This document shows, in pieces, positions 1-29,612 of a stretch of 29,612 bases of DNA (its first letter is position 1; every line of letters begins with the position of its first letter). The stretch lies in contig JBEQLE010000054.1 in the NCBI GenBank assembly GCA_040326155.1, forward strand, positions 1 to 29,612, written 5' to 3'. A program made the translations under genes and the position numbers. Under the pieces are notes generated by a model that made no database searches, was not told where the DNA came from, and saw nothing but the letters and a program-made list of their open reading frames with translations. Source of the DNA: Leptospirales bacterium. Lineage in GTDB: Bacteria > Spirochaetota > Leptospiria > Turneriellales > JAOUFE01.

Positions 1-97
1 GGGATCTGAAGCCGCACCTGAGCAAAGTGAAAGTTCTGGTGAATCTCAGGGATCAGAAAGTGAGAGCGAATCCGAAGAATATGGATATGGTTATTAG
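1..97 (+). CDS. 3' end of a CDS (partial): acidic Ser/Glu-rich tail ending ...SESESESEEYGYGY*
   Basis: Frame from nt 2 is open: GSEAAPEQSESSGESQGSESESESEEYGYGY, TAG at 95-97. It ends 23 nt before the next ATG on the same strand. Confidence 0.75.
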   Translation, partial: GSEAAPEQSESSGESQGSESESESEEYGYGY

Positions 98-120
98 GAG
101 AACCTAAAATTGATACAATT

Positions 121-1422
121 ATGAAACAAATAACAGTTTTTGAAGGTAATAAGTTACAAAACACGACACCGAATTTGGATGTCAGCGATCCGCGCTGTCT
201 TTTATACGGAGCCGATGGGGATGGTAAAAAGGTAGAACTCCCTGTAAGCGATGATTTACTAAGTAAGCATATGCTGTTTTTAGGCAGTATTGGCACAGGA
301 AAAACAAACGGAATTTTTCAAATTATCTCCCAGCTTAGAGGTAGTATGACGCCTAATGATGTGATGCTTATCTTCGATACTAAAGGCGATTTTTACGACG
401 CTTTTTACCAAAAGGGTGATATAGTAATAAGCAATGACGACAAAGCAACTGGCCCTAAAGGTAAAGATTACTGGAATATTTTTAACGAAATCGAGCTGGA
501 CAGCTCGATGGAAGAGAATATTATTGAAATTGCACGCGCCCTGTTTTATGAAAAAACGGAGCGATCAACTCAACCTTTTTTTCCAAATGCAGCTCGTGAT
601 ATTCTCACAGGGCTTTTGCTTCATTTTTGCCGGAAAGGGGATAAAACAAAGAATAATAACGATGAACTGCGTACTTTTCTGGACCGATCACCCTCAACTG
701 AAATAGTAGCGATTCTCCAACAACACGATGATCTAAAAGCCATGACTAGTTACATCGCCAATGAAAAATCTCCTCAAACACAAGGGATCATTTCCGAACT
801 ACAACAACTTATTAGAGAAATTCTGGTAGGGAATTTTCGCAAACCAGGGACATTGTCTATGCGACAATCTGTTCGAAACAAAGGCGGTAAAATAATATTT
901 ATTGAATATGACCTGGGAATTGGCGGTATGCTGACTCCCATATATCGTCTATTATTAGACATGGCGTTAAAGGAAGCCATGGGGCGAAAAAAGAGCGAAG
1001 GTAATGTCTGGTTTATTATTGACGAATTTCGTCTTATTCCTAACCTCCAGCACGTTGACAATGGTGTAAACTTTGGCCGTAGTTTAGGGGCAAAATTTAT
1101 TATCGGGGTGCAAAATGTTGAGCAGGTGTTTCATGCTTACGGAGAGTCTTTAGCGCGTAGTATTCTCTCGGGTTTTTCAACAACTGTAGCCTTCAAGGTG
1201 AACGATATTACTACTCGCAACTTTATTCAACAACTATTCGGCAAGAATCGAAAAAAAGAAGTTTATATGGCTTCAGTGCAATCTCGTGGAATCGTTGAAC
1301 AACTACGAGAGGCTAATGTTGTCGAAGATTGGGATATTTCTAATTTGCCTCTGGGACGGGCGATTATCTCCTTTCCAGAGAATGAACCCTTTTATTTCCA
1401 ATTTGATAAATTCAAGGAGTAA
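121..1422 (+). CDS. VirD4/TraD/TrwB-like (FtsK-HerA superfamily) P-loop ATPase with no N-terminal membrane anchor
   Basis: Walker A HMLFLGSIGTGKT, LIFDTKGDFY, WNIF, FFPNAA, Walker B WFIIDEF and GRSLG...GVQ motifs, all typical of T4SS coupling-protein nucleotide-binding domains. No hydrophobic segment is visible. Confidence 0.8.
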   Translation: MKQITVFEGNKLQNTTPNLDVSDPRCLLYGADGDGKKVELPVSDDLLSKHMLFLGSIGTGKTNGIFQIISQLRGSMTPNDVMLIFDTKGDFYDAFYQKGDIVISNDDKATGPKGKDYWNIFNEIELDSSMEENIIEIARALFYEKTERSTQPFFPNAARDILTGLLLHFCRKGDKTKNNNDELRTFLDRSPSTEIVAILQQHDDLKAMTSYIANEKSPQTQGIISELQQLIREILVGNFRKPGTLSMRQSVRNKGGKIIFIEYDLGIGGMLTPIYRLLLDMALKEAMGRKKSEGNVWFIIDEFRLIPNLQHVDNGVNFGRSLGAKFIIGVQNVEQVFHAYGESLARSILSGFSTTVAFKVNDITTRNFIQQLFGKNRKKEVYMASVQSRGIVEQLREANVVEDWDISNLPLGRAIISFPENEPFYFQFDKFKE

Positions 1423-1450
1423 ATACTAACCAGTTTAAAACTATTCAAAA

Positions 1451-1502
1451 AAACTTCAAACAAAAGTACCCTGCCCCTGGTTCGGTCGCATTCCGAACTA
1501 TA
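1451..1502 (+). repeat. 99-bp direct repeat, copy 1, left part (interrupted by IS21)
   Basis: aaacttcaaacaaaagtaccctgcccctggttcggtcgcattccgaactata matches 5810-5861 with 3 mismatches. Confidence 0.95.
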
Positions 1503-1507
1503 TAGAT

Positions 1508-1621
1508 ATTCCGGAAACATGTTGCCACTGATTCCGGAAACACCCTGCCACCCATTCCGGGTTTAACCTGCCACTGATTCCGGAAACACCTTGCCACCCA
1601 TTCCGGGATTATCCTGCCACT
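1508..1621 (+). repeat. IS21 left-end array: 5 tandem 22-bp units (ATTCCGG-N8-TGCCAC) at 23-bp period
   Basis: Units start at 1508, 1531, 1554, 1577 and 1600. Confidence 0.9.
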
Positions 1622-1696
1622 CTGGTAGCAGAAATTTCATTTATTGTCCATCAGCTAAAAACAATACTCTTGTTAGAGAAAAGGAGTATTGCAACA

Positions 1697-3271
1697 ATGA
1701 GGAGAATATCAATGAAGAATTTAAGAGAGATTATTCGGTTACATTCAGAATGCTGTATCGTGAGTTACAGAACTATCGCCAGAGCCACTAGAGTTTCTCG
1801 GCCAGTAGTAAGTCAATATTTGACCGACCTTAAAGCATCGGGCTTGAGTTATGCAGATATTCAGGACATGTCGGATGATAAACTATTGGAGATTTTCAAT
1901 CGCAATAGGGGCAAAAAGAATGAGCAGTATAGCATACTCGCTCGTCAGTTTGAATATTTCGGCAAGGAATTGAAACGGACCGGTGTCACGCTTCATCGCT
2001 TATGGGAAGAATACAAGGCCGACAAAATTGAATTCTACGGCTATTCACAATTTTGCTACCACTTTCAGGTCTGGCGAAGTGCCTCGGCAATCTCAATGCA
2101 CATAGAGCACAAAGCTGGCGATAAAATGTTTGTTGATTTTACGGGCAAAATGCTTACGGTAACCGATTCAATGTCCGGGGCACAGCAAGAGGTTGAGGTG
2201 TTCATAGGAATCCTTGGTGCCAGCCAGCTGACATATGTAGAAGCCGTGGAAACTCAGCAGAAAGACGACTGGATTAAAGTCAATTGTAATGCGTTTGAAT
2301 ATTTCGGGGGCGTCACTTTGGCGAGTGTCCCAGATAATTTAAAGTCCGCTGTGACAAAGGCTGACAAATATGAGCCCGATATAAACCCCGCCTACAATGA
2401 TTTTGCAAGACACTACGGGACAACGATTCTGCCAGCAAGAGTCTATAAACCGAAAGACAAAGCATTGGTAGAAAATTCAGTAAAGATTGTCTATGCATGG
2501 ATTTTCGCAGCGTTGAGAGACCGAACTTTTCACAACATTCAAGAGTTGAATCAGGCGATCTGGGAGGAGCTGGAAAAGTACAACAATAAACCGATGCAAC
2601 TTCTTAAGGTAAGCCGGCGGCAACTTTTCAATGAAATAGAGAAAGATACCTTAAAGCCATTACCGCTTCAACGCTACGAATTGAAATACTTCTCCCGTCT
2701 GAAAGTCCAACCCAATTACCATGTCCACCTTCGCGAAGACGGCAATTATTATAGCGTCCCTTACCGATACCGTTCGAAAACCGTGGAATTGATTTATTCA
2801 AGCTCTACAGTTGAAGTTTACTGCAATAACGTGCGGATAGCTCTTCACAAGAGGGTTAAAAACGGCAAAAAGTATTGCACGCTAAAAGAACATATGCCGG
2901 AAAATCACAAATGGGTGAGCGACTGGACTCCAGATCGATTTATCGAGTGGGCTCAGAAGATTGGTCCATTTGCCAAAGACCTTGTCGAAATAATTTTGAA
3001 TCGCCAGGGTCACCCCGAACAAGCCTATAAAGTTTGCTCGGGTATTCTAGGCCTCGCTAAAAAGTACGACGAGGAGCGTCTGAACAAAGCCTGTCGGCGG
3101 GCAATTTCCTTTGAGCATTATTCTTATAAGGGAATTCATAACATCCTCGACAACGGACTTGAAGAAATGGTCGGCGATGAGGCCGACCAATTGGCTTTAC
3201 CGGATCACGATAATGTTCGCGGCCAAACATATTACCAAGGAGATCACAATGAACAATCAGGCAACAATTGA
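1697..3271 (+). CDS. istA: IS21 transposase IstA (DDE)
   Basis: RISMKNLREIIRL N-terminus, YGYSQFC, HKAGDKMFVDF, VPDNLKSAV, PARVYKPKDKALVE, NYYSVPY and HDNVRGQTYY. ATG at 1697 follows AAGGAG; ATG at 1712 is an alternative start. Confidence 0.95.
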   Translation: MRRISMKNLREIIRLHSECCIVSYRTIARATRVSRPVVSQYLTDLKASGLSYADIQDMSDDKLLEIFNRNRGKKNEQYSILARQFEYFGKELKRTGVTLHRLWEEYKADKIEFYGYSQFCYHFQVWRSASAISMHIEHKAGDKMFVDFTGKMLTVTDSMSGAQQEVEVFIGILGASQLTYVEAVETQQKDDWIKVNCNAFEYFGGVTLASVPDNLKSAVTKADKYEPDINPAYNDFARHYGTTILPARVYKPKDKALVENSVKIVYAWIFAALRDRTFHNIQELNQAIWEELEKYNNKPMQLLKVSRRQLFNEIEKDTLKPLPLQRYELKYFSRLKVQPNYHVHLREDGNYYSVPYRYRSKTVELIYSSSTVEVYCNNVRIALHKRVKNGKKYCTLKEHMPENHKWVSDWTPDRFIEWAQKIGPFAKDLVEIILNRQGHPEQAYKVCSGILGLAKKYDEERLNKACRRAISFEHYSYKGIHNILDNGLEEMVGDEADQLALPDHDNVRGQTYYQGDHNEQSGNN

Positions 3272-3980
3272 AAAAATGAGTTTACTGAAATTACACGGAA
3301 TGCAACGGATATTCAAAGCGTTGTTAGAAACAGGTAATAGCGACATGACCACCGACGAGGTGATCGGTTCAATGATCGATGCGGAGTGGGATGAAAGGTA
3401 TAACCGCAAACTTTCCCGGTTATTGAAGGCGGCCAAATTTCGCTACCAGGCGTCGCTGGAAGAAATCGATTTTTCGAGTCAACGGCGAATAGATAAAAAT
3501 GAACTACTACGATTAGCAACCTGCGACTGGATGAAAAAAGGGGACAGCCTGATCGTTACTGGCGCAACAGGTGTCGGTAAAAGTTTTATAGCGTGTGCCT
3601 TGGGGAGTCAGGCTTGCAAAGAAGGATTTACAGTATTATACTTCAATTGCTTAAAGCTTTTTTCGCAGTTAAAATTTGCAAAAGCCGATGGCAGTTATTT
3701 CAAAGAAATGTCCAGACTTCGAAAACAAGACCTGCTAATTTTGGATGATTTTGGTCTAGAGCCACCGGATGCACAATCAAGATTAATCTTGCTGGAAATC
3801 CTTGAAGACAGGCATGGTCGAAAATCGACCATGATTACATCACAACTCCCAGAAAATAAATGGCATGACTTCATTGGGGAGCCAACAATTGCCGATGCCA
3901 TTTGCGACAGGATTATTCACAAATCATATAAAATAATTTTAAAAGGAGAATCTATGCGGAAAAATAACGTTAATTCTTGA
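3249..3980 (+). CDS. istB: IS21 helper ATPase IstB
   Basis: GATGVGKS Walker A, LLILDDFG Walker B, TSQLP..W and ADAICDRI. GGAG RBS precedes ATG 3249, which overlaps the istA end. Confidence 0.95.
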   Translation: MNNQATIEKMSLLKLHGMQRIFKALLETGNSDMTTDEVIGSMIDAEWDERYNRKLSRLLKAAKFRYQASLEEIDFSSQRRIDKNELLRLATCDWMKKGDSLIVTGATGVGKSFIACALGSQACKEGFTVLYFNCLKLFSQLKFAKADGSYFKEMSRLRKQDLLILDDFGLEPPDAQSRLILLEILEDRHGRKSTMITSQLPENKWHDFIGEPTIADAICDRIIHKSYKIILKGESMRKNNVNS

Positions 3981-3992
3981 CGCGATCGGATG

Positions 3993-4118
3993 ATTCCGGA
4001 ATTATCCTGCCACTACAGAAAAAACAAACAATGGATTAATAAATGAAATAATAATGGCTCTTACAACTCGGGAAAGTGGCAACATGTTTCCGGAATGGGT
4101 GGCAGAATGTACCGGAAT
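3993..4118. repeat. IS21 right-end repeats: one direct-orientation unit (3993-4014) and two inverted units (4075-4096, 4098-4118)
   Basis: 4075-4096 is the exact reverse complement of 1508-1529. 3993-4014 reads attccggaattatcctgccact. Confidence 0.88.
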
Positions 4119-4128
4119 ATCCACTATA

Positions 4129-4175
4129 TACCAATCGAATGAAATACCTTTACAATTCGAGTATACCGCTCTCGT
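4129..4175 (+). repeat. 99-bp direct repeat, copy 1, right part
   Basis: taccaatcgaatgaaatacctttacaattcgagtataccgctctcgt matches 5862-5908 with 1 mismatch. Confidence 0.95.
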
Positions 4176-4419
4176 AAACCAGTCGGTGCAAACAATATAA
4201 ATGCGGAAATATCGCTAGAAAAATTCCGTGTTTATTCGAATGACCATAGTAAATATTTAGAATTGTCATGGCATAAGTGGTGTGAATTTGCTTACCTATT
4301 GGTTGTTTGTCAGCAGCTTTTGCAATTGTGCAATTGTGCAATTTATTATTTTTGTTCTTTCTTCAAAAGTGATTTGTTGGACAGGGGGGCTGGGTAGTTA
4401 TTGCTCAGGCTTTCAATAT

Positions 4420-4911
4420 TCACCTGCGTCTTTTCGCCTTTGCTGGTTCTTTAAGATTCGTAATATTTATTCTGTTTAAACTGTTTTTTATGTGAATTTT
4501 TTGAGTATAATTATAATGTTTAGAGCTACATATTTTTTCATATACAGAATTTAATATACTAAGATTTAAGTTTCCTTTTACAGCTATTTGCTTTGACTCT
4601 ATTTTCTCTATCACAGTCTCTAAAAGTTCAGACTTCGGCGGGAAGTCAAAGTCTATCAAACATTCTTCGTCAAACCCTATGTCTGCATGGTTATCCATGA
4701 ATCTAATTATTGAATTAGAACTTCGGTCCCCATAGTTTTCATAATATTGAAATTGAGTAGTAGTTTTTACCAGTAATAGGGATGTTGGGCCATTAATAGT
4801 ACCCGTATCACCTAGCACAATAAACCAGAATGGTTTTAATTTGCTATTAGCATCACTTGGATTCTCGTAACTGTTCCATTTTATTACAGACCCTGATTGC
4901 AAATTCGACAC
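4420..4911 (-). CDS. Putative toxin, divergent PemK/MazF-like
   Basis: GSVIKW...KPFWFIVLG...LLLVKTTTQ resembles the PemK-like strand pattern. Its GTG start directly abuts the TAA of the Panacea gene. Confidence 0.5.
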   Translation of the reverse strand: MSNLQSGSVIKWNSYENPSDANSKLKPFWFIVLGDTGTINGPTSLLLVKTTTQFQYYENYGDRSSNSIIRFMDNHADIGFDEECLIDFDFPPKSELLETVIEKIESKQIAVKGNLNLSILNSVYEKICSSKHYNYTQKIHIKNSLNRINITNLKEPAKAKRRR

Positions 4912-5460
4912 TTACAGGCTTACTGCTTCAAAATGCTCTTTGATTATTTCATTAGAATGTTCAATTTCGTCGGATATATACATCTTTTCTGATAACTTAT
5001 TGGCTGGCCTTCTTTCGTGCCAAGCTTTTTTCCATGATTTTAACTCATGGGTTGCATTTATAAGGTCAGTATTCCTTCTATAATTTGTAGCAAATCTATC
5101 TATTAAGTCATAGATTTTTTCTATTTCGTATTCACTGAAATTATCTAAATTATAGTCTGCATTATTGGGAATAAACTTTATCTGCTCCGATGTATTACCT
5201 TCTATAATTTCCAGGTCTACATTATCATTGTCATACTCACCATTAACAATTAGCGAGTTCAGATTAACCGGAACCGGCCCTTTTTCCCAAGCAAGATATT
5301 CTAAATTTAACGGAGGATGGCCTGTTTCTTTTAATATCTCAAATTCAAATAAATCTATATATTTAAACAATGACGTTTTAAATAAGCATTTACCAGAAAT
5401 TATTTTATGTTCGACGGATAAAGTGTGTATAAGATCGTCTAATTTAGCTGTGGTTGACAT
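4912..5460 (-). CDS. Panacea-domain (DUF4065/SocA/GepA) antitoxin
   Basis: KTSLFKYIDLFEF..LKETGHP...YLAWEKGPVP and LINATH...SW motifs. The start is reassigned to ATG 5460 (MSTTAK). Confidence 0.8.
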   Translation of the reverse strand: MSTTAKLDDLIHTLSVEHKIISGKCLFKTSLFKYIDLFEFEILKETGHPPLNLEYLAWEKGPVPVNLNSLIVNGEYDNDNVDLEIIEGNTSEQIKFIPNNADYNLDNFSEYEIEKIYDLIDRFATNYRRNTDLINATHELKSWKKAWHERRPANKLSEKMYISDEIEHSNEIIKEHFEAVSL

Positions 5461-5809
5461 AGTCGCCCCATTCCCCTGTCCATCGTAATAAAAAACACTA
5501 GACAAGTACCTACCTATATAGACGTCTAGGCGACATAAAATGTAAACACTTTTTTTGTAAAAAACGATACAAAAGTAGTACAATATGTAAAGTACTTAAA
5601 TGATTTTTTCATGTGTGATGTCATTTCCCATATGTTAGAGTATAATATTTTTAATATTGAATTGCATTGTATGTTCTCCCTATATCCATGTTGTGTTTTC
5701 CAAACCTATGGAACTTTCTGGCTCTGTTGTGTCGTTGTTGTTGTTCGGATGATCACTACGAATATTACCCAAAAGATTGAATACCTCTATTCTATTTTTT
5801 TGTAACCTG

Positions 5810-5908
5810 AAACTTCAAACTAAAGTACCCTGCCCCTACTTCGGTCGCATTCCGAACTATATACCAATCGAATGAAATACCTTTACAATTCGAGAATACC
5901 GCTCTCGT
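5810..5908 (+). repeat. 99-bp direct repeat, copy 2 (intact), 25 nt downstream of the argH stop
   Basis: 95/99 identical to the rejoined copy 1. Internal hairpins are TTCGG-N7-CCGAA and CGAGA-N7-TCTCG. Confidence 0.95.
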
Positions 5909-5933
5909 GGACGGCCTGATTCTTACTCTTTTT

Positions 5934-7346
5934 TTAAATTTCTGTTTTCATCGCTTCGAGAATTTTTTCAGCTTTGGCAAATTGTTCTTGTACGGACTTG
6001 TTCGAAGTGCAGCCGGTTCCTTGTTTTCTATCGATGCAATTTTCCAACTTGAGCATTCCTTCGGGCAGGCTGTATTCTGCGCCCCAGATCGATTCAATAT
6101 CAGTCTGCGTGAGTTCATCGAGGTATTTACCCTCTTTTTCGCAAAACACGACGGCCTTGCCGGACATTTCGTGAGCCACCCGAAAAGGAACTTTATAGTC
6201 ACTGACAAGATAGTCGGCAATTTCCGTAGCTTGTGCAAAACCCTTACGAAGATTTTTGACGACTTTTTCGGGGTGAAAAGTTACATTCGATATTATTTCT
6301 TTCATGCCGAGAATGCCCAGAGCGCTCTGTCTGACCGTATCAAACAAGTAAATTTTATCTTCTTGCAGGTCTCGATTGTAGGTAAGCGGCAACCCTTTCA
6401 AGTTTACCAAAAGAGCATTCATGTTACCTGAAACCCGGCCGGTTTTACCGCGTAAAAGTTCTGCTATATCGGGATTTTTTTTCTGTGGCATAATGGACGA
6501 ACCCGTTGTTACCGAGTCCCCCATCGATATATACGAAAACTCTGTAGAATTATACAAAATGAAATCTTCACACATTCTGGAAATATGCAAGTATAACCGA
6601 ACGGTAAAAAAATGATAGCTGAGTTGGTAATCTCTGGTGGAAACCGCGTCCATACTGTTATTATACACTTTGGAAAAACCAAGCTCTTTTGCAACAAATT
6701 CTCGATCAATTGGATAGTTAGCTCCGGCCATTGCCGCTGCACCTAAAGGCGAAGTGTCAGTTTCAGCCAGAGAAAAATCGAGCAGGTTGTAATCTCTCTG
6801 GAACATCCAGAAGTAGGACATTAAATAATGACTGAGCAGTACCGGTTGGGCAATTTGCGTGTGTGTATAACCCGCCCAGATGGTTCCGGCGTTATCTTTT
6901 GCCAGTTGTAATAGTCGCTCTAAAAGAGCAATCATCAGCTCTTTTTGTTCAACGATATTCTCTTTTAGAAACAGGTGAGTGTCTACGGCGACCTGGTCAT
7001 TTCGCGAGCGCCCGGTGTGTAAAAACTTACCCTCTTCGCCGATAATTTCAACCAGACGTTTTTCAATATGGGTATGAATGTCTTCCAGCGCGGGGTCAAA
7101 GTTCATTTTCCCCTGGTCGATTTCACCTTCAATCTGCCCGAGCCCTTTTACTATTTTATCGATGACATCGTCGGCAACAATTTTCTGCCGAGACAACATG
7201 CGAGCATGCGCTATGGAAGCTCGAATGTCCTGTTTATAAATTACTTTATCGAAACTGATCGATTCAGAGATGGTTTCACTAATTTTTGAAACCCCCTCTT
7301 GAAATCGCCCTCCCCAGAGTTTTGCCGGGGTACCTTCATTTTCCAT
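5934..7346 (-). CDS. argH: Argininosuccinate lyase
   Basis: KLWGGRF, EDIH, LHTGRSRNDQ, GYTHTQIAQP, GSSIMPQKKNPD and YNRDLQEDK. Start taken as ATG 7346 (MENEG). Confidence 0.97.
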   Translation of the reverse strand: MENEGTPAKLWGGRFQEGVSKISETISESISFDKVIYKQDIRASIAHARMLSRQKIVADDVIDKIVKGLGQIEGEIDQGKMNFDPALEDIHTHIEKRLVEIIGEEGKFLHTGRSRNDQVAVDTHLFLKENIVEQKELMIALLERLLQLAKDNAGTIWAGYTHTQIAQPVLLSHYLMSYFWMFQRDYNLLDFSLAETDTSPLGAAAMAGANYPIDREFVAKELGFSKVYNNSMDAVSTRDYQLSYHFFTVRLYLHISRMCEDFILYNSTEFSYISMGDSVTTGSSIMPQKKNPDIAELLRGKTGRVSGNMNALLVNLKGLPLTYNRDLQEDKIYLFDTVRQSALGILGMKEIISNVTFHPEKVVKNLRKGFAQATEIADYLVSDYKVPFRVAHEMSGKAVVFCEKEGKYLDELTQTDIESIWGAEYSLPEGMLKLENCIDRKQGTGCTSNKSVQEQFAKAEKILEAMKTEI

Positions 7347-7469
7347 AAGAGGTAAATTCAAAATAAAAGCAACCGTGTAAAGGAGATAAGTATGCGAAAC
7401 GTAATAGTCGAGTATAAAGTCAAACCAGACCAGTTTTGTTCTAAACGGTCCTTCCCTACACATTAAAAA

Positions 7470-7748
7470 TTATACAATTTTCTTAAAGTCCAATTGATAG
7501 CCCAATACCGAAATAAGACTACTCAGTTTATGTAAAGTCACATTCGTAGTTTTACCTGAACGTATATTTTGAATTACGGTGGGTGACACATGAGCCGCCT
7601 CAGCAAGTTTTCTTACACTGATATGTTTCTCTTCCATTGCATCTATTAAAAATTCTGATAATAAAAATTTGCCATAACCTTGTTCAAACTTCTGTTTTCG
7701 CCCCTGGTCATTCATCATTCTTGAAAACGTACTTTCTTTATTCTTCAT
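7470..7748 (-). CDS. XRE-family HTH antitoxin (HigA-like)
   Basis: ISVRKLAEAAHVSPTVIQNIRSGK...NVTLHKL HTH. ATG 7748 overlaps the stop of the upstream toxin remnant. Confidence 0.82.
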   Translation of the reverse strand: MKNKESTFSRMMNDQGRKQKFEQGYGKFLLSEFLIDAMEEKHISVRKLAEAAHVSPTVIQNIRSGKTTNVTLHKLSSLISVLGYQLDFKKIV

Positions 7749-7905
7749 AATAGGAACCATCCTTTGTTCGTTTTAATAAATAGAATAATTTATCCTGAGA
7801 TGACTCACTCATGGTTTCAAAATACTCTAGCGCTTCACAATTTCCCTTTTCATAATAATACCATTCAATAACAAAATCTTCCCCTTCGTAAGCAATATAT
7901 TCCAT
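7738..7905 (-). pseudogene. RelE/HigB (Gp49-like) toxin, 55 aa, apparent in-frame internal deletion
   Basis: MEYIAYEGEDFVIEWYYYEKGNCEALEYFETMSESSQDKLFYLLKRTKDGSYYEE*. A Gp49-like N-terminus is joined directly to a typical C-terminal tail. The ORF is too short to appear in the supplied track. Confidence 0.7.
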
Positions 7906-7920
7906 TAGAATCTCAGAGAT

Positions 7921-7949
7921 AATGTACTATTATAATGGTACATTGTCAA
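7921..7949 (-). promoter_or_regulatory. sigma70 promoter TTGACA-N17-TACATT with an overlapping 24-bp palindromic operator
   Basis: On the minus strand, -35 is at 7949-7944 and -10 at 7926-7921. The palindrome AATGTACTATTATAATGGTACATT (7921-7944) has one mismatched pair. Confidence 0.75.
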
Positions 7950-8394
7950 ATCTTTTTTGAACTAAAAAAGCATAGAACAGATTTTCAGGATGGCAATAAG
8001 ACGTTCCGCCATTAATACCCGGTCACCTGCTTTCATATGGTTGAAACATGTTTTTTCAAATCCGGTTTTAATTGTGCAGTCTAAGTGTGTATTCCATATA
8101 TTAATTGTTGCTTCAATATGTTTGCTTAGAGATATTTTACTTTTTGGAAATTCATTCTATCATTGAGTGACCTAACGGACTGTCCACTGAATCGGGGTGA
8201 TCTCATAACCTACAACAAAAAAGAATACAAAACAAATATTTATGATTGTTATATTTCTTTTTGAAAAAACTATGTTATTGTATTTATTGTGTCCCGTATG
8301 AAATTAATTGTCTTTTTTTCCATATTCTATTAAATTTTAATGGATTACTTTGTATAATGCGTGTATTTTAACTGAAAAGTAAAGTGAGGTTAAT

Positions 8395-9285
8395 ATGAAA
8401 AATGGGAAATCAATATTAAAGTTGGGGATATCTCCATTGATTATAATTACGATGCTATACTTTTTTACTGCGTCATGCAAAGATAATTCAACCTATAAAA
8501 TAAATACTCTTCGCGTAGGCGTCATTCCTGATGCTGAATTAAAATATCTGATGCAGATACATGAACCTTTGCTAAAACATATATCAAAATCCCTTGGTAT
8601 AGAATATAAATTGATGATTCCGGACTCATATGAGCAGTTACAAGAGTGGTTTCATCAAAAAAAAATTGATATGGCCTACTTTGGAGGTATTACATTTCTC
8701 AATGCGCATAAAAACAGCGGCGCAATTCCGATTGTCGCCAGGGATATCGATTATAGTTTTTATAGTTATTATATTGTGCGCAAGAATAGTAATATTCAAA
8801 GTACAATAGAATCAAAAAAACAAAGAATTTGTTTTGGATCTCGTCTATCCACGTCTGGGCATGTGATGCCCCGTTATTTTCTGGAAAAGGAGGGAATATC
8901 TCCCGAAATATTTTTTAGCGAGGTCATATACTCCGGCACACATTATAATACGATAAAGTTTATCAATGAGAATTTATGTGATATTGGCGTTGTAAGCTCA
9001 ACTATATTTAATAAATTAGCAGATTCAAAAACAATTTCAATTTCGAATATTCGCATTTTAAGTAAAACTCCACCGTATATTGATAACGTTTGGGCAATAC
9101 AGCCATACATTAGTAAAGATCTGAAAATAAAAATTCGCAATGCTTTTTTAAATATTGATTACCATAATCCGCTGCAAAGAGAAATTCTTGAAAATATCGG
9201 CGCTAAAAGTTTTCTTCCCATCAGCATTATTCAGTTAAAAGATTTATTAGAGGCAAAAGATTTAATAGAATCATTGCCTCTATAA
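8395..9285 (+). CDS. PhnD/PtxB-family phosphate/phosphite/phosphonate-binding protein (probable lipoprotein)
   Basis: FTASC lipobox-like site; LRVGVIP, IDMAYFGG, STSGHVMP and YSGTH motifs. Confidence 0.85.
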   Translation: MKNGKSILKLGISPLIIITMLYFFTASCKDNSTYKINTLRVGVIPDAELKYLMQIHEPLLKHISKSLGIEYKLMIPDSYEQLQEWFHQKKIDMAYFGGITFLNAHKNSGAIPIVARDIDYSFYSYYIVRKNSNIQSTIESKKQRICFGSRLSTSGHVMPRYFLEKEGISPEIFFSEVIYSGTHYNTIKFINENLCDIGVVSSTIFNKLADSKTISISNIRILSKTPPYIDNVWAIQPYISKDLKIKIRNAFLNIDYHNPLQREILENIGAKSFLPISIIQLKDLLEAKDLIESLPL

Positions 9286-9309
9286 TTACGTATAAACACG
9301 CAAGTAACA

Positions 9310-12300
9310 ATGAGAAAAAAGAACCAGAGCATTCAAACTTATATTAAAACAATAAGCGTTGTTATTTTAATAGTAATAACAGCCAGCATTGTTGTATGGT
9401 ACTGGAATGTGAAATCAGAAAATGTTCTAACGACAAGACAAATTGAGTATAATCTGGTTTCGCTGCACAATATATCTGAGATAAATCAACAGATTCGGAA
9501 AATCCGGATTCATGAGCTTGACCATTCTCTTCAAACACAAAAGCCCGCACCTGATACGCATACGTTTAATTGGGATGAAGTAATCTATGAATTGAATCAT
9601 CTCCTTAAAAAATCCAATAAGCTGATCAAATTGTATGATGATGGGTCTATCTATGATACCAATCGTAGATTAAATTCTGCTTATCAAAAATTTTATAATA
9701 AAATTATTAATTCAAAACAACAGAACTTCATTCAATATGAATATATAAAAATAGAGCTGGAAGAATTTCAACTTGTTTTGCGACAATTCGAAATACTGCA
9801 CAGCATAGATCTTAACGAGACCGAAAAATTATTGAAAATTAATAATGAAAATCGTCCCCTTTATTTACTTGCATTTTTTGTTTTGATCATTCTCCCGAGT
9901 ATTGCATTCGTTAAATATTTATACGGGCATATCGGTACAATTTTAGTTGAACAAAATACATTACAAAAACATATTTCTGAGTTGAACGCAAAACTTGAAA
10001 AACGTGTTTTACTGCGAACGAGGGAACTAACGGAAAGTCAAGATCAACTTAAACTAATAATCAATACAGCTGCTGATGCAATAATCACAATGAATAATGA
10101 CGGAACGATATTATCTTTCAATAAAGCGGCAGAAAAACTTTTTTTCTGGCAAGAAAATAAAATAATTGGGAAAAAAATTAATCTTATTGTGGAAGGATCT
10201 GATTCCTGGTTCAATAAAAAAAAGAAAAACTCCGAAATTGATAGGTATGAAGCAATCGGTATTCGAAAAAAGAAAACTAAATTCCCAATATATTATTCAT
10301 TGGGACAGACAATAATAAACAATAATATAATTTATACCGCATTAATATATGATCTAACAGAACGAAAAAAAGCTGAAAATGATTTACTGGATAGTGAAAC
10401 AAGATTAATTAAAGCGCAGAAAATAGCGCATTTGGGAAGTATGGAATGGGATTTCGATAAAGATCAACAAGTATGGTCAGAAGAATTGTATCATATTTTT
10501 AATATTCCAGTAGAAAATACAAACCCTACGATAGAAGATTTGTTGTCAATGGTAATACAAGATGACCTTGCATTGGTTAAAAAAACAATCAGTAAAAACG
10601 CAAAATCTTCTACTTCATTTAATATTGAATTTGGTCTTTTAAGAACAGACAGTACTATTAGAACAATACATTCACAGGGTAAATTAATTTCTAGCAGTAA
10701 TAAAGCACCGTCAAAAATGTCCGCAATTTTCCAGGATATTAGTGAATTGAAAAGTATACAGTCAGAACTCGAGAATGCCAAAATTATGGCTGAATCTGCA
10801 AACATTGCAAAATCGCAATTTCTAGCGAACATGAGCCATGAAATTAGAACTCCCATGAATTCAATTCTTGGTTTTATCGATTTATCTCTTGAATCAAGCC
10901 AGTTAAATGATAGAATTCGGGCAAATTTAACTATCGCAAATCGTTCTGCAAAAAGTCTGCTGGTTCTAATTGACGATATTCTGGATACCAGTAAACTTGA
11001 AGCAGGAAAACTGGAAATTGAGATACAAAAATATCATTTACCCAGGTTATTAAAGGATGTTATACAAACACTTAAATTAAAATCAGATGAAAAAGCGGTA
11101 CAATTGAACCTTGATGTGCAGCATGATATTTATCATTGTTTTATCGGAGATCCAAACAGAATACGTCAGATTTTAACGAACCTGGTTGGTAATGCCATTA
11201 AATTTACTAAAAAAGGGGTGGTAAGTTTATCAGTAATACAAATTAAAAATAACTATTTAGAATTTAAAATTACCGATACCGGAATTGGTATGACTCCGCA
11301 TCAACTAAAAACTATATTCCAGCCATTTAAACAGGGTGACCAGACAACTGCACGCCGATATGGAGGAAGCGGCCTGGGAACAACGATTAGCAAACAATTA
11401 GTTAAACTAATGGGTGGTAAAATATGGGCGAAAAGTAAACCGAATAACGGGAGTACCTTTTATTTTACATTGAAACAGGAAACACCAAGCTGTCTTTCCG
11501 ATTGTTCCCTGGATTGCGAGGACCATGGATATCCGGGGGAAATTTTACTGCCCCAGTCAAAACGATCTTTTAAAATTTTATTGGCCGAAGATATTCCTGA
11601 AAATGCCGCATTGGCTACACTTCGATTGGAACAGCAAAACCACTCCATTGATACCTGTGTCAACGGACGAGAAGCTCTAGAATTATTTAAAAAACGACAA
11701 TACGACATTATACTCATGGATATTCAGATGCCGATTATGGATGGTAACGAAGCAACTCAACGAATAAGAGCTATGGAAGCTAAAGCTAAAACGAAAACTC
11801 ATATACCGATTATTGCGCTTACGGCCAGTGTTATGGAAAGTGATAAACGCAAATGCATTGAAGCAGGAGTTGATATTATTATCGAAAAACCAATCGATTT
11901 TGGAAGACTTTTTAGGACAATGGAGGAACTCGCAACTAAAAGTAGCGGTGTTTATCGAAAGCAAATAGGTGTCGATATAAAAGATAAAAAATTTGATCTT
12001 CCTGATAAAATGGAAGGTATAAATGTTGAAAAGGGTATCCGTATATGGTTAAACTATGAAGAATATAGCCAATCTTTATTGAGTTACTCTCAACATTATA
12101 AGAAAGCTCCCACTAAACTGAAACAATATATTGATGCTAATAAATTTGAAGAAGCTTATTCTTTAATTCATGCTCTTAAAGGTGTATCCGGAAATCTTTC
12201 CATCGAGGACGTTGCAAGCACGGCAATAAAATTAGATTTATTGATTAAAAAAAAGGAAGTAGATAATATCAATAAATTACTTCCTGTACTTTCCAAACAA

Positions 12301-12573
12301 ATGAAAATAGCAATTGCATCCATTCGAAAAATTAAAAAACATTCTCCGAAAAAAAATGTTCTGATTAATAAATTAAAATCATCAAATGTAAAAGACGATA
12401 TAAAAACATTGATCGAATTATACAAAAGTGGTGAATTGAATGATAAACTTTTGAGTGATTTAATGCAGAAATTGCAAGCTCAGATATCGAAATCAGTTTT
12501 GAAAAGGTTGCAAAACCATGTAGACAATTATGATTTTAATGATGCTATCGATATTCTAAAAAGTTTTGAGTAA
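9310..12573 (+). CDS. Hybrid sensor histidine kinase (2 TM, periplasmic domain, PAS x2, HisKA, HATPase, REC, HPt)
   Basis: FLANMSHEIRTPMN, NLVGNAIKFT, DTGIG, GGSGLG, ILMDIQMP and IHALKGVSGNL. Confidence 0.93.
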   Translation: MRKKNQSIQTYIKTISVVILIVITASIVVWYWNVKSENVLTTRQIEYNLVSLHNISEINQQIRKIRIHELDHSLQTQKPAPDTHTFNWDEVIYELNHLLKKSNKLIKLYDDGSIYDTNRRLNSAYQKFYNKIINSKQQNFIQYEYIKIELEEFQLVLRQFEILHSIDLNETEKLLKINNENRPLYLLAFFVLIILPSIAFVKYLYGHIGTILVEQNTLQKHISELNAKLEKRVLLRTRELTESQDQLKLIINTAADAIITMNNDGTILSFNKAAEKLFFWQENKIIGKKINLIVEGSDSWFNKKKKNSEIDRYEAIGIRKKKTKFPIYYSLGQTIINNNIIYTALIYDLTERKKAENDLLDSETRLIKAQKIAHLGSMEWDFDKDQQVWSEELYHIFNIPVENTNPTIEDLLSMVIQDDLALVKKTISKNAKSSTSFNIEFGLLRTDSTIRTIHSQGKLISSSNKAPSKMSAIFQDISELKSIQSELENAKIMAESANIAKSQFLANMSHEIRTPMNSILGFIDLSLESSQLNDRIRANLTIANRSAKSLLVLIDDILDTSKLEAGKLEIEIQKYHLPRLLKDVIQTLKLKSDEKAVQLNLDVQHDIYHCFIGDPNRIRQILTNLVGNAIKFTKKGVVSLSVIQIKNNYLEFKITDTGIGMTPHQLKTIFQPFKQGDQTTARRYGGSGLGTTISKQLVKLMGGKIWAKSKPNNGSTFYFTLKQETPSCLSDCSLDCEDHGYPGEILLPQSKRSFKILLAEDIPENAALATLRLEQQNHSIDTCVNGREALELFKKRQYDIILMDIQMPIMDGNEATQRIRAMEAKAKTKTHIPIIALTASVMESDKRKCIEAGVDIIIEKPIDFGRLFRTMEELATKSSGVYRKQIGVDIKDKKFDLPDKMEGINVEKGIRIWLNYEEYSQSLLSYSQHYKKAPTKLKQYIDANKFEEAYSLIHALKGVSGNLSIEDVASTAIKLDLLIKKKEVDNINKLLPVLSKQMKIAIASIRKIKKHSPKKNVLINKLKSSNVKDDIKTLIELYKSGELNDKLLSDLMQKLQAQISKSVLKRLQNHVDNYDFNDAIDILKSFE

Positions 12574-12602
12574 AAAAATGAGACGACGCTTTTTATATTC
12601 GC

Positions 12603-13592
12603 CTAAGCCTTTAATTGATCATTCCATCTTTCCATAATCGATAAAATTACATGTTTTATTCCCATAAATGCTTTCACAAATTCAGGATCAAAGTGAGAAC
12701 CGGCCCCTGCTTGGATGGTAGACAAGGCTTTATCTACCGGCCATTCATCTTTGTAGGGACGTTTCATTGTCAACGCATCAAATACATCAGCTATTGCTAC
12801 TATCTTTGCTGATTCGGGTATCTCATCGTGCGTTTTCTTGTGCGGGTAGCCGGAGCCATCCCATTTTTCATGATGCGATAAGGCTATTATTGCAGCCATT
12901 TGAAATAATGGTACATCACTTTTACTTAGAATTTCGTATCCGATTTCCGTATGTTTGCGCATAGTAATCCATTCTACATCAGTTAATTTTCTTGGCGCCT
13001 TTAAAATCGCATCCGGCATACCTATTTTCCCAGTGTCATGCATCGGCGCTGCCATGCGAATTAATTCCGTGTCATCCTGATTCCACCCCACCTCTCTAGC
13101 AATCGCTGCGGCGTAGTCTGCCATCCTCCAAATATGAAATCCGGTATCGGTATCATTATAATGACCGGCTTCAGCAAGCATCTGAACAGCTGATTTTTGC
13201 GATTGCTCCAGGTCGGCAATTCGTACTAACGATAGGTGAATTTTAACTCTAGCTTTTAGAAGAGCAGGTTGAATCGGTTTACTAATATAATCCACTGCGC
13301 CCATAGTAAAACCTTTTAACTCGTCATCTCCTTCAGTCATTGCACTGACAAAAATAACAGGTGTTTTCATGGTCAAAGGATCGTCTTTTAAATACCTGCA
13401 TACTTCATATCCGTCCATATTTGGCATCATTATATCCAGTAAAATTAAATCGACTTTCTTTTTTTTTACTAACTTTAAACACTGTTCTCCCGTCTTGGCA
13501 AACAAAAGTTTATATTTTTCACCGGCCAAGACTGCTTTCATCATCGATAAATTATTCGGCTCATCGTCCACAATTAGTATTGTCCTGTTCAT
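12603..13592 (-). CDS. REC + HD-GYP response regulator (RpfG-like c-di-GMP phosphodiesterase)
   Basis: ILIVDD, LLDIMMP, MHDTGKIG, HHEKWDGSGYP and ADVFDALTMKRPYK. Confidence 0.93.
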   Translation of the reverse strand: MNRTILIVDDEPNNLSMMKAVLAGEKYKLLFAKTGEQCLKLVKKKKVDLILLDIMMPNMDGYEVCRYLKDDPLTMKTPVIFVSAMTEGDDELKGFTMGAVDYISKPIQPALLKARVKIHLSLVRIADLEQSQKSAVQMLAEAGHYNDTDTGFHIWRMADYAAAIAREVGWNQDDTELIRMAAPMHDTGKIGMPDAILKAPRKLTDVEWITMRKHTEIGYEILSKSDVPLFQMAAIIALSHHEKWDGSGYPHKKTHDEIPESAKIVAIADVFDALTMKRPYKDEWPVDKALSTIQAGAGSHFDPEFVKAFMGIKHVILSIMERWNDQLKA

Positions 13593-13939
13593 TTTGTCTC
13601 CATTTACAGCCTATTTAAATATAAAACTTTATAATTTATTTGTCTGCAATATATTGTTTCAAATTAAGCTTAATTTCATTTAACAACTATAAAAAATTAA
13701 AAATGAATACCATTTATCTCGCCAGTTTAATCGCACGCTGAATTTAAATCCAAATAATAAAAAAACATCGTACAATATGACTTTTGCTGAAAAAAAATTG
13801 CCAACAAATGAGATTTTACTATATTACAATTACACATTTTTCATAACATTTTTTTATTCATAATGTCATGTCATGTGGACGCAATACTAGGTTTAGATTT
13901 TACAAATTAATAGTGATTACGCAAGTTTAAAGGGAGAGA

Positions 13940-15088
13940 ATGATAATGAACATCACAGAAAGAACAAATTTACTATTGAAAATCAGAAGGAATGTTGGTG
14001 TTTTGATGGCAACTATGCTGCTAACCATCCTAAATTTGGTTATGACCTCTGAGCTAAGCGCGCAACAGAGTAATAAAGTTGAGCGTGTCGAAGGCCAGGC
14101 TGACAACGACTCTCCCTTAAAATACAAATTTGGTGGATTATTACAAATTTGGACCTTTGGCGCTGATCGGTATGACAAGTATATTACATCGAATGCAGAT
14201 ACAAAAACCAGTTTTCTAATTAAGCGAGCAGAAATCGCATTAAGCGGATCCATCCTTGATGGCGCTATTTTTTTTACATTCATGACTGATATCGCCAGGT
14301 ATCCCAATTCATATACTGAAACGGGCGACAGAAAAAGCCTGCCTACTCAAGATTTATTTATTGAATATCGAGCCATCCCGTTTATCAATATTAAAATTGG
14401 ACAATTTCTAAAACCAATTACGATGGAATCAGATCAACCTTCCGGTGATTTATTCTTTATACGAAGAGCAATGCATACGGGCGGTGGAACCTTCGCCGGC
14501 AATATTGCTGGTACTGTTCAATATGGCGACCAAAGGGATATAGGTATTATGTTGAACTATCAGTTCGGACGGAAGGGCTCCACGATTTTTGAATATAAAT
14601 TAGGCATTTTTCAGGGAGATTCTCAAAACATTGGCGAAAGTAATGAGCATAAATCTATAGCAGGAAAGATAAATCTTATGCTGTTCGAGAAAATTTTGAA
14701 ATTTGGAATTTCTGGACAAAGAGATACCTCAGCTGAAGCGACAAATCGAGATGACCGCGCCGGTGGACACCTGCTAATTCACGTAGCTGGTCTTACCGCA
14801 GCGTTTGAATACATGCAGGGGTGGGATATGGGTAGTGCAAATACTGGTATCTACGGAGCTTTACTCTACGATTTTAAAGACTCGTTAAGTCTTCCTCTTC
14901 AACCGGGTTTTCGAATAGATTATTTTTATAAAGACGATATCGATAAAAATGACTTAGTGAAAATCTATACATTTGGCTTAAACTATAGCATTGCTGATCA
15001 GCATGCCAGATTACAGTTAAATTACATGTATGTAGAAGATACTACTATTGGTCATCAAGTCGCGTTAAATACGCAAATAAGTTTTTAA
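13940..15088 (+). CDS. Outer-membrane porin, OprO/OprP (phosphate-selective) superfamily-like
   Basis: Signal peptide; FLIKRAEIALSG, IKIGQFLKPITME, RDIGIML and FGLNY...RLQLNY; amphipathic strands; C-terminal QISF. Confidence 0.72.
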   Translation: MIMNITERTNLLLKIRRNVGVLMATMLLTILNLVMTSELSAQQSNKVERVEGQADNDSPLKYKFGGLLQIWTFGADRYDKYITSNADTKTSFLIKRAEIALSGSILDGAIFFTFMTDIARYPNSYTETGDRKSLPTQDLFIEYRAIPFINIKIGQFLKPITMESDQPSGDLFFIRRAMHTGGGTFAGNIAGTVQYGDQRDIGIMLNYQFGRKGSTIFEYKLGIFQGDSQNIGESNEHKSIAGKINLMLFEKILKFGISGQRDTSAEATNRDDRAGGHLLIHVAGLTAAFEYMQGWDMGSANTGIYGALLYDFKDSLSLPLQPGFRIDYFYKDDIDKNDLVKIYTFGLNYSIADQHARLQLNYMYVEDTTIGHQVALNTQISF

Positions 15089-15103
15089 ACAAAGGAAATT
15101 GCA

Positions 15104-16807
15104 ATGAAGTTTAAAGTTGGAACAAAAATATTATTAGGTTATTTTTCGATATTAAGTATTATGCTCATTTCAGGGGTTTTAGTTTATTTTAATTTAAGAT
15201 CTGTGGAAGATAATTTTCATATGGTTTTGCATACCGATAAGGTTCTTAGAAAGGCGGAACAATTACGAAAATCTGTAGTTGATATGGAGACAGGACAAAG
15301 AGGCTTCGTGATAACCGGGAAAAGTAATTTTTTAGGCCCGTACAATGAAGGTTGGAAAACATTCCAAAAAATCTCTCAAGATTTGAAAAAAACAGTGGAT
15401 GATAATCCGAAACAAGTGAAAAGAATGCAGATGATTATCGACTTAATCGATAAATGGCGGACAATCGCAGCTGAACCTGAAATAAATAAAAGAAAAGAGG
15501 TCGTACTAGGCAAGGCAAAAATGCAAGACGCTATTCAACTGATACTCAATGAAACCGGGAAACATGTAATGGATGAACTACGAGGCCATTTTGATGAATT
15601 CATTCAGGAAGAAGCTTCTCTAATGAAGGTTCGTTCCGAAGAGACAGAATCTACTGTTACAACAAGCGAAATATTACTCATATCTTTCACTCTATTGGCA
15701 TTTGCTTTGGGTATTGGAATCGGTATCTACATTTCTCGCAGCATTCTAAAACAAATAGGCGGAGAGCCGGATAAAATAGCAGAAATTGTAGAAAAAGTTG
15801 CCTCAGGTGATCTAACGGTAAAGGTTGAAAATTTGGAACAAACAACAGGAATTTATTCTAGTATTGTCAACATGATACAACAACTTTCCGCAATTGTTTC
15901 AGAGGTACTTGCCAACTCAAAGAACCTTGCTTCGGCGGCGCAACAAGTCAATGCCACTGCGCAAAGCATGAGTCAAGCTTCAAATGAGCAGGCTGCGTCA
16001 ATTGAAGAAACCAGCGCTTCATTGGAAGAAATGGAGGCCACTATTGACCAAAATGCAGAAAATGCCAGAGAAACTAATATTATTGCCGGAAAATCTGCCA
16101 AGGAAGGGGCTGAGGGTGGTAAAGCCGTTAGCGATACTGTAGAAGCCATGAAAACAATTTCTTCAAAAATTTCAATTATTGGGGAAATTTCATACCAAAC
16201 TAACCTTTTGGCTTTAAATGCTGCTATAGAAGCTGCTCGCGCAGGCGACGCCGGAAAAGGGTTTGCTGTTGTAGCCGGTGAAGTTCGAAAACTTGCCGAA
16301 AAAAGCCAGGAAGCCTCTGATGAAATTGGAAAAACCGCAAAAGAGAGTGTGATGCAAGCCCAACGAGCGGGTGAATTGATAGGAAATGTTGTTCCGAGCA
16401 TCAATAAAACGGCAGATTTGGTGCAAGAGGTTACTTCCGGGTCACAGCAACAGAAGGAAAGTGTGAGCCAAATGAATACGTCAGTGGATCAGTTAAATAA
16501 AGCTTCTCAAAGCAATGCAGCGTCGGCAGAAGAGCTATCAGGTACTGCAGAAGAATTGAGCGCTCAGGCTGAAAATTTACAAGAATTAATGGGCTATTTT
16601 AAAGTCAAAAACCAGCAATACAGCCAAAAATCGAAGACAGTCGGAAACCAAACCAATAAAAAGGCCGAAGCAAACTTGGCCAAACCGCAAACAAACTCCG
16701 TTGTCTTACCAAAACAAAGTGTTGTTGAAAACGAAAATAATAAAACGAATACAAAAACAGTCCCTGAACAAACAAAAACCGAAATGAGAGATTTTAAAAA
16801 ATTCTAG
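15104..16807 (+). CDS. Methyl-accepting chemotaxis protein with CHASE3 sensor domain
   Basis: [13 protein letters not shown] (CHASE3), two TM segments, [31 protein letters not shown] and C-terminal DFKKF. Confidence 0.93.
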
Positions 16808-16967
16808 AGACTGAGGGTGTTCTAGAAATAGGTAACAACCAGCGCAATAAAATTGGGTGCTTTGCTTCTTCGTTTCTAAAAAATCTCAAGCAAGCGATGT
16901 GACCGGGAATACCTTCGGGTTTTGACAAACTGAAAACCTTAATTCCGTTTTTCAAAATATTCGGTTA

Positions 16968-17282
16968 CTAATTCATTCCCATCATAAGAGAAACACGTAT
17001 TGTTCCCCCATTTTCTAAAAACGGGTCTGATTTCGCGATTTCAATGGCAGCCTCAATACTTTCTGCCTTTACAACGGCAAAACCTTTCATCGAATCTGGA
17101 TTATTATCATCTTCCACACTGTTTGATGTGACTATTTTTGAAACCGGTAAAGGTGTGCCAGGATTTATGATCGTATCGCCGAGACCTTTTACCCAGGCCA
17201 TCCATTTTTCCATTTGGACCCTTCCCTCTTCTTTGGAACTCGGCTGGCCACCACCATAATAAGCTATCATAAAACTTTCCAT
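16968..17282 (-). CDS. YCII-related dimeric alpha/beta-barrel protein
   Basis: MEKWMAWV..LG...PG.PL and GFAVVKAESIEAAIEIAKSDP. GGAG RBS precedes ATG 17282. Confidence 0.78.
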   Translation of the reverse strand: MESFMIAYYGGGQPSSKEEGRVQMEKWMAWVKGLGDTIINPGTPLPVSKIVTSNSVEDDNNPDSMKGFAVVKAESIEAAIEIAKSDPFLENGGTIRVSLMMGMN

Positions 17283-17514
17283 TTTTAACTCCAATAATTT
17301 TATTATACAATTATAAACTCAAACTACGAGACAAGAATAAAATTACCGGACCAGTGTAGACAGAATATAATCACGACATTCATTAACAAACCTTTGCGCC
17401 AGACAAAGTGTTTTTTTGGTTTTTAAGCCGCCATGACACTTCAGTATCGATATTGTATGCTAAAACCCAGAAATTATTACCTTTTAACGAAATATCGCTC
17501 TAAAACACTTATTT

Positions 17515-17567
17515 TTTATCGTTTATCGATAAATATTGCTTGACTTCTAGTAAATATTTTGTATATT
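17515..17567 (+). promoter_or_regulatory. Putative operator palindrome TTTATCG-N5-CGATAAA and promoter TTGACT-N16-TATATT
   Basis: Palindrome at 17515-17533, -35 at 17540-17545, -10 at 17562-17567, and AGGAG RBS at 17581. Confidence 0.55.
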
Positions 17568-17592
17568 ATCAATATCAAAAAGGAGTTTTCAA

Positions 17593-18105
17593 ATGAAATA
17601 TTTAGGTAAAAAATCACTCTCATCGTTTATGCATCGATTGTTACAAGTTTCCTGGTATCTTGTATTGATCGGGTCAATCTTTGCAGGTATCTTTTTGTCA
17701 TTGGCCATGTTTTCTACACCAGTAGATGAACCGGGTATTACAGCAATGGGTCACCTGAAATTTGAACTTTTCAATGAGATAAAAAAAGATGAAGAAGCCT
17801 TCCAGTTTTTCAGTACCACCCACATTATTATTAAAATGCTGGTACTTGTAGTGTTAGGAGCCGTTATCTCTTTACTGCTTACGATTATAAAAAAAGGCCA
17901 ATATGTTTTTAAGAATTTCAAAAATAATATTGTGTTCAATGAAAGCAATGTGCATATGATCTCAAAAATAAGTAAGCTTTTAATTATCTATTCGATTGTT
18001 ACATTTAACTTTGTTTTACTCATGGTTAGTTTAATACTACTGATTCTAAGCGCCGTTTTTAAAAACGGGACAGCTCTTCAAGAAGAGCATGATTTAACTG
18101 TATAA
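17593..18105 (+). CDS. DUF2975-family membrane protein
   Basis: Several TM helices, F..SNV..I motif and C-terminal VFKNGTALQEEHDLTV. It is followed by the usual XRE partner. Confidence 0.85.
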   Translation: MKYLGKKSLSSFMHRLLQVSWYLVLIGSIFAGIFLSLAMFSTPVDEPGITAMGHLKFELFNEIKKDEEAFQFFSTTHIIIKMLVLVVLGAVISLLLTIIKKGQYVFKNFKNNIVFNESNVHMISKISKLLIIYSIVTFNFVLLMVSLILLILSAVFKNGTALQEEHDLTV

Positions 18106-18117
18106 AATGGTTCTACC

Positions 18118-18342
18118 ATGAGTATCGTATTCAGATTAGATCGAATGATGGCAGATCGAAAAATGTCTCTTAATGAGTTAGCGAAAAGAATAGACCTCAC
18201 TATTTCGAATCTATCAATTTTAAAAACGGGAAAAGCCAAGGCGGTAAGAGTTTCAACTCTGGAGGCCATTTGTAGAGAACTAAATTGCCAACCGGGTGAC
18301 TTATTAGAATACAAGTCCGACGATGAAAACGTTTCGGAATAA
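18118..18342 (+). CDS. XRE/Cro-CI HTH transcriptional regulator (YozG-like)
   Basis: LDRMMADRKMSLNELA...NLSILKTGKAKAVR.STL.AIC..L.CQPGDLLEY. Confidence 0.92.
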   Translation: MSIVFRLDRMMADRKMSLNELAKRIDLTISNLSILKTGKAKAVRVSTLEAICRELNCQPGDLLEYKSDDENVSE

Positions 18343-18354
18343 AAGGATATAAAA

Positions 18355-19188
18355 ATGAAAACAGAAAAAAAGAAAGTTATAAAAGATACCAAAAGATTAT
18401 TCGTAAAGAAAGGTCCCTGTTCGAGCGCATTTTTTCATATACTCAATCGCCAATTTGGTAACGCACTCGAAACCGAAGAGCGCGCCGCAGAACCATTAGC
18501 GGGTGGAATTATGCAACATGGACACCAGTGCGGTATGCTCTGGGGCGCTTCGCTGGCTGTTGGAGCCGAATCTTTTCGTAGAAACAGTGACCATGCGAAA
18601 GCAATCGGTGTAGCCATAACGGCGACTCAACACCTGGTGGACTCTTTTTCGACAAGGGCTAAAACACTCGACTGTTCCGACATAACCGATACCGATTGGT
18701 CCAGTAAGTTTGGTATGGTGAAATACTTTTTTACCGGTAAAATTGTGTCTTGTTTTAAACTGGCTGAAAGATGGGCTCCCGAAGCGATTGAATCAGCAAC
18801 GCAGGGGCTCTCTAGCGGACAAACGAATTTGCCTGAACTTCCTGTAAGTTGCGCTTCTGAGGTTGCCAAAAAAATGGGAGCCACTGACGAAGAAATGGTT
18901 ATTGTCGCAGGTTTTTCGGGCGGACTTGGTTTAAGCGGTAAAGCATGTGGAGCGTTGAGCGCTGCAATATGGATGCAAACTCTCGGTCTATACAAAAAAC
19001 AAACAGGCAAATCGTATTATTCAAATGCAGAATCACAAAACACTTTAAAAGCTTTTTTCGCTGAAACAGACCATGAATTTCTATGTGAAAACATATCCGG
19101 ACAATGCTTTAAGTCAGTGGACGATCATTCAGAATTTATTAAGAAAGGTGGTTGCCAGAAACTGATCGATATACTCGCCGAAGCATAA
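18355..19188 (+). CDS. C-GCAxxG-C-C family putative redox protein, two tandem domains
   Basis: Domain 1: CSSA...GG...GHQCGMLWG...DC...C. Domain 2: CASE...GG...GKACGALSA...LC...C. Confidence 0.8.
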   Translation: MKTEKKKVIKDTKRLFVKKGPCSSAFFHILNRQFGNALETEERAAEPLAGGIMQHGHQCGMLWGASLAVGAESFRRNSDHAKAIGVAITATQHLVDSFSTRAKTLDCSDITDTDWSSKFGMVKYFFTGKIVSCFKLAERWAPEAIESATQGLSSGQTNLPELPVSCASEVAKKMGATDEEMVIVAGFSGGLGLSGKACGALSAAIWMQTLGLYKKQTGKSYYSNAESQNTLKAFFAETDHEFLCENISGQCFKSVDDHSEFIKKGGCQKLIDILAEA

Positions 19189-19230
19189 TGAGATCGGTGC
19201 AACACAATTAGAAAAACTAAATAGAAAGGA

Positions 19231-20229
19231 ATGAATATGAATAACAAAATGAAAGCTGTTGTGTATGAAAAATATGGTGCGCCTGAGGTGCTTCATATGG
19301 TAGAAGTAGAAAAACCTGTTCCCAAAGAAAATGAGGTTCTCATAAAAATATATTCGACAACGGTTAGCGCAGCAGACTGGAGAGCTCGAAGTCTTATTAT
19401 ACCTTATGGGTTCAAACATATTTCACATCTGGTGTTTGGAGTTTCAAAACCAAGACAACCCATTCTCGGTATGGAACTGGCCGGAGAAGTAGAGTCCATC
19501 GGCAAAGGTGTAACTAAATATAAAGCCGGAGATAAGGTTTTTGCCGCTACTGGAATCACCATGGGCTGTTACGCCCAATACAAATGTATGCCGGAAGATG
19601 GAGCGGTGGCATTAAAGCCCGATAACTTGAGCTTCGATGAAGCAGCTGCGCTGACGTTTGGTGGAATAACCGCATTGCATTTTTTTCGAAAGGCAAAACT
19701 TCAGCCTGGCGAAAAAGTTCTTATTAATGGAGCTTCCGGAGCGGTAGGCACTGCCGCTTTGCAACTTGCCAGACATTTCGGAGCAGATATTACCGCCATA
19801 TGTAGTGGACCAAATACCGAGCTGGTAAAATCTTTAGGCGCAAACCATGTAATTGATTACACAAAAGAAGATTTTACAAAAAATGGCGAAACCTATGACG
19901 TTATTATGGATAATGTTGGTACGGCTCCATTTTCTCGCAGTAAAAATTCTCTGACGAAACAAGGGCGCTTTCTTTTGATTTTAGGCACACTGCTAAACCT
20001 GCTTCAGATACCAATTGTATCGCTGACAAGCAGCAAAAAAATTTTCGGGGGGTCGGCATCTACTAGTGTTGAGGATCTGCAATTTCTTGCGGAACTGGCC
20101 GAAAATGGTGAATTCAGACCATTCATAGATCGACGCTACCCGTTAGAAGAAATTGTCGAGGCTCACCGATATGTCGACACGGGGCGCAAAAGGGGAAATG
20201 TAATTATTACTGTAAAAAAAGAGAAGTGA
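19231..20229 (+). CDS. MDR-superfamily NAD(P)-dependent oxidoreductase (quinone-reductase-like, no Zn ligands)
   Basis: MKAVVYEKYGAPEVL, ILGMELAGEV, VLINGASGAVG and GRKRGNVII. Confidence 0.9.
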   Translation: MNMNNKMKAVVYEKYGAPEVLHMVEVEKPVPKENEVLIKIYSTTVSAADWRARSLIIPYGFKHISHLVFGVSKPRQPILGMELAGEVESIGKGVTKYKAGDKVFAATGITMGCYAQYKCMPEDGAVALKPDNLSFDEAAALTFGGITALHFFRKAKLQPGEKVLINGASGAVGTAALQLARHFGADITAICSGPNTELVKSLGANHVIDYTKEDFTKNGETYDVIMDNVGTAPFSRSKNSLTKQGRFLLILGTLLNLLQIPIVSLTSSKKIFGGSASTSVEDLQFLAELAENGEFRPFIDRRYPLEEIVEAHRYVDTGRKRGNVIITVKKEK

Positions 20230-20245
20230 AAAAGTATTCTTTTGA

Positions 20246-21082
20246 CTATTTTATGTTGAAATAACCTACCCTGCCATAAACAGGATGGTATTTCAACTCG
20301 GGGGGTTTTTTATCAATTTCGATTGTTTCATCAACGCGGTATAAGTATACGTATTCACCTTCTGGAAGACTTTTTACAATTTCGAAATAACCGTCTTTTG
20401 TTCTTTGCATTCTGTCTAAGCCGGAATCCCAGTTGTTAAAAGAACCGATTAAAGAGACATACCGGGCATTTGGTGCATAGAAACGAAATAATACCTTACG
20501 GTTGTCCTGGGTATCGTCGCCTAAAACTAAAATACCCTCTTTGGGTTTCATATAATCTGAATCTAAATAATACAGAGAAATTAGACCCCCGGCTCGGTCA
20601 TCTTCGTATTGATCATGAGAAGTGTCATGAACGTAAAGTCCATCTACAACGTATTTATAACGTACGGTCTTTTCAGGCTGTTTACTTTCATACTCCGTTC
20701 GTGGTAACAGGTAATACCATACACCGCGAGAATTTCTGTACATTTTATGTTTTTTATACCTGTCTAAGCTCGATATAAAATAGACTTCCCTCGCCTGATA
20801 ATTTTTATAGGTAAATAATACTCCCGATTGTAAAATCGTTCCGTTCATACCGGAATTTTGAGTATCTATTAAATGAATATACCGAGGAAATACGCTTTGG
20901 CGAAGGTTTTGTAAATGGCGTTGAGAGTAAGTTTTTGTATCGCTTTTTTCACCCTGTGTTAAAATATCGGAGTTATAACCAAATATAGTTACAAAACGAC
21001 CTGCGGGAATGGCTAAAAAAAGGAATAAAGTGACATAAAAAAAAAGTTGACGGGGAATTTTAGCTTGCATACGATTATTCAT
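20246..21082 (-). CDS. Membrane-anchored glycogen-binding (CBM48/AMPK-beta-like) domain protein
   Basis: N-terminal hydrophobic segment; two E-set-like repeats (VLFTY...GVW...YKYVVDG and VLFRFYAPNA..VSLIGSFNNW...GEY.YLYRVD). The start is uncertain. Confidence 0.75.
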   Translation of the reverse strand: MNNRMQAKIPRQLFFYVTLFLFLAIPAGRFVTIFGYNSDILTQGEKSDTKTYSQRHLQNLRQSVFPRYIHLIDTQNSGMNGTILQSGVLFTYKNYQAREVYFISSLDRYKKHKMYRNSRGVWYYLLPRTEYESKQPEKTVRYKYVVDGLYVHDTSHDQYEDDRAGGLISLYYLDSDYMKPKEGILVLGDDTQDNRKVLFRFYAPNARYVSLIGSFNNWDSGLDRMQRTKDGYFEIVKSLPEGEYVYLYRVDETIEIDKKPPELKYHPVYGRVGYFNIK

Positions 21083-21177
21083 ATTATCCTGTATATTTCT
21101 CGTTAATACCAATTGAACTTTAGCCGATATTAATTATGTCGACAAGTTAATTAGATCAATTAGTAAAATCTGGTTCT

Positions 21178-24100
21178 ATGTTTAGAAAAAAGAAAAAGAA
21201 AAAAATAGTTGAAGAAGTTGAAAGCAAGGAAGTCGAGTACTCGGATGATGAGCTCGGTATTATTAAAGAGCTGTTAACCGACTTCGAAAAAGCCCCCGGT
21301 CAAGTCGATATGGATCTCGACGAAACTGAAGAAGAGAAACCGGAGGCCATACCTGAAGCCGCCGAAGAAATTAGCGCCCCACCGACCGAGACACCATCGG
21401 GAATGGAAGAATTCGATGATCTTCTGGATATCGACAGTCTGGATGAAGTCAAGGTCGCAGAAACCGAACCCCAACCCGAACCAGAACCGGCAGCGGACGA
21501 AGCGCCTGCAATCGACGAAAATACCGAAATTGTAGATGTCGGCGATCTAGATGACCTTCTTCCTGACGATACAGCCGAACCAGAACCGGCGCCAACAGAA
21601 CCCGGCTTAGATTTAGACAGCGTTATAGATAATATAGAAGAAACTGAACTCAATTTACCATCCGACGACCAAACAGACACGGACATAGATGCACCTGTAG
21701 AGGGAGCAGAACCAGATTTAGACATAGACCTCGACGATATACCAACAGATACGGTTGAACCCGATGCAGGCATAGATCTTGATATGCCAACGGATACGGC
21801 GGAACCTGATTTAGACATAGATCTCGATAATATACCAACGGATACAGCTGAACCCGATTTGGACATTGATCTCGATACGCCAACAGATACGACTGAACCC
21901 GATTTGGACATTGATCTCGATAATATACCAACGGATACGGCGGAACCCGACCTGGGCATAGATCTCGATATGCCAACGGATACGGCTGAACCCGATTTGG
22001 ACATTGATCTCGATACGCCAACAGATACGGCGGAACCCGACTTGGGCATAGACCTCGATACGCCAACGGATACTGCGGAACCCGACTTGGGCATAGACCT
22101 CGATACGCCAACAGATACGGATGAACCCGACCTGGGCATGGACTTCGATACGCCAACGGATGCAGCTGAACCCGACCTGGGCATGGACTTCGATATGCCA
22201 ACGGATACTGCGGAACCCGACTTGGGCATAGACCTCGATACGCCAACAGATACGGATGAACCCGATCTAGGCATGGACATGTCGGGGCCCTTAGATGCAG
22301 GAATCGATGACATGGGGCCTCCCTCACTGGATGAGTTATCTCCCGAACTGGCCGTTCAATCCCCAAAATCATCAAGTATGGATTTAAGTTCGGAGTTATC
22401 TGAACTTGCAATGGAACATACAGCCGAAATACCGCAAGAAGATTTAAACACACTTAGACGAAACCTGAAAGGGTTTACCCCACCCGTTCGCCAGGCTGTT
22501 ATTGAAACTATATTAAATAATAAACTGCAGAAAAGTCAGAATGAAGAACTCATTCGTAAAATAGTTTCTGGAGCGGCTGAAGCTGATGTAAAAGAGTTTA
22601 TAGAAGCAAACCTTGATCTTAAATTATCAGATTTAATTCCTAAAGCCGAGGTGGCGCGAAAAGTCATCGTTTCCAGACCCCAGTATTCCGAAAGAGGGCT
22701 GCAGCGTCAGGCCAAGTTTCTAAAACTTTCTAAATACGCAGTTATTGCAGCGCTTGCGCTAACCATTATTGGAAGCGCCAGTTGGATAATAGGTATTAAA
22801 AAATATCTATATAAAAAGAGTATTTCAAATGGCGTTGATATAATTCGACTTAAAACGGATGGTTCGATAGATAAAGCGGAAGATTTTTTTCAGGACGCTG
22901 TTGCATACTATCCGAACAAGTCTGAAGCCTACCTGCGTTTTGCCGAAGCTTACCGCCTCATGGGTAAATATGATCAGGCGTTTGAAAAACTTTTCGGTAA
23001 AATTAAACTGGTACCCGAAAGTAAAAGAGCTATTCGATACAGTGGGCGAGAGATCTCAAAAAATGACAAACTGTTTTTTCAAATAATCAAGCAAGTGCCT
23101 ATCATTTCATATGAGATAGAATCGGGAAAGAAAGTAATTGTCCCGCAGCAAAGTTCCCTTTTAAGCGGTGTTTTTACCTGGATGTTTGGCGAAAATATAG
23201 AAGAAAATGAAAAAATTCTTATTATGAATGGGCTTAGGTGGAAAGTCGAAAAAGAGGGAGCCTATATTATTACTCACCTCCGAAATCAAAAAGATGAATC
23301 ACTTGTACTGCATGCTCTCGGAACGTTTCATTCGAGTCCGGCTTCAAGTTTCGCAAGTTCAATTTACAGAAATAATCAACTTGGTATTGCCTACTTCCAG
23401 AGAATGTTGAATTTTGAAACAGCCTCCCCTACTTTCCAAAAAGAGGATTATTTAAGTAAAGCCGTCTTAGGAATTGGAAATGTTTATTATAACCAGGGCG
23501 ATTACGATAAAGCTCATGACTACTTCGATAAAATACGGCGCAAAGACCCTAAAAACGTTGATGCACAAAGTGGTTTAATGCGCACACTAATAAAAATTTA
23601 CTCGCAAACTGACGACCCTAGAATGATTATTCAACAACACAGTAAAATAAAACATACATTAGATATAGAAGACGAACTGCCTTTGCATATACAGGCAAAA
23701 CTTGCCGAGTTCTATATTAACCTGCCCGAAGGCGAAAACCTGAGAATGCAATATAATGTTTCTCCTATTGATAAAGTAAACAATAGAACGTTGAAAAGTA
23801 GAGCCGAAGACCTTTTAGGTCTGATATTTAACAACACAGAAAAAGATATCTATGGAAACACCAAAGAAGGTAAAACTTTTGCGGAGGGGTATTACCAGCG
23901 AGGACGCTATTATCGATATGTAGTAAAAGAAGTTCGAATGGCGATGACACAGTTTGAATATGCCGTTAAATATAATCCGAATCACTATATGGCGCTGAAT
24001 GACCGTGCAGAAATTTTAATAGAACTTCACGACTACAGACAGGCCCAACAATACTTGACACAGGCAATTGCTATTATGGAAGCCAAGAACAATTTGACAA

Positions 24101-24891
24101 ACCTGGGCGACCATCCTGAGGACGAAACACTCATTGATGCAGATATTGGAAAAGTATATTTCAATATGGGTAAATCAATGTACCTTTCTAAAGTTATACA
24201 TCTTGATACGAACGCAGACCGGTTTCGCATAAACGAAATTAGTAAGTACAATACAGCGACAGAATCGAACAAAAACGCTTTGTTTGCCCAGCTCGCGAAA
24301 ACAAACTACTTTTTTAAAAAAGCAGCTCAGGTTGGGGTTAAAAATGATCAGGTTAGAGCTGAACTCGATTATTACCGTGGCTGGTATCACTATGTAAATA
24401 ATGAATACAGAGAAGCTCTATTTCATTGGCAATCTATTGAACAAAAATGGGATAAGAAATATTCCAACCTTGAATTGGCAAAATCGTTTGCATTGTATAA
24501 CCTGGCCCGTGGAAACGAAAATGATAGAAAAAAACTTTTAAGCATGGCCCTGGGTCACCTTGTTTACATTCATAAACAATTAACACCCCGCGCCGCCCAC
24601 ATAGGAAATATTCGTCTAGCCAATATGGAGCATGTTATGCTTTATACCAAACTATCTATTGTAGAAAATAATATTGGGGCGATCTTTGAGATGATGGGAA
24701 ATGAAAATGAAAAAGAGGCTCTCGACCATTACTGGAAATCGGTTGAGTATGCTAATAAAATATCGCGGGAAAATGAAATCGCCCGTATGAACATTCGACT
24801 GGGTTTTAAACGCAAAGGTTTAGAACCAAAAGAGAAACATCCATTAATTATGGATTTTGTCTCCCCCTACCTCCAGGATCAATCACTTTGA
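21178..24891 (+). CDS. flcA: FlcA-like spirochaete periplasmic flagellar collar protein (acidic N-terminus, one TM, TPRs)
   Basis: Long acidic cytoplasmic region, LRRNLKGFTPPVRQAV segment, single TM and multiple TPR motifs. The call rests on architecture. Confidence 0.55.
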   Translation: MFRKKKKKKIVEEVESKEVEYSDDELGIIKELLTDFEKAPGQVDMDLDETEEEKPEAIPEAAEEISAPPTETPSGMEEFDDLLDIDSLDEVKVAETEPQPEPEPAADEAPAIDENTEIVDVGDLDDLLPDDTAEPEPAPTEPGLDLDSVIDNIEETELNLPSDDQTDTDIDAPVEGAEPDLDIDLDDIPTDTVEPDAGIDLDMPTDTAEPDLDIDLDNIPTDTAEPDLDIDLDTPTDTTEPDLDIDLDNIPTDTAEPDLGIDLDMPTDTAEPDLDIDLDTPTDTAEPDLGIDLDTPTDTAEPDLGIDLDTPTDTDEPDLGMDFDTPTDAAEPDLGMDFDMPTDTAEPDLGIDLDTPTDTDEPDLGMDMSGPLDAGIDDMGPPSLDELSPELAVQSPKSSSMDLSSELSELAMEHTAEIPQEDLNTLRRNLKGFTPPVRQAVIETILNNKLQKSQNEELIRKIVSGAAEADVKEFIEANLDLKLSDLIPKAEVARKVIVSRPQYSERGLQRQAKFLKLSKYAVIAALALTIIGSASWIIGIKKYLYKKSISNGVDIIRLKTDGSIDKAEDFFQDAVAYYPNKSEAYLRFAEAYRLMGKYDQAFEKLFGKIKLVPESKRAIRYSGREISKNDKLFFQIIKQVPIISYEIESGKKVIVPQQSSLLSGVFTWMFGENIEENEKILIMNGLRWKVEKEGAYIITHLRNQKDESLVLHALGTFHSSPASSFASSIYRNNQLGIAYFQRMLNFETASPTFQKEDYLSKAVLGIGNVYYNQGDYDKAHDYFDKIRRKDPKNVDAQSGLMRTLIKIYSQTDDPRMIIQQHSKIKHTLDIEDELPLHIQAKLAEFYINLPEGENLRMQYNVSPIDKVNNRTLKSRAEDLLGLIFNNTEKDIYGNTKEGKTFAEGYYQRGRYYRYVVKEVRMAMTQFEYAVKYNPNHYMALNDRAEILIELHDYRQAQQYLTQAIAIMEAKNNLTNLGDHPEDETLIDADIGKVYFNMGKSMYLSKVIHLDTNADRFRINEISKYNTATESNKNALFAQLAKTNYFFKKAAQVGVKNDQVRAELDYYRGWYHYVNNEYREALFHWQSIEQKWDKKYSNLELAKSFALYNLARGNENDRKKLLSMALGHLVYIHKQLTPRAAHIGNIRLANMEHVMLYTKLSIVENNIGAIFEMMGNENEKEALDHYWKSVEYANKISRENEIARMNIRLGFKRKGLEPKEKHPLIMDFVSPYLQDQSL
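21706..22281 (+). repeat. Intragenic tandem repeat: 13 units of 45/48 nt encoding about DTAEPDLGIDLDTPT
   Basis: 13 EPD-containing units counted in the translation; DNA unit is about gatacggcggaacccgacttgggcatagacctcgatacgccaaca. Confidence 0.93.
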
Positions 24892-26624
24892 AAAAATTTG
24901 TATATGTAGCCATTATACTAGCTTTCGTTTCTGGTTTCTGGATAGCGGTTACGCTTCTAACCAGGGCCATTCAATTAAATAAATACGACCACTCGTTGCG
25001 TATTGTAGCGTCTAAAATATCATCACAATTATCAGATGAACAATTAGTTCAGCAGGCATTTATCTTTTTTGTAAAACTCGATAATAGTGATGACATCAGC
25101 TCACTTTTACCTGGAGCTCTGTTCCTAAATAAACTAAACCTGCCTAAAGAAAAAAATGGCAGCGATGATTTATTTAAACTGCATGAACAAATGGAAGTTA
25201 TTCATAATATCTATATGGAAAAAAATGTACCCCCTCCTATTTTCACCATCGATCAAGAGTGGGGTTATATTCGACGGTTGCAAAAAGATTTTACCGATTT
25301 TCCATCTGCCATGGCTTTGGGTGAAGCAGTTGAGGAAACCGACCATTATCATCTTGCGATGTTACAGGGTTTTTACACATGTCTTGAACTTCGCAAAAAT
25401 GGCATTCAATGGCCTTTTATACCGGTAGCCGATGTTCAAACAAACCCGAATAATCCTGTTATTGGCGTTCGATCTTTTGGTTCTAAACCTGAAGTTGTGA
25501 CAAAAATTACACAAGAGTTTATTTTAGGAATGCAAACAGCAAGATGTATGGGCACCATGAAACATTTTCCCGGTCATGGAGATACTTCGCTTGATTCTCA
25601 CAGAAATTTACCAGTTGTAAACCGCGAACTTACGGAGCTGGAAAAATCCGAACTCTATCCATATAAAACGATTCTAACTTCCGACGATCCTCCCTACTCC
25701 ATTATGAGCGCGCATATAGTTTTTTCTAAACTTTCACCCGAGCCGGCGACCCTGTCAAAATTCTGGCTGGAAGAAAAATTGAAAACCGAATGGGCTTACA
25801 AAGGTCTGGTTATTACGGACGACCTTGAAATGAATGCGGTAATAATTTACGGCAGCCAAAATGGTATTTCGGATATTCCCCTGGAGGCATTTTTATCTGG
25901 CGTCGACATGCTTTTACTATTAACAAATAGAGAAAAATCGGAGCGTGCGGTTAAGAATCTATTGTCTTATATTTCTAAACACCCCGATGCAAAAAGCAGG
26001 CTCATTCGAGCCGTTGAAAAAGTATTATTTTATAAATTGAAAATGGGTACTTTAGATCGCTACCTTGTTGACACTAAAATTGAGTGGAACAAAGACGAAA
26101 GAAAAGCGATCAATATGATCTTAGCCTACTCTCTGGAGCAAGAAGAAAATATTCGAAGTATCGAGGGACAACTTGCAACCGCAGAATCTGTTAACAATTT
26201 TCTTTCTGAACATGCAATTAAAACTCTGGTAAACCCTTCGGGTAAAAAAGGATTTTCTTACGAAAATATTCTTTATACGGACCTGCCAAAAACAGACCCC
26301 GCTTTTTTACTGCTGAGTGAAAACAAAGTTAAAACGTTTCCTATGTCAAAAATTCAAAATGCAGATTGTGCAAATGCTTGTGTAATACTCCATGTAGGTA
26401 AATACTCTTTAAGAAATGTTTTGCGCATGAAGGGTTCGCAACCTGTGGTAATATTTTCTGTTGCCGATCCGTTTCCTGCGCGCAAATATCTTCCTTTGTT
26501 CGGACCAAATGATATTTTTATTACGTCCTTTTCTAATACCGATACATCGGTGAAAGCTTTGGTGAATTCTTATTTGAAACGAAAGTTACCGCCGAAAGCG
26601 GCCGTAATCTACAATTATAATTAA
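24888..26624 (+). CDS. nagZ: GH3 beta-N-acetylglucosaminidase (NagZ-like) with N-terminal membrane anchor
   Basis: IDQEWG, PVADV, NPVIGVRSFG, KHFPGHGDTSLDSH, IMSAH and VITDDLEM. Its TTG start overlaps the upstream TGA. Confidence 0.85.
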   Translation: MKKFVYVAIILAFVSGFWIAVTLLTRAIQLNKYDHSLRIVASKISSQLSDEQLVQQAFIFFVKLDNSDDISSLLPGALFLNKLNLPKEKNGSDDLFKLHEQMEVIHNIYMEKNVPPPIFTIDQEWGYIRRLQKDFTDFPSAMALGEAVEETDHYHLAMLQGFYTCLELRKNGIQWPFIPVADVQTNPNNPVIGVRSFGSKPEVVTKITQEFILGMQTARCMGTMKHFPGHGDTSLDSHRNLPVVNRELTELEKSELYPYKTILTSDDPPYSIMSAHIVFSKLSPEPATLSKFWLEEKLKTEWAYKGLVITDDLEMNAVIIYGSQNGISDIPLEAFLSGVDMLLLLTNREKSERAVKNLLSYISKHPDAKSRLIRAVEKVLFYKLKMGTLDRYLVDTKIEWNKDERKAINMILAYSLEQEENIRSIEGQLATAESVNNFLSEHAIKTLVNPSGKKGFSYENILYTDLPKTDPAFLLLSENKVKTFPMSKIQNADCANACVILHVGKYSLRNVLRMKGSQPVVIFSVADPFPARKYLPLFGPNDIFITSFSNTDTSVKALVNSYLKRKLPPKAAVIYNYN

Positions 26625-27232
26625 TAAATATCGGAAATTTCGCCTTTGCCCTCGCGAAGTACTTCGGGGGGAAATGTTCTCATATCCAGTACGGTTGAAA
26701 AAGCAGGTTCTATGGGCCCGCAATCGACAACAGCTTCAATCTGTTTTCCATATTTTTCGTCTAGCTCTTCGGGGTATGTCAGAAAATCTTCATCGGTAAA
26801 AACAGAGGTGCCAATTAAAGGTTGTTCCAACCTGGCCAGTAAATCTTGAATAACCGGATGTTCGATAATTCTAATTCCTACGGTTTTTTGTTTGGTAATT
26901 GAATATTGTGAAAGTTTTTTTGAGGCTTGAAAAACCAAGGTATACGGGCCCGGAAGATGGGCTTTTCCCCACCTGTACGCCTGGTTTCCCGTCATTCGTA
27001 TATATTGAGAAGCCTGAGAAAAATCGCGGCAATACAGACTCAATGGTTTTTTACCCACCGGAAGCGATTTCAGTTGATAAAGTTTTTCAATCGATTTTTT
27101 ATTATCGGGAACTGTTACAAACGCATACACGGTGTCGGTCGGTAGAATATAAATTTTACCTTTATTTAGTTGCGCTGCAATTTCATCCATCACCTGTTTT
27201 TTGGGGTTATCTCTGTGTACCGGTTTTAACAT
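26621..27232 (-). CDS. Sua5/YrdC/YciO-family protein (threonylcarbamoyl-AMP synthase-like)
   Basis: PTDTVY, KPLS, LPGPYT, TVGIR, GTS and STVLD...LREGKG. Confidence 0.9.
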   Translation of the reverse strand: MLKPVHRDNPKKQVMDEIAAQLNKGKIYILPTDTVYAFVTVPDNKKSIEKLYQLKSLPVGKKPLSLYCRDFSQASQYIRMTGNQAYRWGKAHLPGPYTLVFQASKKLSQYSITKQKTVGIRIIEHPVIQDLLARLEQPLIGTSVFTDEDFLTYPEELDEKYGKQIEAVVDCGPIEPAFSTVLDMRTFPPEVLREGKGEISDIY

Positions 27233-27252
27233 ATCTTACCTTTCATATATAC

Positions 27253-28350
27253 TTATACAATTAACATGGTATCGCCATAAGAAAAAAACATAAATTCATT
27301 ATGAATTGCATAGTCATACGCATTCATTATGAATTCTTTTTTAGTCATACAACTTACAAGCATTAACAGACTTGAACCCGGTAAATGAAAGTTTGTAATC
27401 AGGCCGTCCACCGATTTAATTTCATACGGGGGTTTTAAAAATATATTTGTCTCGCCTTCTAAAAAAGAGTCGTAACGTCCTTCACTTTTTTGATACACGG
27501 TTTCAAGAACCCGCAACGTTGTAGTGCCAACGGCGATTAAACGATTATATTTTTTTTGGCGAAGAATATCAGCGGTTTTTTCATCAACAACGTAATACTC
27601 AGGATGCAGACTTTTCGTCTCAAAATTCTCTTTTGTCAAGGGAGCAAACGTGCCATACCCGACATGTAAAGTCACGTGCGCAATTTGTACCCCTTTGGCG
27701 CGTAATTTCTTTTGAAGTGTATCGGTAAAATGCAAGGACGCTGTTGGAGCGGCAGCCGAACCGAAATATTTTCCAAAAGGGTTTTGGTAGTTTTCTCTAT
27801 CGCCATTTTCCTCTTCTCGTTTTAAATAGGGAGGAATGGGCATCTGGCCAATCTTAAAAAAAAGATCTGAAGTCAGGGGAACTTTCGATTCTAAAATAGT
27901 TCTGCCGTCCTCTTTCTTATGGACAATAAATTCCATATCGGGGTTTTTCTCGCAGGTTAACAACTCGCCGTCATTTAACCGCTGCCGTTTTTTTACCAAA
28001 GCTTTCCAATACTCTGAGCCGGGGTTCTTATTATTTTCCGGTTCCACCTTTTGTAAAAAAACCGTTTCAATTCTGGCGCCTTGTATTTTTGTACTATTTT
28101 TATTGTGAAGAGAACTCCTGCGCATAAAAACTCTACGAGCTTCTACGGCAGTGTCATTAATCAACAATAAATCACCCTCTTGTAGAGTTTCAGATAGAGC
28201 ATAAAATGGTTGCTGCGACACATCACCCGATTTACGATCGAGCAATAACATTCGACAATGGTCTGGTGGGTCACTCGGATATTTTGCAATCAACTCTTCA
28301 GGCAGCTCGTATAAATACGGTTCTATATCAGGTACGACCTTTCGTTGCAT
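27253..28350 (-). CDS. queA: S-adenosylmethionine:tRNA ribosyltransferase-isomerase
   Basis: YELPEELIA.YP, GQMPIPPY, AAPTASLHF, TLHVGYGTF, AVGTT, ITNFHLP and FFSYGD. The start is uncertain (ATG 28350, or 28419 as in the track). Confidence 0.95.
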   Translation of the reverse strand: MQRKVVPDIEPYLYELPEELIAKYPSDPPDHCRMLLLDRKSGDVSQQPFYALSETLQEGDLLLINDTAVEARRVFMRRSSLHNKNSTKIQGARIETVFLQKVEPENNKNPGSEYWKALVKKRQRLNDGELLTCEKNPDMEFIVHKKEDGRTILESKVPLTSDLFFKIGQMPIPPYLKREEENGDRENYQNPFGKYFGSAAAPTASLHFTDTLQKKLRAKGVQIAHVTLHVGYGTFAPLTKENFETKSLHPEYYVVDEKTADILRQKKYNRLIAVGTTTLRVLETVYQKSEGRYDSFLEGETNIFLKPPYEIKSVDGLITNFHLPGSSLLMLVSCMTKKEFIMNAYDYAIHNEFMFFSYGDTMLIV

Positions 28351-28429
28351 AAGAACAGGCAATGGTGTTGAAACATCTCGTATAATACTTTTTGCTTGCA
28401 CCTGCGTCGAGAATTTCAATACACACTCT

Positions 28430-29530
28430 ATGAGCCCTGAAAAGACGCCGAACGCATTGGAATATTATAATAGCTTCTTGAAAGCGCCACTGACCGAGCA
28501 AGAACGAACGGACCTGGAACAAAACAAAGAAGATTATCTGAAAAATGGCTCTTTTGAGGGAGAACTTGCCTTCGGTACCGGTGGTGTGCGTGAAATTGTC
28601 AGCTCCGGTTCAGCGCGATTAAATGTATATAATATTGCCAGACTTACCTCTGCTTTAGCTAAAGCCGTCATCGATCATTTTGGTAAAAACCAAAAAGTAA
28701 TTCTTGCCGCAGATTCACGCCTCACTTCACCCCTGTTTTCTACAATATCAGCTTATGTATTACAACAAGAAGGGCTTCAACCGATTTTGTTTCATCGCCC
28801 TACCCCTACACCGATATTATCTTTTGCCGTTCGAGAGTATAAGGCTTCGGCAGGAATTGTAATTACCGCCTCTCATAACCCACCCGAGTACAATGGATTT
28901 AAAGTCTATTGGAACGATGGCGCTCAAATTGTATCGCCGCTCGATAAAGAAATTGAAGCAAATTTTCATACCATAACCTATGAATCTTTGTCGTCTGAAC
29001 TTAATTCCATTGAACATTTTGAAAACATTAATACAGATATAACCGAAGAAGACACTTTCGAAAAATATATCGACAAATTACTGAAAGAGGATTTTATAAA
29101 AACTGGCATAGAAAAAAAATCCTCGATACTGTACTCGCCGCTTCATGGAACCGGAGGGTGGTTTTTCGAACGCCTTTTTCAAAGGATGGGATATAACAAA
29201 TTTTCTGTTCTCAAAGAGCAAGGTCAACCTGATGGTAATTTCCCCACCATAGGTTTACCCAACCCTGAAGAAGAAATATCCTTTGATCTTCTCAAAGAAG
29301 AGGGTTTAAAGCATAAAACTAAATTATTGCTGGCTTCGGACCCGGACGCCGACCGAATTGGCTGCGCCGTTTACCGAGAAGGACAATATGAGTTCTTAAC
29401 CGGAAATCAGATCGGGGCGCTTTTAATGGATCATTTGTTAAAAAATAGTAAGAAAAATTTAGAAACTGGGTATACTTGGATGCAGGCGCATTGTATTTTA
29501 AATCAATACAATTATTATCCGACTCTGTAG
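28430..29530 (+). pseudogene. pgm: Phosphoglucomutase/phosphomannomutase, C-terminally truncated
   Basis: FGTGG, ITASHNP, LHGTG, DPDADR and TGNQIG are present. The protein stops at 366 aa with a non-PGM-like tail, and the sugar-binding loop and domain IV are absent. Confidence 0.75.
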
Positions 29531-29538
29531 GAGGTAGT

Positions 29539-29612
29539 ATGAGTACTAGTCAGGTAATTAAAGCGGTTTTTCCTACAGACAAGACAAAGAAAAGTAATGA
29601 GTGGTTTACACC
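29539..29612 (+). CDS. 5' end of an ORF (partial), possibly a phage-type DNA N6-adenine methyltransferase
   Basis: Strong RBS AGGAGG precedes ATG 29539. It translates as MSTSQVIKAVFPTDKTKKSNEWFT(P), and EWxTP resembles phage Dam-like N-termini. Only 24 codons are visible. Confidence 0.45.
   Translation, partial: MSTSQVIKAVFPTDKTKKSNEWFT

Follow-up and report, generated by a model that had tools for sequence, protein, structure and literature searches.

Two near-identical direct repeats bracket a pair of accessory genes beside the housekeeping gene argH in a Leptospirales bacterium, which raises the question of what these repeats are and whether they had any part in bringing the intervening DNA to argH. 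Here we analysed the locus within a window of 29,612 nucleotides, together with the rest of the genome (G000), the relative G001 and a sister species.

Repeat copies and acquired modules at argH

As the first-pass annotation had reported, positions 1451-1502 and 4129-4175 of the window match 5810-5908 at 95 of 99 positions once an IS21 element is removed, and identity between the two copies ends at both edges of this block. In shuffled windows (200 of 200), there were no 20-mer repeats more than 200 bp apart. The split copy is a truncated family element on the plus strand, with its left half at 1451-1502. The interrupting IS21-family element (1503-4123, plus strand) carries IstA-like and IstB genes and a 5-bp target duplication, CTATA, at 1498-1502 and 4124-4128, also as first described. 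The second duplication copy and the right half (4124-4175, plus strand) end just short of the 3' helix arm described below.

An intact element (5809-5925, plus strand) lies by the argH stop codon and comprises an A-rich left arm, a dyad, a core and a T-rich tail. It matches the family profile over 5809-5925 (E 3e-25) and the covariance model over 5800-5934 (115.9 bits). The housekeeping gene argH itself (5934-7406, minus strand; TIGR00838 above cut-off, with a G001 orthologue) is on the element's 3' side. The family unit extends to about 5925, and the 99-bp block halts just before the 3' helix arm at 5912-5916, whose equivalent is missing from the split copy. The 99-bp unit is a real repeat, but it is cut short and not local.

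A further copy was expected to the left of the window, past the VirD4-like module, and a third near-identical copy is indeed present on contig C97 (40081-40199), followed by about 45 bp of duplicated argH 3' sequence. This makes the split copy the middle one of three. The longest repeat is a 207-bp block (5771-5976, plus strand) of 40 bp of flank, the element and the argH 3' end, with a 91.8% match on C97 near 40045-40250. This block reaches into argH, as would that of an ordinary island aimed at the 3' end of the gene, which counts against reading the element itself as the integration site.

Between the two window copies the GC content is 32.8%, compared with 39.6% for the genome. The cassette had been described as AT-rich and as encoding a toxin and antitoxin. 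The low GC and the Panacea (SocA-like) antitoxin gene stand (4912-5460, minus strand; PF13274, E 2.8e-10; no G001 orthologue), but the proposed toxin gene, a 163-aa gene abutting it (4420-4911, minus strand), had no Pfam or PADLOC match. Its product is likely a toxin, though unproven, given where the gene lies and a weak lead to PemK (rank 30, 11% of members). The left end of the window holds the end of a five-gene cargo module (1-1422, plus strand), with the end of a low-complexity ORF and a TrwB/VirD4-like ATPase. This module likely begins on C97; C97 and C121 are contigs without overlap, which we infer to be adjacent.

At argH three modules have accreted, an arrangement that G001 lacks. In G001 a reductase gene lies about 5 bp from argH, as opposed to at least 11.4 kb in G000. 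Since the gene beyond the C97 copy abuts argH in G001, at least 11 kb entered at argH in G000. The single repeat at an empty argH site that the cassette idea had predicted was found in no relative, and the argH site of G001 has no repeat, which counts against the repeats as integration sites. The data support the view that the repeats mark junctions of acquired DNA at argH.

A genus-restricted family with a covarying helix

Approximately 100 dispersed intergenic copies of a ~120-nt element are present in G000 (the core corresponds to window positions 5842-5916). A covariance-model search found the family restricted to the genus and absent from 40 relatives. A pattern scan matched 28 loci in GTDB representatives and 1 locus in viral contigs, all of them chance matches lacking the 3' arm. 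No Rfam 15 family matched at gathering score; the window copies gave no match to E 5, and 16 other copies none credible to E 10. Judged by title or abstract opening, we found no described family of this kind in the literature.

In the consensus, a 9-7-9 dyad (5836-5860) is symmetric: its left arm ends in CGG, its right arm begins with CCG, and a spacer of 7 nt separates the two. All three short inverted repeats noted on first pass are present, but only this CGG-N7-CCG recurs across the family, and the consensus lacks the other two. The dyad arms do not covary, and a local CGG-N7-CCG hairpin was therefore rejected as the selected stem. Instead, the best-supported helix is a long-range one of 5 bp (99% paired) between a 5' arm, GGTnG (5843-5847, plus strand), and a 3' arm, Cn'GCC (5912-5916, plus strand); a weak 4-bp helix (70%) is also supported. 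Between the two long-range arms is an invariant unpaired motif, TACCTTTAC (5878-5886, plus strand), directly 5' of which an optional hairpin may sit. The variable pair n:n' is Watson-Crick in 97 of 99 copies against 36.6 expected, and the neighbouring pair is T.G in 93 of 99. On a rough tree n:n' has changed at least 35 times, with compensatory changes in two of the nine orthologous pairs scored, and its complementarity is kept at orthologous sites across approximately 77% nucleotide identity. The fold is under selection at fixed sites. Folding of the 99-mer was no better than that of shuffled sequences (z about -1.6). Short-peptide coding was rejected since the block spacing varies by 1 nt.

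A dispersed structured repeat had been raised earlier as the alternative to att-like sites, and the copy number and covarying helix agree with that description. The covariation, the strand-favouring T.G pair, the optional hairpin and the T-rich tail are also typical of RNA motifs, and some 100 genus-restricted intergenic copies with modular arrays recall the pneumococcal repeats (PMC3049150). On this view the element would be a structured repeat, or else a small RNA, of selfish or domesticated nature (BOX/SPRITE/REP-like). Acquired DNA would collect on one side indirectly, for instance because a host protein or a transcript protects the 3' neighbour, and the duplicates around islands would be formed by ordinary homologous recombination between copies. 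We consider this rather unlikely, as the variable pair is never G.T and the element contains no terminator-like site. An outward promoter in the left arm was likewise rejected; the window has one sigma-70-like site, but family-wide there were 2 of 105 against 2.2 in the control.

Host genes lie 3' and acquired genes 5'

The copies are arranged with a consistent polarity. The 5' flanks are GC-poorer than the 3' flanks in 70 of 92 elements (0.374 vs 0.406, p 3e-6). Among 75 elements, 26 have a G001 orthologue on the 3' side only and 6 on the 5' side only (p 5e-4); after thinning to 66 elements, these become 23 and 6. The sister species has the same polarity, with shared genes 3' at seven loci versus one, of 14. 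Genes on the 3' side include argH, smpB, efp, tig, prfC, typA, metG, mfd, pth and radA, and those on the 5' side are mostly unnamed or encode toxin-antitoxin or Fic proteins. Weighing against a role as integration sites, unshared genes flank both sides in 38 of the 75, and several elements have no cargo at all.

The polarity persists regardless of the direction of the 3' gene. Element orientation is independent of neighbour-gene direction and strand skew, which argues against a structured repeat or RNA, and there is no replication-strand bias (30 vs 25). Control repeat families argue the same way: four of five were non-polar, and the fifth was non-polar once copies near the element were dropped. 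The first-pass annotation had held that dozens of randomly scattered copies would refute att-like sites of a cassette system beside argH. Taken literally, the ~100 dispersed copies do so, but they are not randomly placed, and the att-like idea therefore survives in a genome-wide form: the acquired-DNA junctions stand, but the sites are not private to argH.

Orthologous sites, paired copies and breakpoints

Elements persist at orthologous sites while their 5' cargo changes. In our reading of the alignments, similarity stops at the left edge of the element and continues into the 3' gene in 7 of 11 orthologous pairs. Other gaps in G001 and G000 measure 445 vs 8777, 169 vs 1948, 127 vs 2042 and 1103 vs 17230 bp. 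With a host gene on one side and swapped foreign genes on the other, the elements are therefore likely integration sites. The fuller reading, in which the ~100 oriented elements are integration sites to which a trans-acting tyrosine recombinase adds DNA on the 5' side, we hold at a probability of about 0.45.

Near-identical direct pairs that enclose no G001 orthologue occur in the window and on contigs C81 (3.4 kb) and C83 (27 kb), and the sister species has a pair, L247/L254. Counting against the integration-site reading, the element is involved in only 4 of the 52 non-coding direct-repeat rows of the genome. Tandem hairpin modules join the element at CGGT, the C81 duplicated block begins at the CGGT arm, and the middle argH copy ends beside the 3' helix arm; the breakpoints fall at the two helix arms. 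Duplicated block lengths vary (99, 114, 131 and 207 bp). This is unlike one fixed crossover and counts against the integration-site reading, and it would fit RecA-type events acting on a structured repeat.

For argH only, conventional islands might target the 3' end of the gene, with the element as a passenger in their long identity block. The argH 3' sequence after the C97 copy would then be a classic displaced fragment. This is very improbable, since the middle copy has no argH sequence, the C81, C83 and L247/L254 duplications centre on the element and adjoin different genes, and the genome-wide polarity would be left unexplained.

The polarity is equally what would be seen if the element formed the fixed terminus of a mobile unit that works from one end (rolling-circle or peel-and-paste), arriving with its 5' cargo and inserting its 3' end against host genes, with the cargo later decaying or being replaced. 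At argH, G001 lacks both the cargo and the element, 12 sister-species sites lack a full element in G000, and one further site has the opposite orientation. Related copies at unrelated sites are similar only over a ~130-bp unit with fuzzy ends, and the strand-specific fold tolerates an optional hairpin, as in single-stranded substrates. This origin is nevertheless unlikely: G000 had no match to a Y1 (IS200/IS605) transposase or TnpB and contains no intact RAYT (no PF01797 match; one broken fragment on C89 is below cut-off), the far ends of the cargo share no common motif, and the persistence and retained complementarity of these elements at orthologous sites would not be expected of a transposon end that is spent. 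As regards a MITE, the consensus has no terminal inverted repeats, and the sister species is too distant for target-site duplications to be read. Inverted element pairs were rejected as ends of one transposon, as the 12 inward-facing pairs are not mutual closest copies. A cassette insertion at CGGT that leaves left halves at the far end was also rejected, because orphan left halves do not mark the far end of cargo (six candidates against four expected by chance); this result also counts against the integration-site reading.

Candidate enzymes and a proposed mechanism

For the integration-site reading, the only enzyme tied to the element is a 314-aa tyrosine recombinase, and by one locus. One copy of the L247/L254 pair directly precedes its gene, which has the catalytic motifs, and the G000 orthologue sits in an island ending at a matching site. 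The recombinase group is widespread (7153 matches), and two distant homologues have no element nearby. The argH, C81 and C83 islands contain no integrase; an integrase on the island itself is suggested in one case only, in the sister species. XerC- and XerD-like genes lie on C83 and C106, and the other two tyrosine recombinases of G000 on C141 and C12. All four G000 tyrosine recombinases are below the TIGR02249 (integron integrase) cut-off, in a genome that is 94.7% complete, and G000 had no match to a large serine recombinase. Two group II intron reverse transcriptases were rejected as mobilisers, as neither adjoins a full element. Also set aside was a 187-aa multicopy gene that lies close to several of the sister species' copies; it has no Pfam match and its orientation varies.

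The enzyme and its chemistry at the element would be as follows. A protein dimer may read the 9-7-9 dyad. In the folded plus strand, the dyad spacer may base-pair with the distant 3' arm, much as recombination sites that act in single-stranded form do, and strands would be exchanged at the helix arms. An incoming circle with its own copy of the site would integrate and restore an intact element beside the host gene, while the displaced copy, in many cases decaying, would end up on the far side of the cargo. At argH, at least two such integrations would produce three copies and three cargo modules, and the middle copy would have lost its 3' arm and afterwards been hit by the IS21.

Comparison with known systems

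The element is not an attC, pdif, tRNA att site, REP or any Rfam family. Like integron attC sites and CALINs (PMC5027507, PMC4889954), it is a strand-specific folded site with many diverged copies and short cargo, such as toxin-antitoxin pairs, with no integrase nearby. It differs from attC in having no long hairpin and cargo that more often reads away from the site. The attC R-box ends (RYYYAAC/GTTRRRY) are absent from the consensus and, as the first-pass annotation had it, from both strands of 5761-5960, and the end-to-end attC hairpin with R box, L box, unpaired spacer and extrahelical bases is not seen. Unlike integrons, the elements are scattered singly beside housekeeping genes, with no IntI above cut-off.

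The folded attP of CTX phage and Acinetobacter pdif (PMC4246890, PMC13141974) also have a dyad around a short spacer and, some distance away, an inverted half that base-pairs in single-stranded DNA. Such Xer-exploiting sites share toxin-antitoxin cargo, modules bounded by direct and inverted sites, and a host recombinase in trans, which for the element is our proposal. In contrast to the 28-bp dif/pdif site with its two 11-bp arms and 6-bp spacer (11-6-11), the element has a symmetric 9-7-9 dyad and occurs about 100 times in the chromosome, not as a single dif or on plasmids.

Islands in tRNA genes (Islander, PMC4383910) have an intact target by host DNA, a displaced far-end fragment, tandem accretion and a tyrosine recombinase as likely catalyst. 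A restored target with a displaced direct fragment is likewise seen for the window, C97, C81 and C83 pairs. However, the element is a ~100-copy non-tRNA target (the window has no tRNA or tmRNA, as first noted), most islets have no integrase, and block lengths vary.

Neisserial dRS3 is a symmetric 20-bp inverted repeat at which phage integrates (Bentley et al. 2007, PMC1797815). In that source, dRS3/NIME repeats are, like the element, dispersed, intergenic, at syntenic positions and in modular dynamic arrays, and they have been proposed as recombinase sites that favour exchange with incoming DNA. The element is instead ~120 nt and asymmetric, with a long-range covarying helix, strict core-versus-cargo polarity and no sequence likeness seen; in length and architecture it differs from the 20-bp inverted repeat that flanks RS elements. 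Pneumococcal BOX, RUP and SPRITE (PMC3049150) and Treponema TD-1 and TD-2 (PMC1950547) are, like the element, lineage-restricted structured intergenic repeats with modular stems, about half of them at conserved sites and of unknown mobiliser or function. In the passages considered, those sources do not tie the repeats to a class of flanking gene or to acquired DNA, whereas the link of the element is oriented and strong. REP/REPIN sequences are GTAG-footed hairpins; the consensus left arm is GTAG-like, and the dyad arms show no covariation.

Implications

To our knowledge, no mechanism is apparent for most hotspots of gene acquisition, and the majority of small dispersed repeats lack an assigned function. 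A broader and doubtful possibility, somewhat against the odds, is a distributed gene-capture system, with ~100 folded-DNA landing pads beside housekeeping genes, one tyrosine recombinase in trans, and one-sided modules carrying toxin-antitoxin, defence or 27-kb cargo. If true, it would be a whole-chromosome counterpart of the integron whose site has no relation to attC, dif or tRNA. In two species, a single repeat family predicts, through its orientation, the position and the side at which foreign genes enter a chromosome. If the elements are recombined by a tyrosine recombinase, they would be att sites of a new, structure-defined class and offer a simple and testable route for integrase-free islets. 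Even without a recombinase, the association of acquired DNA with one side of a folded repeat is a clear and testable pattern.

Organization of the argH locus

The split 99-bp repeat that the first-pass annotation had proposed beside argH was reconstructed exactly. Removal of the IS21, confirmed at 1503-4123 with a flanking 5-bp duplication, and of one copy of that duplication rejoins 1451-1502 to 4129-4175 (the middle copy), with 95/99 positions identical to the argH-adjacent copy and abrupt ends to the similarity. Such a repeat is beyond chance, since any distant 20-mer repeat occurred in 0/200 shuffled windows. The 99-mer is real but incomplete as a unit: it belongs to a larger family of ~120-nt intergenic elements (argH-adjacent copy, 5809-5925), and ends short of the 3′ helix arm because the middle copy lacks that arm. 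Between the two copies, the DNA has a GC content of 32.8% and carries the Panacea antitoxin gene as described; its neighbor encodes an unnamed 163-aa protein, less securely labeled, which is a putative toxin judging from its place beside the antitoxin gene and from a weak lead to PemK.

The further copy expected to the left of the window is present on contig C97, in a 207-bp stretch that matches window 5771-5976 at 91.8% and takes in ~45 bp of the argH 3′ end. To its left comes a low-GC gene of 476 aa, followed by host genes, the last a reductase. An open low-complexity ORF in the same orientation is found at both the C97 end and the window start; the two contigs do not overlap, so we infer their join. 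With that join, the order would be host, cargo 1, element, five-gene VirD4-like module, truncated element with IS21, toxin-antitoxin pair, element, argH. The VirD4-like module, bounded by the C97 and middle copies, would then be another unit of argH accretion, as had been suggested. The module (locus L053:7488-10642 plus window 1-1422) encodes two membrane proteins whose N-termini are weakly GRAM-like, one small protein, a putative metallopeptidase bearing a low-complexity tail, and an ATPase of the TrwB/VirD4 type; it contains no relaxase or channel genes. Elsewhere in the window, a 1237-aa ORF (21178-24891) holds 45-bp and 93-bp tandem repeats at 21600-22330.

In the relative G001, our reference for orthologues, reductase and argH are ~5 bp apart, versus at least 11.4 kb here, and 0/8 scored ORFs in between (the IS21 gene included) have a G001 orthologue. 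The G001 site is empty and holds no copy of the repeat. An empty site without the element fits a rather unlikely alternative, in which the element is a one-ended mobile unit.

Structure and range of the element family

The element comprises, in order, an A-rich left arm, a dyad, the invariant TACCTTTAC, a 3′ arm, and a T-rich tail. The dyad has 9-bp arms on either side of a 7-nt spacer, with symmetric base frequencies and no covariation. A long-range helix pairs GGTnG of the spacer region with a 3′ Cn′GCC ~65 nt away. The variable n:n′ pair is Watson-Crick in 76/80 copies in this genome, versus 29.7 in shuffles, and in 97/99 copies when the sister species described below is added (102 copies minus 3 near-duplicates); it has changed at least 35 times on a rough tree. 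The adjacent pair is T.G in 93/99 copies, which indicates that the fold forms on the plus strand. There is also a weaker second helix (70% paired). An optional hairpin precedes the invariant motif in 15/102 copies, so spacing likely matters in the single-stranded state. GTAG-type REP-like hairpins occur in this slot at C96:39792, C119:13425, C125:18920, C138:33062, and C144:3984; the only RAYT sequence found is a broken fragment (C89:614-781).

A second hairpin module of ~67 nt begins with CGGT, at which it joins the element, alone or in tandem, in 5/12 profile matches. It is stacked in tandem ahead of the element and is found at C154:17062-17194, C81:13469-13535, and L235:3617-3751, and in loci L247, L254, and L270. 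At C44:46170 and C81:37722, the 3′ arm of the element comes after this hairpin, which suggests a modular super-family.

A whole-genome BLAST of the 99-mer returned matches on dozens of contigs, so the repeat is not private to argH. A two-motif scan found 67 sites (4 in a shuffled genome), and a profile search found 107 matches with E values up to 0.01 (the best in the reversed genome had E 0.55), or 101 elements once split halves were merged. A covariance model trained on 27 copies recovered 81 copies here and 0 in 40 relatives, and in GTDB representatives and viral contigs a scan picked up nothing beyond chance matches. Metagenomes yielded 51 loci. The full element is present at 29 of them, of which 26 came from a single assembly; with flanks ~77% identical to our genome, this assembly represents a sister species. 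A match to a Leptospira-type lipoprotein marks the lineage as spirochaetal.

Polarity, islands, and persistence

Elements are polar with respect to their flanks. For 75/78 strong elements with genes on both sides, a G001 orthologue stands only on the 3′ side (that of argH) at 26, only 5′ at 6, on both at 5, and on neither at 38 (p 5e-4); the G001 reference covers 2.67 of ~3.2 Mb, and missing tiles hide orthologues equally on both sides. Keeping one element per island gives 23 versus 6. The 5′ flank is poorer in GC at 70/92 elements, and 14 sufficiently long sister-species loci score 7 (3′ only), 1 (5′ only), 5 (both), and 1 (neither). By NCBIfam, 3′ neighbors are housekeeping genes and 5′ neighbors mostly unnamed, toxin-antitoxin, or Fic, within a subset of 42/44 3′ ORFs and 46/69 listed 5′ ORFs whose E cut-offs differed between sides. 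Polarity is independent of 3′ gene direction and strand skew. Among control repeat families, 1/5 was polar (12 vs 2); after dropping 12 copies near an element, its 7 vs 2 was no longer significant.

Near-identical direct pairs enclose orthologue-free DNA at argH, at panC (3.4 kb on C81), and on either side of a 27-kb cluster (C83:94503-121747, copies 95% identical) that resembles a contractile injection system, judging from sheath-, tube-, and baseplate-like ORFs recognized by eye. Within the C81 island, 144 bp of the panC 3′ end are also repeated (C81:8055-8198 and 9864-10007), a second displaced fragment at this locus. The pairs call for caution, as only 4/52 non-coding direct-repeat rows in the genome involve the element, and their block lengths vary. 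Unfixed lengths fit a reading in which the element is instead a structured repeat or RNA with indirect polarity, an explanation we consider slightly less probable still than a one-ended unit. An apparently whole group II intron with RT lies at C142:17210-19832 (L064), and a second RT fragment at C157:1-560 (L065).

Both species carry the element at 11 sites in the same orientation; at 7/11, alignments read by eye lose similarity at the left edge and continue into the 3′ gene. A twelfth aligned pair, L238/C83, was not orthologous and was left out. Two orthologous pairs show a compensatory n:n′ change. Conversely, 12 sister-species sites lack a full element here (one is a deleted remnant), and one interval holds it in opposite orientations. 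By these comparisons, the family persists under selection and also turns over. A 187-aa gene lacking a Pfam match exists in multiple copies (L245:1227-1790, L257:1492-2055; ~19 paralogues here), often in accessory DNA beside the element.

Candidate recombinases and mechanism

Sister-species loci L247 and L254, on separate contigs, carry near-identical elements that, by synteny with C141, would flank a 314-aa tyrosine recombinase and cargo. The gene (C141:12602-13546, L062; also L247) lies in an element-bounded island upstream of ssb, and its DNA is 86% identical between the species against a ~77% background. It belongs to a wide group, with a close match in 1/400 other spirochaete genomes (E 1e-70); no element adjoins either of two distant homologues. 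An IntI-like recombinase at a contig end (C12:8247-9305, L061) scores under the integron-integrase cut-off, and attC-like hairpins on C106 (9035, 10643) and C155 form a separate repeat system.

The element's 9-7-9 dyad has the layout of tyrosine-recombinase core sites, in which symmetric arms flank a 7-nt spacer. The way it pairs with an inverted arm far away is reminiscent of folded single-stranded sites such as CTX attP (PMC4246890) and attC (PMC5027507). An intact copy beside the host and a displaced copy at the far end are likewise the signature of tDNA islands (PMC4383910). Based on these three likenesses and on breakpoints at both helix arms, as this reading expects, the elements may be oriented integration sites served in trans, our preferred reading, with a probability of roughly 0.45. 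Protein binding to the element would be the first step that we infer, and all later steps are equally conditional. The element fails the defining tests of attC, pdif, tDNA att, REP/RAYT, and Rfam families. In its working, it would be closest to Neisseria dRS3/NIME, as hypothesized in PMC1797815. A search of openly available main texts returned no description of such a repeat family. What is new here is its polarity, its persistence at orthologous sites while cargo turns over, and the pairs that bracket islands.
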